DNA from: a virus
IMG/VR virus record: IMGVR_UViG_3300004369_000004
Coordinates: 36,864 to 100,863 of that record
Length of the DNA stretch: 64,000 nucleotides
Reading direction: 5' to 3' (one strand)
Shown here: in pieces, positions 1-64,000 of the stretch
Layout of the letters: every line of letters starts with the position of its first letter
Position numbering within the stretch: the first letter of the stretch is position 1
The notes under the pieces: generated by a model
What the model saw: only the letters and a program-made list of their open reading frames with translations
The model's database searches: none
What the model was told of the DNA's origin: nothing
Position numbers and translations under genes: made by a program

Positions 1-3000
1 GAGAAGTTAATTCTAATAGTCTAGCACGTCTAGCATTCATAATAGCATCAAGCTTCTGCAAACCTGCAGTGATATTATCAGGAACTTTTTCTTCACGAGC
101 TTCTTCGCTTACTGGCGGTCTGTCCTCAGATTCGTCTTCTGCGGCTTCTTCAGTAGAAGGTACTTCCTCTGTAGTAGCTGTAGTATTAAAGTCTGTTGTA
201 GGATTCTTAAGTACAACTTTAGTGGCAGTTTTTTCCCATAGTTCTAACTCAGCCAACGCTTCTTGTAGTGAAGAGATTCTAGGACTGTTAGGATTAGTAG
301 ATTCAATTGTTGCAATTTCTGCAACAATCCCAGCCTTTGCCTCATTAAGTTCATCGGTAAAAGCCGATTTATCTTTGTTAGCTAGATAGTTGTTAAGGAT
401 TTGTTTAAGCTTTCTAGCTCTAGCACTATTAGGATTAAAGTGCACATTAACACGATTCCTTAGTATTTCTGCAATTTGTTCAGGAGTCTTATTAGCTGTG
501 ATTCTATCGTAGTATTCTTTTTGAATATCTTTCTTCTCAGAATTACCAGACTCATCTGTTGTATTATCTGCTTGAGATGCTTGAATAGAAAGATCTACCA
601 AATCATCCCTTTGCTCAGTTGGATCTGTGTTAGGGTTACCCTGAGCAGCATCTGAGCTATCATAAGTTCCCGTCTCGGCTAGAGACTGACTACGTTGAAT
701 ACCTCTTTTTGTAATGTATTCGTTTCTAAGAGACTCGAATTCCTCAGGGGTAACGTTAACTTCAACAGTGTCACCAAGTTTTAAGTACTCATTTAACTGA
801 TCAAGACTAAAATAAACTCCTCTATCCATTGCAACCAGAGCCTCAAATGCTCTAGTGAAATCTCCATTTTGATTTCTTGAATCTCTAAGGTTAACAAACA
901 TGTCAGCCATGCTCAAGTTAAAGTTCTCTTGAAGAATGTTATAGAGATCTTGATTTATATGATTTTTATTAAACTCTACCTTACGTATAAAATCAATTAG
1001 CCCTTTAACATCCACCTTCTCTAAGAACATTTGGATATCTGTATTAGCTAACTCCTCTTCAAACTTACTATATTCTTGCTCAGCAGACTTACCAGTTAAC
1101 TCTTCAAATCTTTCCCCATATGCATTAAAGAGTTCTTTTTTTCTACGTAAAGCGCTTTCGTACTTTTTACTCTTAATCTTTTCTATCTCGTCTATATCAT
1201 TCTTAAGATTTGAATAAGATTGAGCAATAGCTTCTGGATTAGTCTCTTCTTTAACTGCATTGATCTTCTCGTTGTACAGATTATTAATGATTTCATCCTT
1301 CTGCTCACGAGACATATTAGCATACTTATCAGCTCTCTGCTCAGTTCTTACAATATCAGTCTCTATATCTTTAATGATATTATTAAGATCTTCTTCTGTG
1401 AATGAAAGATCTTCATCTACTATAAGATTTTGAGCACGTAAAGATTCAATAAGTTCAGGCGTAAGATCTGTTTTATTAACGTTGATCTTACGTGTCTTAT
1501 CTAAGATCTGTCCTAACTTAGTTAGTCTAGTGTGATTTGCAATATCTTCAGGAGTGGCCGTCTCATCTTCAATTTTAGTAGTCAGTACAGCCAAATCAGC
1601 CTTAACAGCATCGTATTGTTCTTGTGCTCTTTGAACTGCTTTAGAGGCTCCTTTATGTGCCGCAAGTTCTGCTCTTTGTTCCTCAGTCATATTTGCAAAA
1701 TCTAGCTGAAGTAGATCATTGCGTTTTACTGCATTTGTAAACAAAGAAAATCTAGTATCCTCATCATTCAAGAAGTCAGGAAGATTAGCCATCTTCTCAA
1801 GCACAGGAATATTTTCATATACAGTCTTAAGTTCTTCTATACGATAAATACCATCTCTGAATTCTTTTTCAGTAATAGCTCCCTCATCATATTCTTTCTT
1901 AAGGTGTGCTCTAAACAACTCTGGATTATTTGCAGCTTCGTAGTTTGATTGATTCTGTAGGTAATCTCTACGTGTAATAGAGTAGTGGCGCATTCCTGCA
2001 TTTAAACCACTATAAAGAAGACCTGCTTTAAAAGACTCTCCCAAAGTTTCCATGACAGCGTCTGAGTCAAACTTTGTTTTCTCTCTACCAATAGCATCAT
2101 ACTCTTCATCGTAGATATGATTAGAAATCAGATATTCTCCAAGAAGCGCCATTTCTTCCTCAAAGCTTTCAAGTAAGTTAAACTTACCAACGTTCTTTAG
2201 AAAGTCTGCCCCACCTCTAACGTAGTTAGTCATAAGCTGAGATCTAGTTAGTTCTAAACCAGCAGCTGTTCTAGCAGAGCCTGCAGTAGTTCTTGTATAT
2301 CCTTTAACTTTAAGACCTCCTACATCAGGAAAACCTATACCTTCAGTTAGACCTTCGTTCAAAGCATGTGCCCAAGCTCTGCTTTTATAATTACCTCCCC
2401 ACTTCTTCTCTTCTTCTACCATCTTAGGATAGGTATTAGCAGTTACGAGTGTAAGAGTAGAAAGACGATCTGCTAATTGTAGTTCTCCAATAACAGGAGC
2501 TTTAATCTTATTAAGCTTATCGTAAGCGCTAAGACCTCCCATAGAAGCAAATCCTCTTCTAAGTAAAGCACTCTCTACAATAATAGGAAGCATGTCTCCT
2601 GTAATAGTCATACCTGACTCAAATAAACCAGACCAGTTATAATCATTACCGTTATCTGAGTTAATAAGAAAGTCAGAAGACATTACTGCATTACCAAACT
2701 TATCATAAGATACAACCTCAGGTGTATAAAAAGCCCTACGAGACAATTGTCTCTCAGCTTCTTTTGCACCCTCAGGAAGATAGGCTGTACCTGTTTTAGA
2801 TACACCATATGCCCAAGCTTCTAGTCTATCTGCAAATGCTCTAAATCCTCCAGAAGTAGCTCCTTTTTCAATACCGTAAAGTTTTTCAAGATTACTTTCT
2901 CTATTTCCTAGAGTGTTTAAAGCCTTTAGATACTCATCTCTTTGATTAGATATAGCCTTATACTCAGTATCTGCTGGATCTTTTAAGTTATTTAAAGTAC

Positions 3001-3922
3001 TGTTAAGGTCTTGTATAGCTAAAGATAAAGCATACTTAGACTTGCTAAGATGTTCTTTCTCAAGATCATACTTAAAGTAATTATCGTCTTTATTAGTAGG
3101 ACTTTGAGTTACTTTACCTCTTAAAGCTTTTCTGTAAGAATCTAAATAGGCTTGGCTGCCTTCTACATTCTCCATCTTAGACCAATCAAACTCTCTACCT
3201 TTATAAGTATCAATTCGATTAGCATCGGGGTCAGCTTCTCTATAGAATTCTGATCCTACTGTATTAAACTTATCTTCTAGTATGTTTGACAGATAAGGAT
3301 TAAATGCATTTTTATCAGTAGTAATGTCAGTTATATTATTAATATCCTGAACCAATTTAGCTACGTCCAAAGATTTTGCTGCTTCAATACCTCTCTTCTG
3401 ATTTAAGTAACTAGAAGCGTATCCATATAACTCGTTAGGAGTAGATACTTTTGATACAGTATCAAAGTCTAGTTTGTCATTTTTAAGAAGATTCTTAGCT
3501 CTATTTTCTTGTTTGTATAAATCAGTGCCTATATAAAAACCTAAACCTTGTCCAAAGTTTTCAAGATATTCTACTTGATCAAACAAGTATTTATTGTCTC
3601 TGCCTGATTCCTTAAGATCTTGAAGCTCTTTAGCTAATAAGTTAAACTCGTCATTTGTTTTAACTGACTCTATTCGATTGTAAAGATCAGAAGCATAAGA
3701 CTCAGGTTTACCTGCTTGAAGACTTAAAGCCGTGATAGAGTTTACATTAAAGTTTCTATTTTTATTTGCTAGTTCTCTAGATTCTTGAGCTGCTTGATAG
3801 TCATTTAAACCATAAGATAAAGTTCTATTAAGCTCTCTCAGAGACTCCTTCTGTTCAGGAGTTTCTTGATTAGAAATACCTAATGCTTGATTACTAAAGT
3901 AACTAAATAAATCGTTAGGCAT
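1..3922 (-). CDS. Giant virion cargo protein, partial (>1300 aa, runs off left edge); position matches the giant cargo / virion RNA polymerase locus of crAss-like phages
   Basis: Absent from the ORF track because no stop falls in the window. ATG at 3922-3920 lies 3 nt after the stop of 3926..5875 and reads MPNDLFSYFSNQALGISNQETPEQKESLRELNRTLSYG...; the frame stayed open wherever I spot-checked. It has Gly/Ala-rich hydrophobic patches and an acidic low-complexity stretch. I saw no RNAP catalytic motif in the visible part. Confidence 0.7.
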   Translation of the reverse strand, partial: MPNDLFSYFSNQALGISNQETPEQKESLRELNRTLSYGLNDYQAAQESRELANKNRNFNVNSITALSLQAGKPESYASDLYNRIESVKTNDEFNLLAKELQDLKESGRDNKYLFDQVEYLENFGQGLGFYIGTDLYKQENRAKNLLKNDKLDFDTVSKVSTPNELYGYASSYLNQKRGIEAAKSLDVAKLVQDINNITDITTDKNAFNPYLSNILEDKFNTVGSEFYREADPDANRIDTYKGREFDWSKMENVEGSQAYLDSYRKALRGKVTQSPTNKDDNYFKYDLEKEHLSKSKYALSLAIQDLNSTLNNLKDPADTEYKAISNQRDEYLKALNTLGNRESNLEKLYGIEKGATSGGFRAFADRLEAWAYGVSKTGTAYLPEGAKEAERQLSRRAFYTPEVVSYDKFGNAVMSSDFLINSDNGNDYNWSGLFESGMTITGDMLPIIVESALLRRGFASMGGLSAYDKLNKIKAPVIGELQLADRLSTLTLVTANTYPKMVEEEKKWGGNYKSRAWAHALNEGLTEGIGFPDVGGLKVKGYTRTTAGSARTAAGLELTRSQLMTNYVRGGADFLKNVGKFNLLESFEEEMALLGEYLISNHIYDEEYDAIGREKTKFDSDAVMETLGESFKAGLLYSGLNAGMRHYSITRRDYLQNQSNYEAANNPELFRAHLKKEYDEGAITEKEFRDGIYRIEELKTVYENIPVLEKMANLPDFLNDEDTRFSLFTNAVKRNDLLQLDFANMTEEQRAELAAHKGASKAVQRAQEQYDAVKADLAVLTTKIEDETATPEDIANHTRLTKLGQILDKTRKINVNKTDLTPELIESLRAQNLIVDEDLSFTEEDLNNIIKDIETDIVRTEQRADKYANMSREQKDEIINNLYNEKINAVKEETNPEAIAQSYSNLKNDIDEIEKIKSKKYESALRRKKELFNAYGERFEELTGKSAEQEYSKFEEELANTDIQMFLEKVDVKGLIDFIRKVEFNKNHINQDLYNILQENFNLSMADMFVNLRDSRNQNGDFTRAFEALVAMDRGVYFSLDQLNEYLKLGDTVEVNVTPEEFESLRNEYITKRGIQRSQSLAETGTYDSSDAAQGNPNTDPTEQRDDLVDLSIQASQADNTTDESGNSEKKDIQKEYYDRITANKTPEQIAEILRNRVNVHFNPNSARARKLKQILNNYLANKDKSAFTDELNEAKAGIVAEIATIESTNPNSPRISSLQEALAELELWEKTATKVVLKNPTTDFNTTATTEEVPSTEEAAEDESEDRPPVSEEAREEKVPDNITAGLQKLDAIMNARRARLLELTS

Positions 3923-3925
3923 AGT

Positions 3926-5875
3926 TTATTCTGGTTTTGCTACTGAAATATCTTGTACTGCTGCTAAAGCTTGGCTAGCATTAGATTTAAAGAAATTACC
4001 TTGGCTATATTGTTGAGCCCATTTAGTTCCATCAGCGTACGTTACATTAACAAAAATGTCTTCACTTTCTTTTTTAGGAACAAAAGTTAATCCTGTACCA
4101 TCTGCATTGTATGTACTAGCAAGGTTAGTTAAACCTCCAGTATAACGAAGATGAACATTAGGATCATAATCACTACTCTGTTTACTAGAGTTAGAGCCTT
4201 TAAATGTACCATTTAAAAGTTGTTGTGTAACATTAGCATTCTTTACATCAGTTTGTTTACCTGACCAGACACTAGCAAAACCAGGTTGGAAGTCGTAAAC
4301 ATCATAAACACTTGCGGCTATTGAAGTCAAGTAATCCATATATTGTTTTGCTACTTCTTGATTAGCTTTAATGATTGCATTTTTAGATTGCTCGGTCAAA
4401 GATGGATCACTATTTAGTTTTTCTTGTAAGGCTGCTTTTTTAGATATTAAATTTAAATATGCTGTCTTATCTTTAGGATCCCAAGTATTATATACAAGCG
4501 CTTGTTTTAAAACTTCTTCAGTTGATTTTTCTCCTAAAAAGTCATTAATACCCGACTGTATTAGTTGTTGATCTATTGTAGAAGTTCCACTTAAACTGCT
4601 ATAGAAGTTACTAAATAAAGTTTTAGGAGCTACTCTTTTCTTTCCATCTTTACCAGTAACCAAAGACTCAGTATTATTTTGCATACCTTTATCCCAAGGA
4701 ATAAATCCTTTTTTTGCAAGATCTGCTTTAACTACTTTAGGGTCCACCTTAGTACCGTCAGCATTCAAACCATTCTTTAAGTTGTACTGTACTTTAGCTT
4801 TATGTAAAGCTAAGCTTTGTGCAGTTTTATACCTAGCTAAGGTATATGGATTTGCTTTAATATCTACTTCTTTTTGTTGGTATGCAAATGCTCCAGCTGC
4901 ATCTGAAAGAAGCTGATCTTGTACATAACTAGCCAACACGTCATCGCTAAGTTGACCATTAGATGCTTGGTTTAATCTGTTTTGAAGTACTTGCTGAGTT
5001 ACTTGTAAGTCTGCAATTTGAGCGTTTAACTTAGTTACTTCAGGAGCATATTCTCCATACTTAGTAATTTTGTTCTGAAGGTCAACTTGAGATTCAGATA
5101 ATCTTTCATTTAACTCATCTACTGCACTAGTAAGATAATCAGTGTAAGATCTAGAGTAGGCTGCTTTGTTTCCTGTCTCAATTAAGTACTGGGCTTCCAT
5201 GCGAAGTTGATTTTTCCCCTGAGCACTTAATGTAGAGTTGTAGGCTTGTTTAAATCTATCAGCTGATACTCCAGTGTATTTATATTTCTTAATCCACTGT
5301 CCTTTTTCGTCTGTTTCATATACTTCCTGAACATCTGGTTTAAGCTTTGATATAAGATCTGCTTTAAGCTTAACTGGTTCATCCGTATAAACGGTATATG
5401 GATTGTAATTTAATTTAGAACCGTACTTACCATCGTTCTGCCAAGCTTGTAATTCTTTAAAAAAGAAATAATCATTTGGAGCAGCCTTCTTAGAAGCGTC
5501 TAACTTTTTGTACTCCTCCATCATTTTGTTATAAGTATCAGTTGATTCTGCTGCTTGTTTAATGACGGGATCATTTACAAGCTGTTTACCTGTATTAAGT
5601 ACAGAAAGAACATTAGATTTAACTGAGAAGTCTAGTCCTGCTTTAGAGTTAATTGCTTTTACAAGCTTAAGAGCTTCTTGGTCAAAGTATTCTTTGTCTT
5701 GAGGTTTAGCCAAAGAATCTCTAATAGTTCTATAGTTGTCTAATTGCTTTTGTACTAAAGCAATACCTTCGTCATAAGACTGCTGTCTATACTGAATACC
5801 TTTCAGAAAATCTTCTGGTGGTAGTGGATCAATATAATCAGGAAGTCTTACTCTTCTGGAACGATGTGATATCAT
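3926..5875 (-). CDS. Putative virion cargo (ejected) protein, 649 aa, largely helical/coiled-coil
   Basis: Long ORF between two other large proteins downstream of the tail muzzle gene, the cargo locus in crAss-like gene order. Confidence 0.6.
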   Translation of the reverse strand: MISHRSRRVRLPDYIDPLPPEDFLKGIQYRQQSYDEGIALVQKQLDNYRTIRDSLAKPQDKEYFDQEALKLVKAINSKAGLDFSVKSNVLSVLNTGKQLVNDPVIKQAAESTDTYNKMMEEYKKLDASKKAAPNDYFFFKELQAWQNDGKYGSKLNYNPYTVYTDEPVKLKADLISKLKPDVQEVYETDEKGQWIKKYKYTGVSADRFKQAYNSTLSAQGKNQLRMEAQYLIETGNKAAYSRSYTDYLTSAVDELNERLSESQVDLQNKITKYGEYAPEVTKLNAQIADLQVTQQVLQNRLNQASNGQLSDDVLASYVQDQLLSDAAGAFAYQQKEVDIKANPYTLARYKTAQSLALHKAKVQYNLKNGLNADGTKVDPKVVKADLAKKGFIPWDKGMQNNTESLVTGKDGKKRVAPKTLFSNFYSSLSGTSTIDQQLIQSGINDFLGEKSTEEVLKQALVYNTWDPKDKTAYLNLISKKAALQEKLNSDPSLTEQSKNAIIKANQEVAKQYMDYLTSIAASVYDVYDFQPGFASVWSGKQTDVKNANVTQQLLNGTFKGSNSSKQSSDYDPNVHLRYTGGLTNLASTYNADGTGLTFVPKKESEDIFVNVTYADGTKWAQQYSQGNFFKSNASQALAAVQDISVAKPE

Positions 5876-5890
5876 GGCTTTACTTGTTGG

Positions 5891-8800
5891 TTATTTTTTC
5901 TTACGGAAACCTCTTACAGACTTTTTCTTTTTAAAAGGATTTAAGTAGTGCTCCATCTCTCCACCCAGCTTCATTCCCCATTGTTGATCAGGTCTGGTAC
6001 CAGGCAAATTTATAGGAGTACTTCCACCAGGAAAACCTGGAGGATTTTGGTTAAATTGAGTTTGATTCCTTTCCCACTGCTGTCTTGCTTCAGGAGTTAG
6101 TACAACAGGAGATTGGGGAGTTGGGGTATCCCAAGCACTCCAATCTCCCTCTTGAGGTTGTTGAGTTTGAGGAGAACCACCTGCAGGTACTTGAGTAGTT
6201 TCTACAGGAGACTCAGAAGTGTTAGTAGGAGGCGCAGGTGTACCAGGTGTAGATGTACTTACAGTTTCAGAACTTGTTTGTCTCCATCCAGTGCTTGCAG
6301 TATAAGGACCTGTTTGAGTAGCACCTGCAGGTACAGTAGAAGTAGTTACACCTGTTGAAGGGCCCCAACTTACGCCAGAAGTGCTATTAGGATTAATTAT
6401 AACCTTACCATCTTTATCCATTGCAAGATTAGGACCATAGTTTTCAAAGAAAAATTCTTTAGTGTTCTCTGACTGATCCCACTTATTTCTGTTGCTAATG
6501 AGAGTATTGATAGCTTCTTGTCTATTTTCTCCTTGTGCAGATTTTGCACCTGCTACTCTCTCATTCATCACACTATCAAGTACATCTGCGTTATAAACGT
6601 CTGCTCTAAACTTAGCATCTGCATTGTACAAGTCAGCTTTCCAACGCCCTTCAGCGTCATAATTTTGTTTTGTTTGAAAAGCATTCTCTTTTGTCTGAAG
6701 TCCTGCAATATAAGCTTGTGTAGGATCTGCACCATAACGCATAGCCGCCATTGCATTGTTATCAGCATCTTGAAGTTGAGATTGAATATTTAATGTCTGA
6801 GGACGCACATAAGGAGCATCTACTTCAGGTAAAACATAGTTGTATGTGTCTTGACCCATTGCATACAATGAAGGAATAGACTGACTAATAGGATAAGGAT
6901 TTCTTACATAGTCAGCTCTTTCAAAGTTTTTAATAATATACTCATTACCTCCTGGAGGTCCTGGAGTTGTAGGAGGGGGAGGTGGCATATCCTCCATATC
7001 AATATCTCCATACCCGTACTTCCTCTGAAGACCTGCAGCGTCAAAATGTTCATATCCTGACATAAGATCATTACCCATAGCAGGTCTGTACTCACTTGAA
7101 CCAAAAGTATTTTCCATACCTCTAGTTACATCTGCATATCTAGACTTATAAAAATCAGGATTCATAATCTGATCTTCTGAAAGTCCCTCAGTATTCATTC
7201 CTATCTGCTCTAGGAAGAATTTTCTATTTTCTTTTTGTTGTGCAGGATCTGTACTAGTAGCAATCTCCATTGCTTCTTGCTCAGATTTACCATCTGCTAT
7301 AGCTTTTTGGTAAGAGATTCTTTGCTCATATACCTCAGGAGTAAATCCTCCTACAAAAGAACCTGTACCTCTTAGCTTTCCCGTATTAGGATCTACCTTA
7401 GAGTATCCAGTAGTACCCATCTGAGTACCAATTTGATACTTATCAGTTCCAAAACCTTTACCTGTCTGATTAATTACAACAGACAAAGCCATCCTATCTT
7501 CGAAGGGGGGTTGAAAATCTCCTGTAATTATAAGCTTACCATCTGCACCTCTTTTCACGGTACCTGCCTTAAGTCCTTCCTCAATAACAGAATTTGCTCT
7601 ATCAAGCTTAGCTTTATTTTCAGGACTTTCAGAAGCCCAGGCCTGTAATTGTTCTCTACCCGACTTAATATCTACTGCACTAGAACTCTTAGTAGTGCTT
7701 ACTCTTTCATAGCCCTGAGGAGTCCACTGTCTAATCTTACCATCTTTAGTAATCACATAGTCTCCTTCTTGAAGATTTTCATCAGTATCTCTTTTAAGCT
7801 GGGTATCTCCAGGAATCTTATAATACTTCTTAGTAGTAGGGTCGTAATACTTGCCATCTTTTTTAGAAACCTGATAATCTGCTCCATCTTGCATATAGTA
7901 TCCACCCTCTTCCATGTTCTTCATAATCTTATGTTGAACGTCAGGAGGTAGAGCTCTAAAGCCAGGGTTGTTAATGCCTCCATCTCTCATGCCAGGTTGT
8001 TGTCTTTCCTGTTCAGTAGGCATAGGTTCTCCAGAAGAGTTACCATTAAGAATTTGTTGATCTCTAAACAACTGATCTAGAATCTGTTGATTTCTGCGAA
8101 CCAGAAGTTGAGCAGTCTGTTTGTCTACCGCAGAAGCAAAAGGATTATCCAAGATTTCTTGGAAATTCTTTAGATCATATCTTTTTGCTAACTCAGCAAA
8201 AGTTCTATTTTTCCACTTATCTGGGTAGTTGTAATTGTAATCATCTTGTTCTTTGTCTTTGAATTTTTCTTTTTGATCTTTCTTAACAAAGAAGTCTAGA
8301 TAATCTAATCCCATACCCATAGAAAGGTCTCCGCCTTCTTGAGCATACTTTTGAACCAAACCAAGTTTTTGCTTAGCTTTCATTTTGTGAAGATCGCTAG
8401 GCTTTAGATGATTAGAAAATACTTTGGTACCTTCGGGGAGAACTGTATTAATTCCTCCATTCTTATGAGAAGGTCCTTTGGCTAATTCAGTAGTACCGTC
8501 AGGAAGAATCAAAAATTCTCCCCCTTCGATCTCCACGTTAGCACCTCTAGAGTTGTTCATAGGAAGTCTGTTATTTAAATTCATGCCATCTTGGGCCATG
8601 ATTGTAGGCTGATATTCTGTACCACCAGAAGTAGTGCGTCCATACATCCAGTTATAGTCATAAAGAGGATTTGAATCTACTCCTCTTTGTTGAATTGCTT
8701 TACTAAGATTTCTGTTTTTTCTAATGTCGTCTTTATAATTTAATACACCACGTACTCCCAACAAGCCCATTGTTGCCATGTCTTGCCAGTTGTTCTTTGT

Positions 8801-9199
8801 GTAATCCCAAGCCTTTTGAAAAAATCCAGGATCCTCAGGCTGAGCAGAATCAGGCTGAATTCCTCTAGTCAATTCATCAGACTTAGAGAATTTCTGCTGC
8901 TCTGTAGGCATATTATAATCAGGGATTTTGTACATATCCTGATCATAAGGAGAAGAAGGACGTTGTACATTAGGCTCCTCTCTTGTAGGACCCCAAGAAA
9001 TATCTTGTCTTCTTTGATCATTAGGATTAGCAAAATCCAACTCATAAGGTTGGTTAGGATTATTATTTACCAACGTACCAGGGGCTGGTGGAGCAGGAGG
9101 ACCTACTACCTCAGCATAAGGATTAGCATCCAAAGGATCTTGTCCCCCTACCTGAAATGATTTCTTGCCAAATTTTTTATATAAGGAATGACGCAACAT
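5891..9199 (-). CDS. Putative virion cargo protein, 1102 aa
   Basis: Contains the VEIEGGE...GPSHKNGGI...VFSNHLK block that I recognise from crAss-like cargo proteins; Pro/Gln/Thr-rich disordered ends; several xQxGG-type motifs; own promoter upstream. Confidence 0.65.
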   Translation of the reverse strand: MLRHSLYKKFGKKSFQVGGQDPLDANPYAEVVGPPAPPAPGTLVNNNPNQPYELDFANPNDQRRQDISWGPTREEPNVQRPSSPYDQDMYKIPDYNMPTEQQKFSKSDELTRGIQPDSAQPEDPGFFQKAWDYTKNNWQDMATMGLLGVRGVLNYKDDIRKNRNLSKAIQQRGVDSNPLYDYNWMYGRTTSGGTEYQPTIMAQDGMNLNNRLPMNNSRGANVEIEGGEFLILPDGTTELAKGPSHKNGGINTVLPEGTKVFSNHLKPSDLHKMKAKQKLGLVQKYAQEGGDLSMGMGLDYLDFFVKKDQKEKFKDKEQDDYNYNYPDKWKNRTFAELAKRYDLKNFQEILDNPFASAVDKQTAQLLVRRNQQILDQLFRDQQILNGNSSGEPMPTEQERQQPGMRDGGINNPGFRALPPDVQHKIMKNMEEGGYYMQDGADYQVSKKDGKYYDPTTKKYYKIPGDTQLKRDTDENLQEGDYVITKDGKIRQWTPQGYERVSTTKSSSAVDIKSGREQLQAWASESPENKAKLDRANSVIEEGLKAGTVKRGADGKLIITGDFQPPFEDRMALSVVINQTGKGFGTDKYQIGTQMGTTGYSKVDPNTGKLRGTGSFVGGFTPEVYEQRISYQKAIADGKSEQEAMEIATSTDPAQQKENRKFFLEQIGMNTEGLSEDQIMNPDFYKSRYADVTRGMENTFGSSEYRPAMGNDLMSGYEHFDAAGLQRKYGYGDIDMEDMPPPPPTTPGPPGGNEYIIKNFERADYVRNPYPISQSIPSLYAMGQDTYNYVLPEVDAPYVRPQTLNIQSQLQDADNNAMAAMRYGADPTQAYIAGLQTKENAFQTKQNYDAEGRWKADLYNADAKFRADVYNADVLDSVMNERVAGAKSAQGENRQEAINTLISNRNKWDQSENTKEFFFENYGPNLAMDKDGKVIINPNSTSGVSWGPSTGVTTSTVPAGATQTGPYTASTGWRQTSSETVSTSTPGTPAPPTNTSESPVETTQVPAGGSPQTQQPQEGDWSAWDTPTPQSPVVLTPEARQQWERNQTQFNQNPPGFPGGSTPINLPGTRPDQQWGMKLGGEMEHYLNPFKKKKSVRGFRKKK

Positions 9200-9268
9200 T
9201 AATTTTAATTTTAAAAGTTATTAATTATAACCTTGAATATTAATAACTGGATGAATTACAGTAGTATA

Positions 9269-9298
9269 CAAATATACAAGATTAATTAAAAAATTCAA
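9269..9298 (-). promoter_or_regulatory. Bacteroidota sigma-70-type promoter (TTG-N19-TATATTTG) for the cargo genes
   Basis: Minus strand reads TTG aattttttaattaatcttg TATATTTG; spacer is exactly 19 nt; 70 nt upstream of the 9199 start. Confidence 0.75.
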
Positions 9299-9301
9299 GC
9301 T

Positions 9302-9442
9302 TTATTTACCTTGACCCCTGTAACGCTTAACGTAGTTCTGACTTGTCTTAGTTTTGCTTGATTTTGTTTTAGCATGTACACCTGGTCTTGCAACCTTAGG
9401 TCTAGGTGTAAAAACACCGCCTTGAGATTTTAACTTTGCCAT
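9302..9442 (-). CDS. Small very basic protein, 46 aa (MAKLKSQGGVFTPRPKVARPGVHAKTKSSKTKTSQNYVKRYRGQGK)
   Basis: Translated by hand (below the track cutoff); ATG at 9442, TAA at 9304-9302; fills the gap in the operon; no acidic residues. Confidence 0.75.
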   Translation of the reverse strand: MAKLKSQGGVFTPRPKVARPGVHAKTKSSKTKTSQNYVKRYRGQGK

Positions 9443-9460
9443 ATTATAAGATATTATTAA

Positions 9461-9937
9461 TTAACATTTCCAACGTCTACGTGCTTGTCTGATTCTAGAA
9501 TTAGGATCATTCTTTGTCTTCTCAGAAGAACGTTTTAATTGACCTAATGATCTTGCACAGTAAGACTTTCTACGTTTAGCTGCAAGCGAGCCTGGTTTAA
9601 CCTTACCAGTTACAGCTGTTTTTAATTTAGATCCAGGATTAGCTTTTCTATAAGCTCTTACTCCCTTTTCTGTCATACCTGCTCCTTCTTTAGTTGGGCG
9701 ATAGTTAGCACCAGGACCCTTTGTTGTATGTCTTATAGTGCCTCCTTTAGCCATGTAAAGAGATTGCAGTTTATTTATCTTAGCACCATGCTTTGCTTTT
9801 CTCCAGGTGCCGCCTTTTGACTTATACCATTTAGCAGCCCAACCATTGGCATAGGCTGATGGATATACATCAAACTTTTGTCTAGCCATAGATTTAGCTC
9901 TAGACCAAAGACTTGGGTTATTAGGTTTATTTGCCAT
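9461..9937 (-). CDS. Small basic two-module protein, 158 aa (N-terminus like the DUF5872 N-half; C-terminus DUF6321-like)
   Basis: PSLWSRAK...KFDVYPSAYANGWAAKWYKSKGGTW and RRKSYCARS...PNSRIRQARRRWKC motifs; family names from memory. Confidence 0.6.
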   Translation of the reverse strand: MANKPNNPSLWSRAKSMARQKFDVYPSAYANGWAAKWYKSKGGTWRKAKHGAKINKLQSLYMAKGGTIRHTTKGPGANYRPTKEGAGMTEKGVRAYRKANPGSKLKTAVTGKVKPGSLAAKRRKSYCARSLGQLKRSSEKTKNDPNSRIRQARRRWKC

Positions 9938-12900
9938 TATTTTTTTCTTTTATGGTTATATGGAATTCTAGTTGACGAAGTCTTAGCTGCTTTAAACTTT
10001 GCTTTCTCAGTAGAAGAAAGTTCAGAAGAAGTCTTAGGAGTTTTACTACTTACTCGTTTAGAAGGTCTGCATGCAGGATAAGCTCTATTCTCTCCCTCTT
10101 GTCTACCACACTGTTTGCCTGTTTTAACATCTACCCACTTCTCAGCAAACCATCTATCTAAGCCACCATGTTGACCACCAGATTTATATTGTTTCTTTTT
10201 ATCGTAAAAAGACGATGATACTACTGTACCATTAACTCCTGGTACAGTCATTCCCCCATCTTGGTATAAAGCAGCATTAAAAGAAGAGTGTCCTCCGTGG
10301 AATCCAGTTGCCTTGCCTTTCTCCAGAGCATTCTTCCAAAGACCAGAAGCCTGTGGACTCTGAGTATTCATACCTGAACTAACTCTTCCTAAGTCTAATC
10401 TTTTTAAGTAATCATTCAAAGATTTGTAAGAACGAGTACCACGAACTACCTCTTCACCGATTCTAACAGCTTCTGTAGGAAAAACTCCTGCAGCACTATT
10501 TGACATTTGTAAACCAGGAATACTTCTTAAATAAGCTTTGTTTGTAATATCAGGAATATCTCCTCTATATAAACCAGGTCTTGTAGTTACTCCCCACTCT
10601 CTAGGTCCTTCTACTATAGTGTTTCTTCCCACTACGCGATTATAACGATCAGCTAGAGACTTCATTAACTCTTCCTTAGTTAATGCACTAGTAGTCAAAT
10701 CATTTATAGTAAGATTGAATAACTCTGGATCATCTGGAAAACCTTTGGAAAGAGAATGCATTCTCTCGATTGTTCCTTCCTCTAACAATTCATCAAAATA
10801 TCTATTAGGATTAGATCTGAATAAATCTAAACGTTGCCTTTGAAAATCATTTAAAGGAAAAGTAGCCCGTTGTCGTGGAGTATAAATAGTCAACTCATCT
10901 CCTCTTGGATTTAATCCTTGAACTCTGTATTCTAAACCAGAAACATTATTTGCAGGAATAATTTCATCGTTTAAGAGATCAAGATTTCTATTGAATATAT
11001 CTATGTACTCTTCTCTAGGAATATCAACAACCCCAGGTAACTTTTGATCAGGAGCCAAAGGTTTAAGTCTACCATAAACATCAGTTACAGTATTTCTATA
11101 TTCTTCAGGAGTCATAAGCTTTGCAATCTCTCTTTGTTGTGGAGAAAGCTTAGGAGAGCCCATTTCAAAATGGGACTGATTAACAACTGCTGGTCTAGGT
11201 TTAACTCTAACACTATTAGGATTAGAGCCTGAAATAAATTCTCTACTAGTAGTTGTCTGAGATTGAGGAGCTCTTTCAAATAAATCTAATTGTCGAGGTT
11301 GAGCAGAAGAAGCCTCCCCAGCAACATCATCCATTATCCTAGAGGTAGGAGTTGTCATTCGTAGTGCAGGACTTGCAACTTCATCTAGTGAGCGAGTAGC
11401 AGATCTTCTAGCTAATTTAGCCAAAGAACCTGCAGCTTTGCTAGTAAGTTTTGGAACCATACTAGCTGCACCAACTATAGTAGCAGGATCTAATACTGCA
11501 TCAACTGCAAACGCACCATAAGGATTTTGAATATCCATTGCTTCAGATGGAGTTTGTACTTTGCCAGTAAGGTTGTACATCATACCAAGTTGAGGCACCG
11601 TAAAAGGAGAGGTAAGAACTTGCGCAAAACTTCCTGCTATATCATTTCCAGTCTTATACCAGTTTTCTCCACCAGTAGCATCTGATATTCTTCTAGCCAT
11701 TTGACTACTAAAGTCATTTGGATCTGTATCATATCCATAAGGGTAAAAACCCATTCTATCAGCAATCTGTCTAGGCATCCTTTTATACCAAGGTGCTCTC
11801 TTTGATGTAATCTCAACAGGAGCTATTCTGTCAGGATTTTCAGCAGTAGATGTTTCTAGAGATCCGCCCGCTTGATATTGTCTAGTTTGGTACTCACTGA
11901 TAGGGTAAAGAGATTCTTCAGGAGTACCTTCCAAGGCTCCATCTTGCATATATCTAGTTGTATCTTTTTGATATCTAGAATACAATGCGTCTATGTCTAC
12001 AGGAATCTCTGCGCCATCTTGTGCAATCTTTTGCTTAGCTACATCTTCTTTAGCAAACAAGTACATGTACTTATTAATATCATTATCTGATAAGCCGATG
12101 TCTTGTAGCTGTTTATATTGTGCTTTATCTCCTTCTGAAAATCCTTCTTTATAGTTATTAATATCGTAACCAGGCTGAAGTAATTCGTAGCCTTGATCTA
12201 TAGAAGAATCTCTAAGAGCTTTTAGTCTAGCTTTTACTTCACTGGGATTTGAAAGATACTCATATTCTTTAGTCCTCTTAGGAGGATTAATAAAGCTATT
12301 AAGATCTTGAGATAAGACTTGTGTAAAGTAATCTCCAACTTTAGTAGCGCCAGGGGTGTAGGAGCTATCTAAAGAGTGCGATAATTCATGCCTAAAAAAA
12401 GATGGATTGTACTTACCCTTCTTTAATAGAATACTATGATCACCAGGTTTATACTTTGCATAAGTACTAGGTCCAAAGTTCATAAAAGACATATAAGGCA
12501 CATCTACACGTAGTTCGTCAAGATTAAGCCTTCTAGCATCAATCATATCCTGTACAGGTCTATCCTCGGAATCAGGCCCATAGAATTCTGTCTGTAATAG
12601 TTTTTTATACTCAGGAGTATTAAGTGCTTCAGTTTGTCTATCAACCTCAGCGCTAGCATCTCTATAGATTTGTCTCCTAGACAATCCACCTTTTTGCATT
12701 CGAGTCTCAAGAACTTCTTTATCTCCTGGAAATTTATATTCTTTCCCAGGCTGCATTACAACAGTCTTACCAGTTTGTAAACCTTTACCGAGTACAGGTC
12801 TTTTAAAGAAATCTTTTTCTCCATTAGGACCTTTCATAGTAATACGATTAGAAGAAACAATAACTTTGTTAAGTTTTTTATTCCATAAACCAGTTTTACT

Positions 12901-12999
12901 CTTAGGAATATTAGTCTTTTTAGACTGCGCTTTATTAGCAGGTTTTTTAATTCCTTTTTTTACTTTGGTAAATTGTTTGTATAACTGGCTGATTTTCAT
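9937..12999 (-). CDS. Multi-module putative cargo protein, 1020 aa, with an HExxH zincin-like domain and a C-terminal DUF5872-like half
   Basis: RHELSH motif plus downstream NPSEVKARL; C-terminal GGLDRWFAEKWVDV..CGR..YPACRPSKRVSSKTPKT; stop overlaps the next start (TAATG). Confidence 0.65.
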   Translation of the reverse strand: MKISQLYKQFTKVKKGIKKPANKAQSKKTNIPKSKTGLWNKKLNKVIVSSNRITMKGPNGEKDFFKRPVLGKGLQTGKTVVMQPGKEYKFPGDKEVLETRMQKGGLSRRQIYRDASAEVDRQTEALNTPEYKKLLQTEFYGPDSEDRPVQDMIDARRLNLDELRVDVPYMSFMNFGPSTYAKYKPGDHSILLKKGKYNPSFFRHELSHSLDSSYTPGATKVGDYFTQVLSQDLNSFINPPKRTKEYEYLSNPSEVKARLKALRDSSIDQGYELLQPGYDINNYKEGFSEGDKAQYKQLQDIGLSDNDINKYMYLFAKEDVAKQKIAQDGAEIPVDIDALYSRYQKDTTRYMQDGALEGTPEESLYPISEYQTRQYQAGGSLETSTAENPDRIAPVEITSKRAPWYKRMPRQIADRMGFYPYGYDTDPNDFSSQMARRISDATGGENWYKTGNDIAGSFAQVLTSPFTVPQLGMMYNLTGKVQTPSEAMDIQNPYGAFAVDAVLDPATIVGAASMVPKLTSKAAGSLAKLARRSATRSLDEVASPALRMTTPTSRIMDDVAGEASSAQPRQLDLFERAPQSQTTTSREFISGSNPNSVRVKPRPAVVNQSHFEMGSPKLSPQQREIAKLMTPEEYRNTVTDVYGRLKPLAPDQKLPGVVDIPREEYIDIFNRNLDLLNDEIIPANNVSGLEYRVQGLNPRGDELTIYTPRQRATFPLNDFQRQRLDLFRSNPNRYFDELLEEGTIERMHSLSKGFPDDPELFNLTINDLTTSALTKEELMKSLADRYNRVVGRNTIVEGPREWGVTTRPGLYRGDIPDITNKAYLRSIPGLQMSNSAAGVFPTEAVRIGEEVVRGTRSYKSLNDYLKRLDLGRVSSGMNTQSPQASGLWKNALEKGKATGFHGGHSSFNAALYQDGGMTVPGVNGTVVSSSFYDKKKQYKSGGQHGGLDRWFAEKWVDVKTGKQCGRQEGENRAYPACRPSKRVSSKTPKTSSELSSTEKAKFKAAKTSSTRIPYNHKRKK

Positions 13000-13003
13000 G
13001 TAA

Positions 13004-13375
13004 TTAGCACTTTTTAGATTTTCCAGAAAGGAAAGATTTCAAACTCATCTTACCGCCCTTTTTCATTTTAAGACTCATAATACCTACACGAGTGGGGGAG
13101 TAGTTTGGGATTGTAGATTTTTGCTGAGGTTGTTGTGGCTGTTGAGGCATCTCCATACCCATCTGACCCTTACGCATTCTAGACAAAGTCTGAGCAAGTC
13201 TGGCTCTTTGGCCTGTTACTCCCTTACTCTTAGCTTTCTTTCTAAGCCATTCTTTGTCAATAGTTCCTTCAGAAGTCATAGCACCTGCTTTCTTAGCAGT
13301 TGCTCGCAAGGCTCCAGGCTTTTTAATAGCGCCTTTGATCCAGTTACCACCCTTCTTCATTTCAAATTTTTTCAT
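13004..13375 (-). CDS. Small basic protein, 123 aa (NWIKGAIKKPGALR...RARLAQTL module)
   Basis: Lys/Arg-rich; MKKGG occurs twice; translationally coupled to its neighbour. Confidence 0.65.
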   Translation of the reverse strand: MKKFEMKKGGNWIKGAIKKPGALRATAKKAGAMTSEGTIDKEWLRKKAKSKGVTGQRARLAQTLSRMRKGQMGMEMPQQPQQPQQKSTIPNYSPTRVGIMSLKMKKGGKMSLKSFLSGKSKKC

Positions 13376-13752
13376 GACAATGTAAGCAAATATAATGTAC
13401 TAGTAATCAGAGCAATGATTTCATCAATAATATTTTGAATATGAGTATTCTCTACTCCAAATACAGTACGATGTTTCATTAAGTACTGCTTCAACTGAGT
13501 AAGGTGTTGTTTCGGATTTACATACTCAGAAGAAGGTATTTTAAAATTAACTATTTTACCCAAAGTGCCCATATAAGACTCAACAAGAGAGTCAGTTAGA
13601 TCTAGCAAACCGTCATAGTATTTATTCAAAGCTTTATGCTCTGCATAACTAGTAGTTTGTAGATGTACAATGTGCATTGTATCTCTAGAGTGAAACAGTT
13701 GACCTATAACAAGTTCAGGTTTAACTGTTGTAAAAATTTCTTTTTCTCTCAT
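13372..13752 (-). CDS. Ferritin/Dps-like four-helix protein (DUF5856-like), 126 aa
   Basis: HIVHLQTTSYAEHKALNKYYDGLLDLTDSLVESYMG and NIIDEIIALITSTLYLLTL match this phage ferritin-like family. Confidence 0.7.
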   Translation of the reverse strand: MREKEIFTTVKPELVIGQLFHSRDTMHIVHLQTTSYAEHKALNKYYDGLLDLTDSLVESYMGTLGKIVNFKIPSSEYVNPKQHLTQLKQYLMKHRTVFGVENTHIQNIIDEIIALITSTLYLLTLS

Positions 13753-13754
13753 GA

Positions 13755-16700
13755 TTATATTGTTGTTTGGTTAGTTTGTGTGATTTGTATAATGTTGACA
13801 AATTTATATCTGTTGTATCTATCTTGAATTAATCTTACTCTAGTAAAGTCTGATTTAATCTTATTCTTTTGGAATGACACACTTACGTTTCTTACTGCTT
13901 TGGTGTTAGGTAATTTATCAATTGGGTATTGTGCGGCCAAGTCAGCCCAGTCACTAGTCCAAAGAGATTGACCATTAGCTTGTGCGGCTATATTCCAGAA
14001 TCCGTTAAATGTAAACTTGTTTTCTCTTCTAGACAAAATAGTATCAATACCTGAAGTACCTACTCTAGGATATTGTAATTTTTGTCTAGTGTTTCCAAAT
14101 TGCTCAGGAATCAAATTGACAATACCAGAAGACTGCTCACGATTATAAATAATAGCTTTTGTAAAGTTAGCTGTATTTTTATTCTTTCGATCTGCCGTGG
14201 ACAGTGAGTAATAGTTTTGTCGTGTATAATACTCTTGTATCTCCGCAAACAAGCTGACCGAAGTAACAGTGTGATTAATAGGAATGCTGTTAACAGCATA
14301 TTCAAGGATATAGGGGTATAATTTACCATAGTAGGTTTGATATACAAAAGGACTTAAGTTATGATTCCAAATAGAAGCACCTTGAGCTCTATTGATTATA
14401 GTTTGAAAATGTCCTAGTTGAGGTACAAAGAAGTTTGGCAAGAACGAATAGAACGAAATAAAGTTCTTAAGCTTTGGAGAGTAAGCTACTGTCCAAGACT
14501 TGTCCTCAAAGTATCTAGTATCGTCCAAACGAATTCTAGTCTTCGTATTACCTGTTCTAAGAACATAATAACGATAATCAGGATCTAATCGATCTGTTAT
14601 GTAATCTACTGTTGTATTGCCCGTTCTGTATGAGGGGACAACTCTGTAGTCTTTCTTAGTTATAAAGACTCTTTCAAAGCGCTCATCCCAACCCATTACA
14701 ATACCGATGCCTAAAGAAGGTACATCAGTATCTACACTAGGTAGATCTTTTAAGATTTGGAAAGGAAGATTTTCCTTAAACCAGTTGTAGTTAAGCTGCG
14801 TCTTGATTTCGTTAAATCCTTGACCACTAACTTGATATACATGTCCACGCTTAGCATCTACCCAGAAAGTACCAAACTCAGTTCTTACATAAGCCTTATG
14901 TTGAGAACCAATATAACCAAGATCCGTATTAGACAAGTCAACAGGTTTCTGTTTAAACATGTCTGCATTACCAATCTCTAGTTGATATGGTGAGGTAGAA
15001 GTAAGAACAATTCTAGCATTATATACTTTGGTTGTGTTCTCAAACCTAGCATATACTTTTTCAGTCTCTCCCGCATTTAAATCAATTAAACGACCTCCCT
15101 CTTTCGGGAAGTCATATTTGTTACCAGGTCTGTAGCTCAACCATCTATCTGTAGATAGATTAGAGTTCATATCAGTAGCTTGATCAGAGTAAATCACTCT
15201 ACTTTGGTGATTAACAATACACTCTAAAGAAGGATACTTAAGAAGATATGGGAAGTTAGGAGACTTATTCTGAGAAGAGTAAGTTGCATTGTAGTGATAA
15301 AAATTATCAAACTTAATCGGAACGTTTCTTTCCTGCAACCAATCATCAGGAATACCTCCACCTACATTAGGATAGAAGTTTTCTTTATCAAGGTCTCTAC
15401 CATGTCTAAAGTGAGTATTAATATCCGACTCTACAAAGAAGATAGGAATACCATAAGAAGCTGTATAGAATGCTCCTCTCTTATAATATCTGTGCAATCC
15501 ATGAATTGGATCTAAGGATGTTCTCTTTACAAACCTAGACCATATAACATTAATGCCCGAAATAACAAGAGAATTGGATGATAGAATAGCCAAAGCACCT
15601 GCTACTCCTGTAGCAGTAGTAGCAGCAACGGCAACTGCATAACCCGCAACTACTAGTAAAAGAGCTCCTGCTACGTCACCTGCATCTACAGTGTCAACAT
15701 CATTTGATGTGCCATAAAAATATGTAGGATAGGCTAAGTTAGGAAACAGAAAGTAGTCGAATGGCATTTCATCTACAACAACTGCTCTTGCGTTAACGTT
15801 AACCAAATTTCTAGTAAAGAAAGAATGTTTTCTCTTAAGTGCAAAAGGAGTAATATAAGTATCTCCTCCAAAAGCAGGATAGTATTTATATTCTAAAGTA
15901 ACACTACCATCTGCAAGTCTTACAAGATCTTGTTTGTATCCAGTAGAGATATATCTCATATTCTGGAGTTGTCCATATTGATTTGGAAACTGCCTCTTCA
16001 CAGAAGCGTAGATTGCTCTAGTTTTTCTCTTTTCATGCTCAGCTGTAATATCTCCACCATGCTCAGTAGCAATATATCGAGAGTCGTCTACGATTTGTCG
16101 TTCTGAGTGAGTAATTGGAAATTTAGTCTTAAGATAAACTCCTGTTTCTCTTAGTCTATTATGAAGAGGAGCATCGTCAAATACTTGAACAATTCTTTCG
16201 TTGATATAATAACCAAGCTCAATAAATCTTTTAGAGTTTCCTTTATGCGCTGGATTTCTAAGAGGATCAATTTTAATAAACTGATTATAGGTAGCAATTG
16301 AATTATACTGATAAGCAAAATTTTGAAATGGAATAAGCTTTTCGACTATCTCTAGGATAATTTGCTCATTCATCATAAGCTTATCATATCGAATATTTAT
16401 TCCAGATTTATTAGTTAGCCCAGGAGTAACGCTAAGAATTTCTGCATCACTTTCTCCTTTAAACTCAGCAGAGAGAAGAGCTGATATTAATCCAGCATCA
16501 TAATATGCTCCTTTATCTATAAAGCGATATTGGGGGTGATCTTGTACTTGCTGAAAATGTCCTCTAACCTTACCTACTTCTACAGTCTCAAACTTAAGTT
16601 CAGTTCCAATCTTAGGATATTGGAAAGAAGTATCAGGAGATACAAAGTTAAATCTAAAAGCACTTCCAGTTTCTCTAATAGACTTAAAGCCATCTAAAGG

Positions 16701-19700
16701 AGCGCTTATGTCTGTACCAAGATCAGTTAGACCAGTCTCAATTCCAAAAAATCCTAATCTACGGCCTCTAGATTCATAAGTCCATTTAACATCTTGTCTT
16801 AGATATGGATCTACTCTTAAGTCGTTATAGGGATAGTTTGAATAATAATATTTTTGGTTAGTACCAGTTGAGTTGTCTGTGTACGTTCCTACATCATAAA
16901 GAAGTCCTTTAGCAATTACAGATTTATTTCCTACACGATTAGCTCTTACTAGCTCATAACCACAGATAACATCTTTAATAGGAATCTCTAGCTTTCTAAT
17001 AGGATCATATACAGTATACTTATATGTGCCATCTGAGTTTTTCTCATTAAGCAAATTAATCATTGTTTGCTCAACAATTCTAACTCCAATAGGATAAATC
17101 CAAGATTGTGAGTTATTAGATACTTTACTATCTAATTTTCCAGCAGAAGGAATCTCATGATCGTGGATGTGCGTTATAGCAGAATCAGGAAATTTATGAT
17201 GACGAATAGGCTTACCTCCTAATGCATCAGGATTGTAATAAGGAGCGTTAGGATCAGTATCCTGTTCCCAAATCTCATCATAGCACGGATAAACTTCTTC
17301 TGATTCCCAGTATGCAAATGTGCCTCTCTTATCGTTATAGATTGCACAGTTGTATTGTTTCTCAATACTATTTGCATCATCTATAGGTAGGGCAAAAGAC
17401 TCTCCTTCCCCTGCGGTGTTATAGACCTGCCATCTTTGAAGTTGGTCAGGAATCTCACAATCTGTCTTTGCTACATATACATCCTGGTTAGAGAAAGAAG
17501 ACTCAATAATAGTATCATCTGATGTTTTCTTTCTGCCTGGAATATGGAAGACATCTGTGTATTTTCCGTTTTTAAGTTTGAACTTAATACCAAATCCATA
17601 AACCTCATCACGTTGATATGTACGGAAAAAGTAAGCTACCTCTGGACTAGAGTAGTCCATCATGCCATCTGCAGGCATTTTAACAGTTTCCCATCGAAGG
17701 TCTAGTCTAGAGGCAAATCTCTGGAAGTTAAACTTAGGATACTCCTCAAGATCCGCTAACATCAATATATCATTTTGCTTCTCAATAATGTTAGCAGTCT
17801 CGTAGTGAGGAGAACGAATAAGCGGTACTATAGAAGAAAATGTCGATTTATAATCGCCTGTATAAATTACTTGATCTTTGTCAGTAGCCTGATTAACTCG
17901 GTAGGTACCAACAAGGTGATAAGTAGTAGTAGTATTTACAGTCTCAGCTACAACAAGATTAAAGTATTCAAAGATTCTAGTCTTATGGAATACCTCTACC
18001 TCAATGGCTTTAGAAGTAACATACTCTGTTTGCTCTGTAATAGCTCTTTCAAAAATTGGAACAGGGTTGTTAAAGTCACAATAATCAGTAAGCTCTAATC
18101 CTTGCTCATCTGAATAGGCAATTGCAAAAGAATAAACACCTGCAGGAAGTTGCCCTCCACTAGATATATTTACAGTGTGTACTTCAGGAACACAAAAATC
18201 TGGAAAGATCTTAGAGTCTTCGCAAGATTCTTTAATGCAAGTTCTTTCTGTTCCACAAGCATCTCTACCATAAGGATATTCTATTGAGAAGTATCTAGGA
18301 GGATTGTTTCTGCTTATATAATATATCTTGGTCTCACAGTCATCTATGCGGTATTCTGCTTGAACAGGAAATGCCACGTCAAAGTTGAGGCAGCAATTAT
18401 TTTTAGAGAAAGAAGCTGTTCCAGTTTCTGCAACATCAACTTCTTGAATTATATATAGTCTATCATGTTGAAGCTTAAGAGATCCTTTACGTGCTGTAAA
18501 TCTCTTTTGTTCTCCAAGCATAAAGTCTGTTATCTCATTACCATTACAATCGGTGTATGAGAAGTATTTTTCAATTGTAGAATAGTCTGTACCAGTATTG
18601 ACTATAACTCCATCTGACTCTAACTGAATGCCAGAAGACCTATAACCAAGAACATACTCAACGCAAGTGCCTGGACAGAAATCTAGACAATCATCTACTA
18701 CAAGATCTTCATAAACACAACACTGTCCAGTCACTTCACCATCTACTACTTGAGGAGTAGTTTCTAGCTTGTAACAACCCTCAGTACAATTCTCAGGATT
18801 AACCTGCAGGACAGTACCCTCAGGACATTCCTGAGTAAGGATCTTAACTAACTCAGTCTTGTTGTCAGTTGTAAAAACAAGATTCTCTTGAGCAGGTCCA
18901 TAAATATCCTCAATTGATTGGGCAGTAAGAATTGTGTTAAAATCTGTATCATAGATTTCAGCTGCAATCATTTGCGCAACTCCATAATCCCAATACTCTA
19001 AAGAGATTGTATGATTACCTGCAGGAAGTTGAACAGGATAAATATGAAATCTACCATAGAATGCGTGGTTTCCACCGCTAGCATCTAGATGATTCTGCAC
19101 AAATGGAATGCTTGTAGTATCAATAGGATTACCATTAGCATCATATGTGTTAGGATCAATAATATAATTTCCGTTAAGACCTATTCTAAAACGGTTATCT
19201 GCTGCGATACCAATGTAATAAGTTTTAGTATCTTGAATACAGATAGTTTGTTCATACCCAACCCATTGATTTGTAACAAGAACATTATTAAACTTTGTTT
19301 GAATTGCAATCTTGTTAATATGTCTCTGCAGATATGGTACACTAGCAGCGCCCCACCAAGAAGGTAATAAAGCATAAGTACCTACACCATCAGATCCCCA
19401 ACCAGGCTCATATAAAGCGGCACTATAAAGTCCCCAAGCAGAATTAGAAGCAGGAGAACAAGTATAAGTAAGTGTTTCTCTTGTAGGAATTGTATAGACT
19501 TCTCTAATACATTGTCTAGTTGCAGCATCAAATGTGTAGCCATCAGGACAAGTATAAGTCAAAGAAGTTTGTCCAGAAGTTGAATTAACATTAGAGCCAG
19601 TTACAACTTTACCATTCTCGCAACCGCAATCTTCTGATTCAGACAATACTACTTCAAGACAAGAGTTGTTTATATTAGTAACTTGACCGATGCGAGAACG

Positions 19701-19961
19701 TCCATCTGGATGCGCTAAGAACAAAATCAACTTAGACTGCTCTACTATGTTAGTATAACCTACTACCTGAAATCCATCAAAACCTGCTTGGTTAAAATTA
19801 AAGCAGTTAGTATTACCAGGTTCGTTAGTATAAGTTACAGAGTCTCCGTCATGACTTTGTACATTAGCATTCAGAGCCCAAGTAATTTGATTTTCTTGGA
19901 TCTGAAAATTAATAGCGTCTAGATTAAGACCAATTATATTTTGATTTACCTTGTTCTGCAT
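13755..19961 (-). CDS. Tail muzzle / tail stabilisation protein, 2068 aa
   Basis: GLNLD N-terminus; GGQLPAGVYSFAIAY; YQRDEVYGFGI; PIRHHKFPD; YPIGV; FGGDTYITPF; C-terminal FISFYSFLP block. Size and position after the ring genes fit crAss-like order. Confidence 0.75.
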   Translation of the reverse strand: MQNKVNQNIIGLNLDAINFQIQENQITWALNANVQSHDGDSVTYTNEPGNTNCFNFNQAGFDGFQVVGYTNIVEQSKLILFLAHPDGRSRIGQVTNINNSCLEVVLSESEDCGCENGKVVTGSNVNSTSGQTSLTYTCPDGYTFDAATRQCIREVYTIPTRETLTYTCSPASNSAWGLYSAALYEPGWGSDGVGTYALLPSWWGAASVPYLQRHINKIAIQTKFNNVLVTNQWVGYEQTICIQDTKTYYIGIAADNRFRIGLNGNYIIDPNTYDANGNPIDTTSIPFVQNHLDASGGNHAFYGRFHIYPVQLPAGNHTISLEYWDYGVAQMIAAEIYDTDFNTILTAQSIEDIYGPAQENLVFTTDNKTELVKILTQECPEGTVLQVNPENCTEGCYKLETTPQVVDGEVTGQCCVYEDLVVDDCLDFCPGTCVEYVLGYRSSGIQLESDGVIVNTGTDYSTIEKYFSYTDCNGNEITDFMLGEQKRFTARKGSLKLQHDRLYIIQEVDVAETGTASFSKNNCCLNFDVAFPVQAEYRIDDCETKIYYISRNNPPRYFSIEYPYGRDACGTERTCIKESCEDSKIFPDFCVPEVHTVNISSGGQLPAGVYSFAIAYSDEQGLELTDYCDFNNPVPIFERAITEQTEYVTSKAIEVEVFHKTRIFEYFNLVVAETVNTTTTYHLVGTYRVNQATDKDQVIYTGDYKSTFSSIVPLIRSPHYETANIIEKQNDILMLADLEEYPKFNFQRFASRLDLRWETVKMPADGMMDYSSPEVAYFFRTYQRDEVYGFGIKFKLKNGKYTDVFHIPGRKKTSDDTIIESSFSNQDVYVAKTDCEIPDQLQRWQVYNTAGEGESFALPIDDANSIEKQYNCAIYNDKRGTFAYWESEEVYPCYDEIWEQDTDPNAPYYNPDALGGKPIRHHKFPDSAITHIHDHEIPSAGKLDSKVSNNSQSWIYPIGVRIVEQTMINLLNEKNSDGTYKYTVYDPIRKLEIPIKDVICGYELVRANRVGNKSVIAKGLLYDVGTYTDNSTGTNQKYYYSNYPYNDLRVDPYLRQDVKWTYESRGRRLGFFGIETGLTDLGTDISAPLDGFKSIRETGSAFRFNFVSPDTSFQYPKIGTELKFETVEVGKVRGHFQQVQDHPQYRFIDKGAYYDAGLISALLSAEFKGESDAEILSVTPGLTNKSGINIRYDKLMMNEQIILEIVEKLIPFQNFAYQYNSIATYNQFIKIDPLRNPAHKGNSKRFIELGYYINERIVQVFDDAPLHNRLRETGVYLKTKFPITHSERQIVDDSRYIATEHGGDITAEHEKRKTRAIYASVKRQFPNQYGQLQNMRYISTGYKQDLVRLADGSVTLEYKYYPAFGGDTYITPFALKRKHSFFTRNLVNVNARAVVVDEMPFDYFLFPNLAYPTYFYGTSNDVDTVDAGDVAGALLLVVAGYAVAVAATTATGVAGALAILSSNSLVISGINVIWSRFVKRTSLDPIHGLHRYYKRGAFYTASYGIPIFFVESDINTHFRHGRDLDKENFYPNVGGGIPDDWLQERNVPIKFDNFYHYNATYSSQNKSPNFPYLLKYPSLECIVNHQSRVIYSDQATDMNSNLSTDRWLSYRPGNKYDFPKEGGRLIDLNAGETEKVYARFENTTKVYNARIVLTSTSPYQLEIGNADMFKQKPVDLSNTDLGYIGSQHKAYVRTEFGTFWVDAKRGHVYQVSGQGFNEIKTQLNYNWFKENLPFQILKDLPSVDTDVPSLGIGIVMGWDERFERVFITKKDYRVVPSYRTGNTTVDYITDRLDPDYRYYVLRTGNTKTRIRLDDTRYFEDKSWTVAYSPKLKNFISFYSFLPNFFVPQLGHFQTIINRAQGASIWNHNLSPFVYQTYYGKLYPYILEYAVNSIPINHTVTSVSLFAEIQEYYTRQNYYSLSTADRKNKNTANFTKAIIYNREQSSGIVNLIPEQFGNTRQKLQYPRVGTSGIDTILSRRENKFTFNGFWNIAAQANGQSLWTSDWADLAAQYPIDKLPNTKAVRNVSVSFQKNKIKSDFTRVRLIQDRYNRYKFVNIIQITQTNQTTI

Positions 19962-19970
19962 CTAAGTCTA

Positions 19971-20807
19971 TTAAATAATGTGGTATTTAATAAATTTATT
20001 TCTACCCTTAACTACGCTATCAGCAGATTGCTGTTTAGTCTTAGTGAGAAGGTAAGAGAATGCTGCTTGCAATTTGCCCAATTGATCTTGTTTGTAGTAT
20101 TGGAATTTTCTTTCAATTTGAACACTGCTTTCATCAAGCTGACTGTGCCAAAGAGTTTCAAAAAATTTAAATTTCAAATATGATTTAATATACTCCTCTA
20201 CTTCAAGAATTTCAGGAACCAAAGGAATCTCAAACTCATCCATTGGTCTAGAAAAATATCTTACGTAGATACAACCTTCTGAAAAAGAAGCAGACATAGT
20301 TCTGTTGTCATAGATTTGAATAATATCTGGAGCAGGTGTATTAAGATTAGCACATTCTTCTGTGCAAAGATGCTTAGATCCATGATACACTCTCAAAGGC
20401 TTAGGATTCTTCATGCTAATCTTAAAGCCAGGATTAGATGCCCAGATTTGCTCAAATGTTTCTTCTTTAGGGTCACAAGTATCACAACCAGAAGTACACT
20501 CAATAGACTTATACCAGTACCCCTCTAGTGTAGTAATACCTCCATTAAACTCTATATTAGAATCATAAAGTGCTACTCTGTCCAATAATGCAAAATCACA
20601 TGGCAGCTGTGCTTTGTAATTTACAAAATGCACAACCATGTCTTCAGGCTTAAGAACCATAACTTTAAGCTTGCGCAAAGCCTGATCAATAAAAGTAGGA
20701 ATAAGAACTTCACTAACAGCACCTGCTTCAAAGTAATATTTAAGCTCTTGTTTTACTTCCGCTATAAGAGGCTCTGAAGATATGAAGTTGATGTTTTCGT
20801 ACTTCAT
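19971..20807 (-). CDS. Tail ring (tubular) protein, 278 aa
   Basis: VNYKAQLPCDF, SFSEGCIYVRY and PMDEFEIPLVP pattern of crAss-like ring proteins; immediately upstream of the muzzle gene. Confidence 0.6.
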   Translation of the reverse strand: MKYENINFISSEPLIAEVKQELKYYFEAGAVSEVLIPTFIDQALRKLKVMVLKPEDMVVHFVNYKAQLPCDFALLDRVALYDSNIEFNGGITTLEGYWYKSIECTSGCDTCDPKEETFEQIWASNPGFKISMKNPKPLRVYHGSKHLCTEECANLNTPAPDIIQIYDNRTMSASFSEGCIYVRYFSRPMDEFEIPLVPEILEVEEYIKSYLKFKFFETLWHSQLDESSVQIERKFQYYKQDQLGKLQAAFSYLLTKTKQQSADSVVKGRNKFIKYHII

Positions 20808-21256
20808 CGTTTTAATTCGTTATTTTTAATTAATTTAGCTAGATATCTTCTATGTTTCTGAGACAGTCTAAACTTGAAAAAGCTTAAGACTGGGTTTTTC
20901 TTTTCATAAAAATACATATGAACCTTATAGATAAAACCATCAGTATGACTATTCCTATATGGCGCATATACATTCTTTGCATTATATAGACCCCAATCTA
21001 TCCGAGTTTTAGCATCTTTAATAGGTTTTACTTTAATTAGTTTCAGGATACCAAGTTTTGGTATCTTGATTGTGTAAGAACCTTTTAAAAGCTTTTGAAA
21101 CATTTTCTCATTAACCAACTCTGGTATACTTGAAAACATTTCATAACTAATATCAGAACGACCAGTATCTTTTAAAAACTCTTTATAAGCTCTTAGATTA
21201 GATTTATTTACATCTGAAGTAAACCTTTTTCTAGATTTCTTTTCTATAGTTTCCAT
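20804..21256 (-). CDS. IHF/HU-like basic protein, 150 aa
   Basis: IKIPKLGILKL core followed by IDW...NSHTDGFIYK; conserved position between ring genes in crAss-like phages. Confidence 0.6.
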   Translation of the reverse strand: METIEKKSRKRFTSDVNKSNLRAYKEFLKDTGRSDISYEMFSSIPELVNEKMFQKLLKGSYTIKIPKLGILKLIKVKPIKDAKTRIDWGLYNAKNVYAPYRNSHTDGFIYKVHMYFYEKKNPVLSFFKFRLSQKHRRYLAKLIKNNELKR

Positions 21257-21258
21257 TA

Positions 21259-21900
21259 TTAAGGCTGCTCATCTCTATTGTTATCTTCGGCTTCAACGGG
21301 AATCTTATGATAATTAATCATATCCTGATTTACCATCTGTACCAATCCATCAACTAGATAAGGAGCAATCTTAAACTCTTTATCGTACATGCTCATGCAC
21401 TCACTTCCATCTTCATCCTCAATAGACTCTGTAAAGTATGCGTACATATTCACAGATTCTACATCAGGATCTAAAACATATAAATATCCATTACGGATAG
21501 TATAATATTTTCTGTTAGTCTTTACTCTCAGTCTTTGGTGATTAATAAAATCTCTGATAGTTGTAGGAAACAATTCTTCAGAGTTAGAAGTATTAAATAC
21601 ACCTTGAATAAAATAAGAATACAAACCTTCCTCAATTGTAGGCAACTTTCTTTTAGTTCTTCTGATATCACAGTTAAGATCGCATTCTGCTCCCTTAGCA
21701 GGAATTAAACAAATGCACTCATACGCTTGGTATAAGTTATCAGAAGCAAGAAGTTTTTTTAAGTTAACCTCTCTCTTAATAAGAACGGAAGCTTTGCTTT
21801 TTAGAGAATTATAAATGAAACGGTCACTGACAACATCGTCATCAGCTAAGAATTTATTAGAATTTTTAATTCTTGAAATTAAGTCACCGTTAGTCAACAT
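21259..21900 (-). CDS. Tail ring / structural protein, 213 aa
   Basis: SDRFIY, ICLIP, RTKRKLP, YYTIRNGYLYV and C-terminal DNN motifs; synteny. Confidence 0.55.
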   Translation of the reverse strand: MLTNGDLISRIKNSNKFLADDDVVSDRFIYNSLKSKASVLIKREVNLKKLLASDNLYQAYECICLIPAKGAECDLNCDIRRTKRKLPTIEEGLYSYFIQGVFNTSNSEELFPTTIRDFINHQRLRVKTNRKYYTIRNGYLYVLDPDVESVNMYAYFTESIEDEDGSECMSMYDKEFKIAPYLVDGLVQMVNQDMINYHKIPVEAEDNNRDEQP

Positions 21901-21914
21901 AATACCGCTTATTA

Positions 21915-21944
21915 CAAATATACTTAAATTTTAATTTTAGTCAA
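21915..21944 (-). promoter_or_regulatory. Bacteroidota-type promoter TTG-N19-TATATTTG for the ring/muzzle operon
   Basis: TTG actaaaattaaaatttaag TATATTTG on the minus strand, 15 nt upstream of the 21900 start. Confidence 0.75.
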
Positions 21945-21955
21945 GTTTTCTTTAA

Positions 21956-21990
21956 ACTAGTAGAGCCTAGTTACCTAGGCTCTTTCTAGT
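21956..21990 (-). terminator. Stem-loop, probable terminator after the 645-aa gene
   Basis: AGAGCCTAG-ttac-CTAGGCTCT perfect 9-bp stem; weak U tract. Confidence 0.5.
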
Positions 21991-22030
21991 AATTAGACAG
22001 GGAAACCAACCAACAAATCCTGCCAATATC

Positions 22031-23968
22031 TTAAGATTCTTTATGGTAAGTCAAGCCTCCAATAGCGACCTCAACAATATCACCTGAAGTGAAGTTAAGA
22101 GCTGTGGGACTTGTAAGGTATACAGTCATATCTGATCCACTTACATAAAGAGTAACATTTGTATTTACAGTACTGTACAACCCACCTATCTTAACATAAG
22201 CAGTTGCACTAAGCCAATGAATTCCAGTAGACTGCAACTCTGTAGGAACATTAGCTAAGTTCAAGCCTTGTCCATGACTCCAAGTTAGATTATCTGCAAT
22301 GTTAATTTGGAATACTCCATTAAGTACTACAAGATCACCAGACAAAGTTCCATAAGGAACTGAAGGTCCTGCAAGGTTAAATCTTAGAGCATTTCCTACA
22401 TTGTATTGGCTAGAACTATATCCAGAAAAACTGTATTTAGCTGGAGTAGTATCCTGAATAGCCAAGTCAATAGTAACTGCTGAAGTAGTCTCAGTTCTAG
22501 TTACAGGAATCGCACTGCCGTTTACGGTAATTGCAAAGCTCTTATTAAGCCACTCTGCAGGAGAGTTAGCAGTGTCATATACCAAGAAATCTCCATCAAC
22601 TGCAGTTGAAGTATCTACGTCTCCCATATCATCGATAGAAGTAGAATTCAAACTAGCAGCACTAAATGCAATTGATGAGCTGATTCCAATAGTAGGTCCA
22701 CAAGATCCTGAAGTAACTGTAAACTGAGAAGAATCAAACTTAACATTCAAAGTAGAAAGAACTGAAACAATTCTATCCAATTGAGTTTGGAGAGTAGCAG
22801 AAGTATTTGGCCAATTCCAAGTCTGTCCTTTAAAGACAGAGTTAGAAGGATAAGATCCTGCAAAACAACTAGCCCAAGTCAAAGAATAGCTACCTGTAGG
22901 TACACTAGCAATCTGAGTATTCAAATCTGCTACCTCACTAATCAAAAGATTAATTGCAGCAGAAGCAGTACTTACAGAAGATCCTCCAATCGAAGAAGCA
23001 TTTACCGATGTAGGAACAGTACCTGCACCTGCAATGTAAGTTTTAACGCTAGAGATAGTTGAAGTATTAGTGCTAATGCTAGAAGACAAATCTCCGTACA
23101 TACCGCACATATTGGATGTAATCCAGTTTAAGTACTCATAAATATCTGTACTCCCTGTGGGAAATCCTGTAAATGAATAAGCAATACAAGGATCAGAATC
23201 TACCCCAACAACACTAACAATACCTGCAACTCTTACAGCTTCAGATCCAAGTCCTTCAAGTGCCTCATTTAGATTATAAGGAGCTGAGGGGAATCCAGCA
23301 AGACTGACAACAGACTCTATTGTACTTATATCGTAAAGAGTATCATAGCTAGCAAGATTTGTATTAATAGCGCACAAAGCAGCAGAGGCAGACTCTACAA
23401 ACTCAGACTCGCTAGTAATAGGACTACCAATTCCAGTCAAGACTCCATTCTGTCTCAAGCAAGAATAAGCAAGACTTGAGTAGTCAAGTCCTCCACCTAG
23501 TCCTGAAGTTCCTGAACAAAGAGCTTCGTGGAATTTAACAATAATAGAATCTAAAGTAGCTCCTGTAGCAATTACAGGGTTAAGAGCAGTAACAGTTAGA
23601 GTAATATCATTTGCAGGAGAAGCTCCTCCAACGTCAGTACCTAGGATAGTAATCGTATCACCTACTGCATAAGAAGAACCTTTACTTGCGACAGTAACTG
23701 TGTATACAGTAGATCCTGCAGTCAAGTCAACTTGGAAAGTTGCATCAGCACCATCTCCACTAGTAGTTCCTGTTATACCTGTATATGATACATCAAGACC
23801 AGGCGCAACAGCTGTTCCTGCTACTGTAAAGGTACCAATAGCACCTTCTGTACAATAAAGATTTACTCCTGAGTAGGTTATGCACTTTGCATAATTAGTC
23901 GAAATACAACCAACTGTATCACAGGGCTGTACTGTAGAGGTTCCGTAACAATCAACGCAATGACTCAT
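22031..23968 (-). CDS. Putative tail fibre/appendage structural protein, 645 aa, Cys-rich N-terminus
   Basis: Ser/Thr/Gly-rich; repeated short helical motifs ending in LC/MC; DDMGDVD..DGDFLVYD..W fibre motif; beta-rich C-terminal domain. Confidence 0.55.
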   Translation of the reverse strand: MSHCVDCYGTSTVQPCDTVGCISTNYAKCITYSGVNLYCTEGAIGTFTVAGTAVAPGLDVSYTGITGTTSGDGADATFQVDLTAGSTVYTVTVASKGSSYAVGDTITILGTDVGGASPANDITLTVTALNPVIATGATLDSIIVKFHEALCSGTSGLGGGLDYSSLAYSCLRQNGVLTGIGSPITSESEFVESASAALCAINTNLASYDTLYDISTIESVVSLAGFPSAPYNLNEALEGLGSEAVRVAGIVSVVGVDSDPCIAYSFTGFPTGSTDIYEYLNWITSNMCGMYGDLSSSISTNTSTISSVKTYIAGAGTVPTSVNASSIGGSSVSTASAAINLLISEVADLNTQIASVPTGSYSLTWASCFAGSYPSNSVFKGQTWNWPNTSATLQTQLDRIVSVLSTLNVKFDSSQFTVTSGSCGPTIGISSSIAFSAASLNSTSIDDMGDVDTSTAVDGDFLVYDTANSPAEWLNKSFAITVNGSAIPVTRTETTSAVTIDLAIQDTTPAKYSFSGYSSSQYNVGNALRFNLAGPSVPYGTLSGDLVVLNGVFQINIADNLTWSHGQGLNLANVPTELQSTGIHWLSATAYVKIGGLYSTVNTNVTLYVSGSDMTVYLTSPTALNFTSGDIVEVAIGGLTYHKES

Positions 23969-23979
23969 TTTAATTTATA

Positions 23980-24507
23980 TTAGGGGCAGCAAGCGCAAAG
24001 TTTAACAATAATGGCTTGGAACAACTGACGCAAAGTTTGGATAGAATCTCCAGAACAAGGATCATCCCCCAAACACTGATCAGACAACCATACTTTGAAT
24101 GCTTGATCCAAAGGCAAATCCATCCAGAATACATCTCCAGAGTCAGTGCTAATATCTTTTGTCTTCAGGTAGTTCAGGCGAGATCTCAACTCACATACAA
24201 CTCCAACGAGTTTTAGAACTACTTCAGCTGAGTAATATTTTTCATCTTCTACAGTTACAGTAGAAAGGTTCATCAAGGGCTTAGTACCACAAGATGTATT
24301 AGCATTATCTAGAGTATTGCGATCAATACCTACACGAGTATCTAACTTGGTGATATTGTCATCAAAGAATTTAACTAGGTCATTTAAGAAAGGGTCACAG
24401 TAATCTGCTTTATCAAGCAAACCATCCTGCGTAGGTACCCCTGTATACTTAACACAACCAGAGTTAAGAATCTCAGCGCAATTATTAGTTTGACAACATT
24501 TGGCCAT
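23980..24507 (-). CDS. Cys-rich structural protein, 175 aa (12 Cys)
   Basis: Shares the Cx7CxxYxG N-terminal motif with the 645-aa protein. Confidence 0.55.
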   Translation of the reverse strand: MAKCCQTNNCAEILNSGCVKYTGVPTQDGLLDKADYCDPFLNDLVKFFDDNITKLDTRVGIDRNTLDNANTSCGTKPLMNLSTVTVEDEKYYSAEVVLKLVGVVCELRSRLNYLKTKDISTDSGDVFWMDLPLDQAFKVWLSDQCLGDDPCSGDSIQTLRQLFQAIIVKLCACCP

Positions 24508-24511
24508 TTTA

Positions 24512-24700
24512 TTATTGTTTTAATTTAAAGTTCAAAGTATCTAGACAATCTAGGCAGTGATTGTAACGCAAGAAGCTTACATACTTTCTAGATTTTCTAT
24601 AATATGGTTTTGTCAAATACTTAATATGCTGAAGCTCTTTATAAGCAGCCTTAGCAAGTTTTTCTTTAACAGTCTTGTTCAATTCTTCTGAGTAGGTCAT
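24512..24700 (-). CDS. Small basic hypothetical protein, 62 aa
   Basis: Fills the operon gap; overlaps the upstream gene by 35 nt; CxxC near the C-terminus. Confidence 0.5.
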   Translation of the reverse strand: MTYSEELNKTVKEKLAKAAYKELQHIKYLTKPYYRKSRKYVSFLRYNHCLDCLDTLNFKLKQ

Positions 24701-25172
24701 CGGCTTTCTTATAAAGTTCGGTTGCTTTTTCAGGATTACACAAGTCAGCGTGTGCTTCAGCTCCTCTTAGCAAGAAGTCTACTCGGTCTAAGTAGTAGAG
24801 CATCTTTTCATCGTCACAACAATCAATGTACTTAACCCACTGAGCTGCAAGTCTGCAATCAATCTTACAAGTTCTAAGATGGAATCTACTATTAGTTCCC
24901 AAATCGGGACATGTGGTTAGTACAAAATTATATACACCATCAGGCAAATCGCCCGCATCAACTTCTGAAGTTACGAACCCAAACGAATAACCATTTAAAA
25001 TATTGATTTCCCCAAGAACAAATTCAAATTCAAAGGGAGTAGTATAGCCAGGAACGTCTACTTGCAAGTTTGCACTATCAGGTGCAATAGGATAGTAAGA
25101 TGTATCCTGCACAGAAATAAAGCGACAATCTTTCGCCTTATAGATTTCTAGGTTTAATTTTACGCTTGGCAT
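24666..25172 (-). CDS. Structural protein (tail hub/collar-like), 168 aa
   Basis: DLPDGVY motif and C-terminal helical bundle (GAEAHADLCNPEKATELY); position in the crAss-like structural block. Confidence 0.55.
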   Translation of the reverse strand: MPSVKLNLEIYKAKDCRFISVQDTSYYPIAPDSANLQVDVPGYTTPFEFEFVLGEINILNGYSFGFVTSEVDAGDLPDGVYNFVLTTCPDLGTNSRFHLRTCKIDCRLAAQWVKYIDCCDDEKMLYYLDRVDFLLRGAEAHADLCNPEKATELYKKADDLLRRIEQDC

Positions 25173-25179
25173 GGGGTTT

Positions 25180-25210
25180 AAAAAAGGGGAGGAGTTACCC
25201 TCCCCATTTT
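25180..25210 (-). terminator. Intrinsic terminator
   Basis: GGGGAGG/CCTCCCC stem flanked by an A-run (U tract on minus) and a T-run. Confidence 0.65.
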
Positions 25211-25222
25211 AATTTAACTTAG

Positions 25223-25534
25223 TTAGGGAGCAGAGGTTACAGTTTCCCAAGCAGTACCGTTGTAAAACTTAAGAGATGTAGCAGTAGAGTCGTAAACCAA
25301 AGTACCTGCTACCATTCCAGTCAAAGCTGCAATTTCAGTAGTAGTGTAGGTCTTTAGTACGATAGTAGAATCTTGAATAGTAGCACCATCCAAAACTTTG
25401 ATGCAACATGTAGCGTTCTTCAGTAAGTTAATTACGAATTTTTCTAATGAAGCACCAGGAACCTTACCAGAGTTTGTAGCTTTGGTAGAAATGGTTTCCA
25501 AATATGTACCGTTTTTTAAAATTAGATCTTTCAT
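25223..25534 (-). CDS. Small structural protein (head fibre/decoration-like), 103 aa
   Basis: C-terminal TTTEIAALTGMVAGTLVYDSTATSLKFYNGTAW module typical of trimeric fibres; directly follows the auxiliary capsid gene. Confidence 0.55.
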   Translation of the reverse strand: MKDLILKNGTYLETISTKATNSGKVPGASLEKFVINLLKNATCCIKVLDGATIQDSTIVLKTYTTTEIAALTGMVAGTLVYDSTATSLKFYNGTAWETVTSAP

Positions 25535-25550
25535 TTGTTTTTTTATTTAA

Positions 25551-25571
25551 GGGGGGATTATTCGTCCCCCC
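25551..25571 (-). terminator. GC stem-loop after the auxiliary capsid gene (attenuator or stabiliser)
   Basis: GGGGGGA-ttattcg-TCCCCCC. Confidence 0.5.
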
Positions 25572-25588
25572 TATTTAACTTACTTTAA

Positions 25589-26638
25589 TTAGAAGGACAA
25601 TCCAGTAGCGTCTTCGATCAAGTTAGTAACAGCAGTATTCAAAGCTGTGTTACTGTCGTCTACCAATACGATCACAGAGTGAGTGTTAGTAGATTTCTTT
25701 TCGAATCCTACAGGAGAGTTCTCATTGTAAACAACCTCGTACATGTTGTAGTACAAAGACTTGTCTACAAACAACAATGCGTCAGAGTCATTGTTGTAGA
25801 TAGGGTTCCAGTATCTGCGAGCTTCGTGAGTAGCAGGCAAGTTGTTGCTGTAGAAGTTACGCTCCAACTCAGCCAAAGCAGCACCAGCACCGATAGTGTA
25901 CTTGATGTCTTGAGAGTAAGTGATAGCCCAAGGTGCACAAGCGCTCTCCAAATCAAAGTCCATAGTAGTAAATGGTCCTTCATGAACAGATACCTTGAAA
26001 CGTACCAAGTTGAATACGTAAGGAACTGCATCAGGAACACACTCGTTACCGAACTCGTCAAGAGCTTTACCAGTCAAGCTTACACCCCAGTCAGAACCAG
26101 ATCCAACTTTAGCAGCAGTTACATACTTAGCCAACAAAGGATTGTCATTAATTTCAGCAACAACTGCATCCATGTAAGTCTCAGCATCCAATGCATCGCA
26201 GTTTCCACCGCACTCAGAACAGCAAGCAGTCTTGATACGAATTGACTCCTGGATCATAGGCTGGAAAATGCCTTTAGTCCAGTACTCGTCAATCTTAATA
26301 GTAACTATGTACTCTTCATCACAAGCAAAGGTAGGAGTAGCGGTAGAAACACCGTCATAACCCAAGTGAGTGATTTGTTGTTGAGGAGCCTTGTTAGCAG
26401 GAACAGTCTTGCGGATGTACAATACATTAGCAGGATCGATTGTGCTAGTCTTGAAAGAACCAAACTTGGTGCTTCCACTACCAATAACCAATTTAAAAGC
26501 GCCAGTCGCAGGAGTAGCACCTTTGTTAGTAGACAATGCGGGATCAAATACAGCGATTTCACCAGCAGTTAGAGCATCAGTGGTTGCAGAAGCATCTGCA
26601 GCACTGGGAACAAAAATTTGTGTGATTTTGTGGTCCAT
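25589..26638 (-). CDS. Auxiliary capsid protein (crAss-like), 349 aa
   Basis: Strong high-expression codon bias like the MCP; size and position three genes downstream of the MCP; followed by a hairpin. Confidence 0.55.
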   Translation of the reverse strand: MDHKITQIFVPSAADASATTDALTAGEIAVFDPALSTNKGATPATGAFKLVIGSGSTKFGSFKTSTIDPANVLYIRKTVPANKAPQQQITHLGYDGVSTATPTFACDEEYIVTIKIDEYWTKGIFQPMIQESIRIKTACCSECGGNCDALDAETYMDAVVAEINDNPLLAKYVTAAKVGSGSDWGVSLTGKALDEFGNECVPDAVPYVFNLVRFKVSVHEGPFTTMDFDLESACAPWAITYSQDIKYTIGAGAALAELERNFYSNNLPATHEARRYWNPIYNNDSDALLFVDKSLYYNMYEVVYNENSPVGFEKKSTNTHSVIVLVDDSNTALNTAVTNLIEDATGLSF

Positions 26639-26651
26639 GATTTTTTATATT

Positions 26652-27368
26652 TTATTCTGAATCTTTAGTTAAACGATTATCGGCAAAGGCTGCTTGTATC
26701 TGATTATCATTAGATTGAGCTGCGAATTTGACGGCTAGGTCAACTACATCTCCCTTAGCGTAGTAAGGAAGTTCACAGTTAACATTAGTAGAGTCTGTGT
26801 CATCAATCTTTTTATATCCTTGAATATCAATTTGATTCGGATATCTTAGATAAGTTAAAAACACAGAATCTAAACTAAACTCGTCACTAGTGTATACGTA
26901 CAACTTATTATCGCCTAATGTTGCTAGTGCACTTCTCCATGCGAAGGAAGGACTAAAGTTGGCATCATAGTACATAGTTTCAAGCTCACCTTGCTTTATG
27001 AGGTCTATCGAAATTGTTTCTTTGCATTTTGATTTCTTTGCAATACAATAAGAAGACACATAAAACATATAATTCTCAGCGTCAGTCAAAGGACATTCAA
27101 ATCCAATAAACCTTGCATCGTTTGTTTTTTGTGGCCGCAAACGCACATTAGATTTCTTCAATACCTGAAGATCATCAATGCGCTTACGAATAGCTTCGTA
27201 TCCTAACTTGTAGACGTTATTAGGATTAATCTTAGATTTAATCCAAGAAATCTGAGCACGGTTTAAGTAAAGAATAATGTCTTCAATTGGAATATCAACA
27301 TTATCTTGACGATTAACTTTATTAATCATCAACTTAAACTCATACACTAACTCGTCTACTGGTATCAT
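26652..27368 (-). CDS. Tail ring/neck protein, 238 aa
   Basis: IILYLNRAQ, KRIDDLQVL, LTYLRYP and CELP..DVVDLAV motifs of crAss-like ring proteins. Confidence 0.65.
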   Translation of the reverse strand: MIPVDELVYEFKLMINKVNRQDNVDIPIEDIILYLNRAQISWIKSKINPNNVYKLGYEAIRKRIDDLQVLKKSNVRLRPQKTNDARFIGFECPLTDAENYMFYVSSYCIAKKSKCKETISIDLIKQGELETMYYDANFSPSFAWRSALATLGDNKLYVYTSDEFSLDSVFLTYLRYPNQIDIQGYKKIDDTDSTNVNCELPYYAKGDVVDLAVKFAAQSNDNQIQAAFADNRLTKDSE

Positions 27369-27371
27369 TTA

Positions 27372-28310
27372 TTATAGGGTACTAGCTCTTACTTTGTTTT
27401 TGAGTTTATCTTTAAAAGATTCGTATTCTTCGGTGTTTTTTGGATCAGCTAAGAACAACTCAAATTCCTCTACTGATTTAGCCCAAACGTGCTCACCTTC
27501 GTATACAATTGAACCTTTTACTCTTACGATGTTTGTGTCAATCAAGTCCTGAGTTAAAGCCTTAACTTCCAACAAGTCATCACTATATGAGGTAATCCTA
27601 ATAAAATTATCAATTGGATCCAAACCTAAGTTAGAAGCTGGTGTACGTAGATACTCATCTAGTGCAACATATACCTCTTCTTCGGTAGAATCAATTGACA
27701 ATCCAAGACCAATCAACCTTTGAATTTTTCTACGCTTACTAGAAGTCATCTTATCTAAACTAGCAATTGCACTGTTGATACGCTTCTTACGCTCAAAGGT
27801 TGCCTTAGATTCAATTTCTCCATCATAAACATAGTATTTAACTTTTGAAGGATCATAAATGCCAGACTCAAGAGCATCTAAGCTATGAGCTACCATTTCT
27901 GTCTCCATTAACCAAAAGTAGTTAACTGCGTCTCTGGGATTATCCAGGTTAAAAATGTTATCTCCATCTTCGAGAGAGATTCCATTTTCTTTTATTTCGT
28001 CATAGAACGTGCTGTTAGGTAAAAGAGACTCATCAAGTACTGCTTCATAGTATTCACGCAGTTGTTTGATTTTTTGGGTCTCTTGCTCCCTAGCTTGTGA
28101 ATCAAGAATAGCTTTCAACTTCTGTGAGTTTTCGTCTAGTCCTGTTTTAATTACTCCTCTGGAATCTACTTTTGGGTACAACTTACGAGCAGTTCCAGGA
28201 ATAAAACTGTATCCATTCTGATACAATGAACCTTCTAATGTACGTAGATTAGATGGGGTTCTGCGGTAGGGTTTGATAATACGTACTCCCTTGGTCAAAT
28301 TTTCTAACAT
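27372..28310 (-). CDS. Conserved crAss-like protein downstream of the MCP, 312 aa
   Basis: FNLDNPRDAVNY and FLADPKN motifs; synteny. Confidence 0.55.
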   Translation of the reverse strand: MLENLTKGVRIIKPYRRTPSNLRTLEGSLYQNGYSFIPGTARKLYPKVDSRGVIKTGLDENSQKLKAILDSQAREQETQKIKQLREYYEAVLDESLLPNSTFYDEIKENGISLEDGDNIFNLDNPRDAVNYFWLMETEMVAHSLDALESGIYDPSKVKYYVYDGEIESKATFERKKRINSAIASLDKMTSSKRRKIQRLIGLGLSIDSTEEEVYVALDEYLRTPASNLGLDPIDNFIRITSYSDDLLEVKALTQDLIDTNIVRVKGSIVYEGEHVWAKSVEEFELFLADPKNTEEYESFKDKLKNKVRASTL

Positions 28311-28345
28311 GGGTTGGTTATTTTATTGGTTATCTTTTTATCCCT

Positions 28346-28374
28346 AAAAGGGGGAAGGTTTTACCCCTCCCCCT
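28346..28374 (-). terminator. Intrinsic terminator after the major capsid gene
   Basis: G-rich/C-rich stem with AAAA on the left (U tract on minus). Confidence 0.65.
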
Positions 28375-28391
28375 CATAAGGACCGCTTAGA

Positions 28392-29942
28392 TTACAAGCG
28401 TGGGTATTCTTTGATGATTACTGTGCGGGTTGGATCTTCCAAGAAGATACCTGCAAAGTCTTTCATGATGTATGTGCTATAAGGATCTTTGTTAGCGATA
28501 ACAGTTTGCTGATTACCGAATCCTACTGAACCTGGGATGTACTGATAGTACATGTTAGGACGAGTAGCCAATTTCACCTCACGGATGTTAGCACCACCTT
28601 CGTTGCTCACGTCAAGAACGATGAAGATAGGAGGAGTCTTTTTGTTAGGACCAAGCTCCAAGAAGGTAGCATGCTCATTCAACTGCTCCAATTCAACGAA
28701 TTCTACAGGACCAGTCTCAGTGGTCATGAAGTGGTCAAACTGAAGTGCATAACCTTGCTTCAAACGATCTTTACCATCAATGAACTTGTCAGCAGACAAA
28801 GTCATGTTTTGGTTGTTGAAGTCTTTACGCATTGCAGCAGAAGCCAACTCCATACCTGCACGGTTAGTGTAGATCTTAACTCTACGCTCAGTTACCTTAA
28901 CACGGTTGTAGAACAAGTCACCGATAGCAGAACGAATCAAGTTCAAGCTAAATTGACCTTTGTCGTAATAGATTACGTTACCCAAGTGCAATTGCTGCCA
29001 CAAACCTGGCTTCATGCGAGTAGGACGACCCTTCTCGTCTACAGTGTTACCTTGACGACCCCACATCAACATGTTTGCACGCATACGCAACATTTCCATA
29101 CGCAACAAACGAGATACGGTAGGCTCCCAACCAACGATCTTGGTTTTCTCACCTTCAGCGTTAGCGTCAGTTACAGAGTAGTAAGTGATGTCCATAGGAT
29201 TACCAGAAGCATCAGTTTGCATACCCAACTTAGTAGCATCAGCCCAGTCAGTGATAGTGTGCTCAACACCATATTGGTTCAATACGTCAGCCATAACTTC
29301 CAAGTTACCATCGAACAAGCCGAGGCCAGAGAAGCTAGTAGAGTACTCACCCAAAACGTTACCTACTTTGAAGTATTCAACTCCAACAGCCAAGTAAGCC
29401 TGATTAACGAAATCAGAAGCGCTGTTACCTGCGGCACGTACACGATACTTAAAACCGTTCTGGAAACGCTCAGCATCAGCAGTAATCTGCACCTGAGTGT
29501 CTTGCTCATAACGGTGAGCAGTGATCATGTCGTTCACAGCAAATGCTTGCTTGTCAAAAATCATGTCAAACTCTTGACCATCAATACCAGGCTTTTCGCC
29601 AGATACGAAGGCATTTGTAGTTCCTGCTTTGTAAACAGCAATCAACTTAGGAAGTTCAGCACGCTTCTTGATTTTGTAAGTGAAGACCCCGTTAGGATCA
29701 TTTACCATGAAAGGTTTTCCTGATTTCATAACAAGATCGATCAAATCGTTTGAATACAAACGGGTGTCTGTAAACAAGCGAATCATCATCTTGTCATACT
29801 GATCAGGCTTAGTCCGTAGCATGGTTTCTACGAAGTTCTTTTCAGTCAATTTGTTCAAACCATTCTTTGAATAGTAAGAACTAGTCATATGAGCGTTGGC
29901 TATCACTCGCCCATTGACCCTAGAAATGTTTTGATTAGGCAT
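28392..29942 (-). CDS. Major capsid protein (crAss-like, HK97 fold), 516 aa
   Basis: Size; strongest codon bias in the window; portal-scaffold-MCP order; MLMWGR, PGLWQQL and GIFLEDPTRT motifs; terminator downstream. Confidence 0.85.
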   Translation of the reverse strand: MPNQNISRVNGRVIANAHMTSSYYSKNGLNKLTEKNFVETMLRTKPDQYDKMMIRLFTDTRLYSNDLIDLVMKSGKPFMVNDPNGVFTYKIKKRAELPKLIAVYKAGTTNAFVSGEKPGIDGQEFDMIFDKQAFAVNDMITAHRYEQDTQVQITADAERFQNGFKYRVRAAGNSASDFVNQAYLAVGVEYFKVGNVLGEYSTSFSGLGLFDGNLEVMADVLNQYGVEHTITDWADATKLGMQTDASGNPMDITYYSVTDANAEGEKTKIVGWEPTVSRLLRMEMLRMRANMLMWGRQGNTVDEKGRPTRMKPGLWQQLHLGNVIYYDKGQFSLNLIRSAIGDLFYNRVKVTERRVKIYTNRAGMELASAAMRKDFNNQNMTLSADKFIDGKDRLKQGYALQFDHFMTTETGPVEFVELEQLNEHATFLELGPNKKTPPIFIVLDVSNEGGANIREVKLATRPNMYYQYIPGSVGFGNQQTVIANKDPYSTYIMKDFAGIFLEDPTRTVIIKEYPRL

Positions 29943-29980
29943 AGCTCTTAAATTGTTTTTTTAATTTATGTTTTTCCTTT

Positions 29981-31156
29981 TTATTTAAAATACTTGGAGA
30001 ATAGATCATCATCTGATTTTTTCCTCCTTGCAGTTTTCTTGGTTTTAGTCTTCAACTCGTTAAAGATTGAATTCGTTTCTTCAGAAACTCCTTTCTTTTT
30101 AACGGGAGTCAAGTCAAGGCCAGTTTGAACAAGCTTAGCTACAGCTAGAAACTTAGAAGGTTCTTCTTGTCTCATCTTAGCTAAAGAGTATTCAAAGTCT
30201 GAAATACGTTGCCCGTTTGGAAGAACATGTGGCTTAGAAAGAACAAAATCAAAAAGTTCGCTAGCTGAATTCTGGTTAATTGGATAACCTTCAATCTCTC
30301 CTTTAGAGATAGAATCCTCTAAAACTTTTGCATATTGCTCCTGACGCTCACGTTCTTTCATCTGCGCTTGTTGTACACGTGCAGCATTTTCTTGTGCCAA
30401 CAAATCTCTTTCTTGCTTCATCTTAGTTACAAGCTTAGAATGATATTTTTTAGCATAAGAAAACAAACGATCATTGTCTCTTGCATAGTTAAGTTGATCT
30501 TCAATCTCGTCTTCTTCCATACCTGTCTTAGCAAGGTATAGTCTAAAAACTCGTTCTTGGTTACCAGGACTATTCAAATCAATGTTATCTACAACTTGCT
30601 CGTTGTTAAACATTTTCAAATATTCATGGATAGGAACTTTATTGATAAAGATGTCCTCAACCATCTTAACTCCGTCTTCTCCGTATGTTTCCATCGCAAT
30701 CTCTTCAAGAGTGTCCCACGCTTTCTTTTCGATGCTATCATTCATCTTCTTAAGAAAGGTTTCTTCTGACCAGTCTAGATTTTCAGGATTTTCACCTTCT
30801 TCAAATTCTAGAATGCCAGCTTTAGCAAGACCTTTTCCAAAAACTTCGAAGTAGTTAACATCATCATCTGAATCATCTTCATCGATAATATCATCATCTT
30901 CATACTCTTCTGATTCCTCAGGTTCCTCAACAGTTTCTTCTACTTGTGTAGGAGCTTGTTGCGTAGCTTTAGGTAAATCAGTCTCTTCCTCATCTTCAGG
31001 ATCTAGAACAGGATCTTTAATTTCCTGTCGGCCATCCAAGATATCTGGAGCAATGTTTTTGTTAGGATCGTAAGACTCAATTGCGTCAATCGGATCGTCA
31101 CTGGAGAATGTGTCAAAGAACTCTAAGTTCTCTAATGGATTTTCATTAGTACTCAT
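29981..31156 (-). CDS. Acidic scaffold-like protein, 391 aa
   Basis: Very acidic disordered N-terminus plus coiled coil; lies between portal and MCP. Confidence 0.6.
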   Translation of the reverse strand: MSTNENPLENLEFFDTFSSDDPIDAIESYDPNKNIAPDILDGRQEIKDPVLDPEDEEETDLPKATQQAPTQVEETVEEPEESEEYEDDDIIDEDDSDDDVNYFEVFGKGLAKAGILEFEEGENPENLDWSEETFLKKMNDSIEKKAWDTLEEIAMETYGEDGVKMVEDIFINKVPIHEYLKMFNNEQVVDNIDLNSPGNQERVFRLYLAKTGMEEDEIEDQLNYARDNDRLFSYAKKYHSKLVTKMKQERDLLAQENAARVQQAQMKERERQEQYAKVLEDSISKGEIEGYPINQNSASELFDFVLSKPHVLPNGQRISDFEYSLAKMRQEEPSKFLAVAKLVQTGLDLTPVKKKGVSEETNSIFNELKTKTKKTARRKKSDDDLFSKYFK

Positions 31157-31177
31157 ATAGGTTGGTTTTGGTTAGTT

Positions 31178-31207
31178 CAAAAGTAATCTTTTAAAAAAAT
31201 AACTCAA
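31178..31207 (-). promoter_or_regulatory. Bacteroidota-type promoter TTG-N19-TACTTTTG for the scaffold/MCP operon
   Basis: Exact 19-nt spacer; sits between the portal terminator and the 31156 start. Confidence 0.7.
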
Positions 31208-31213
31208 GAAGTT

Positions 31214-31255
31214 AAAAGAGGCGGTGTTTATTATAGTTAAACTGTACACCGCCTC
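31214..31255 (-). terminator. Intrinsic terminator after the portal gene
   Basis: GAGGCGGTGT/ACACCGCCTC 10-bp perfect stem; U tract on minus. Confidence 0.7.
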
Positions 31256-31265
31256 CCTTAATTAG

Positions 31266-33704
31266 TTATTTATCGTATCTATTTTTATTAGTTTTAGCAA
31301 TTTCAAGCTTAGTATCTATATCTTTTTCTTTAAGATCAAGCTCTCTTTCTCTCATGCTTTGTTCCTTTTTCTTATTTTCTCTCTGATAATTCTGCTTAGA
31401 GATCTGTTGAGAAAGACTAGTTTGCTGGATTAAAAGATCGGTTGTGTCTTTTTCAGGACTAAAAGAACCTTCGTTAGCAATACCTCTTAGTTTTTCAACC
31501 TCAAGTTTATTTTGCCTGTCAAGTTCTTTGTTCATATCCTCACGTCTAGCTCTCTCCTGCTCATTAGCTTGATCAATTTGCATCTTCTGCTGGAACTGCT
31601 GTTGCTGCATTTGCATCTGTTGTTGTTGATTCTGCTGCTCTTGTTGTCTGATAGCCTCCTTACGTTTCTGCACTTCCTCCAAAGTCTTACGTAAATTTCT
31701 CTCAGATGAAGCAGTAAACAAGTCGAGCATCTCAAGAAGCTCTGCTCCATTCTGCATAGCAGGCTGAGCCAACTGCTTCAACTGATCAAGAGTAACTTTA
31801 TCTTCTGCATAAGAGCTAACAAAAACAAACAACTCATGCAGCAATTCGTCCTTAGTAATTCTTAAGAATACAGTCTCTAATTCAGAGTTAAGATAATTCA
31901 AAGTAGAAGTAGGCTTCTGCAATTCAGTGTACTGGGCAATGTCAAGTATAGTCTGATATACTTTCTGTAGAATAGTATCGTGCCAAGAGAACCAAGTCTC
32001 TGTCTGAGCAAATGACTGTTGCAAGTTATTATTAGCAGCAGTTGCTGTCTCATTAGCTGTAGAAGATCCTAATCTCTGTCTTGTAATACCAATAAGCTCG
32101 TAAGCCTCGTTACGGATTAATTGAGCTAATTGAATACGAGACTGAATCTCTGCAGTTCTAGACAAGTCTACACGAGACATCTGATTAAACTGAACAGCTC
32201 CTCCAGTGTTTTCAATTGAAGTATCAATAAATAAAGTTCCTCTATTCTTGGCATTCCAAAGCATCATCTCAATAGGATCTTGAGAATCTTTCTTAGGTAC
32301 TACCTTCAAATCTCCTAGGAATACTACACCAATCTCTTTCTCTAAAAGTTCCCAGAGTTGGTTCATTGCGATGTTATAAAGAATCTGATAAGGCTTAATC
32401 AGATCTAAAAATGATTTACTTTGAGTATTTCTAGTAGTATTTATAATCCCAATAATAGGACTAGACTGAATGTAATCAAGAGGCTCAAAGTTTACATAGA
32501 TATCATTTCCAATCTTAATACCCCTCCACCACTCATTAATCCATACCTCTTCTAGAGAAATATCACCAGCTTGTTTGCTGTATTTGTAATCTTCATTTAC
32601 AAACATCTCTTGCTGATATCCATTCTCATCTAGATAAGTTCTCTTGTAAATTAGTTTTTTAGACTGCCAGTAGGCTGTAACAACAGTAAAGGCATGCTGA
32701 GAGTTAAAAGAGAATACGTTATGGTCTATACCTCCGTTAGCAAAGTCGCCTACGTTCTCAAACGTTAACTGCCACAAAGGATCATTAGGATTAGGCAAAG
32801 CAGGAGCTAAAGGAGAATACTCGTTATTACGAAGATTCTGAAGAGCTTTGTCATTCAAGTGATCAATCTCTTCCCCTGTCAAATTGTATCTCTCTACAAT
32901 CTCACTCATAGAAAGAACTTCAATAGTTCCTAGTGCCCAACAATCGTCTGTGTAAATAGCGTTACGATTAGCTAGATACCAAACATTAGATGGATTCTCA
33001 ATTTTATAATTAAATCCAATTCTAGAATTATCAGGGTAGAAGTGATGAAACTCTTTACCTGTAATCAAAAAGTCCAAGAAAGACTGACTAGACTTTTCTT
33101 TAAAATTAAAATGATACTTAAGTGCATTAAGAGTCTTGTTACCCCACTCCTCTGCAGTTGATGTATAATCTAAAATTTTGTTTTGAATCTCTTGCTGTTG
33201 CTGTGCTAACTCCTCGGGGGAAATAGGTTGTCCCTGAATATTTGCAGACAACTGGGCCATAAAGTAATCCTTAATTAACTCTGTTCTATAATCAATAACT
33301 TCATTAATAGCTTCATCGTCTATAGCTTTAACTTTATAACGATGTGGTCTATTAATAAGCTCCCCCTTTAACTGATTGATTGGAGGAGTAACAATAGAAT
33401 AGTGCTTCAAGTACTGTGGTACATCAGGCTCCTGATCTGGAATGTCTGCCAGATAATCAACCATCTCTTTGTACTCAGGTTGATTAATGTAGTCATTAAA
33501 GTTAAACTCACCATTATACAGCCTATAGTTTTTGCGGAATACTTGATTCTGCTTATACTGAGCAAATGCAATATTTGCAAAGTAGTCCATGTTAGACTTT
33601 ATAAAAGTATTTGTACTTTTTTCTTTTTTGGTTGTAAATTGCTTCGGGTAAAAGTACTCGTGATTCAATGGATCCTGGTACTCTTTTAGAGATTCAATTA
33701 TCAT
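31266..33704 (-). CDS. Portal protein, 812 aa
   Basis: NYRLYNG, LKHYSIVTPPINQLKGE, WINEWWRGIKIG, KPYQILYNI and GITRQRLG motifs; Gln-rich coiled-coil C-terminus; follows TerL. Confidence 0.88.
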   Translation of the reverse strand: MIIESLKEYQDPLNHEYFYPKQFTTKKEKSTNTFIKSNMDYFANIAFAQYKQNQVFRKNYRLYNGEFNFNDYINQPEYKEMVDYLADIPDQEPDVPQYLKHYSIVTPPINQLKGELINRPHRYKVKAIDDEAINEVIDYRTELIKDYFMAQLSANIQGQPISPEELAQQQQEIQNKILDYTSTAEEWGNKTLNALKYHFNFKEKSSQSFLDFLITGKEFHHFYPDNSRIGFNYKIENPSNVWYLANRNAIYTDDCWALGTIEVLSMSEIVERYNLTGEEIDHLNDKALQNLRNNEYSPLAPALPNPNDPLWQLTFENVGDFANGGIDHNVFSFNSQHAFTVVTAYWQSKKLIYKRTYLDENGYQQEMFVNEDYKYSKQAGDISLEEVWINEWWRGIKIGNDIYVNFEPLDYIQSSPIIGIINTTRNTQSKSFLDLIKPYQILYNIAMNQLWELLEKEIGVVFLGDLKVVPKKDSQDPIEMMLWNAKNRGTLFIDTSIENTGGAVQFNQMSRVDLSRTAEIQSRIQLAQLIRNEAYELIGITRQRLGSSTANETATAANNNLQQSFAQTETWFSWHDTILQKVYQTILDIAQYTELQKPTSTLNYLNSELETVFLRITKDELLHELFVFVSSYAEDKVTLDQLKQLAQPAMQNGAELLEMLDLFTASSERNLRKTLEEVQKRKEAIRQQEQQNQQQQMQMQQQQFQQKMQIDQANEQERARREDMNKELDRQNKLEVEKLRGIANEGSFSPEKDTTDLLIQQTSLSQQISKQNYQRENKKKEQSMRERELDLKEKDIDTKLEIAKTNKNRYDK

Positions 33705-33715
33705 AATGGTATTTT

Positions 33716-35725
33716 TTAATATCTAAAGGGGGTAACTCCTAGTTGTTTAAAAGGCGAGCCTTTTTTAATAGTTTTAAAATAAGATTTCATTCTGTCATCT
33801 TGATTCGTATCATGTACTATTACTCTATTAGATAGAGTCTTAGACATCGCAAGAGTTAATCCAAATGCAATAATACGGTCAACATTGAGTTTTGGTGTAA
33901 ATTTTATTAATTCTTTTAATAGTAATGGGTCTAAAATTCTAGAGACTCCAAGTCTTTCTTTAATGATATTTCCTTCTTCATCTCTTACTACATCTGTAAC
34001 TTCTGTTAGGTATTCAATAATCAAAGACAACAAATAATTTTTAATGTCTTTAGTCATGTGAATTCCAAAGTCACGATTAACAGAAGAGTTTGGGTGTATA
34101 TCATTTAGGAAAGAAGGAGTTCTTTCAAGTAGTCTGGTAGACTCATTCTTTTCAACACAATGTTGAATAAATCCGTAGTCCATGTTCTCGCAAAGACTTT
34201 TAGCATTATAGTACTTAAGAAGCAGCTTGGTAGTCTCATACCACTTTTCAATTTTATCAGGTCTTCCTACATAAGCAGCTACAATCATATTCTGCCAGCC
34301 TTCGCCTGATATATTGTGAACTCTCTTGTAAATGTACGTAGCCCCCAAAGAAGTTGAATACTGAGCTTGTGATTGTTTATATGGGTCAGTGCCTGCAGTA
34401 TAAAGACCGTAGGGTGCATCAAAGATTGGGTATTCCCAGATTTGTATTACACCTTCTAGTCGATCTGAAGGTTTAGATGGAAAATTTTCTACGGGTTTCT
34501 TATCCGTAAATTTATGCATCACTTTATTCTCAGAGTTTAAATAAAGCTCTACAAAGTCTGGCTTAATATCCTCATTAACTAACTTCTGAAGTTGTTCTTG
34601 AAGAATGTCTACAGGAAATATATTCTGAGACATCTCTAAGAAACATTCTTCATGAGTAAGTGGGTAGTACATTACCTCCTTTAGGTAAGCTTCTAAACCA
34701 GAAGATTTTTTAACTTGCTCTCTGTTTTTAAGAATGATCTCATTGCCCTTCTCAAGATCAGAAACAAACACAGTTATATTGTCTAGTTCTGACTGATCTT
34801 CTTTTTGCAGATAGAGTCCTAGTGGCTCTGGTGTTTTAGGAATTTTAAGAGACTTTGTACCAGGTACAAACAAACCATAACTCTTGCCTGACTCCTCTGT
34901 CTTTACAGGAAGGAAGTTATAAGCTTCTGGATTATTAAAAAGCTCTTCCAAATCACCTGCTCTAGTCATGTCTCCAGATGTTCCAATTACAATAGGAGAA
35001 CAGCGCCACCCGTGAGGTGAGTCAAAACACGGAGTTGTTGCTGCAAGACAAGATAGCATTTTCCCCTTACCAGCCTCTTCAAGCATAAATGAAGAGAGAG
35101 TAAGACCTGCTGCTGCCTCAGTGTTATTGCCTTCATCAAAGTTTCTTACGTGGATCTTTGACCACTCATTTCTCTTGTTTGTTTTTTTGTCTTTAAAGCC
35201 AAGAGTAACTTGTCTTTTCCAGTCATCTTCAATCCTAGGAAATCTAAAATAATCTGGAAGGTTTCTTAAGGTAAGATCTACAGCTTGTGTAGTATTACTT
35301 AAGTCAGGTTGGTTCAAAGCCGAAATCAAGTGGTCTCCCCCTTGCATAGTGATAGCTTTGTGGGCTATGTAAGAGGAAGTCAAGATCGTTTTTGAAATAC
35401 GTCTCGATCCTACCATCACAACTCCCTTCTTGCCATCAGGATGATTTTCGGCTTTGTGAATAACCTCATCTATCTCTAGATATGTATCCCATAGTTGAGG
35501 CCTGCCTAATTGCCTAGTAAGTCGGTTTCCCTGTTGTATGTCTAAATACAAAGATGCATAGTTTAGATGCCAGTAGATAAACGGAGAAAAGTAAAAACCA
35601 TTAATGGTTACTCCCTCATTAATCTTCTTGTCCTCATTTTCCCAAAATGCCTCATACTCCTGAGAGTCTATGTCAGGAATAGATTTTACATTTATCAAAA
35701 ATTCTGGACTACCTAAGTTATGCAT
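33716..35725 (-). CDS. terL: Terminase large subunit, 669 aa
   Basis: Walker A-like GSRRISKT, Walker B LEEAGK, coupling motif GTSG, nuclease motifs GTDPY and DRIIAF. Confidence 0.9.
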   Translation of the reverse strand: MHNLGSPEFLINVKSIPDIDSQEYEAFWENEDKKINEGVTINGFYFSPFIYWHLNYASLYLDIQQGNRLTRQLGRPQLWDTYLEIDEVIHKAENHPDGKKGVVMVGSRRISKTILTSSYIAHKAITMQGGDHLISALNQPDLSNTTQAVDLTLRNLPDYFRFPRIEDDWKRQVTLGFKDKKTNKRNEWSKIHVRNFDEGNNTEAAAGLTLSSFMLEEAGKGKMLSCLAATTPCFDSPHGWRCSPIVIGTSGDMTRAGDLEELFNNPEAYNFLPVKTEESGKSYGLFVPGTKSLKIPKTPEPLGLYLQKEDQSELDNITVFVSDLEKGNEIILKNREQVKKSSGLEAYLKEVMYYPLTHEECFLEMSQNIFPVDILQEQLQKLVNEDIKPDFVELYLNSENKVMHKFTDKKPVENFPSKPSDRLEGVIQIWEYPIFDAPYGLYTAGTDPYKQSQAQYSTSLGATYIYKRVHNISGEGWQNMIVAAYVGRPDKIEKWYETTKLLLKYYNAKSLCENMDYGFIQHCVEKNESTRLLERTPSFLNDIHPNSSVNRDFGIHMTKDIKNYLLSLIIEYLTEVTDVVRDEEGNIIKERLGVSRILDPLLLKELIKFTPKLNVDRIIAFGLTLAMSKTLSNRVIVHDTNQDDRMKSYFKTIKKGSPFKQLGVTPFRY

Positions 35726-35727
35726 AC

Positions 35728-36045
35728 TTATGAAAATTTCTTCATCTTGCCATTAATTGCCTGAGAACCTCTAGCTTCCGCTTTAAGCTCTTCTTTTTCT
35801 CTCAGCTTATCTACTACTTCAAGTAAGGCTAAGTATTCCTTCATAGTATCTCTAATTGATTTAATTTGAGATTCTATAGAAGCTACTACCATTGGTATAG
35901 CTCCCCCATTGGAAGTTTGTTTAAACTGAACTCTATCTTTCAACTCTGCTACGGGGTTTGCATCTACATACAATCTCCACTCAGCAAGTTTCTCTTCTGC
36001 CCACTCTAGTTCAGCTGAAACGTATGTCTGTTTTTTATTCGCCAT
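35728..36045 (-). CDS. Putative terminase small subunit, 105 aa
   Basis: Small coiled-coil protein ending EARG directly upstream of TerL; assignment is positional inference. Confidence 0.4.
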   Translation of the reverse strand: MANKKQTYVSAELEWAEEKLAEWRLYVDANPVAELKDRVQFKQTSNGGAIPMVVASIESQIKSIRDTMKEYLALLEVVDKLREKEELKAEARGSQAINGKMKKFS

Positions 36046-36247
36046 ACTTTTCTAAAAATTTACGGAAAGAAGAATTCATAAAGTCTTCAAGGACTTTTGC
36101 ATAGAAATCTTCTGTCCTGCCTGTCTTTGAGTAGGAGTATCCCGCCTTCCAAAAAATCTTAAATGTGTTCATAAGATCATCCTGGAATGTATTTGGATAC
36201 TCCATCTCAAACTTTTTACTAGGCTTTGCTTTTTGGTTGGTTTCCAT
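36035..36247 (-). CDS. Hypothetical protein, 70 aa
   Basis: Tightly packed in the operon. Confidence 0.55.
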   Translation of the reverse strand: METNQKAKPSKKFEMEYPNTFQDDLMNTFKIFWKAGYSYSKTGRTEDFYAKVLEDFMNSSFRKFLEKYGE

Positions 36248-36254
36248 AGCCTAA

Positions 36255-36404
36255 TTACTTTACTGTTTGAACTACAGAATCGTGAGGCATGATGTAAACT
36301 TCCACACCACACTTAGTTCCTTTTTTACCTCCGCACCCATTTGTAATAGTGCGAGTTACTGTGCGCCTAATTTTAACCGTTTGCGCTTGATTTTCCTTTT
36401 TCAT
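36255..36404 (-). CDS. Small basic hypothetical protein, 49 aa (MKKENQAQTVKIRRTVTRTITNGCGGKKGTKCGVEVYIMPHDSVVQTVK)
   Basis: Translated by hand; fills the gap between 36373..36771 and 36035..36247 on the operon strand. Confidence 0.5.
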   Translation of the reverse strand: MKKENQAQTVKIRRTVTRTITNGCGGKKGTKCGVEVYIMPHDSVVQTVK

Positions 36405-36771
36405 ATTTGGTCCACTTTAAGGGTAATTGTTTTTCTGGGTTTTCTTTATTCCACTCCTCTATACCGCAGTTTGAATAAAGAGAAGATGTTTTATATTCTA
36501 TGATACAACCACATAACGAACAATGAAGCTCTGATCTGGATGTGTCGTAGTGCTTGCCTTGTAGTTTATAAAACTCTGCTGACTGCTTAGCATTTCTGGA
36601 GTTGTATGGACAGTTAGTACATATGTCGTACCTTTCTGCGATGATTTGTCTTTTTTCATTATCTAGTAGTTTAAATCGATCTATTACTTTGGTCTTCAGC
36701 CCACTTAGGACTTTGTCTGCGTTCTTCAGGCCCTTGATACTCAGGTCCAGGTATTCTTTGAATGGATTCAT
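36373..36771 (-). CDS. Cys-rich putative Zn-binding protein, 132 aa
   Basis: ERYDICTNCP...HCSLCGC..KT.....C..KW pattern. Confidence 0.65.
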   Translation of the reverse strand: MNPFKEYLDLSIKGLKNADKVLSGLKTKVIDRFKLLDNEKRQIIAERYDICTNCPYNSRNAKQSAEFYKLQGKHYDTSRSELHCSLCGCIIEYKTSSLYSNCGIEEWNKENPEKQLPLKWTKYEKGKSSANG

Positions 36772-37222
36772 ATAAGTTGTCTAGTTGGTTTTTAATCTTA
36801 TCAATTATTGTAATCTTATTGATGTAGCCTGTCTCGTTAATCAAGTCTAAGTCTTTCATCTTAGAAACTCTAGCTTTTAACGAATCAGCAGTAGTAAGCA
36901 ATTGTATGCAACGGGCATTAAGTGCTTTAGCTTTAACCTCAGTTTTCTTTTCAGGATGTTCTTGGTAGTAGCCAGTAATCTTTTGCAGGCTAATAGTATA
37001 ACCCTGAAGGAAAGAAATTCCTTTTTTAAGATTTATCTTTATTGTTCCTAAACCACGTAACATAACTTGAAGTACTTCTTCTTCGGTGGTTTCTTTTATA
37101 AGTTGATCTAAATACCAAGAATACACAGTATCTACATCAGCGTTTGTGCAGTCTAACTCCTTAGCTACTGAAGAGTATAGGCCATAACATTTAAATTCCG
37201 TCTCCTTACCGTTAATGCTCAT
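36671..37222 (-). CDS. IHF/HU-like protein with helical extension, 183 aa
   Basis: Two N-terminal helices then VMLRGLGTIKI (HU-like beta signature); crAss-like phages carry a second IHF-like gene upstream of TerL. Confidence 0.5.
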   Translation of the reverse strand: MSINGKETEFKCYGLYSSVAKELDCTNADVDTVYSWYLDQLIKETTEEEVLQVMLRGLGTIKINLKKGISFLQGYTISLQKITGYYQEHPEKKTEVKAKALNARCIQLLTTADSLKARVSKMKDLDLINETGYINKITIIDKIKNQLDNLYESIQRIPGPEYQGPEERRQSPKWAEDQSNRSI

Positions 37223-37223
37223 A

Positions 37224-37616
37224 TTAGTTTATGTCTGTTGGAATTTGTGTTTTCTTAGTTGATTTTTTTAAAACAGAGGAAACATTTTCCATAAGACCTT
37301 CTTTGTCGGTCTTTAGCATGAACGTAATAGTGGCTTCGCTATTAGACGTTAATCTCAGCTTAGCATTTACAGTGTTTTTCTGTAAAAGCCCAAGCTTCCT
37401 AAGCTTAGTAATTGCATTTGAAATTACTTGAGTAGACGTATTGTTTCGAGAGGCTAACTCATCTTTAATGTTTTTATTAATAGTACCATAGTAAGAACTA
37501 TATCCTAAAACACTAGTATATAAGTCAGATAGCCTATATCCTGCGAATCTCAATAGTATATCAATGTAAGATTGATGCAATTCTACGCTTTCTTTATATT
37601 TTCTAGCTACTTTCAT
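37224..37616 (-). CDS. Putative winged-HTH DNA-binding protein, 130 aa
   Basis: DELASRNNTSTQVISNAITKLRKLGLLQK; first gene of the packaging operon. Confidence 0.5.
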   Translation of the reverse strand: MKVARKYKESVELHQSYIDILLRFAGYRLSDLYTSVLGYSSYYGTINKNIKDELASRNNTSTQVISNAITKLRKLGLLQKNTVNAKLRLTSNSEATITFMLKTDKEGLMENVSSVLKKSTKKTQIPTDIN

Positions 37617-37632
37617 TTCAGTTGGTTTTTAG

Positions 37633-37662
37633 CAAATATACTAAGATAAAATAAAAAGTCAA
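37633..37662 (-). promoter_or_regulatory. Bacteroidota-type promoter TTG-N19-TATATTTG for the packaging operon
   Basis: TTG actttttattttatcttag TATATTTG; 17 nt upstream of the 37616 start. Confidence 0.75.
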
Positions 37663-37742
37663 GTTAGAAGTTATAATATCTAAAGTTAATACATAATCTA
37701 AGAAAATTTTTAAGCTAAAAAGTTAAAAATATAAAATAATAC

Positions 37743-37750
37743 TATATTTG
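37743..37750 (+). promoter_or_regulatory. -7 element TATATTTG pointing into a non-coding structured region
   Basis: Same octamer as the other promoters; AT-rich upstream; no clean -33 TTG. Confidence 0.5.
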
Positions 37751-38045
37751 CAGTGACACCGTCTCAAAAACGATCACCTGTGAGAGCGAAAGTTATTAGC
37801 AGGTCAGAAGTCGGATAGTAGTCTGCAGGGCTGTAATAGTGCTCAAACATAGTGGATGAGGTTTCTCCGATAGTGTCAAAAGATAGTATTTGAAATCTGC
37901 AGTGTTGCGACCTATAACAATAGGCAATGAGTGGACAGAACGCAAATTCAAGGGTAAAACCTTGTCTGGTTTAAAGACTGCTGCAGTATAAAACTACTAG
38001 GAATCTTAAAAAACAAGCCCCCCAACGGAATTGTTAGAGGGCTTG
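37751..38045 (+). ncRNA. Candidate structured non-coding RNA (~250-290 nt), family not recognised
   Basis: No ORF in the track; GC jump relative to flanks; begins right after a -7 element; multiple nested helices (see findings). Confidence 0.5.
38008..38045 (-). terminator. Intrinsic terminator of the holin/fibre operon
   Basis: CAAGCCC/GGGCTTG stem followed by U6 on the minus strand. Confidence 0.7.
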
Positions 38046-38076
38046 GTGTATCTAGGTGATACTAGAAGATTTTTGA

Positions 38077-38322
38077 TTACTCTTCTTCTTTTTTGTTACC
38101 CCAGATCTTATCTAGAGAAGCAAGACCCAAAGCACCAAATGCCAAAGCTGCTACTGCGTTAATAAGCACAGGAGAAGGAGCAATATGCTCTGCTGTATAC
38201 TGATTAGCAAACAGAGTTACACATAGAGAAATACCAGCCAAAATGCCAATAAATCTTTTTGAAGAAGGGATGCCATTTTCGTCACGCAAAAGACCAGCTA
38301 CCCAGTTAATTACTTTTTTCAT
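38077..38322 (-). CDS. Putative holin (2 TM), 81 aa
   Basis: PSSKRF followed by two hydrophobic helices; charged C-terminal tail. Confidence 0.6.
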   Translation of the reverse strand: MKKVINWVAGLLRDENGIPSSKRFIGILAGISLCVTLFANQYTAEHIAPSPVLINAVAALAFGALGLASLDKIWGNKKEEE

Positions 38323-38851
38323 TTTTATTAGTTTTTAAGAATGGATTAACTCCACTGTTGATTTCGTAAAAATTTTTCATGTAGATCAAATCATCTACTA
38401 AGCTATCATTACCTTCTTCCATAGCTTTCTGAAGTTTAATCTCATTCATTTTTGACTTAGTCTTAGATTCAATTACTTTGTCAAGTCCGTACATAGCAAG
38501 AGACTTAGCCATTTCTGGATTCTCTTTAAGTTGTTGATTAATTTCTTCTGTAGCTTCCTTGATCATATTCATCTCAATGTTCATATCCTCTACTTGAGCT
38601 TGAGCCTCAACAACTGTCTCTTCCAGAGCTTCAACGTTCTCAACAATCTCTTTTTCTACTACTTCTTGTTTTTTAGCAGCAGCCTGTATTATTGTAGCAG
38701 ACTTCTGCATTGTTTTTTCAGACTGTTGAATAAATACCTCTAACTCATCGTAGGGTTCAGGTACTGCAGCGTATACACGATCTACAGCCATATCAATAGC
38801 AAAGATTGATATAAGGCCCATAATAGTAAAATCAAATAATTGCTCTTTCAT
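38306..38851 (-). CDS. Membrane-anchored coiled-coil protein (possible spanin component), 181 aa
   Basis: N-terminal hydrophobic segment, long coiled coil, adjacent to the holin. Confidence 0.45.
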   Translation of the reverse strand: MKEQLFDFTIMGLISIFAIDMAVDRVYAAVPEPYDELEVFIQQSEKTMQKSATIIQAAAKKQEVVEKEIVENVEALEETVVEAQAQVEDMNIEMNMIKEATEEINQQLKENPEMAKSLAMYGLDKVIESKTKSKMNEIKLQKAMEEGNDSLVDDLIYMKNFYEINSGVNPFLKTNKNEKSN

Positions 38852-38852
38852 T

Positions 38853-39116
38853 TTATTTAGGGATTTTGCCTAAAGCCGTTAATACTTCAAGTTTTGTATT
38901 AGCAGCAGCAAGAGAACTATCAGATCTTCTCATATAGATAAGACACTTATCTACTTTTTCTTCTAGTACTACAATCTTTTCTTGATGTCGGTCAATCTGA
39001 GATTGATAGTTTGTCTTGTTATCATACCACAAATACGCAACTACCACTAACATACAAAAAGTCACAGCCTTAACGGGGTCTTTTGCAAATTGTTCAAATG
39101 TTACAGGAAGTTTCAT
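38853..39116 (-). CDS. Single-TM coiled-coil protein, 87 aa (lysis-cluster accessory)
   Basis: AVTFCMLVVVAYLWY TM segment; start moved to ATG 39116 because the track start lies inside a terminator hairpin. Confidence 0.55.
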   Translation of the reverse strand: MKLPVTFEQFAKDPVKAVTFCMLVVVAYLWYDNKTNYQSQIDRHQEKIVVLEEKVDKCLIYMRRSDSSLAAANTKLEVLTALGKIPK

Positions 39117-39139
39117 ATTTAACAAAAATAGTCTTATAT

Positions 39140-39172
39140 AAAAAAAAGTCAAGGCAATTACACCTTGACTTT
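39140..39172 (-). terminator. Intrinsic terminator
   Basis: AAAGTCAAGG/CCTTGACTTT 10-bp stem; long U tract on minus. Confidence 0.7.
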
Positions 39173-39195
39173 CTTAAAGAGTTTAAAGATTAAAC

Positions 39196-39471
39196 TTACT
39201 CAGCAGTAACTTCCTCTACAGGAGTTTCTGCAGAAATAAATTCAAAAGTATCAATGTTGATTTGACCTTTTCCGTAGGACTCTTCAATACCTTTGAAGAA
39301 TTCATTCTGCTCTTCAATAACTTTAGACATAGCTTCTTTAACTTGTGCCTTTAGTTGTTCCAGATCAGACATCTGCAGTTCAATCTTTCCCAAGTCAGTA
39401 ATAACTGCTTGTGTACGCTGTTGAAATCCTTTGATTGATTTGATTTCAGTTTCGGTTAGTTTAGTCGACAT
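39196..39471 (-). CDS. Coiled-coil hypothetical protein, 91 aa
   Basis: LGKIE...YGKGQINIDTFEF pattern, common next to phage fibre genes. Confidence 0.65.
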   Translation of the reverse strand: MSTKLTETEIKSIKGFQQRTQAVITDLGKIELQMSDLEQLKAQVKEAMSKVIEEQNEFFKGIEESYGKGQINIDTFEFISAETPVEEVTAE

Positions 39472-39566
39472 ATTATTTTCTTTTAGTTGGTTTAACCCAT
39501 TTGAGGTAGTATTGGCAAAGGTAATGCCAATAAAGTTAATCTGCCAAGTTGTCTAGTAACTTAAAA

Positions 39567-39866
39567 TTATTCTGCAGAAACAGCAGACAATCCAAGTTCA
39601 GTCATAACCCAATCAACGACTACGCTGTCATCTGTACCCCAAGTGTCGTACTCAGATTGAGGAAACTGCAAGTTACCCTCAAGCAACATAGCGCCAGGAC
39701 GAGTTACTTCTTCTTGAGTTTCAGGATCAGTTACAGTTATATCGGCAAATACCTGCCAGTACAAAGCTACTCCATTGGTAGGAGTAATAGGGAAGTTCAA
39801 AACAGTCACGTTAAGATACTTACCAGTTCCTTTGGTAGGAACTACGAGGTCTTGAATATTTGTCAT
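39567..39866 (-). CDS. Tail-fibre-associated small protein (assembly chaperone-like), 99 aa
   Basis: EGNL...EYDTWGTDDSVVVDWVMTELGL motif; directly downstream of the largest fibre gene. Confidence 0.6.
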   Translation of the reverse strand: MTNIQDLVVPTKGTGKYLNVTVLNFPITPTNGVALYWQVFADITVTDPETQEEVTRPGAMLLEGNLQFPQSEYDTWGTDDSVVVDWVMTELGLSAVSAE

Positions 39867-39897
39867 AATTTTAAAATGTTTAAGTGTTTAGTTATTA

Positions 39898-39927
39898 CAA
39901 AGATATAATTTTCTAGATTAAATACAA
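39898..39927 (-). promoter_or_regulatory. Bacteroidota-type promoter TTG-N19-TATCTTTG
   Basis: Exact 19-nt spacer; upstream of the 39866 start. Confidence 0.65.
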
Positions 39928-39942
39928 GTACTTTGTTTTAGA

Positions 39943-42900
39943 TTAGAATACATTAGTTAAAATACCGTTGGTAAATTCTAGGTTTTGCTGTCCTGGAGGA
40001 TTAGAAGGGAAACTAACAGTTCCTGACCATCCCATATTCCCATTAGTAACAATTGCTCCATCGTTCTTTACTACAAATTTCTCTGTGTTGTTAGAGTCTC
40101 TCAGCTCCATTACGTTCTCAGTAGCATCAGATGTTCTTCCTCTTACAGCAAATTCTGTTGACCCTAAAGGCGCAGGATTAGCATATCCTGTTCCACCAAA
40201 GTTTACGTAGATACCTTGTCCACGACCCACTAGGTCAGTATCCAACAAGATAGGCTTATAAGATCCTGCTCCGTTGCCGTAGTTGTATCCCGTAAACTGA
40301 ACGTGTGCAGTATCGTTGTAGCGGAAGATAAATCCAGAGGCAGCTCCACCACCTTGACCGCAACCAAAGAAAGCATAAGCGTCTCCACGGAAGTCCATGA
40401 TGGATGTTCCGTTAGAGTTCTGTACCTCAAAGATTTTGGTTGAAGAGGCACTTCCAGAGCCCTTTATGAAGACATCTCCGTTTACCTGTAGCTTCTTGCC
40501 GTTGTCTGTAGTAGTACCGATGAGGACGTTGCCACCAGACCTATTGAGCAAAAGATTTCTATACGCAACACCTTGCTCAACCGCTTGTATCTCTCCATAA
40601 GTCGTTGTTACTCCAAATGTAAGCTGGTAGTTTCCTGCACCCAAACGGGCCACCTCTCCGATTATTCCTTTGTTTACATGAAGTAAGGCACTAGGACTAG
40701 TCGTACCTATACCTACGTTTCCACTAGAGGTAAGTCTCATTACGTCAGAAGCTGCAACTTGTAGTTGCAAATAACCAGACTGCCCTGTTATTCTAGTATT
40801 GCTAGTATTCCAAGTTAAAAACTGATTGTCAGATAGTTTTATATCTCCATTAACGTGCAATTTAGCTGTTGGACTAGTCGTCCCAATACCTACGTTGCCA
40901 GAAGAAGTAGCTATGCCAACATTACCATTTGGTTGTATGTATAAATTTTGGACTGTTAATCCGTCAGCAGACCTAGCCTCAATCATATCACGACCTAATT
41001 GAAGCCTTCTCGCATCGTCTTGTACTATTAAAGCAGAACTATTGTTACTAGTAGCAACTATGTGCAGTAAGTTTCCTGGACTAGTAGTACCAATGCCAAC
41101 ATTCCCAGTTGATGTACTTATATAAAAAAGCTTAACTGAGCTAGTACCAAGAGATATATCAGTATTACCTAAAACAAATCTAGAAGAATTACCTCTAGCA
41201 TTTACAATATGAAACTGATAATCATTTTCAACTCCAAGTATTATTTGCTTTGCACTACCCGTTGTATCAAAATACAATTTTCTAGTTACTCCATCTAAAC
41301 TTAAATTTCCGCTAACTGTTAATTTTTCGGAAGGACCTGTCGTGCCAATGCCTACGTTGCCTAAACTGTTAAATACTACGTTTGTTGTTCCATTTATCTG
41401 GAATGAGTGACCTCTTGTCCCTGTGTTAAATACAGTTCCACCAGCACCGCTTCCCTGTGACCATGTTACATCCTTGCTTGAATTGAAGGATAGGTACAAG
41501 TTTTGAGAATATGTAGCATTGCTGTTTTTAAACTCTGCTAAAGTACCTCCTGTTCCTAAGTCTTCATGAACTGTTAATCTATATCCTGGACTCGTAGTTC
41601 CAATTCCGACTTTGCCCTTTTGAGTTCCACCACCAATAGTCATAACTATGCTGGTAGCAGAAGTACTTGAACCCGTTGCAAAGTTTATATTACCATGAGC
41701 GGCAGCAGATAGACCTCTATTTATAATATTTGTGTCTATGTACTGATTACCGAGCAAGCCAAAACCACCACTAGAAACTTGTTCTATTTGTGTTTTTGCC
41801 TGATTGTTTGAACCAGAAGATATCTCTATATAACCACTACCCTGATTACTAGTAGGATTGTTATCAAGGCTCAACATTCTAGTTTGAGACTGAGCTGCTG
41901 GAGTATTTTCTATCTCCAGAAGAGAATCAGGACTAGTCGTGCCAATCCCGACGTTGCCAGAAGTGTCTATGGTTAGGTTAGATGTTGATAAACTATCAGC
42001 TGTGCCATAGGACGCTTTAGTCCCTTCAGCGATTACATAAGCTGATGAGTCGTTGTCGGCAACTAGTAGTTTACTTCTATTGGTGCTAGACTTAACATAT
42101 AATCCGCTGGGCGCTCCTCCACCATATGCTATGTGTAGTAAGGATGTTGGACTAGTAGTACCAATACCTACGTTACCTGCACTAGTTATATTCAAGATAG
42201 GAGCAGTACTTGCTAAGTATCCTGTGCCTATTCCAAACGTACCTATATTGTTACCAATATACCAAGCTTGCTGTGAATCATAGGAATACCTTGTTTGAGG
42301 TCTTCCCGTAGAAACTAGATGTGAAATTGAAGTTGCACTATTAGTTCTATAAAACCTAGCTAAGTTTTCATTTACTGTATTATTTACTTCAATTTGGTAA
42401 CTAGGATTAGTAGTACCAATACCTACGTTACCACTTGTGGTCATTGTGATACGAGGTGTTAGAGTAGTGTTATATGCAGAAGAATATCCAATATGTAACT
42501 TTGCACTATCTCCATCATCTTGCCAGATCCTAGATATATCTGCTGTACCACCGTAAAGTGCTATCCCTGCTCTATAGCCTCCACCTGCGTTTCTTACGAC
42601 TAAATCAACATCTTCCTGTCCTGCGCTAATGTCCACTTTTGCTAATGGAGCAGTAGTACCAATACCTACGTTTCCTGTTCCAGTTATTCTTAATCTTTCT
42701 GCACCTGCTGTGTGTATTTGAAAATTATCTCCTTGAGTGCCTATAAGTATCTGACCTGTAGTATTAGCGTCTTCTAGCTCTATGTATGAAGTAGTTTGAT
42801 CTGACTCAAACCTTGCTACTTCATTATCCCCCGTTTTTTTAACATGAAGAGACCTTACTGGACTAGTAGTACCAATACCTACGTTGCCATTACTCAACAT

Positions 42901-44667
42901 AGTAATAGAAGAAACTAAGTTGGTAGAAGTAAAGTTTCCGTTTGCTACGTTAATAAACCCTAAGTGCTTATAAGAGTTAGCAGCACCATTACCAAAATAT
43001 CTTTCGTAATATGCATATCCACTATTTGCTGCAGTAACTGTACCAGCTGCTTCGCTATTGTAATATCCTCCTTCTATGTAAAATACTGAGGGTGAGTTAT
43101 TACTTGGAGAGTAGAGATGTGCATCTTGTACTACAGCAGTATTTGTTCTGCTTAAGCGTATTCCAAAAAAATTAGAAGAAGAATCTCCAATTTGAATTTG
43201 ACCAGAACTAATATGAAGTTTTTCAGCAGGACTTGTAGTCCCAATACCGACGTTGCCTGAGGAGTTTATTCTAACGCTTTCTATACCGCTAGAGTAGAAT
43301 ACCGTATCTACAGAGTCTATGCGTACTAATGACCAACTTAAACTAGCTTCATTAAATCCAACATAAAGAATTTTATTATTATCGGTATTTGGCCGTATGT
43401 AGTTAGATGTCCTACTAAACTCTAGACCGTATCCATGTACGTCTACATATTCAGCGGCCGAATCATGATAAACTCTTAAATAGTTATTGTTTGTACCATC
43501 TCCAATAAAAGCATTACCCCTAACATCTAATTTGCTACTAGGACTACTAGTACCAATACCTAGATTACCCGCAAGATACATCCCACCAGAGTTGTTTATG
43601 TATGCGGTAGTAGCAGATCCTGTTCCTTTAAAAGAAAGAGTTCCATAAATAGAAGATCCCCCACGGCCTACAAAAGGAGACTGATCTATACCTTCATTAT
43701 TATCAATAACAATATCTACAGTCTGTAAATTTATAGTATATCCATCTTGTGGAGTAAGCGTAATTTCCCATTTTTTAATATAGTTAGGACCTCCACAAGG
43801 AATTCTCCAGTAAGCAAAGCATGTGGTACAACTTCCTCCTGCTCTAATTTCTGTACCACTATACGGTCCATACCAAGTACCACTTGTATTCTGTACACGA
43901 ACTGTAACGTTAGCTGGAGGGCGGTTAGTCCAGAAACCCAAATAAACATTTCCTGAAGAGTAAACAGAGTTTGTTCCGTCAATCAACTCATAGGTTCTCA
44001 CCCAAGTACTTCCTGCTTGAGGATATGTTCCAGTATAAGAATTTGTTACTGTATATCTGATTCCCTCGCCTCCCCACAACAAAGTTTTGATAGTTGAGGG
44101 GTGCATTGTTACAGTCTTACCTGCAAATGTTGAGTAGTTTATGAAGTCACCATACCTAACAAAATCTGTAGTGGCAGTAACTGTATCTACACTTCCGTCT
44201 GCTTTTAAATACTGTAAAGAAGTTCCTCCATTTTTAATAATAGACGTTCCTCTAATTGAGCCGTTTACTTCTAGCTTATTACCACTATCTGTAGTAGTTC
44301 CAATTAGTACGTTGCCATTATTTTTTACCCTTAGGAGGCTTGTTAGATCGTCTTTTTTTATACTAAAATCGTAGTTTCCAACTAGGATATCTCCATATGA
44401 AGGATCACTATTCCAGTCTCCTATGTTTATACCTTTTGCAGAAAGAGAATTCCAAGAACCTCCTACATTTTGAAGAACTAGTTTTGTGGTAGACGAAGCC
44501 ATTCTCAGTATGCTACCATCCATCATTATGTTTCCTGCAACATGCAGTATCTCATTTGCAGGACTAGTTGTTCCTATTCCGACCCTGTTATTGGTAGAAT
44601 CAACATACAAAATATTTGTGTCTACGGTAAGATTACCTGTTATTGTGGTGGATAATAAATTAGCCAT
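39943..44667 (-). CDS. Long tail fibre/adhesin with about 15 GNVGIGTTxP repeats, 1574 aa
   Basis: Repeats separated by divergent, mostly 50-110-aa beta-rich cassettes; one larger globular insert at about aa 170-330. Confidence 0.8.
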   Translation of the reverse strand: MANLLSTTITGNLTVDTNILYVDSTNNRVGIGTTSPANEILHVAGNIMMDGSILRMASSTTKLVLQNVGGSWNSLSAKGINIGDWNSDPSYGDILVGNYDFSIKKDDLTSLLRVKNNGNVLIGTTTDSGNKLEVNGSIRGTSIIKNGGTSLQYLKADGSVDTVTATTDFVRYGDFINYSTFAGKTVTMHPSTIKTLLWGGEGIRYTVTNSYTGTYPQAGSTWVRTYELIDGTNSVYSSGNVYLGFWTNRPPANVTVRVQNTSGTWYGPYSGTEIRAGGSCTTCFAYWRIPCGGPNYIKKWEITLTPQDGYTINLQTVDIVIDNNEGIDQSPFVGRGGSSIYGTLSFKGTGSATTAYINNSGGMYLAGNLGIGTSSPSSKLDVRGNAFIGDGTNNNYLRVYHDSAAEYVDVHGYGLEFSRTSNYIRPNTDNNKILYVGFNEASLSWSLVRIDSVDTVFYSSGIESVRINSSGNVGIGTTSPAEKLHISSGQIQIGDSSSNFFGIRLSRTNTAVVQDAHLYSPSNNSPSVFYIEGGYYNSEAAGTVTAANSGYAYYERYFGNGAANSYKHLGFINVANGNFTSTNLVSSITMLSNGNVGIGTTSPVRSLHVKKTGDNEVARFESDQTTSYIELEDANTTGQILIGTQGDNFQIHTAGAERLRITGTGNVGIGTTAPLAKVDISAGQEDVDLVVRNAGGGYRAGIALYGGTADISRIWQDDGDSAKLHIGYSSAYNTTLTPRITMTTSGNVGIGTTNPSYQIEVNNTVNENLARFYRTNSATSISHLVSTGRPQTRYSYDSQQAWYIGNNIGTFGIGTGYLASTAPILNITSAGNVGIGTTSPTSLLHIAYGGGAPSGLYVKSSTNRSKLLVADNDSSAYVIAEGTKASYGTADSLSTSNLTIDTSGNVGIGTTSPDSLLEIENTPAAQSQTRMLSLDNNPTSNQGSGYIEISSGSNNQAKTQIEQVSSGGFGLLGNQYIDTNIINRGLSAAAHGNINFATGSSTSATSIVMTIGGGTQKGKVGIGTTSPGYRLTVHEDLGTGGTLAEFKNSNATYSQNLYLSFNSSKDVTWSQGSGAGGTVFNTGTRGHSFQINGTTNVVFNSLGNVGIGTTGPSEKLTVSGNLSLDGVTRKLYFDTTGSAKQIILGVENDYQFHIVNARGNSSRFVLGNTDISLGTSSVKLFYISTSTGNVGIGTTSPGNLLHIVATSNNSSALIVQDDARRLQLGRDMIEARSADGLTVQNLYIQPNGNVGIATSSGNVGIGTTSPTAKLHVNGDIKLSDNQFLTWNTSNTRITGQSGYLQLQVAASDVMRLTSSGNVGIGTTSPSALLHVNKGIIGEVARLGAGNYQLTFGVTTTYGEIQAVEQGVAYRNLLLNRSGGNVLIGTTTDNGKKLQVNGDVFIKGSGSASSTKIFEVQNSNGTSIMDFRGDAYAFFGCGQGGGAASGFIFRYNDTAHVQFTGYNYGNGAGSYKPILLDTDLVGRGQGIYVNFGGTGYANPAPLGSTEFAVRGRTSDATENVMELRDSNNTEKFVVKNDGAIVTNGNMGWSGTVSFPSNPPGQQNLEFTNGILTNVF
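42148..42885. repeat. In-frame dispersed direct repeats encoding NVGIGTT (21-nt exact core, four copies)
   Basis: AGTAGTACCAATACCTACGTT starts at 42154, 42409, 42652 and 42865 (spacings 255, 243, 213 nt). Confidence 0.85.
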
Positions 44668-46945
44668 TTATTTTATTTTTTAATTCTTCTACTTGTTTAG
44701 TTAATTCTTGCACTGCTCCTATTAAAGCGACTGTTAAGCGAGAGTAGTTTACGCCTACAGGCTCTCCATTCTCGTCAAACTGAACAAACTCTGGATAAAC
44801 TGTTTGTACCTCTTCTGCAATAAGACCTAACTCTTTCTTGGTCTGTCCTATTTTATTATAAGATACTGGACGTAAGTTTACAACTTTTTTAAGCGAACCG
44901 TTCAGATCTTCTACGTTTTCTTTAATCTTAATAGAAGAGTTCTCTGTAATAGTTCCATTAACAGTTAAGTTGCCAGATACAGTAAGTACTCCCGCAATGG
45001 TTCCTCCTGTCAGTGGAAGGTAGTCTGCTAGTTGTGTAGTAGTTGCGTATCCTGCTAATGCGTGATTGCCCCACGAGTAAGCTGTGTTCCAGTTGGAAAC
45101 ATCCGTAATACTAAATTGATTGCTATTCCAAAAGAAATAATAAGTACTACTTTGCAATATTTCTAGATAACTACTTGCTGCCCTAGATGGATCCACCTCT
45201 AGAACCATACCTCTTCCTGCTATTTTCTTTAGAGAGTTGACTGAATAAAATTCTACACCCGTACTATCTTCTGAAAAACTTATGTTTGAGTTGGTATTTA
45301 TTATACCAGTCATAGTACCGCCAGCCAAGGGAAGCTTAGCAGCAATACTGTTAGTTACGGTTGTGGCGAAATTAGGGTCATCTCCAAGGGCGGCAGCTAA
45401 TTCATTTAAGGTATCTAGTGTAGCAGGAGCTGAGTCTACAAGGTTAGCAATGGCAGTAGTCACATAACTTGTAGTTGCATATCCTTGTGCAGTGACCCAT
45501 TGTCTAGATGCTACTTGCTTCCAAGTACCAATAGTAGAATCTTTACTTCTAAAGTATAAACCATCTGCCGATGATGACGTATTTGCACCAAGCTGGAAAC
45601 CATAGTTTCCATCGGCTTGCATTACGTTAAGAATTGTAGTGTGTCCAGCAACTGGACCGTTCACATCATAGTTTCTGTATATACCAAAAGTGGTGTATGT
45701 ATTTGCATCACCGCTAGTAGTATAAATTGCCCCGTGAACTTGAGCTGCTGTTATACCAGTTAAGTAAGTATTAGTATCTACAGTAATTAAACCATTAGCA
45801 GTAGTTCTAAGTAAACCAGCTCCATATGTATTAAACTGTACAGTACCGTTTGCATAAATAACAACTCTATCAGTAGCAGCGGGAGCGTTGTAAAATCTAT
45901 AGTTAACATCATCTAATGAAAGACCTACAAACCACTCACTTGCTCCAGCAATATCTTCATACCAAACTCCAGCACCATTATTATGACCTCCAAGTGTAAG
46001 TCTACCGTTAGTAATATTTATAGCATCTTCTACCGCAGCTCCTCCAGATATAATAAGACCATTAGCAGCAGTAACTCCATTAACATCTAGTTTGTATGCT
46101 GGCGCAGTCGTCCCAATTCCAACGTTGCCACCGTCAACAATAAACATTCCGTTGTTGGAGTCATCAACTATAGCTACTCTTTTATTAACAAGTGCTTGAA
46201 GTTGAATTCCTAATGCTGTAGCTGTTAGCTTGCCTACATCAGCACTATTTCTTCTAAACAATATTAAACGTTCCTGATTGAGCGAATCTGTTAATAGTAT
46301 ATTTCCATCTACAGTAAGCTTCTCTGTAGGATTAGTAGTACCAATACCTACATTGCCTGCATCGTTAATAAACATTCTATAAGCACCTACCGTTCTGTTG
46401 TAGATACCCATACCACCAATTTGTGCTCCAATAGAATGAATATTTGCAGTATTAACCTGCATATCCATCCATACACCGTTTCCTGTTCCTTGTAGAAATA
46501 TACCTTCGTTATCTGATGTGTATATATGTAGTTTTTTGGAAGGACTACTCGTTCCTATGCCGACGTTGCCAGTCGTGCCATCAACATACATTCTGCTTGT
46601 ACCAACAGAATTATTGGCGGTAGCACCAGTATTAAAGAATATGTTCGTATTAGAACCAAGCACAATGCCTTCTCCAGCAGAAGACAACAATAAAAGATTA
46701 TCGTAGAATGATTCATTTCCTATGAAATGTGAATCACCAACTGTAAGACCACCAACAGCAATAGCGTTAGTAGTAGTAGCACCTCTTCCTGTTACACTAT
46801 GTAAAGTGTCACTAAGAGAGGTAACGGCATAACTGCCTACGTTACCTGTGTGAATAACAGAGTTTCCTCCGACTGTTGCTGCTCCTGAGATTGTAGTATC
46901 ACCTACTACAATAAGACCATTTTTGACTTTAAATTCGTTTGACAT
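44660..46945 (-). CDS. Tail fibre with C-terminal intramolecular chaperone (peptidase S74), 761 aa
   Basis: SSIKIKENV...LRPVSY...GLIAEEV...VNYSRL...AVQEL; LVDSAPATLDTLNELAAALGDDPNFATT fibre motif; 3 GNVGIGT repeats. Confidence 0.85.
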   Translation of the reverse strand: MSNEFKVKNGLIVVGDTTISGAATVGGNSVIHTGNVGSYAVTSLSDTLHSVTGRGATTTNAIAVGGLTVGDSHFIGNESFYDNLLLLSSAGEGIVLGSNTNIFFNTGATANNSVGTSRMYVDGTTGNVGIGTSSPSKKLHIYTSDNEGIFLQGTGNGVWMDMQVNTANIHSIGAQIGGMGIYNRTVGAYRMFINDAGNVGIGTTNPTEKLTVDGNILLTDSLNQERLILFRRNSADVGKLTATALGIQLQALVNKRVAIVDDSNNGMFIVDGGNVGIGTTAPAYKLDVNGVTAANGLIISGGAAVEDAINITNGRLTLGGHNNGAGVWYEDIAGASEWFVGLSLDDVNYRFYNAPAATDRVVIYANGTVQFNTYGAGLLRTTANGLITVDTNTYLTGITAAQVHGAIYTTSGDANTYTTFGIYRNYDVNGPVAGHTTILNVMQADGNYGFQLGANTSSSADGLYFRSKDSTIGTWKQVASRQWVTAQGYATTSYVTTAIANLVDSAPATLDTLNELAAALGDDPNFATTVTNSIAAKLPLAGGTMTGIINTNSNISFSEDSTGVEFYSVNSLKKIAGRGMVLEVDPSRAASSYLEILQSSTYYFFWNSNQFSITDVSNWNTAYSWGNHALAGYATTTQLADYLPLTGGTIAGVLTVSGNLTVNGTITENSSIKIKENVEDLNGSLKKVVNLRPVSYNKIGQTKKELGLIAEEVQTVYPEFVQFDENGEPVGVNYSRLTVALIGAVQELTKQVEELKNKING

Positions 46946-46977
46946 GTTATATTGTTTTCACTATCCAACAATGTTTA

Positions 46978-48924
46978 TTAGAAATATTTATAACTCATTA
47001 CTATCGTGTAAGAATCAGCACTTGAGTTGACTGCGTTAATTCTTGCATCTGAGCCCACTAAAGAGCTTGTAAAGTTAACAGCTATAGTTGACCCTATATC
47101 AGGGGTAGTTGTTTCCGTATGAGCGATTGTAGGCGTTCCTGATTGATTCCAGGTAACCATGATTGTACCAGCTCTTTGGTCTGTAAGTGAGTTGCTGTTT
47201 AGAATGTAGTACTCAATGAAGGCACACATACCTACGCTTACGTTCTGAGCCCATACAATAGTAGTATCACTAGGATTAATAGTAGCACTTGAGGACATGT
47301 GTACTACTCCATTACCAGAGTTTACAGTTCCTACTCTAAGTTTATCTTGTACTCTTACTTGTCCGTTAACATCTAACTTGTATCCTGCGTCAGTGGTTGT
47401 GTTGATTAGGACGTTACCTGTTGAGCCAACAATTCGCATACGCTCGGTCTGGGCTGTCATACTAGTTGCTGAACTCATAAACTGAATACCAGTATATCCA
47501 GCAAGTCTTAAGTCGTTTGAATCTCTATATGCTCCTACGTTTGCGTTATTAAATCTCAGTTGGAAGCCTACACCAATTCTTACATTCCCTTCAACATCAA
47601 GTTTTTCTGTAGGACTACTAGTACCTATGCCTACACTATTATTTACAGCATCTGTATAGATTAGGTTCGTATCAACAGCAAGAGAGCCAATGGATATATC
47701 ATTAGTAGTTGTATTCCCTGCTGTAGTAACTTGGTCTAGAGTAGGAACAGTAGTAAGAAAGTTAGGAGTCCAGTTTTCCCATCTTTGGTCTGCGTTATCG
47801 TATCTTAGAAGTTGTCCGTCTGTAGGAGAAGTTACTTGAACCCTGTGGTTTTCGTATAGGTCAGAGCCTAGTTCTACTTTTACTGCTAGTACACCGTTAG
47901 TGGCAGCGTAAACTACAAATGCTACGGCTAACTTAAGGTTTGGCGCCTGTGGCAATACGTTGGTCAAACCACCAGCTACCGCAGGATTGGCGTATAAAAC
48001 ATCTCCGTCTACAAATGCAGTAGTGTTTAAGTTTTTAATCTTACCTGCTCTCGTTACAGAGCCATCACCTCCGTCAAGGATGTCTTCAGCAGCTATACCT
48101 AAAATGTATTTGGTTGAGATCGAACCGTCCGCAATCATAGGAGCTACTAGTATCCTAGCAGAAGCTCCTAGCGTTCCTACAGCCATTACAACAGTTCCCT
48201 TAGGTATAGTGGACCCTGTTTGATTTTTAACGTACCAGAACTCATCTTGGAACATCTTAGCCACAAGTGCAGAGTCTAACTGTACGTCAGGAGTCTGGGA
48301 GTCCTGATCCCAAAACATCATTCCTGGTACAGGAGTAGGAGTTGCAGTTGTGTCTAGTTGGAAATACTCTGCTGCTACACCTCCATCCACATTTAGTTTA
48401 TGTGAAGCAGAACCAACACCAATTCCAACATTACCAGAAGTTGGGAGAACTACTAATGCATCTTTATAGCCACCGTCCCAAGCAGTTATTTTTACACCGC
48501 TTGTTCCGTGTATTTGCAAGTATGTCCCATCTCTAGAAATTATAGTAGATCCATCTACAACAACAAATTGTGTAGAGCGAGTATTACCGTTAACGTCTAA
48601 TTTATAACCTGCATCAGTAGTTGTTCCTACTAATAGATTACCTGTTTGAACTGAGATATAACCAGTAGTAGAAAGCGTACCTGCCTTAATAAACAGGTTG
48701 TTTCCCGAATAATTAATTTGAGGAGGATTAGACTGTAATCCAAAATTTAAAGGCGCATTTGTAGCAAAATAACCCGTTCCGATTTTTACAGTATCTTGTC
48801 CTCCTGCAATAAAGATCATTAAGTCAGAACTATAAAATTTCAGACCTAGATTAGATGCATTTACACTACTTAACGCCAGTGTAGAAGTACTTTCAGGAAG
48901 TTGTATACTGGATAGGTATTTCAT
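46978..48924 (-). CDS. Tail fibre/adhesin, 648 aa
   Basis: 4 GNVGIG-like repeats plus a central VKNQTGSTIPKGTVV...G.....LNT...GDVLY domain. Confidence 0.75.
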   Translation of the reverse strand: MKYLSSIQLPESTSTLALSSVNASNLGLKFYSSDLMIFIAGGQDTVKIGTGYFATNAPLNFGLQSNPPQINYSGNNLFIKAGTLSTTGYISVQTGNLLVGTTTDAGYKLDVNGNTRSTQFVVVDGSTIISRDGTYLQIHGTSGVKITAWDGGYKDALVVLPTSGNVGIGVGSASHKLNVDGGVAAEYFQLDTTATPTPVPGMMFWDQDSQTPDVQLDSALVAKMFQDEFWYVKNQTGSTIPKGTVVMAVGTLGASARILVAPMIADGSISTKYILGIAAEDILDGGDGSVTRAGKIKNLNTTAFVDGDVLYANPAVAGGLTNVLPQAPNLKLAVAFVVYAATNGVLAVKVELGSDLYENHRVQVTSPTDGQLLRYDNADQRWENWTPNFLTTVPTLDQVTTAGNTTTNDISIGSLAVDTNLIYTDAVNNSVGIGTSSPTEKLDVEGNVRIGVGFQLRFNNANVGAYRDSNDLRLAGYTGIQFMSSATSMTAQTERMRIVGSTGNVLINTTTDAGYKLDVNGQVRVQDKLRVGTVNSGNGVVHMSSSATINPSDTTIVWAQNVSVGMCAFIEYYILNSNSLTDQRAGTIMVTWNQSGTPTIAHTETTTPDIGSTIAVNFTSSLVGSDARINAVNSSADSYTIVMSYKYF

Positions 48925-48957
48925 TTAAATTTATCTTTGGTAGGGTGGTTTTATTAG

Positions 48958-48990
48958 AAGCTGGTAGAAGCGACTAACCTCTACCAGCTT
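48958..48990. terminator. Stem-loop between fibre genes
   Basis: AAGCTGGTAGA/TCTACCAGCTT 11-bp stem. Confidence 0.55.
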
Positions 48991-49022
48991 GTTTATTTTA
49001 AGTTATCTTAACTATGTCAAAA

Positions 49023-50783
49023 TTAAGCAACTTTCATTACAAGAATACGCAAGGTATTCTGCAATACGTTTTGAGCAAAAGAGATAGTAACTTGCGTAGT
49101 GCTGTTGCGGATTACATCACATTCAACAGTTGCTCCACTAGCAACTTCAAATACTTGGACAATTACATCTGTGCTACCCAAGTTATGTGTTACTTGATGT
49201 ACAAGGCCTGTTATAGAAGGTCCAGTCTCTGCGTGTCTAAGACCTGCCAAAGAAGCAGCGGTTACTGCACGAGAAGTATCTGTAAGAGCACGAGTCTCTG
49301 TCAAGGTAGCTAATTCAACTACACCAACAGCAGTTGTGCTTGCAGCAGTACCAGTAATTGTAAGAGCAGCACCTTCTCCACCTGATCCAGATACACTTAC
49401 ACCATTAGATCCAGAAGCACTTGCTACATAGTCACCTGTAGTATCTGTTCCCAAAGCTACAGAGTTAGCAGCAATAGTAGCAGTCAAGGTTACGTTAGCA
49501 GAGCCATCAATTGATACGTTACCTGTCAAGTCACCACCCAAAGTGATTGTGCGAGCAGTAGACCATGCATCAGCTGTACCTGCATTTCCAGAAACATCAC
49601 CTGTTACGTTACCTGTAACATTACCAGTCAAGTTACCGATGAAGGTAGAAGCGACCATGTTGTATGAACCAACTGTCCATCTGTCGTTAGTCTCATCCCA
49701 CAAGAAGCTTACATTAGAAGCTGTACCACGCTCAACCTCAAAACCTGCATCCTGAGAAGGAATACCTGTCTCATCGCTGTTAAGAAGTATAATGTTATCC
49801 CCAATCTCAACGGTGTTAGAGTTTACGTAAGTTACTGTACCTGAAACAGTTAAGTTAGCTCCGATGGTTACTGTAGTCCCATCATCTGAAATAGAACTGT
49901 TTACAAGCTGTCCGTTAACTGCGTCCCACTTAGTAACAGTGTTGCCACTCAAGCTACCTGCGTTCTTAAGAGAGATATCGTTAACGCCAACAGTAATACC
50001 TGTACCTGCTCCTACATCTAGAGTAATAGCTCCACCCAAGCTAACTGTACCACCATTGATCAAACCTGCGCCTGCCCCAATAGTTACACTACTGTTAGCA
50101 AGAACAGAGTTAGCCAAGTTTGACAAACCAAGGCTAATAGTACCAGAAGAAGTAATTGGAGAACCAGAAACCGTAATTCCATTTGCTCCAGAAACTGCTA
50201 CAGAAGTTACAGTACCTAGGGTATTAGTGAAAGGCAAGTCAGATACAAGACCCTTCTTAACGTTATTGTCTGTTGCGTCATGGTAAATAATAGTATCAGT
50301 TGATGCAATTGCAGCACCTTCAAGATCAGTAGCTGAATCAATAAAGTTGTTTGTACCTGCATAATCAAGCGCAATACTAGTAGATCCTCCCAATGATACA
50401 GAACCACCGCCTATAAGGCCTGTGCTAGCTGTAACAGTTAAAGAAGAGTTAACCAACATAGAGTTGGTAATACCTCCTGCCTTAACGTACAATTGGTTTG
50501 ATCCGTTTTTACCAATAGAAGAATCATCATAGAGAGCGTTAACAGTAATGTCTCTAGTTCCGCTTACGGAAATAGCATTACCTGCTACAACTGATCTAAG
50601 ATCTCCTCCTACATCAATCCATGAAGAACCATTCCAGAAGTAGATACTTTGATCTCCAACTGAACTATCGTAATACATCTGGCCTTCTACTGGCGATGAA
50701 GGCGCTGTTGCAAGGTTTTGAATCCTTACGTTCTGAAGTTCGTTTTGATTGAGGTCAATCGAGACGAGAAATTTCTTAGCCAT
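49023..50783 (-). CDS. Gly/Ser/Thr-rich tail fibre protein, 586 aa
   Basis: IDLNQNELQN N-terminus; DNIILLN..DAGFEVERG..WDETNDRW; ARTITLGGDLTG; C-terminal VTHNLG domain. Confidence 0.75.
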   Translation of the reverse strand: MAKKFLVSIDLNQNELQNVRIQNLATAPSSPVEGQMYYDSSVGDQSIYFWNGSSWIDVGGDLRSVVAGNAISVSGTRDITVNALYDDSSIGKNGSNQLYVKAGGITNSMLVNSSLTVTASTGLIGGGSVSLGGSTSIALDYAGTNNFIDSATDLEGAAIASTDTIIYHDATDNNVKKGLVSDLPFTNTLGTVTSVAVSGANGITVSGSPITSSGTISLGLSNLANSVLANSSVTIGAGAGLINGGTVSLGGAITLDVGAGTGITVGVNDISLKNAGSLSGNTVTKWDAVNGQLVNSSISDDGTTVTIGANLTVSGTVTYVNSNTVEIGDNIILLNSDETGIPSQDAGFEVERGTASNVSFLWDETNDRWTVGSYNMVASTFIGNLTGNVTGNVTGDVSGNAGTADAWSTARTITLGGDLTGNVSIDGSANVTLTATIAANSVALGTDTTGDYVASASGSNGVSVSGSGGEGAALTITGTAASTTAVGVVELATLTETRALTDTSRAVTAASLAGLRHAETGPSITGLVHQVTHNLGSTDVIVQVFEVASGATVECDVIRNSTTQVTISFAQNVLQNTLRILVMKVA

Positions 50784-50802
50784 TGTTTATAGTTTTAAAT
50801 TT

Positions 50803-51345
50803 TTAGTTCATATATGCTTTACCAGAGAAGGCCCCTGAAAAATTAATAGTTATACTATTTAAACCTGAATAAACTACGTCACCTATTACCTCATTGTTAC
50901 CTGAGTCGATAACTGTAACAGATGGATACTTATTCATGTTATGGGTAATAGACCAAGAAGCAGAAGGAGAAGACTGCGTAAATACATAAGTATCTGTGTA
51001 TGAAACACTTACAGTTCCTCCATCTCTTTGGCCTAAGTTTAAAGTTTTAGTTTCTGCCCCCGTTATGTATGCAGAGACAATTGTGTTATTATAAGCATCA
51101 TCCCAATTAGTCGTTTGAGCTAGGGTAGGTATGTTGCTTAATACTACAGTACTTCCATCAGCTGTAGTAATGGTGTTTGTCGCAGAGTTATACGTTAATG
51201 TTTGATCATCAATTGGTATTCCTCCTGCGGTTGTTCCATCACCTATCCATAGTTTCTCTGTGTCTGTGACAAATACTATCTCAGCCAGTTCAAAAACTAT
51301 TGATTGTCTTTGTGTGTCAGTACCTCTCCGTATTCTTATTGCCAT
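50803..51345 (-). CDS. Short fibre protein with Mtd/hyaluronidase-type N-terminal module, 180 aa
   Basis: IRIRRGT...EIVFVTDTEKLWIGDGTTAGG; C-terminal WSITHNMNKYPSVTV..FSGKAYMN domain. Confidence 0.7.
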   Translation of the reverse strand: MAIRIRRGTDTQRQSIVFELAEIVFVTDTEKLWIGDGTTAGGIPIDDQTLTYNSATNTITTADGSTVVLSNIPTLAQTTNWDDAYNNTIVSAYITGAETKTLNLGQRDGGTVSVSYTDTYVFTQSSPSASWSITHNMNKYPSVTVIDSGNNEVIGDVVYSGLNSITINFSGAFSGKAYMN

Positions 51346-51356
51346 TACAATTCAAA

Positions 51357-51731
51357 TTAAATAAAAGTACCTGCGTCAATTAATGCATTATTGGGTGCAG
51401 TAAAATACCCACCGTCAATCAATACATTAGAAGTTGTTGTTGGCGTACCCCCAGAACCTGTTACTGTTTTCCAGGTTCCATCATCCGCCAAATATTTATT
51501 ACCATCGCCATCAGCTCCAGTTCCCAACCGATCTGGATCCATAATTCCCACTTTGATGTGCCTAGCATCAAGTAGACGATATTTTATAGGACCATTTTGG
51601 TCATGTGGGGTAATTAGAAGGTATCCCTCAGGCATATAGGGCTCCACAGGGGAGCCGTCTCTAGGATGCAGAGGATTATACCTTGTTAAATCTAATAACT
51701 CCTGCTGGGTTAAAGGATTATTATAAGGCAT
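51357..51731 (-). CDS. Small fibre-associated protein, 124 aa
   Basis: RLGTG...KYLADDGTW and IDGG motifs; first gene after a TATATTTG element at 51756-51763. Confidence 0.6.
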   Translation of the reverse strand: MPYNNPLTQQELLDLTRYNPLHPRDGSPVEPYMPEGYLLITPHDQNGPIKYRLLDARHIKVGIMDPDRLGTGADGDGNKYLADDGTWKTVTGSGGTPTTTSNVLIDGGYFTAPNNALIDAGTFI

Positions 51732-51867
51732 TAGTAAATAATAGACTAGTCCTTACAAATATAGCATTTTAACAAAAAAAGTAAAGAAAAATATAGGCAT
51801 AGGCAGTAACCCCCCTACGAATAAGGGGGTTTAACCTATCAGATTATAATAATTTAACTATGAAAGT

Positions 51868-52395
51868 TTAAGAAAGCTGTTCCCAATAAAAAGAATGGCT
51901 TTCTTTAGTTTTATCAACCTCAAGAGCTTGGTGACCTAGTTTATAGTCACAATCCTTAGACTTCAAGATAGAACAAGTTATAAAGTCTTCTGTGTTGATT
52001 TTTGCTTTAACAAGCTCTGCATCTACCCAGTCTAGACATTCATCCTTGGTGCACTCTAGTTTAAAGATAATAAGCTTTCTGTAGTTCTGCTTAATAGAAG
52101 GAGCAGTCATCTCTAGAAGCTTAGAATGAACTGCTTTAACTTCTGCAGTCTCCCAAGGCTTAGGAACTCCCATATAAGCTAATTGACAAACAGACTCAGT
52201 AAATCCGAGCTTGTTGTTGAGTTTGTAGAAAAGCTGCTGCGCAGCCAACGCAGATCTATAGAAGTCAAAACAAATAAATCCAACTTCAGTAGATTTGAGA
52301 TCTTTAGGCCACTTGGTAATTTCTTTATCAAGCTTCTCCCAAAGATCTCCGATCAAAGTGTTTTCTAGTTCTTGGTTGATTATAATTTTATCCAT
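51868..52395 (-). CDS. Degenerate type I phosphoribosyltransferase-fold protein, 175 aa
   Basis: Length, secondary-structure pattern and terminal FYWE resemble purine PRTases, but the VDDxxxTGxT loop is replaced by FKLECTKDEC. Confidence 0.4.
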   Translation of the reverse strand: MDKIIINQELENTLIGDLWEKLDKEITKWPKDLKSTEVGFICFDFYRSALAAQQLFYKLNNKLGFTESVCQLAYMGVPKPWETAEVKAVHSKLLEMTAPSIKQNYRKLIIFKLECTKDECLDWVDAELVKAKINTEDFITCSILKSKDCDYKLGHQALEVDKTKESHSFYWEQLS

Positions 52396-52399
52396 AAAC

Positions 52400-53272
52400 T
52401 TATAGACTAACCAACATATCCATCAACTCCTGCTGAGGGAACATGTCTACCTTGTCTTTTCTTACGTTTGTGTGAGTCAAAACTCCTTTAACTTTACCTA
52501 ACACAGCTTCTTCTTTGTATTCAAAAGCTTTAGCTCCTTCTTGTTTGATCCATCTAGGCAAGCCTTCACGGATATCAATAAAGTCTCTTTCTCCGATAGC
52601 AATGATCCAGTCTCTCAAAACTTCAATCTGCTTGTCAGAGTATCTGTGCCAAGTAGAGTGACGACGGAAGGGCTGAGCAAGTGTAACAATCTGTGATTCG
52701 TGTACCTGTACGTTAGCGTAAGTTTTACCGTCTTTTACGTATCCAAAGTTACAAACTTCAATACCTACAGAGTTGCGGTGCATATGTCCAGCTCCTGTAC
52801 CCAAGTGCCATCCCCAGCATCCTTGAGGAAAAGCCTGAACAAGAACACCATCGTATTCATCGTTATTACCTTTGACCGAAGGTCCCCCCAGGACAAACTC
52901 GGTAGCAACTCTACCTCTATTGTCTGCGTCCCATGCACTAATTACTTGATAAGGATTATGCCACCCTGCTGTATGGTGCAAAAAGATATACTCAGGATTA
53001 GACCCTGTCATATACTCGTCTTTAGAAAGATACTTCTTTTCTACGTGTAGATTTCCCAATTTACTTTCACTTTCAGGGGTATCTGTTGAGAGAAGACCCA
53101 TAGTCTGCATAGTCTGAGGTCCTACCATACCGTCTACGTGGAGACTGTTCTGTAATTGCCAAGCTCTAACAGCAGCTTCAGTAGCTGGTCCATAAATTCC
53201 GTCAGCTGTAAGACCAAGTAGTTCTTGGATGTTTTTTACCATCTGACCAGATGATCCTTTTTTAAGTAGCAT
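52400..53272 (-). CDS. Endolysin: N-terminal peptidoglycan-binding domain plus N-acetylmuramoyl-L-alanine amidase (Amidase_2), 290 aa
   Basis: LKKGSSG..DGIYGPATEAAVRAWQ..DGMVGPQT; IFLHHTAG, WHLG, SVGIEVCN, HTNVRKDKVD. Confidence 0.88.
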   Translation of the reverse strand: MLLKKGSSGQMVKNIQELLGLTADGIYGPATEAAVRAWQLQNSLHVDGMVGPQTMQTMGLLSTDTPESESKLGNLHVEKKYLSKDEYMTGSNPEYIFLHHTAGWHNPYQVISAWDADNRGRVATEFVLGGPSVKGNNDEYDGVLVQAFPQGCWGWHLGTGAGHMHRNSVGIEVCNFGYVKDGKTYANVQVHESQIVTLAQPFRRHSTWHRYSDKQIEVLRDWIIAIGERDFIDIREGLPRWIKQEGAKAFEYKEEAVLGKVKGVLTHTNVRKDKVDMFPQQELMDMLVSL

Positions 53273-53314
53273 AATTGTTGTATATTAGTAGTTTATTTTA
53301 AAAAGTTAATAATA

Positions 53315-53344
53315 CAAATATACAAATGTCTCAGTTAAATGCAA
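53315..53344 (-). promoter_or_regulatory. Bacteroidota-type promoter TTG-N19-TATATTTG for the endolysin, overlapping the start of the divergent gene
   Basis: CAAATATA at 53315-53322 and CAA at 53342-53344 on the plus strand. Confidence 0.65.
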
Positions 53345-53979
53345 ACACCCCCTATACAGAATGTCTAATTAGAAAGGAATTTACAGGCCTAGACAGTGAC
53401 ACTCCTGGCTACATATTTGGAGTAAAAAGTATGATAAACAGGCCTTTGTTATTTCATTTCCAAGCTAACTTCGGAGCAATCCTGTGGAATATGCCCATAA
53501 GTGCCTTCTGTCATACTGAGAACTATGATCCTTTATCCTCAGACGAGGAGACACGACTCAGCCTACTGCAAACCTGGGACTGTCAATCCAACAATATAGC
53601 TGTAACAACCTTTGCATTCCTACAAAACAAAAGAGTAGACGTATTCTGCAGAGACAAAAAATACAGATCAGGACGTTACCTATTCACAATAGACGACTAT
53701 GAGGGGGATCTAAATGAACTTAACGTAGGCTACAGCAATGATCAAGATAGTAAATGCTATCATTTTATCGTATTAGAGGACGGTAACTTTTGCGCACAAC
53801 CAAACAATTTATGTCGTTGGCATAACCCAGACTTCATAATACCCTTTAACAAAGAAAACCCTCCTAGACTAAACCTATATAAAGAACAACTCTCTAGTGA
53901 AGATATAGATCGATCTTTCGGAAATTCCCCATACTTCTTCTATAACCACGACATAAAGGAAAAAGATAACAAAGACTAA
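53326..53979 (+). CDS. Conserved phage hypothetical protein, 217 aa
   Basis: LNANTP..IRKEF, PISAF, LQTWDC and GNFCAQPNN motifs of a widespread aquatic-phage family; first plus-strand gene. Confidence 0.75.
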   Translation: MSQLNANTPYTECLIRKEFTGLDSDTPGYIFGVKSMINRPLLFHFQANFGAILWNMPISAFCHTENYDPLSSDEETRLSLLQTWDCQSNNIAVTTFAFLQNKRVDVFCRDKKYRSGRYLFTIDDYEGDLNELNVGYSNDQDSKCYHFIVLEDGNFCAQPNNLCRWHNPDFIIPFNKENPPRLNLYKEQLSSEDIDRSFGNSPYFFYNHDIKEKDNKD

Positions 53980-54063
53980 AATACCCCCCTTAGTTTTAAA
54001 ATTTTTTTCTAGACCCCCCACCACCTTATATGTATGGGAGATGTGGGTACACCAATATTACAT

Positions 54064-54082
54064 ACCCCGTCTTGTTATTGAG
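54064..54082 (+). promoter_or_regulatory. Copy 1 of 19-mer ACCCCGTCTTGT(T/G)ATTGAG, candidate phage-specific early promoter or operator
   Basis: 18/19 identical to 55239-55257; 28 nt upstream of the 54110 ATG. Confidence 0.4.
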
Positions 54083-54109
54083 CGGGGCTAACCCCCGCCA
54101 TTTAGCATT

Positions 54110-54415
54110 ATGAGTAACAAACTTTTCGGTAAGACTCTTGCGGAATGCAAGAACTACCTCGTAACCTCCGTTAAGGAGAACGTCAACAACAAGAAGTACA
54201 TCACAATCAACACAGAGCCTGGCAACCAGGACACTGCTGTCAACATCTACATGTCGAAGAGACTCTCTCGTAAGTACATGGAAGGCGAGTACGTTAATCC
54301 CATGGCTGTGCAGATTGACAAGTATGTTGATGAAGAGACAGGCGAAGAGATTCCCTGGCTTGTGAGCAAGAGCTCTTACAAGAGCATGGACGACATCCTT
54401 GCGATGTTCTCCTAA
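54110..54415 (+). CDS. Small early protein, 101 aa, strongly biased codons
   Basis: Stand-alone unit with a strong terminator; C-ending codon preference. Confidence 0.75.
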   Translation: MSNKLFGKTLAECKNYLVTSVKENVNNKKYITINTEPGNQDTAVNIYMSKRLSRKYMEGEYVNPMAVQIDKYVDEETGEEIPWLVSKSSYKSMDDILAMFS

Positions 54416-54422
54416 TCTTGCA

Positions 54423-54454
54423 GGGGGGAGGAGCTACGGCTCTTCTCCCCTTTA
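54423..54454 (+). terminator. Intrinsic terminator with C(UACG)G tetraloop
   Basis: 12-bp stem (two G-U pairs) GGGGGGAGGAGC/GCTCTTCTCCCC followed by TTT. Confidence 0.75.
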
Positions 54455-54475
54455 CCTAACTTATTTAACATTAAG

Positions 54476-54600
54476 TCTCACTTTAATGCACCACAACTCA
54501 CTTCCAAAGGGTGAGCAGTTGTAACCAAGAGAACAGTATCCTTAGTAGAAATACAAGATAGGACAGTATTCCAAGTGTTACAACTGAGTGCAGATGGGAG
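54476..54600 (+). ncRNA. Candidate three-way-junction structured RNA element
   Basis: TGCAC/GTGCA closing stem; CTCAC/GTGAG hairpin; perfect 10-bp CAGTTGTAAC/GTTACAACTG stem; GTA-GAAA-TAC tetraloop. Confidence 0.45.
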
Positions 54601-54682
54601 TTAACTAGATGTCTACTGCTAGTACAAAAGAGTGTAGAGATTAGCAATATGTTAAGTTGCTTTACTATTAAAACTAAAGAAC

Positions 54683-54904
54683 ATGAAAAAGTTTATTACA
54701 TTTAACACGAAAGCACAAGCTTTAAACTTCATAAAAAGAAACAAAGGTTATAACTACCGTCATCATGAAGGTTGTGGTTGTTGCTTTAGTCAAAGTATTT
54801 TATTTCTTGATGAAAGCAAGTTAGTTTTATCTAAAGTAAATTCTTATGCTGGTAATGTAACAGCATCTGCAATTATAGTAGGTAAAATAAAGAATTGTCG
54901 TTAG
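54683..54904 (+). CDS. Hypothetical protein, 73 aa, with HHEGCGCC motif
   Basis: A-rich leader typical of Bacteroidota; possible metal-binding motif. Confidence 0.6.
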   Translation: MKKFITFNTKAQALNFIKRNKGYNYRHHEGCGCCFSQSILFLDESKLVLSKVNSYAGNVTASAIIVGKIKNCR

Positions 54905-55238
54905 GGGTGATATCCTTGAATTAGTTTAGACTGAACTGAAAGACTGTAATTTCACATCTTAGTCAAATGTGTCAAGGTACTCAAAGATACCTTTGAAACA
55001 CAAAAGATGTTTCTAAAGGGGATTAGTGAACAAACAATCTAATTCCCAATCTTTATCTTTAAACACTAAAGAAAAACTCTAGTTTATTTTAGTATCTGAC
55101 AATTCAATGACTGAATTTGGGTCTTAACCCCGTAAATTTTGAGACCAATGGGTAGATTTGGGACAATTAGACTAAAGAAAACTTTAGTAAATTGGTAATG
55201 TCACCACAATTAATACCTTAAAGTCACCAATAATCCAA

Positions 55239-55257
55239 ACCCCGTCTTGTGATTGAG
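55239..55257 (+). promoter_or_regulatory. Copy 2 of the 19-mer motif
   Basis: ACCCCGTCTTGTGATTGAG, upstream of the 55423 operon. Confidence 0.4.
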
Positions 55258-55422
55258 ACAATTAGTTTAAATCTTTATCGTTTTTTAGGGATAAATGCTT
55301 GATTATAAAGGGATTTCAACCTCCTTAAAAATTATCTCTTTGTCTTAAAACCCTAAATTAAAAATTGAAACAACTTATATAGTTAAATCTAAACATAAAC
55401 ATTAAAATCTAAATCAAACATT

Positions 55423-55887
55423 ATGGAAAACCAAAACCAATTATCTTCTTCAGTACGGAATGTATGGGGAAGATTAGAGAAGAAGTTATTTGTTATTACC
55501 TTAACAGTTTCTCTCTGTATTAACTTGTTTGTCTTATTAGCTTTTGCTGAGACCGAATGTCCTGTGCGCAAACCCTCTCCTAGCGTATCTCAAAGTGAAT
55601 TAGTAAACACACTTGAAGATATGAATGAGTGGTTAGACCAGGACATTGAGAGTTCTTATGGTACAGAGCTAGAAGATAAGTTCTTTATCTATAAACAGAA
55701 TGTAGAGTTCTGTATTAGAATGGCTAATCGTTGCTTTATGCGAGAGGTTGTTATGGAGAAAGAATACAATCATATTGTGTACGATGATTACGCAAAGATT
55801 GTAACTGATGCAAATCAGAATGTTATTTGTGTATGGTACAAAGAAAGACCATACAAGTTAGATACTACTGTTCTTGACAATCTATGA
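55423..55887 (+). CDS. Membrane-anchored hypothetical protein, 154 aa
   Basis: LFVITLTVSLCINLFVLLAFA TM segment. Confidence 0.65.
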   Translation: MENQNQLSSSVRNVWGRLEKKLFVITLTVSLCINLFVLLAFAETECPVRKPSPSVSQSELVNTLEDMNEWLDQDIESSYGTELEDKFFIYKQNVEFCIRMANRCFMREVVMEKEYNHIVYDDYAKIVTDANQNVICVWYKERPYKLDTTVLDNL

Positions 55888-56225
55888 AACATTTCATTTT
55901 ATCCCTAATTATATTCTGTGCGTTGACTACTAAAGTTAGCGCACAGATTGTACCTGTTGGAGAATCTCTTGAATTAAACGCAGAAGATTCCACATTTGTT
56001 AAATACTTATCCGCTACTGTATTCTCTAGAGCTGATGTTCCTGTTAAATGGAGAGAGATTAGTGCATTCGTATTTAAATATGCCGAAGGGTACATGGTTA
56101 TTACATATTTATCACACGCAGGAGAATGTATAGCGTGTGTTAGAGACTACGAAATAGGAGATGTGTACGAAGTAAAAGATCACAAGCTTGCAACGATTCT
56201 CCGTTTCGACTATTTAGACGAATAA
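55884..56225 (+). CDS. Hypothetical protein with Sec signal peptide, 113 aa
   Basis: MKHFILSLIIFCALTTKVSAQ: Bacteroidota-style signal peptide ending A-Q. Confidence 0.65.
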   Translation: MKHFILSLIIFCALTTKVSAQIVPVGESLELNAEDSTFVKYLSATVFSRADVPVKWREISAFVFKYAEGYMVITYLSHAGECIACVRDYEIGDVYEVKDHKLATILRFDYLDE

Positions 56226-56266
56226 AAATCAAAAACTAAATTAAAAAACAAAAAACAAAAAAAATT

Positions 56267-56971
56267 ATGAACTATTCATTTTACACCCCCGAACAAACCG
56301 CATTGCTTAACGAGTTTAAAGCATCTGGTAAAACTTTTGTAAGCTGTGCTTACCGTAACAAGGGATCTAAAAGTCCTATCACTTTGATGTTTGAAGCTTA
56401 CTCTATGCCTAGTCCTGCTTCTGCTGATTCTGATCCTAATGCAGATTTTCAAAGACGTATGGTATCTAAGCTTAGTGGTATCAACTACTTCAAGCGCAAA
56501 ACCATATTGGGTAATGTTAGCGAAGATAAGTTTGACGAATTGTTTAACGAGTTTGGCTATACTTCTGATATGGTAGACTTTCCTGATCGTGATGAGAATG
56601 ACAACTTGTTGGCTTTGGGAATTATGGTTAATGGTAAGGAAGTCTTCGGTGAAGATTCTACTATTATCCAAATCAATACTCTTGAAGTTGAACTGGATGA
56701 CGAAGGTACTCCTAAGAACAACTGGAAAGAGAAGCAAGTAGACGGTGAGGTTTTGACTAAAGATGGTCAGCCTATCTATATGAAGTTTGTCTTTGCTCCT
56801 GTTGGTAGCGCAGATCAACGCATTCAACAAGATCAAGTATTCGGTACAGCAGCTAATAGCGATATCCAAGCTAAAGTTGCTAAGGTTGTCGAGAACAAAG
56901 TAAACTCTAAAAAAGAGGAGAAAGTTTTGGTAGAGTCCGAAAAAAGTGATAACTTAGAGTTCGATTTCTAA
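56267..56971 (+). CDS. Putative single-stranded DNA-binding protein, 234 aa
   Basis: High-expression codons; GEVLTKDGQPIY motif; acidic-aromatic tail DNLEFDF; followed by a terminator. Confidence 0.45.
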   Translation: MNYSFYTPEQTALLNEFKASGKTFVSCAYRNKGSKSPITLMFEAYSMPSPASADSDPNADFQRRMVSKLSGINYFKRKTILGNVSEDKFDELFNEFGYTSDMVDFPDRDENDNLLALGIMVNGKEVFGEDSTIIQINTLEVELDDEGTPKNNWKEKQVDGEVLTKDGQPIYMKFVFAPVGSADQRIQQDQVFGTAANSDIQAKVAKVVENKVNSKKEEKVLVESEKSDNLEFDF

Positions 56972-56994
56972 TCGATTCATTTTTCCATTGAGTA

Positions 56995-57030
56995 AACTAT
57001 GCCTGGTGTAACAGCCAGGCTAGTTTTTTT
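56995..57030 (+). terminator. Intrinsic terminator
   Basis: GCCTGG/CCAGGC stem followed by T7. Confidence 0.75.
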
Positions 57031-57031
57031 A

Positions 57032-57105
57032 GACTTCATAGCTCAATTGGATAGAGCAACTGCCTTCTAAGCAGTAGGTTACAGGTTCGATCCCTGTTGG
57101 AGTCA
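57032..57105 (+). tRNA. tRNA-Arg, anticodon UCU
   Basis: Acceptor GACTTCA/TGGAGTC; D arm GCTC/GAGC; anticodon arm ACTGC-CTTCTAA-GCAGT; T arm with GTTCGA; CCA not encoded. Confidence 0.93.
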
Positions 57106-57162
57106 CTAAAATTAAAAACAAAATCAAAAATTAAATCAAACAACAATTAAATCAAACCAATT

Positions 57163-57549
57163 ATGAAAAGAAGAAGAATTACAAAAAAGATTGTAACAGG
57201 TGTTACTAAGGTATCCTTGTCTCATCTTAAAGCTTTTAAGCCTTTGAAGCGTACCTTTATTCAGGCTAAAGCTCGTTATGAGTTGTCTCTACGTAAAGAG
57301 ATTACTCTTATGTTTAAAGACTTGTCGTATAATTCTATGCTTAACGAGAAGCGTGATTTGCGTCAGTCTGATCTCAATGTCCGTCAGGGTGTTGAGTCTA
57401 TTTACGAATACAAAGTTTCTAAACTTATGCCAACAAGCCGCACGTGGATGAAAGATCCTGTGTTAGGTATTGTTAAGACAGGTTGTAACTTTGTAGAACG
57501 TACTGTCTCCAAGATGGAAATTCTGCCTACTATACGTTGGGTAGATTAA
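57163..57549 (+). CDS. Basic hypothetical protein, 128 aa
   Basis: A-rich leader; biased codons; terminator downstream. Confidence 0.7.
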   Translation: MKRRRITKKIVTGVTKVSLSHLKAFKPLKRTFIQAKARYELSLRKEITLMFKDLSYNSMLNEKRDLRQSDLNVRQGVESIYEYKVSKLMPTSRTWMKDPVLGIVKTGCNFVERTVSKMEILPTIRWVD

Positions 57550-57599
57550 AGATATAGTTCACCTACAATGGACTGATCATAATGTTTGAAACTTGCTCA

Positions 57600-57630
57600 G
57601 GGGGATTTGTAGGGTCCCCCTTTGTTTATT
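57600..57630 (+). terminator. Intrinsic terminator
   Basis: GGGGGA/TCCCCC stem followed by TTTGTTT. Confidence 0.6.
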
Positions 57631-58038
57631 ATGGGAAATAAATATTCAATCATAAACGGATTTAAGGATAAAGACAGCCTTAAAGATATTCTTTCTAAAT
57701 ATCCAGAAGCAAAAGATAACGATGAACTTCTTATTGCTATTGTATGGAAATTAGAATTAGCGAACAATGGGTTCAACTCTAGTAATCTAGATATTAAAGA
57801 CTTCTTTGGTTTATTAGCATCTCAAGATATCAGCAAGCCTGAAACTATTACAAGGCTTAGAAGAAAAGTTCAAGAAGAATTTCCTGAATATCGTGGAGAA
57901 AAGTATGCTAAACGACATAACCACACAGAAGAAGTTAAATCGGATTTAGGCTATGGACCTAATAACCAAGATACTTTTACACCCAAACAAACGTCTAATA
58001 AGAATACAGGCAACAAGTCTTCGAAAATAATTTTGTAG
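57631..58038 (+). CDS. Hypothetical protein, 135 aa (ETITRLRRKVQE motif, possible DNA binder)
   Basis: Common phage family pattern L..YPE..D.D..L...W...ETI.R.RR..QE; start set to ATG 57631. Confidence 0.65.
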   Translation: MGNKYSIINGFKDKDSLKDILSKYPEAKDNDELLIAIVWKLELANNGFNSSNLDIKDFFGLLASQDISKPETITRLRRKVQEEFPEYRGEKYAKRHNHTEEVKSDLGYGPNNQDTFTPKQTSNKNTGNKSSKIIL

Positions 58039-58092
58039 TTGCCTTATGTTTAACCGTTAACCTAGTCTGGTTAACATAATCAAAAGTAAATT

Positions 58093-58608
58093 ATGAAAAA
58101 TTATTTTAAAATCAACGAAGATCTCTCTATCGTTGCTAAAAAGGACTACACTAAGTGGTTCAAATGTTCTATTATAGTCAATCTTGTATTGGTTGTAATC
58201 TTAAGCTTAGCTATGACAAGCGATCCAGTCATTGAAACAATCTACGAAACTAAGATTGTTAAAGACACTGTGATGGTTCCATTAGATATTAAGCCTAGCG
58301 ACTCTTCTCTTACAGTAGAGTTGTTTAAAAACGGTTGTATCTTACCAGCTGTTGCAGTTGCACAAGCTAGGTTAGAAACAGGAAACTACCGCTCGTTAGT
58401 TTGTAGGGACAATAAGAACCTATTTGGTATTAAAGTACATAAGTGTAAATATGTGCAAGGTGAAAGACATAACCATGCATATTATAAAACTTATAAGGAT
58501 AACATTAAATGTTACATACATGTGCAGAACATGTACCTCAAAAAGATTGATGGTAGATATGCAGCTGCAGGTCAGTATGTAGACGTTTTAAAAGGAATGA
58601 AGAAATGA
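58093..58608 (+). CDS. Membrane-anchored glucosaminidase (GH73/FlgJ-like) peptidoglycan hydrolase, 171 aa
   Basis: AVAQARLETG..NKNLFGIK..YA..Y motifs; TM segment IIVNLVLVVILSLAM. Confidence 0.8.
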   Translation: MKNYFKINEDLSIVAKKDYTKWFKCSIIVNLVLVVILSLAMTSDPVIETIYETKIVKDTVMVPLDIKPSDSSLTVELFKNGCILPAVAVAQARLETGNYRSLVCRDNKNLFGIKVHKCKYVQGERHNHAYYKTYKDNIKCYIHVQNMYLKKIDGRYAAAGQYVDVLKGMKK

Positions 58609-59714
58609 GTGAAACTAATACACCAACTCAAAGAGATTTAATACAGTCAGAAGCATTAAGTAAAATTGTTAACAAGACAAGAGCAGGTCTCGATATATCT
58701 ATGGGAGTCGGTAAGACTTATATAGGTCTTCAATACTTGCAGAAGGTTACGGGGCTGTTCGAGAAGATTCTTGTAGCAGCTCCTAAGCGTTCTATATTTG
58801 AGTCTTGGAAGAACGATGCTATTAAGTTTGATATGGAACCTATCTTAGAAAAGATTACGTTTACTACTTATATCTCTCTTAATAAGCATAATCCTTCTGA
58901 TTATACTGTGCTGATACTTGATGAAGCGCACAATGCTAAAGACTCTCATAGATCTTTCTTAAGTAACTTTAAAGGCAGAATTCTTGGCTTAACAGGTACT
59001 CCTCCTAAATGGGGCAGTTCTGAACAAGGCATGATCATGCATGAATTTTACCCTATTGCTTACAGCTACACAGTAGATAATGCTGTGTCTAGTGGCATTC
59101 TAAACGATTACGCTATTTTTATACATCCTGTGAATCTATCTGATGCAAAAGATATGAAAACAAAGCAGGGTTGGTATACTAGCGAGTATCAGCAGTATAA
59201 CTATCTAACTAGAAGAGTAGATGAAGCTGTTGGTCAGTCTTCGTTTAAGATGAATGTCTTGCGGCTTAGTGCTATGAAGCAGTTTAAATCTAAAGAAACT
59301 TATGTTGAAAAGTGTTTAAAGCTGATCAAACCAGAAGATAAGTGTTTGATATTTTCCAACACAACAGAACAAGCAGATAGAATATGTGAGCATTCTTACC
59401 ACTCTAAAAACTCTAAAGAAGTTAATAACAATAACTTAGAAGCTTTTAAGAATGGTACTATCACACGCCTTTCTGCAGTAGAACAACTGAGCGAAGGTAT
59501 TACTATACCTAATCTAAAACACATTATTATTATGCATGCTTACGGCAATGAGAAAAAAGCATCGCAAAAAATAGGACGAGCGTTAAGACTTAACCCTGAT
59601 GAGAAATCAAGTATTCACATACTAGCTTATAAGAATACTGTAGATCAGAAATGGGTTAATCAGTCTTTAGAATCTTTTGACAAAACAAAAATTAAAACGG
59701 CAAACATAAAATGA
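58605..59714 (+). CDS. Superfamily 2 (DEAH) helicase, 369 aa
   Basis: GVGKT, LILDEAH, GLTGT, LSEGITIP and QKIGRALR motifs. Confidence 0.9.
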   Translation: MSETNTPTQRDLIQSEALSKIVNKTRAGLDISMGVGKTYIGLQYLQKVTGLFEKILVAAPKRSIFESWKNDAIKFDMEPILEKITFTTYISLNKHNPSDYTVLILDEAHNAKDSHRSFLSNFKGRILGLTGTPPKWGSSEQGMIMHEFYPIAYSYTVDNAVSSGILNDYAIFIHPVNLSDAKDMKTKQGWYTSEYQQYNYLTRRVDEAVGQSSFKMNVLRLSAMKQFKSKETYVEKCLKLIKPEDKCLIFSNTTEQADRICEHSYHSKNSKEVNNNNLEAFKNGTITRLSAVEQLSEGITIPNLKHIIIMHAYGNEKKASQKIGRALRLNPDEKSSIHILAYKNTVDQKWVNQSLESFDKTKIKTANIK

Positions 59715-60001
59715 ACACCAGGGGAGAAATTAGACTAAATGAAGAAATGTTGGATAACATGGGCTTCAAGAAAATGAAATTTAAAAGCAGTGAAGGCTCT
59801 GTTCTATATTGTTGGAAGCTTGATATTGCTGCAGATGTAGAAGATTTTTACCTTGTTACTAACTCTTCACAGGAATCTAACTTTCCTGTTGTTCATTTTA
59901 GCAATACTGATACTTACGAGTTTCAGTTTGCGGAACCTCTTATTGTATTATTAAATATATTACAATCTAATTGTCAAATAGAAGAATTTAAAATAAATTA
60001 A
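59711..60001 (+). CDS. Hypothetical protein, 96 aa
   Basis: 4-nt overlap with the helicase gene; LNEEMLDNMGF motif. Confidence 0.6.
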   Translation: MNTRGEIRLNEEMLDNMGFKKMKFKSSEGSVLYCWKLDIAADVEDFYLVTNSSQESNFPVVHFSNTDTYEFQFAEPLIVLLNILQSNCQIEEFKIN

Positions 60002-60028
60002 ATCATTAACTAACTGTAAATCAATCAA

Positions 60029-60232
60029 ATGAAAAATTCAAATCAAAAAACTTTTAACGAAGTTCTTGACGAATTAAATCGTCTTTTAGAAGAAGACTTT
60101 ATAAGATTCAGAGAAGAACTTAAGAAGCTGTCTGTCCGAGAAAAAATGGACACAGTTTTTGAAAATCCGCTTAATTCATCTACATTCGTAGATGATGAAG
60201 GTAACAGACAAGGAACTGATGAAAAAATTTAA
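60029..60232 (+). CDS. Hypothetical protein, 67 aa
   Basis: A-rich leader; operon packing. Confidence 0.55.
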   Translation: MKNSNQKTFNEVLDELNRLLEEDFIRFREELKKLSVREKMDTVFENPLNSSTFVDDEGNRQGTDEKI

Positions 60233-60377
60233 ATCGCTTCACTTGAAGATAACAAAAGAATTCATCGACTACTGTAATACTAATGATATAGACCTGATCA
60301 AATGGTACAGGTGGCAACTTCATTTAATCTGGGAACAGAGAAACATGAAGAAAAAGTATTACAAAGTCAAAAATTAA
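60192..60377 (+). CDS. Hypothetical protein, 61 aa
   Basis: Operon packing; overlaps the upstream gene. Confidence 0.5.
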   Translation: MMKVTDKELMKKFKSLHLKITKEFIDYCNTNDIDLIKWYRWQLHLIWEQRNMKKKYYKVKN

Positions 60378-60388
60378 ATCAAAACATT

Positions 60389-60955
60389 ATGGGTATGGAT
60401 ATTTACGGGCTTAATCCTATGTTAGTAGGTGAAAAGCCAGAGTTGGATTTTAGCAATGCAACTGATCAGGAAAAACAAGATTTCTTTAAAGCTATGAATA
60501 AGTGGGAGGATGAAAATCCTGGATTTTATTTTAGAGCAAACATCTGGTCTTGGAGACCAATTAGTATTTTAATCAATCACGTTAATAAGTTTTATAACTT
60601 AGGAATTGATACTAGTGAATTTGATTATAATAGCGGTCATGGTATTGAAGATCAAGAAACATGCGATAGACTTGCAGATACTCTTGAGTATGTTCTTGAA
60701 AACGATGAAGACATGCAAGATCATGATGATCGAATCTTTTTCTCTTTTGGCATGTGGGTCAACGATGAAGGTAGTTTATTAAGTAGTGATGAAAACGAGG
60801 AACTTAATGCTGAGTATGAAATCGGTAAGATTATGTACACTCCTGTAGTTACAGCTAGTGGTAAGGTTGTTAAACCTGCTTACAGTACTTCTAAGTCTCA
60901 TCTGGAAAAGTTTATTGCTTTTTTGCGTAATTGTGGCGGTTTTGAAATTTGGTAA
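60389..60955 (+). CDS. Acidic conserved phage protein, 188 aa
   Basis: MGMDIYG..YFRANIWSWRP..F..FL.NCGGFEIW family pattern; start moved to 60389. Confidence 0.75.
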   Translation: MGMDIYGLNPMLVGEKPELDFSNATDQEKQDFFKAMNKWEDENPGFYFRANIWSWRPISILINHVNKFYNLGIDTSEFDYNSGHGIEDQETCDRLADTLEYVLENDEDMQDHDDRIFFSFGMWVNDEGSLLSSDENEELNAEYEIGKIMYTPVVTASGKVVKPAYSTSKSHLEKFIAFLRNCGGFEIW

Positions 60956-61152
60956 TTATGGATATTCAACAGTTTAAAGACAAAACTAAAAAGCTTCTTA
61001 GCCAGTATCCTGCTTACGAAGAGGAAATCATTTCATTGCATCAACAAGCTTTAGATGCTATAGATGATGGAGCAGAAGAAGAGTTTACTGTTGTCATGCA
61101 TTATGCAGACATGTTATCAATCATTAAAGGTAGTGCATATTATGACTCTTGA
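60949..61152 (+). CDS. Hypothetical protein, about 65 aa
   Basis: Operon packing. Confidence 0.55.
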   Translation: MVIMDIQQFKDKTKKLLSQYPAYEEEIISLHQQALDAIDDGAEEEFTVVMHYADMLSIIKGSAYYDS

Positions 61153-61363
61153 TCAAATGGACCAACTAGTTAGAATGGGTTTTAACAAAGAACATGGAGA
61201 AAACTTCGTTTATTATGTATACAAACACAAGGGTTTTGTATTTCATACTTCTACAATCGATGAACCTTTAAAAGTTTTCTTTGGAGATGAAGGTCGATAC
61301 TGGACAGATCTAGAGAATGTTAAAAACACAATCTATTTTTTACATAACACCGAGATAGACTAA
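61142..61363 (+). CDS. Hypothetical protein, 73 aa
   Basis: Start moved to ATG 61142 (11-nt overlap with the upstream gene). Confidence 0.55.
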   Translation: MTLDQMDQLVRMGFNKEHGENFVYYVYKHKGFVFHTSTIDEPLKVFFGDEGRYWTDLENVKNTIYFLHNTEID

Positions 61364-61390
61364 TCTTTCTCGGTGTTCTGTTTTGTTAAT

Positions 61391-61418
61391 GGGGCTCAAG
61401 AGGGCCCTTTTACTTTTT
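61391..61418 (+). terminator. Intrinsic terminator
   Basis: GGGCTC/GGGCCC stem followed by T-runs. Confidence 0.55.
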
Positions 61419-61422
61419 AATT

Positions 61423-61839
61423 ATGAAAATCAATTTAGATGTAAACAAAGATGTTCCTAAGATATACGCTATGAGTGTAGATGGAAAAGTGTTTGACGAT
61501 GGCCAAGAAAGCGGCCAACTACACTATTACTATTTAGACGGAGAAGCAGAGTATCAAAATATGTATGACATATGTTATGGGAATATCCCAGCTCACAGTA
61601 TGGCTCAATATCAAATAGTTTTTGAAGCTATTTATATAGCCACAGACGGAGAAAAGAAGGGTTGTTATGTATCGTCTTATTACGATGAAGCCTCTTCACG
61701 TATGAAAGGATACGTATGGCTTAAAGAAGACAAAGACTGTCAACCTTTTATTTCACGAGCTATTGATGCTTACGGTGTTATGAATACTTGGTATAATATT
61801 ACTATAGACGGTAAAGTAATGCTTAATCTTAACAACTAA
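61423..61839 (+). CDS. Hypothetical protein, 138 aa
   Basis: Clean ORF after a terminator. Confidence 0.65.
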   Translation: MKINLDVNKDVPKIYAMSVDGKVFDDGQESGQLHYYYLDGEAEYQNMYDICYGNIPAHSMAQYQIVFEAIYIATDGEKKGCYVSSYYDEASSRMKGYVWLKEDKDCQPFISRAIDAYGVMNTWYNITIDGKVMLNLNN

Positions 61840-61849
61840 CAACAACATC

Positions 61850-62089
61850 ATGACCGAAAATTATTGCGGCCGTAGTATGTGCAACAATGGATGCATATCT
61901 GAAATCAATCATGGTATACCTTGTGCACATTCGCCTATAAAATCCACTAGAATAGTGCAAGCCAAAGTAAATGGAATTGATTTATGGCGTGTTTATGTAA
62001 ATATGGAACACACTGTAACTTTTCCAACTAAAGAAGAAGCTATACGCTATTCTTCAGATCTCACTAATAACAATAACGAAAAACTTTAA
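61850..62089 (+). CDS. Hypothetical protein, 79 aa, Cys-rich N-terminus
   Basis: Operon packing; FPTKEEA motif. Confidence 0.55.
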   Translation: MTENYCGRSMCNNGCISEINHGIPCAHSPIKSTRIVQAKVNGIDLWRVYVNMEHTVTFPTKEEAIRYSSDLTNNNNEKL

Positions 62090-62091
62090 TT

Positions 62092-62196
62092 ATGTCAGGT
62101 TCAACAATTGTAGCTATAGTTTACACAGTTGTAACTTCATTAGTTGTTTCTTATTTGTGGGTACAAATACTAACTAAGCCTAAAGATAAAGACTAA
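62092..62196 (+). CDS. Small membrane peptide, 34 aa (MSGSTIVAIVYTVVTSLVVSYLWVQILTKPKDKD)
   Basis: Translated by hand; stop overlaps the thioesterase start (TAATG). Confidence 0.6.
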   Translation: MSGSTIVAIVYTVVTSLVVSYLWVQILTKPKDKD

Positions 62197-62612
62197 TGGA
62201 ATTACTAGCCACACACCCAGTTAAAAAAGGTGATCTAGGATTTCATGCTAATCTATTTGGCGGAAAGTTACTTGCTTGGTTAGATGCAGCAGTAGCCGCT
62301 TATGCTATGGAAACTATGCGCAACAGACGCATGGTTACTATTTCTATTGACAAGTGCGAATTTAAAAAACCAGCTAAAGAAGGCAGTCTGGTTAAGATTT
62401 ATGCCGAAGTAAGTCATATAGGAAACACAAGCGCTGTATTCAATGTAGAAGCTAGATCTTTTAATGTGTACACTCATAAACACGAAGTTATCCTTTCTAC
62501 AAACTTTACTTTCGTTAGAATAGATGAAGATGGTAATCCTATTCCTATTTCAAAAAATGTAAAAGATAACTTCTATGATCAAAACACAAAAGACGAAAAC
62601 CTTAGTGACTAA
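62196..62612 (+). CDS. Acyl-CoA thioesterase (hotdog fold, YciA-like), 138 aa
   Basis: DLGFHANLFGGKLLAWLD, MVTISID..FKKP, IGNTS and FTFVRIDEDGNP motifs. Confidence 0.88.
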   Translation: MELLATHPVKKGDLGFHANLFGGKLLAWLDAAVAAYAMETMRNRRMVTISIDKCEFKKPAKEGSLVKIYAEVSHIGNTSAVFNVEARSFNVYTHKHEVILSTNFTFVRIDEDGNPIPISKNVKDNFYDQNTKDENLSD

Positions 62613-63408
62613 AACAAATAACAATAGCTCTGACTGCATTGCGCCTAATATCATTTATGGATGTTTTGGTGGATGCGTCAATACCTATTGTTATATGTCA
62701 AGATATAACGGAGATAGAGTCTTTGTCAACGAAAATGTTGATGAGATTTTTGACTCGGTTGTGGAATGGGAAAAAGCATATGTCAAAGTACCGAACCAAC
62801 AAGATCCTGTATATACAATGGTAGACATTGCCTGTAACACAGATCTGGTTCTTATGCAGAGACATATGCCAATTCCTTTACATGATTATCTTAAGATGTA
62901 TGATGATCATGCGCAGCTTAACTCTACTATGGCTACTAAGTATCCAGGCTTACTTAAATTAGATGTAAACCATTTCAATAAAAAGCCAAGAGTTAGGGTT
63001 AGCTTAATGCCTCAGGATTACTCTAATGTACTAGAGCCCAAAATGCAGAGTATTACAAGTCGTATACAAGATATTAATCGACTTAAAGATCTAGGTTGGG
63101 AAGTACATTGTAATTACAGTCCTTTAATCTTTTTACCAAGTTGGAAAGAACAATACAATAACTTGTTTAAAGAAGTAAAAGAAATTGCAGGAGAGAATAA
63201 GTGTGAAGTAATTGCATTGACTAATCATGCAAGGCAAATGGCTAGATCTTCTGTTGAAGCTCAAGAGATGATGAAATATAGTTCAGAGATCAAGAATAAA
63301 GATGGTGTAATGAGATATCCTTTGAGCCATAAAACAAAACTTATAGCCCAGTTTAAGGAAATTTATGGGCTATACTTTAACTTGCAGACTATTAGATACA
63401 TATTTTAA
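62575..63408 (+). CDS. Spore photoproduct lyase family radical SAM protein, 277 aa
   Basis: SDCIAP..GCFGGCVNTYCY, DIACNTD, RVRVSLMP, GWEVHCNYSP and EVIALT motifs of the SplB-like family. Confidence 0.8.
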   Translation: MIKTQKTKTLVTKTNNNSSDCIAPNIIYGCFGGCVNTYCYMSRYNGDRVFVNENVDEIFDSVVEWEKAYVKVPNQQDPVYTMVDIACNTDLVLMQRHMPIPLHDYLKMYDDHAQLNSTMATKYPGLLKLDVNHFNKKPRVRVSLMPQDYSNVLEPKMQSITSRIQDINRLKDLGWEVHCNYSPLIFLPSWKEQYNNLFKEVKEIAGENKCEVIALTNHARQMARSSVEAQEMMKYSSEIKNKDGVMRYPLSHKTKLIAQFKEIYGLYFNLQTIRYIF

Positions 63409-63672
63409 CGGTCAACAACTAACAAAATATCGTTCATAATGTGCAATTAAAGGCACAAAAGCGGGGGCAAAATGAGCTATAAAACAACATTACACTACCC
63501 AAAGTGCCACATAATGCACAATTGTTGGGACAAATAACTATATGCAACTACACATAATAGAAAACACAAAACCAAAAATATATCCATAAACATATACCCG
63601 AACGGTAATAAACGGGCGCAGATGGTTAAAAATAGGCGCAAATTGAACCGAGCGGGAAAATATTAAAACAAA

Positions 63673-63882
63673 ATGAAAACACCAGTACAAGAATTATTTG
63701 AAAAACTATGGGACACCCCAAAAGATAAGTTTACTTGGTATGCTATCCTAAAAGAAATGATTGAGAAAGAGAAAGAGGTGATTACGGACGCCTTTCTGGA
63801 TGGCAAGTTGGATGGTTGGCACAATCAATGGGCTGACGCAAATGACTACTACAACGAAACCTTTAACACCAAAGAGAAATGA
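63673..63882 (+). CDS. Hypothetical protein, 69 aa (EKE.I.DA....YYNETF family)
   Basis: Motif common in aquatic Bacteroidota phages. Confidence 0.65.
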   Translation: MKTPVQELFEKLWDTPKDKFTWYAILKEMIEKEKEVITDAFLDGKLDGWHNQWADANDYYNETFNTKEK

Positions 63883-64000
63883 AAACAGAAACACTAACAA
63901 CAATCAATACACCAAACTATGTAGGTGGTTATAGATTAGGAACAGACCATTATTTTCAATTTAACCTAACTTACAAACCAAATTGGTTTCATCGCACTAT
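63879..64000 (+). CDS. Hypothetical protein, partial (MKTETLTTINTPNYVGGY...KPNWFHR)
   Basis: ATGA overlap with the previous stop; open to the window end. Confidence 0.55.
   Translation, partial: MKTETLTTINTPNYVGGYRLGTDHYFQFNLTYKPNWFHRT

Follow-up and report, generated by a model that had tools for sequence, protein, structure and literature searches.

Four neighbouring genes of an uncultured aquatic crAss-like phage encode proteins whose modules are joined by a short peptide, Met/Tyr/Phe-Gln/Lys-x-Gly-Gly (Phi-[Q/K]-x-G-G), and we give about an even chance that it is a conserved, uncut junction ('seam') peptide of modular cargo proteins in a large branch of crAss-like phages from aquatic habitats. 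The sequence analyzed, here called the window, is a 64,000-nt stretch (positions 36,864-100,863) of IMG/VR record IMGVR_UViG_3300004369_000004, a genome of 100,863 bp that is ~85% complete. No published description of a Gly-Gly seam motif was found.

An earlier note on this DNA had listed 17 hexapeptides of this type, all of which are present in the proteins it named, and one additional copy occurs in the 1102-aa protein (MRYGA, residue 820). Using the loose pattern [MYFA][QKREA]xG[GAM], we found 18 copies in the 2403 aa of the four proteins, compared with 2.10 ± 1.45 expected from composition-preserving shuffles (n = 2000), 0/2000 of which reach 18; the strict pattern [MY][QKRE]xGG occurs nine times against 0.32 expected. 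The remaining window proteins have nine loose matches in 17,524 aa, where 7.6 are expected, and no strict ones. Across the whole 100,863-bp genome, other proteins have zero to two loose matches apiece, which is background, and the three giant downstream proteins one apiece. In a test anchored on Gly-Gly pairs, and thus independent of the post-hoc motif pattern, 10 of the 23 pairs in the four proteins are preceded by [MYF][QKRE]x versus none of 106 elsewhere (Fisher p 4.7e-9). A chance origin of the enrichment is therefore excluded, and the comparison proposed in the earlier note places the motif far above shuffled sequences and above non-cargo proteins. As that note had also remarked, the capsid, portal and terminase proteins show no such density, with no match in the major capsid protein (MCP) or terminase and two loose matches in the portal. 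The restriction to cargo genes that it suggested checking is borne out in that only post-muzzle genes have the motif, but not every cargo gene has it: it is missing from the 649-aa protein and from the giant RNA-polymerase-associated proteins and is limited to the four genes. The glycine codons vary from copy to copy, which shows that the motif is selected as a peptide and not as DNA.

The muzzle gene context assigns these genes to the cargo slot (Table 1). After the muzzle gene come a 126-aa DUF5856 gene, the four motif genes and then genes of 649, 2156, 2849 and 1941 aa, so that the four lie after the muzzle and ahead of the RNA-polymerase-associated giant genes, the position that characterizes Crassvirales C1. 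The order is that of gp44-gp47 in crAss001, whose post-muzzle slot holds cargo proteins C1 and C2 (PMC10172136). By this analogy in position, the four motif proteins are candidate virion cargo that would be carried in the particle and injected.

Table 1. Coordinates in the window of the four motif genes, their motif copies and tags, and the muzzle gene
Feature	Position	Strand	Remarks
P0001, 1102-aa cargo-slot protein	5891..9199	-	C1-like by position and architecture; hexapeptides listed in the earlier note start at residues 15, 202, 286, 404, 429, 436, 1076
MKLGG, P0001 residues 1076-1080	5960..5974	-	before basic C-terminal tail EMEHYLNPFKKKKSVRGFRKKK; kept in close homologues
MRYGA, P0001 residues 820-824	6728..6742	-	unlisted in the earlier note; turn between two C-terminal-domain helices
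Tandem MEEGG (429-433) and MQDGA (436-440), P0001	7880..7915	-	disordered segment 430-443
MRDGG, P0001 residues 404-408	7976..7990	-	disordered segment 395-410, immediately before INNPGF module
AQEGG, P0001 residues 286-290	8330..8344	-	C-terminal end of helix 275-287, ahead of low-confidence linker
AQDGM, P0001 residues 202-206	8582..8596	-	IMA[QK]xGA in orthologues; ordered stretch, pLDDT ~83
FQVGG, P0001 residues 15-19	9143..9157	-	closes N-terminal leader MLRHSLYKKFGKKSFQVGG
N-terminal tag LYKKF, P0001 residues 6-10	9170..9184	-	same tag in P0002
P0003, 158-aa protein	9461..9937	-	first DUF5872 half, two motifs, then DUF6321
MAKGG, P0003 (hexapeptide start 62)	9740..9754	-	ahead of DUF6321
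AKHGA, P0003 (hexapeptide start 48)	9782..9796	-	weak variant of motif
P0002, 1020-aa mosaic cargo-slot protein	9937..12999	-	hexapeptides start at residues 101, 326, 351, 375, 912, 938
YQDGG (912) and YKSGG (938), P0002	10174..10266	-	disordered stretch 894-951
AQDGA (326), MQDGA (351) and YQAGG (375), P0002	11863..12024	-	disordered stretch 325-403
MQKGG, P0002 residues 101-105	12685..12699	-	end point of 34 homologue HSPs
LYKQF tag, P0002 residues 6-10	12970..12984	-	counterpart of P0001 LYKKF
P0004, 123-aa protein	13004..13375	-	motif, small basic module phrog_20603, motif, short basic tail
MKKGG, P0004 second copy (hexapeptide start 104)	13052..13066	-	
MKKGG, P0004 first copy (hexapeptide start 6)	13346..13360	-	
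Muzzle protein (Pfam crAss_MUZ, PF25731)	13755..19961	-	without core motif; context for the cargo-slot placement of the four genes

P0002 consists of a leader, a beta N-module (residues 36-102), one motif, a helical HExxH module (107-325), three motifs, a conserved low-confidence region, an alpha/beta domain (617-893), two motifs and the second half of DUF5872. Each of the six motif copies falls within, or borders, an AlphaFold segment of pLDDT <50, and 48% of internal BLAST homology breakpoints are ≤5 aa from a motif, compared with 7% at random. Ninety-eight homologue HSPs begin at motifs 912/938, ahead of the DUF5872 tail, and one homologue (P0005) has a ~440-aa insertion between the sites at 351 and 375. 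While the N-module (1-105) is common to ~44 homologues and the DUF5872 tail to ~116, the middle is variable, with Pfam domains as diverse as YkuD, amidase_2, SET, ADP-ribosyltransferase and LysM. The HExxH domain occurs in only ~10 of 150 homologues, which marks it as a sporadic mobile payload module rather than a general processing enzyme. The motifs had been described as separating the domains of this protein; they do so except between the hydrophobic region and the 617-893 domain, where there is none.

P0001 has no Pfam match. It opens with a basic N-terminal leader, has a conserved beta domain (219-290; EIEGGE..GPSH..GG..LPEGTKVFS) and several folded modules, and ends in a long helical C-terminal domain followed by a basic tail. 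Here the proposed coincidence of motifs with module boundaries is weaker than in P0002: 16% of internal breakpoints are within 5 aa of a motif versus 8% at random, and AlphaFold places five of the eight copies in low-confidence linkers. Two more end a helix just ahead of one, bringing those in or beside segments with pLDDT <50 to 7/8. At the AQEGG site Phi..GG is retained in 7/7 aligned orthologues, and at MRDGG the Met and Gly-Gly are invariant across seven. AQDGM is not a clear seam, judging from its predicted position in an ordered conserved stretch, and MRYGA is probably a chance match. On these models, the motif is predicted to lie in flexible linkers.

In the two small proteins, motifs stand beside small modules. 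The start codon of P0003 shares one base with the stop codon of the P0002 gene. T7-like phages encode the DUF5872 halves and DUF6321 as separate tiny genes without the motif. Short standalone ORFs retain a leader that ends in the motif (M-MKSGG-QHGG.. and MKQVSRLKEAYLAKGG-QHGG..).

The enrichment recurs in related proteins: 427 copies versus 97 expected in P0002 homologues (n = 101) and 197 versus 18.8 in P0001 homologues (n = 150). Six IMG/VR crAss-like loci together have 51 core motifs in post-muzzle genes and none in the 22,331 aa encoded elsewhere. Cellulophaga phage phi4:1 gp040, annotated as a virion protein from MS/MS, has four copies against 0.84 expected. In orthologues at 44-88% identity Phi and Gly-Gly are retained while x and the flanks vary. 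In more than 100 homologues, unrelated upstream or downstream modules abut the same Phi-[Q/K]-x-G-G, and breakpoints cluster there, in agreement with two ideas of the earlier note, that the motif is conserved at domain junctions and that it joins mix-and-match modules. These alignments show the motif at the points where phages gain, lose or swap modules, among them enzyme payloads and small basic domains that are free-standing in other phages.

The nearest characterized counterpart is C1 (gp45) of crAss001, which in the virion model is one continuous chain bridging tail and capsid (PDB 7QOG, 7QOI, 7QOJ, 7QOL, 8CKB; Bayfield et al. 2023, PMC10172136). The P0001 and gp45 genes both lie just after the muzzle gene, and both proteins have a basic leader ending in Phe-x-x-Gly-Gly-Gln (NIFDTGG-Q in gp45, KSFQVGG-Q in P0001), recurrent aromatic-Gly-Gly joints bracketing ordered segments and a GG-plus-basic C-terminal tail. 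The gp45 motif differs in being looser, [FY]-x(0-2)-GG without Gln/Lys, and the slot here has four genes with many added small modules and enzyme domains. In C1, the ordered segment 425-552 opens with a related joint, A425-F-G-G428 followed by W429 (PMC10172136), which is thus modeled as uncut. This is the one such joint visible in the structure, and it is a degenerate form of the motif from a gut phage only distantly related. Similarity between the C-terminal helical regions is weak (BLAST E 0.19; hhalign of P0001 824-922 with gp45 709-806, E 0.0074, probability 5%), and whole-model Foldseek and VIA searches return generic helical matches only. [quoted passage not shown] For P0001 130-280, a local HMM matches FpV4 gp30 (5e-19) and phi4:1 gp040 (5e-12), with no match to gp45.

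A rather unlikely explanation is that the motif is a protease cleavage site, with the polyproteins cut after or within Gly-Gly at head maturation or post-ejection by a phage protease, such as a virion zincin-like domain, or by a host protease, releasing small basic proteins and enzyme payloads. The N-terminal side of the motif is conserved and the residue after Gly-Gly diverse, the modules are free-standing small proteins in other phages, as expected of released products, and the N-terminal copies are leader-like, with the leaders of standalone ORFs resembling propeptides. The motif is loosely similar to the QxGG end of SUMO and to the adenovirus consensus quoted in the earlier note, (M/I/L)-x-G-G; as with adenain and ASFV pS273R, short Gly-Gly sites with an upstream hydrophobic residue occur in virion-interior proteins that include small basic modules. 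That comparison does not hold closely, however, since 221 non-redundant sites have their hydrophobic residue at P5 and Gln/Lys at P4, whereas adenain-type sites have the hydrophobic residue at P4, one position nearer to Gly-Gly. The Peptidase_C5, C48, C39, S78, S77 and ClpP families, including those of clan CE (PF00770 and PF02902, no match at E ≤10), are undetectable in the genome record, which at ~85% completeness may lack a protease gene. Zincin-like domains on RNA-polymerase-associated proteins of crAss-like phages have been proposed to process polyproteins (10.1101/2020.03.07.982082), yet these giant proteins are the ones without the motif here, and the P0002 HExxH module occurs only sporadically, as payload. 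Pro follows Gly-Gly at 18 of ~590 sites, and ~10% of neighbouring copies are <10 aa apart, so that cutting at tandem copies would yield peptides of 2-8 residues. The crAss001 AFGG-W joint is also continuous in the virion model (PMC10172136). The earlier proposal, of modules tagged by a motif that is cut in maturation or binds the shell or scaffold, is supported in its modular mosaic only, and an uncut hinge or handle, itself a balanced call, is favoured over a cleavage site. A double-glycine leader/C39 system was rejected: PF03412 has no match, most motif copies are internal rather than in a single N-terminal leader, and their consensus is not that of LSxxELxxIxGG leaders.

Less probable still is a multivalent loading or docking tag, whose copies would bind a pocket on the portal wing, tail-ring proteins, capsid interior or scaffold, so that any module string with the motif would be co-assembled into the procapsid in an encapsulin-like manner. 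This would fit a motif found only in cargo-slot genes, retained N-terminally in short standalone ORFs and bearing a conserved hydrophobic-plus-polar signature that is superfluous for a bare linker; both ordered virion-bound segments of crAss001 C1 start at, or four residues past, a variant copy (PMC10172136). On the other hand, AlphaFold puts most copies in disordered linkers, the giant cargo proteins have no copies although they also need loading, and FpV4 gp30, despite sharing the P0001 core domain, contains a single weak loose variant and no core copy. Encapsulin cargo-loading peptides and the capsid-targeting sequence of T4 internal proteins are single, terminal signals; here too a short peptide would send unrelated proteins into an HK97-fold shell, and one copy is leader-like at the N terminus, but most copies are internal and repeated. 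We regard as very unlikely that the peptide is a functionless by-product of history, a relic of former N termini (Met) or of gene joining by microhomology that persists because only in-linker recombinants survive. Met is indeed the commonest first residue (109/221), several standalone ORFs begin M-M[KR]xGG and module order is shuffled; yet Tyr or Phe replaces Met in about half of the sites, the variable codons leave no DNA microhomology, Phi and Gly-Gly are conserved at orthologous sites while adjacent linker residues drift, and T7-like phages have the same modules as free-standing genes without the motif.

For the seam peptide, we infer joints that would stay uncut in the virion, with the Phi residue capping the preceding module and Gly-Gly serving as a free hinge. 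Like crAss001 C1, for which this has been proposed, the bead-on-string protein could then be kept in a partly unfolded state and pass through portal and tail N terminus first. A plain hinge leaves the conservation of Phi and Gln/Lys unexplained. The peptide may in addition offer a virion partner a weak, multivalent handle, and information for loading or ejection would more likely reside in the shared N-terminal leader (..LYKKF..Phi-x-x-GG) and the basic C-terminal tails than in the internal copies.

Polymorphic toxins and effectors also have junction motifs, such as VENN in CdiA and PxxxxDPxGL in Rhs proteins, and toxins fused to MuF occur in phage heads. In these proteins, as in those of the phage, a conserved delivery part is combined with variable payloads and a short conserved peptide marks the exchange point. 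With conserved ends, a variable middle and breakpoints at the motifs, the proteins described here appear to share this architecture in the way it works, with no common sequence family. They differ in the motif itself, which is repeated many times per protein where that of the toxins occurs once, in being phage virion cargo and in having no immunity gene.

Crassvirales are among the most abundant gut phages and are common in aquatic habitats. The junction peptide offers a concrete handle on how they load, store and eject several megadaltons of cargo protein: it predicts where cargo chains bend or break and defines units of module exchange, including peptidoglycan-active, SET and ADP-ribosyltransferase payloads. 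It is possible, and we suggest it tentatively, that Phi-[Q/K]-x-G-G and the LYKKF leader form a portable signal, serving as a loading handle or as the target of a protease that has escaped recognition, by which arbitrary modules are packed for delivery into Bacteroidota cells. If so, these phages would have a cargo-injection system that is programmable through an address code of its own, and a peptide that acts in loading or processing could be used for packaging foreign proteins in crAss-like phages.

Each hexapeptide that the earlier note had listed from four proteins of the window was found, together with one extra copy at residue 820 of the 1102-aa protein. These proteins carry the motif Met/Tyr/Phe-Gln/Lys-x-Gly-Gly, hereafter the seam, well above the shuffled level. 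The loose form ([MYFA][QKREA]xG[GAM]) occurs 18 times in their 2403 aa against 2.1 ± 1.45 expected, with none of 2000 shuffles reaching 18, and the strict form ([MY][QKRE]xGG) occurs 9 times against 0.32 expected. The remaining window proteins have 9 loose matches (7.6 expected) and no strict ones. Using an anchored test that is independent of the post-hoc pattern, we found [MYF][QKRE]x before 10 of 23 Gly-Gly pairs in the four proteins versus none of the 106 elsewhere in the genome (p = 4.7e-9). The suspected restriction to cargo-slot genes held in a whole-genome scan, where every other protein has zero to two loose matches. Glycine codons vary among copies (GGG GGA, GGC GGA, GGT GGT and others), as do the flanking codons, ruling out a DNA-level repeat and therefore indicating a peptide signal.

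The window is part of a virus record of 100,863 bp that is about 85% complete. It encodes the portal, large terminase and major capsid proteins as well as tail ring proteins 1 and 2. The four motif genes lie directly downstream of the muzzle gene in a tight minus-strand operon, where the order after the muzzle is 126 aa (DUF5856), 123, 1020, 158 and 1102 aa, followed by proteins of 649, 2156, 2849 and 1941 aa. The same slot in crAss001 holds gp45 and gp46, the cargo proteins C1 and C2, followed by RNA-polymerase-associated giants (PMC10172136).

Several smaller features were recorded in and around the operon. The DUF5856 protein, the first post-muzzle gene product, lacks the motif and carries the PHROG label ‘starvation-inducible transcriptional regulator’. 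The 158-aa and 1102-aa genes are separated by 262 bp, and a very basic 46-aa ORF (MAKLKSQGGVF...) within this gap bears the variant LKSQGG and may be a further free-standing small module; it had no NCBIfam match and no look-alike in the fetched loci. About 70 nt upstream of the start of the 1102-aa gene, TATATTTG fits TAnnTTTG, the -7 promoter consensus of Bacteroidota, so this gene may be transcribed from a separate promoter within the operon. Between the portal and major capsid genes, a 391-aa protein without a match in Pfam, PHROG or NCBIfam could, judged by position, be a scaffold or other assembly factor.

Coordinates of the features discussed (window positions unless a locus is named)
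Feature	Position	Strand	Source
Muzzle protein, crAss-type, PF25731	13755-19961	-	Pfam
126-aa DUF5856 protein	13372-13752	-	
123-aa protein (P0004)	13004-13375	-	
1020-aa protein (P0002)	9937-12999	-	
HE(L/F/M)SH..D module of P0002, residues 106-326	12022-12684		
DUF5872, second half	9937-10167		Pfam
DUF5872, first half	9780-9937		Pfam
158-aa protein (P0003)	9461-9937	-	
46-aa ORF	9302-9442	-	
TATATTTG	9269-9276	-	
1102-aa protein (P0001)	5891-9199	-	
LYKKF/LYKQF, candidate leader	9170-9184 and 12970-12984	-	
391-aa protein	29981-31156	-	
Cellulophaga phage phi4:1 gp040	L082:22710-25397		
crAss001 gp45	L085:11988-14516		

The enrichment extends to relatives. The loose motif was counted 427 times (97 expected) in 101 homologues of the 1020-aa protein, and 150 representatives related to the 1102-aa protein have 197 core motifs (18.8 expected). 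Six IMG/VR crAss-like loci, fetched with the DUF5872 tail rather than the motif as query, have 51 core motifs in genes that directly follow the muzzle, whereas their other proteins (22,331 aa) have none. The tail alone succeeded as a query; scanning IMG/VR with full-length P0001, full-length P0002 or alignment A1 returned no loci. Among cultured relatives, four F/YQxGG copies are present in phi4:1 gp040 (0.84 expected; the full-length protein is about 98 kDa) and two motif copies in Leptolyngbya phage Lbo-JY46; about eight sites of crAss001 gp45 fit a looser variant, [FY]-x(0-2)-GG, and the motif is absent from the corresponding proteins of Flavobacterium phage FpV4. Cellulophaga phage phi17:2 is a further cultured carrier, and gp041 of these Cellulophaga phages has one weak copy. 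Orthologous sites retain the hydrophobic first residue and Gly-Gly, while x and the linker residues on either side vary. An extended 15-residue consensus was ruled out, with flanks at no more than 0.7 bit per position over 221 non-redundant sites, as was an excess of tandem copies, the spacing being near random (median 101 aa).

Across the homologues, these five residues connect neighbours that are unrelated. A single downstream module (for example GG-ETSTEQNP, GG-MSIPGVNGTV or GG-QHGGLDRWFAEKWVD) follows many differing upstream sequences, and a single upstream module, SYVDEYPM-MQxGG, precedes many differing downstream modules. Relative to the 1020-aa protein, homologue P0005 has about 440 extra aa, inserted precisely between two of that protein's motif copies. 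The proposal that the motif falls at module boundaries is borne out for the 1020-aa protein, where 48% of internal BLAST breakpoints lie within 5 aa of a motif versus 7% at random, and more weakly for the 1102-aa protein (16% versus 8%). In the AlphaFold model of the former, all six copies are in or bordering segments with pLDDT <50. These segments set apart the N-module of beta structure (36-102), the helical module with HExxH (107-325), the alpha/beta domain at 617-893 and the DUF5872 tail. In that of the latter, five of eight copies are in such low-pLDDT linkers, and another two sit at the end of a helix that leads into one; copy 202 is part of a conserved, ordered stretch, and copy 820, modeled as a helix-helix turn, probably matches by chance. 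Searching both whole models with Foldseek and VIA yielded generic helical matches only, and PDB sequence searches, PADLOC and NCBIfam gave no matches of any kind.

Some of the joined modules also exist as free proteins. Pfam DUF5872 is split and permuted here: the 1020-aa protein closes with the second half of the family, and the first half opens the following gene, the ATG of which shares one base with the preceding stop codon. This arrangement recurs in three of the IMG/VR loci (L003, L005 and L007). In T7-like marine phages the DUF5872 halves and DUF6321, all small basic units, are encoded without the motif by tiny genes of their own, located between those for scaffold and capsid, and the halves are placed likewise in Prochlorococcus phage P-SCSP2. 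The Pfam family thus covers two modules that meet at a YKxxGG joint. Enzymes are carried as well, further homologues having YkuD, amidase_2, SET, ADP-ribosyltransferase or LysM payloads. The zincin-like HE(L/F/M)SH..D module, of low pLDDT in part, including HExxH, is found at differing positions in about ten homologues and always ends A[QK]xGA; as a sporadic element at varying positions it represents a payload rather than a general protease.

Both large proteins look like derivatives of one C1-like ancestor, since phi4:1 gp040 has both the 1020-aa protein's N-module (..SNSITMKG..) and the 1102-aa protein's core domain (EVEKGE..GETHEKGG). Neither matches Pfam crAss_CARG1 at E ≤10, and similarity to crAss001 gp45 is marginal only. 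At both ends gp45 resembles the 1102-aa protein, with NIFDTGG-Q at the N terminus and AKGG followed by a basic tail at the C terminus. In the virion structure, the two ordered C1 segments (214-245 and 425-552) start at, or four residues after, an aromatic-Gly-Gly (SAYGG210, AFGG428), and FAYGG562 comes after the second. The two window proteins also share LY[KQ][KQ]F at residues 6-10, a candidate N-terminal leader: it is not near the start of any other protein in the genome, and it occurs within the first 16 residues in 14 of 100 and 14 of 132 homologues of the two families, against an expectation of <0.3%.

The earlier note had proposed that the motif is either cut during maturation or binds the shell or scaffold. 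A protease cleavage site would suit the conservation on the N-terminal side, the ability of modules to exist as free proteins, the leader-like copies (MKKFEMKKGG- and MLRHSLYKKFGKKSFQVGG-) and the short ORFs starting M-MKSGG-, and zincin-like domains of crAss-like virion proteins have been proposed as polyprotein processors (10.1101/2020.03.07.982082). Against cutting, the motif is absent from the giant proteins for which processing was proposed, its register is unlike the adenovirus consensus, and about one in ten neighbouring copies are <10 aa apart. Peptidase_C5, C48, C39, S78, S77 and ClpP families were not found in the genome, at about 85% completeness of the record. In the crAss001 virion, the ordered C1 segment starting at 425 begins A-F-G-G-W (residues 425-429), so this joint is modelled as continuous, and the authors ascribed the tail-bound and portal-bound parts of C1 to one extended chain (PMC10172136).

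Weighing these points, we prefer an uncut hinge or handle, to which we give about an even chance, and consider cleavage rather unlikely. That the motif is purely a docking tag seems more doubtful still, and a functionless relic highly improbable. Other signals were rejected: G-S/T/C-type autoproteolysis, as GG is mostly followed by Q, E, M, T or I; a GlyGly-CTERM or rhombosortase signal, as the C-terminal tails are not hydrophobic; and internal translation starts at Met, as half of the sites have Tyr or Phe instead. For a possible transglutaminase cross-linking of Gln and Lys copies, the genome gave no Transglut_core match.

Modular cargo proteins are already known. In the literature searched, we found no papers linking the motif to phage cargo, and the papers with motif strings such as MQxGG or YQxGG, or with DUF5872, were unrelated. 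Neither the conserved seam peptide nor the addition through it of small free-standing phage proteins to cargo appears to have been described. Phage phi4:1, whose gp040 is a virion protein by MS/MS, offers a cultured system for testing the motif.

Follow-up and report, generated by a model that had tools for sequence, protein, structure and literature searches.

The window analyzed here is a 64,000-nt stretch of a 100.9-kb IMG/VR virus record (IMGVR_UViG_3300004369_000004), and all coordinates given below are positions in this window. Its TerL, encoded at 33716-35725 (-), matches the crAss-type family phrog_6681, and the closest cultured relatives of this protein are those of a Leptolyngbya phage (39% identity) and of Cellulophaga and gut crAss-like phages (23-31%). 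The operon that reaches TerL starts with a 130-aa gene (37224-37616), and between this minus-strand ORF and the next one (38077-38322, 81 aa) lies an ORF-poor gap of 460 nt, in agreement with the original observation, made from the letters of the DNA, that no ORF is listed here. We consider that this gap is almost certainly a stand-alone gene for a structured RNA, which would be read from the plus strand, i.e., opposite to all neighboring genes, and next to a weak winged-helix protein. The RNA unit spans about 37753 to about 38055 (+), or roughly 300 nt (Table 1). The extent originally drawn for it (37743-38045) held for the body of the RNA and fell short at the 3′ end, where the RNA reaches a conserved box at 38037-38053.

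The plus-strand -7 box that had been proposed for this gene was read in the sequence as TATATTTG at 37743-37750, 2-4 nt ahead of the first helix. It belongs to the TAnnTTTG type, i.e., the -7 element recognized by the primary sigma factor of Bacteroidota, and for this reason transcription by the host RNA polymerase, as well as a Bacteroidota host, would be expected. Across 58 distinct members of the RNA family described below, a perfect TAnnTTTG was detected ≤30 nt upstream in 35, compared to 10 of 329 control windows; it mostly ended 1-5 nt before the model start, and the remaining members mostly displayed near-matches such as TAnnTTCG. An identical box on the minus strand (reading CAAATATA on the plus strand) stands 17 nt before the ATG at 37616 and presumably drives the operon from the 130-aa gene to TerL. 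The two identical TATATTTG boxes, back to back and 103 nt apart, would make up a compact divergent promoter region.

At the other end of the gap, a 13-bp GC-rich hairpin precedes a T-run, solely on the minus strand, and this predicted hairpin is an intrinsic terminator of the convergent minus-strand 81-aa gene. The same hairpin likely also ends the RNA, although the plus strand has no U-run after it. Its 3′ arm overlaps a box found family-wide: by regular expression, this 3′ box was detected on the RNA strand, 93-216 nt past domain 1, in 34 of the 58 distinct members, compared to 2 of 58 for the reverse complement and 2 of 53 for upstream sequence, and it is also present in the one chromosomal island copy of the RNA. 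The box could form a short hairpin, take part in 3′-end formation, or be a binding site; since the 13-bp hairpin and the box share this 3′ arm, that hairpin and the short one formed by the box would be mutually exclusive in the plus-strand transcript. A reading of the box as a Shine-Dalgarno sequence followed by a start codon was rejected, as most lineages have AUA or GUA, and only a few have AUG or GUG, at the proper spacing.

Table 1 Positions of the RNA gene, its helices, and its flanking signals in the window.
Feature	Position (strand)	Sequence	Remarks
-7 box of the RNA gene	37743..37750 (+)	TATATTTG	Bacteroidota TAnnTTTG type; read in sequence
Divergent -7 box	37633..37640 (-)	TATATTTG	Identical to the box of the RNA gene; CAAATATA on + strand; 17 nt before ATG at 37616
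Domain 1	37753..37882 (+)		Four-way junction; R1 model 83.6 bits, E about 1e-15
P1	37755-59/37873-77	GACAC/GUGUC	Domain 1
P2	37760-62/37770-72		Domain 1; short hairpin
P3a	37776-80/37800-04	ACCUG/CAGGU	Followed by internal loop with conserved GAG and GUA
P3b	37785-87/37792-94	AGC-GAAA-GUU	Hairpin at 37785-94
J3/4 linker	37805-09	CAGAA	Family consensus YAGAA
P4	37810-15/37866-71	GUCGGA/UCCGAU	Invariant
P5a	37822-26/37852-56		Inferred; alignment of three long-P5 sequences
P5b	37828-31/37841-44		Inferred; alignment of three long-P5 sequences
Invariant run		GGUUUCUCCGAUAG	Domain 1
Domain 2	37884..37999 (+)		Outer helix closes P6 to P9
Outer helix	37884-88/37995-99		Inter-domain linker with 3′ tail; duplex predictions, constant register in relatives
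P6	37897-903/37980-86	CUGCAGU/GCUGCAG	Domain 2
P7	37905-09/37941-45		Domain 2
P8	37911-15/37920-24	CCUAU/AUAGG	Domain 2
Conserved single strand	37924-40	GCAAUGAGUGGACAGAA	Consensus GCAAURAGUGGACARAA
P9	37950-53/37960-63	AAGG/CCUU	Domain 2
GC-rich hairpin (13 bp)	38014..38045		Terminator scan and fold
3′ box	38037..38053 (+)	GAGGGCUUGGUGUAUCU	Family-wide RRGGG-N4-7-URUR-YY; overlaps hairpin 3′ arm

The RNA thus delimited folds into two domains with different degrees of conservation. Within domain 1, P3b ends in a GAAA tetraloop in the window, and many lineages have a GNRA or A-rich tetraloop at this place; the P3 internal loop (GAG/GUA) could perhaps be a kink-turn or a loop-E motif. The P5 hairpin is variable, with a loop that usually reads RAAUAR. 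Domain 2 differs by lineage in both sequence and size (about 100 to about 300 nt), and the whole RNA ranges from 250 to 400 nt across the family. The outer helix that closes domain 2 covaries in relatives (GUUCU/AGAAU, UUCAU/AUGAA, and AUAGUUCUU/AAGAAUACUAU). All helices listed from the single sequence were present, and homologs displayed compensatory changes for every one of them except the invariant GUCGGA/UCCGAU. Two further expectations did not survive the comparison with relatives or with randomized sequences. First, the pseudoknot proposed between UAGUAGU (37816-22) and ACUACUA (37993-99) can form here (-7.6 kcal/mol) and is used by the single-sequence MFE structure of the window RNA, but cannot form in the nearest relatives, where the duplex is worth -2.6 kcal/mol (L005) or about 0 (other close relatives); ACUACUA is accounted for by the outer helix, in which the 3′ tail pairs with the inter-domain linker. 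No other pseudoknot between conserved single strands was consistent across relatives. Second, folding was not better than that of shuffled sequences, with z = -1.9 for 37743-38045 and z = -1.4 for 37753-37999, i.e., no better than chance, and the z = -3.8 obtained for the minus strand is largely due to the terminator. Because single-sequence energy does not depart from chance, the evidence for structure is comparative, not thermodynamic.

This comparative evidence came in part from a TerL-anchored set of 51 loci fetched via the terminase, in which a homolog of 37740-38010 was found at the syntenic site in about 33 contigs, with 71-80% nucleotide identity and always on the strand opposite TerL. 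In an alignment of 25 non-identical stretches (22 distinct in the aligned core), RNAalifold assigned 46 pairs, 29 of which displayed compensatory changes, so that the covariation looked for among syntenic homologs was indeed observed. Overall, 97.5% of the cells of this close set were paired, compared to 27-43% when partners were slid by 1-3 columns, and covariation was 0.428 against 0.205 in shuffled and 0.03-0.07 in slid alignments. Domain 2 followed the same pattern among the 22 distinct close homologs, with 94% pairing for P6, 100% for P7, 100% for P8, and 91% for P9, and 16 of the 21 pairs of P6-P9 changed on both sides.

For a wider scan, the two most conserved blocks were combined into one strict pattern (AGAAGTYGGAT, 18-48 nt, TTYTCCGATAG), which retrieved 105 viral stretches and, in lake and ocean metagenomes, at least 120 stretches. 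R1, a covariance model of the 5′ domain, confirmed 77 of the viral matches, 59 of them distinct. Across these 59 sequences, domain 1 was 95.1% paired with 18 of 25 pairs changed on both sides, and its covariation reached 0.543 compared to 0.169 (shuffled) and 0.03-0.08 (slid); for P1, P2, and P3 alone, pairing amounted to 92-99%, with two-sided changes in 13 of the 14 pairs. The wide searches could only retrieve sequences with the P4 blocks, and part of the invariance of P4 therefore stems from the way in which members were ascertained; in the TerL-anchored set, to which this bias does not apply, P4 displayed C/U wobble variation only. Among paired cells, G-U outnumbered A-C by 169 to 12 (~14-fold), and this imbalance designates the plus-strand transcript as the folded molecule.

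Searches along other routes added little to the family. BLAST of the region against GenBank phages yielded no match, and R1 detected no copy in five cultured relatives (crAss001, phi14:2, phi17:2, Fpv3, and Lbo-JY46). When the flanking 130-aa and 181-aa proteins were used as search anchors, they led to no loci or to unhelpful ones, relatives of the 181-aa protein being found in another gene order and with no RNA. An 18-mer matched reference genomes 12 times, about the number expected by chance, and only one of these matches (L100) proved real by R1.

The alternative that there is no RNA gene at all, and that the gap instead corresponds to a DNA-level element (a pac or cos site or an origin), to an overlooked gene for a small protein, or to structure arising by chance, would be in line with the folding energies reported above and with a location adjoining the terminase operon, the usual place of pac and cos. 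We nevertheless regard it as extremely unlikely: it is contradicted by the covariation, with nearly two-thirds of the close-set pairs compensatory, and by the strand asymmetry, as the excess of G-U over A-C concerns one strand only. In addition, the family alignment contains no conserved reading frame, and its gap runs are not multiples of three. A replication origin at the RNA was also rejected, the GC-skew turn being located at about 54 kb, away from the RNA.

We then compared the family to known RNA classes. At gathering thresholds, Rfam 15 identified only a tRNA at 57032-57105 in the whole window, where ARAGORN likewise reported only a tRNA-Arg (57032-57106) and nothing at the RNA. With the threshold relaxed to E ≤ 10, the region 37500-38200 returned weak terminator-like or chance matches, none of them over the RNA body, and Rfam searches of 13 further member loci returned nothing at the RNA positions. 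The assertion that no tRNA, tmRNA, or ribozyme core can be recognized therefore stood, and the broader proposal of an undescribed, promoter-driven structured phage RNA was borne out by the combination of no Rfam match, covariation, a conserved promoter box, and a G-U excess that fixes the strand. The family is uncatalogued, i.e., new relative to both Rfam 15 and the searched literature. Weak L20_leader matches (26-27 bits, for a threshold of 58.7) were noticed in two related contigs (L076 1547-1661 (+) and L077 40-156 (+)), ~320-340 nt past the RNA 3′ end and on the opposite strand; these are probably chance hits or another structured element. A link to UG27-type reverse transcriptases with ncRNA (PMC9226505) was rejected, as the genome of the window encodes no reverse transcriptase.

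Next, we examined how the RNA is distributed across genomes and where it resides. Carriers have one copy each, and five relatives with a TerL 62-75% identical to that of the window, three of them 92-100% complete, have no copy genome-wide. At the syntenic site, these non-carriers have the same flanking genes with only 150 nt between them, which suggests that the RNA, its promoter, and its terminator behave as a self-contained insert. The position of the RNA is conserved even between distant lineages: a crAss-type TerL was found ≤4.5 kb away in 37 of the 59 distinct viral loci, with the RNA always at the operon head. The RNA and the TerL operon diverge in the 20 loci of the window's clade, and in other lineages (17 loci, TerL about 24% identical), the RNA is co-oriented with this operon and located just upstream of it. 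The same linkage was observed in 17 metagenome loci among the matches listed, 11 of them divergent and 6 co-oriented.

No neighboring gene is constant across lineages, and wHTH-like, Cpn10, sigma factor, and Xis genes were all encountered: in a distant crAss-like lineage (L055 1105-1752 (+)), the gene directly after the RNA encodes a protein of the sigma-70 family with regions 2 and 4, and in the lineage of L112, it encodes a Cpn10-like chaperonin. One subgroup of the window's clade has a conserved ORF of ~90-97 aa on the RNA strand that ends ~60 nt upstream of the RNA (L011 2703-2996 (-) and 16 similar loci); the window itself has no such ORF. Only 1 of 151 sampled Bacteroidota genomes carries the RNA (37 bits), within a ~5-kb island at the 3′ end of a tRNA-Ser(GGA) gene (L180 6811-11851, equivalent to G146:C9:20811-25851), bounded at both ends by the 13-nt direct repeat GCGGAGACCGAGG. 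This island encodes a tyrosine integrase, an Xis-type HTH protein, the RNA (~390 nt), and ORFs of 318, 101, and 213 aa for which Pfam, PHROGs, NCBIfam, and PADLOC provided no match. It includes no capsid genes and could be a satellite-like element. An integrase was also found near the RNA in a few viral and metagenome loci among the matches listed, in which integrase and Xis are the only genes in common.

That the RNA recurrently heads the terminase operon raises the question of a cis-acting role, in which the RNA would be a leader, antiterminator-like or riboswitch-like, controlling the terminase and late operon. The 17 co-oriented loci of other lineages, in which the RNA directly precedes the TerL operon, would be in line with such a leader. 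These loci, however, usually display a TAnnTTTG of their own after the RNA and before the first ORF, which indicates that the RNA is not simply an operon leader, and the island copy has no downstream operon. For the window, the possibility is contradicted by orientation, since here, as in the entire clade of 20 loci, the RNA points away from the operon and converges on another gene. We therefore deem a cis-acting leader highly unlikely.

A packaging-linked role takes the same neighborhood in a different direction. The RNA would then be a terminase or portal cofactor, or a recognition handle, loosely like the phi29 pRNA, and the islands would be packaged by a helper crAss-like phage. Such a role would be consistent with the linkage to TerL in lineages whose terminases share only about 24% identity, including in metagenome loci, and with the presence of a copy in a capsid-less 5-kb integrase/Xis island. 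Against this, close relatives with 74-75% TerL identity have the same terminase operon and no RNA, from which it follows that the RNA is not essential for packaging; the five cultured relatives listed above have no copy either, the conserved position may just reflect a conserved module order, and inspection of the conserved loops by eye revealed no interlocking complementarity. On balance, we view a packaging-linked role as decidedly unlikely, and its most specific form, in which the RNA would be the counterpart of pRNA or of an unidentified small terminase and the 5-kb islands would be satellites packaged by a helper crAss-like phage, as very doubtful.

Taken together, these patterns suggest that the RNA is very likely an independent, trans-acting, and dispensable unit. 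An action in trans is suggested by the orientation of the RNA, which here faces away from the terminase operon, and by its working in unrelated contexts, and an accessory role by its dispensability in close relatives. Our tentative preference as to function, which we would not go so far as to call probable, is that the RNA acts by protein binding or as a decoy. Specifically, the host RNA polymerase would transcribe the RNA from its own Bacteroidota-type promoter, and the RNA would work in trans as a folded particle, the invariant core of which (YAGAA, the GUYGGA/UCCGAU helix, and the adjoining GGUUUC) would offer a binding surface for a host or phage protein. The RNA may thereby serve as a decoy, sponge, or small RNP scaffold while late genes are expressed, and would constitute an accessory, self-contained cassette of crAss-like lytic phages and small integrase islands. 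We favor protein binding because the RNA occurs patchily and only on mobile elements, with no single gene as its fixed neighbor, much like anti-defense or takeover cassettes, and a sequence-specific interaction surface is suggested by a junction and P4 that stay invariant while other helices covary. Several observations pull the other way: adjacent genes vary by lineage, none of the five cultured relatives carries the RNA, the invariant core fits a ribozyme equally well, and the constant place beside the terminase operon is unexplained by a generic decoy.

To look for a candidate partner, the 88 genes of the window's genome were contrasted between three RNA-positive and three RNA-negative whole relatives. 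Only one gene, at 9461-9937 (-), tracked the RNA. It encodes a very basic 158-aa protein (DUF6321, with a weak DUF5872 match) within the virion-cargo operon, and this protein is 83-86% identical in carriers. Overall, it was present in 6 of 6 clade carriers checked (the three contrasted and three more) and absent from 5 of 5 non-carriers checked. It was not detectable in 11 distant carriers, and we treat it as a lead only, since the co-occurrence may reflect a single shared gain or loss.

The strongest competitors to protein binding are two readings of the same conserved core. In the first, the RNA would be a ribozyme, self-cleaving or otherwise catalytic, with the invariant junction and P4 as active site and the covarying helices as scaffold. 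Small ribozymes are common in phage DNA, and the RNA combines invariant junction nucleotides and one invariant helix amid covarying ones with the GNRA or A-rich tetraloops of P3b and the conserved P5 loop, as is typical of tertiary-structured RNAs. The Rfam searches at E ≤ 10, however, returned no ribozyme, no conserved cleavage-site context was found in the family, and a size of 250-400 nt exceeds that of known self-cleavers. Hammerhead-like strings were considered and rejected: the junction has GAA before P4 and A after it, and the strand from P1 to P3 is a hairpin followed by AU(C) instead of CUGAnGA, so that the CUGAUGA strand is missing at the junction, and the CUG and CAGA strings lie inside the covarying P3a helix. 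A resemblance of AGAA-GUC to the hairpin ribozyme was likewise dismissed on account of the wrong junction topology. Overall, we consider catalysis unlikely.

In the second reading, the RNA would form an RNA-only homo-oligomer like ROOL, GOLLD, and OLE, in which conserved loops make contacts between molecules. Natural phage-associated orphan RNAs form cages or dimers (PMC12286853; bioRxiv 10.64898/2026.07.01.735769), and with its phage-borne, multi-domain nature and its conserved hairpin loop and tetraloops, the RNA described here is compatible with this precedent. It is nonetheless much smaller than ROOL and GOLLD, and inspection of its conserved loops by eye revealed none complementary to themselves or to one another. 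An RNA-only assembly appears improbable to us, to about the same degree as catalysis; both account for the same features, and sequence does not distinguish between them.

In the gut as in water, few phages of Bacteroidota are as abundant as the crAss-like ones, and to our knowledge, no crAss-like phage RNA gene besides tRNAs has an assigned role. A single strict pattern was enough to retrieve more than 100 stretches from viruses and at least 120 from metagenomes, which makes the family an abundant one; covariation supports it well, and its compact size suits structural studies. In addition, nearly identical phages with and without the RNA provide natural pairs in which its function could be tested directly. 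The position at the terminase operon and the tRNA-integrated island also lead to two opposing hypotheses, packaging or piracy on the one hand and an accessory decoy on the other.

Finally, several likenesses to known systems deserve comment, first among them tRNA. Domain 1 has stems of 5-6/3-4/5/6 bp and linkers of 0/2-3/5/1 nt, i.e., close to the 7/4/5/5 and 2/1/5/0 of tRNA, and P1 and P4 could stack into ~12 bp like an acceptor-T minihelix. Nevertheless, the RNA has no T loop, D-loop GG, anticodon loop, or CCA, its "anticodon" and "T" arms are long extended hairpins, and neither a T-loop nor an anticodon-loop consensus is present in the family alignment.

A second likeness, to 5S rRNA, was judged to be a coincidence. 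Domain 1 is of similar size and closed by a terminal helix, yet RF00001 returned no match at E ≤ 10, though this model finds the 5S of a Bacteroidota genome at 75 bits. Strings resembling those of 5S rRNA (CACCUG...CAGAAGU and CCGAUAGUGU) occur at 37776-37815 and 37866-37877, in 5S order and in a different structural context: CACCU...CAGAAGU and CCGAU.GUAGUG are strands of helices III/II and of helix V/loop E in 5S rRNA, whereas the corresponding strings of the RNA, CACCUG...CAGAAGUCGGAU and CCGAUAGUGUC, belong to the J3/4 linker and the P4 strands.

The phi29 pRNA is likewise encoded by a phage, has its own promoter and a conserved 5′ domain followed by a dispensable, variable second domain, and adjoins packaging genes. 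It differs from the RNA in being essential and universal in its group, whereas close relatives that encode the same TerL have no copy of the RNA, and in its fold and partners: pRNA has a three-way junction and interlocking loops and serves a nuclease-less ATPase, compared to a four-way junction here. No pRNA match was obtained from Rfam, and no loops with mutual complementarity were noticed by eye among the conserved loops.

Closer to the protein-binding function that we tentatively prefer are phage RNA decoys such as RNA anti-CRISPRs and pseudo-ToxI, which are short copies of a host CRISPR or ToxI repeat. Our RNA is instead large and complex, and no host counterpart of it was identified in the 151 Bacteroidota genomes. 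With these decoys, it shares the profile of accessory, patchy, promoter-driven ncRNAs of mobile elements, which in their case titrate a host protein.

The GOLLD, ROOL, OLE, and raiA RNAs (PMC12286853) provide the last comparison. The RNA differs from GOLLD and ROOL in sequence and in covariance-model similarity (no match to RF01998 or to the ROOL models), in size (250-400 nt, with ~300 nt here, compared to more than 500-800 nt), and in its carriers, which are aquatic Bacteroidota-type crAss-like phages. In its general character, it resembles all four: they are multi-domain, covariation-supported, independently transcribed, and function-orphan RNAs, mostly of phages and prophages. Whatever its function, the family extends the short list of orphan RNAs carried by phages by a new class of large RNA.
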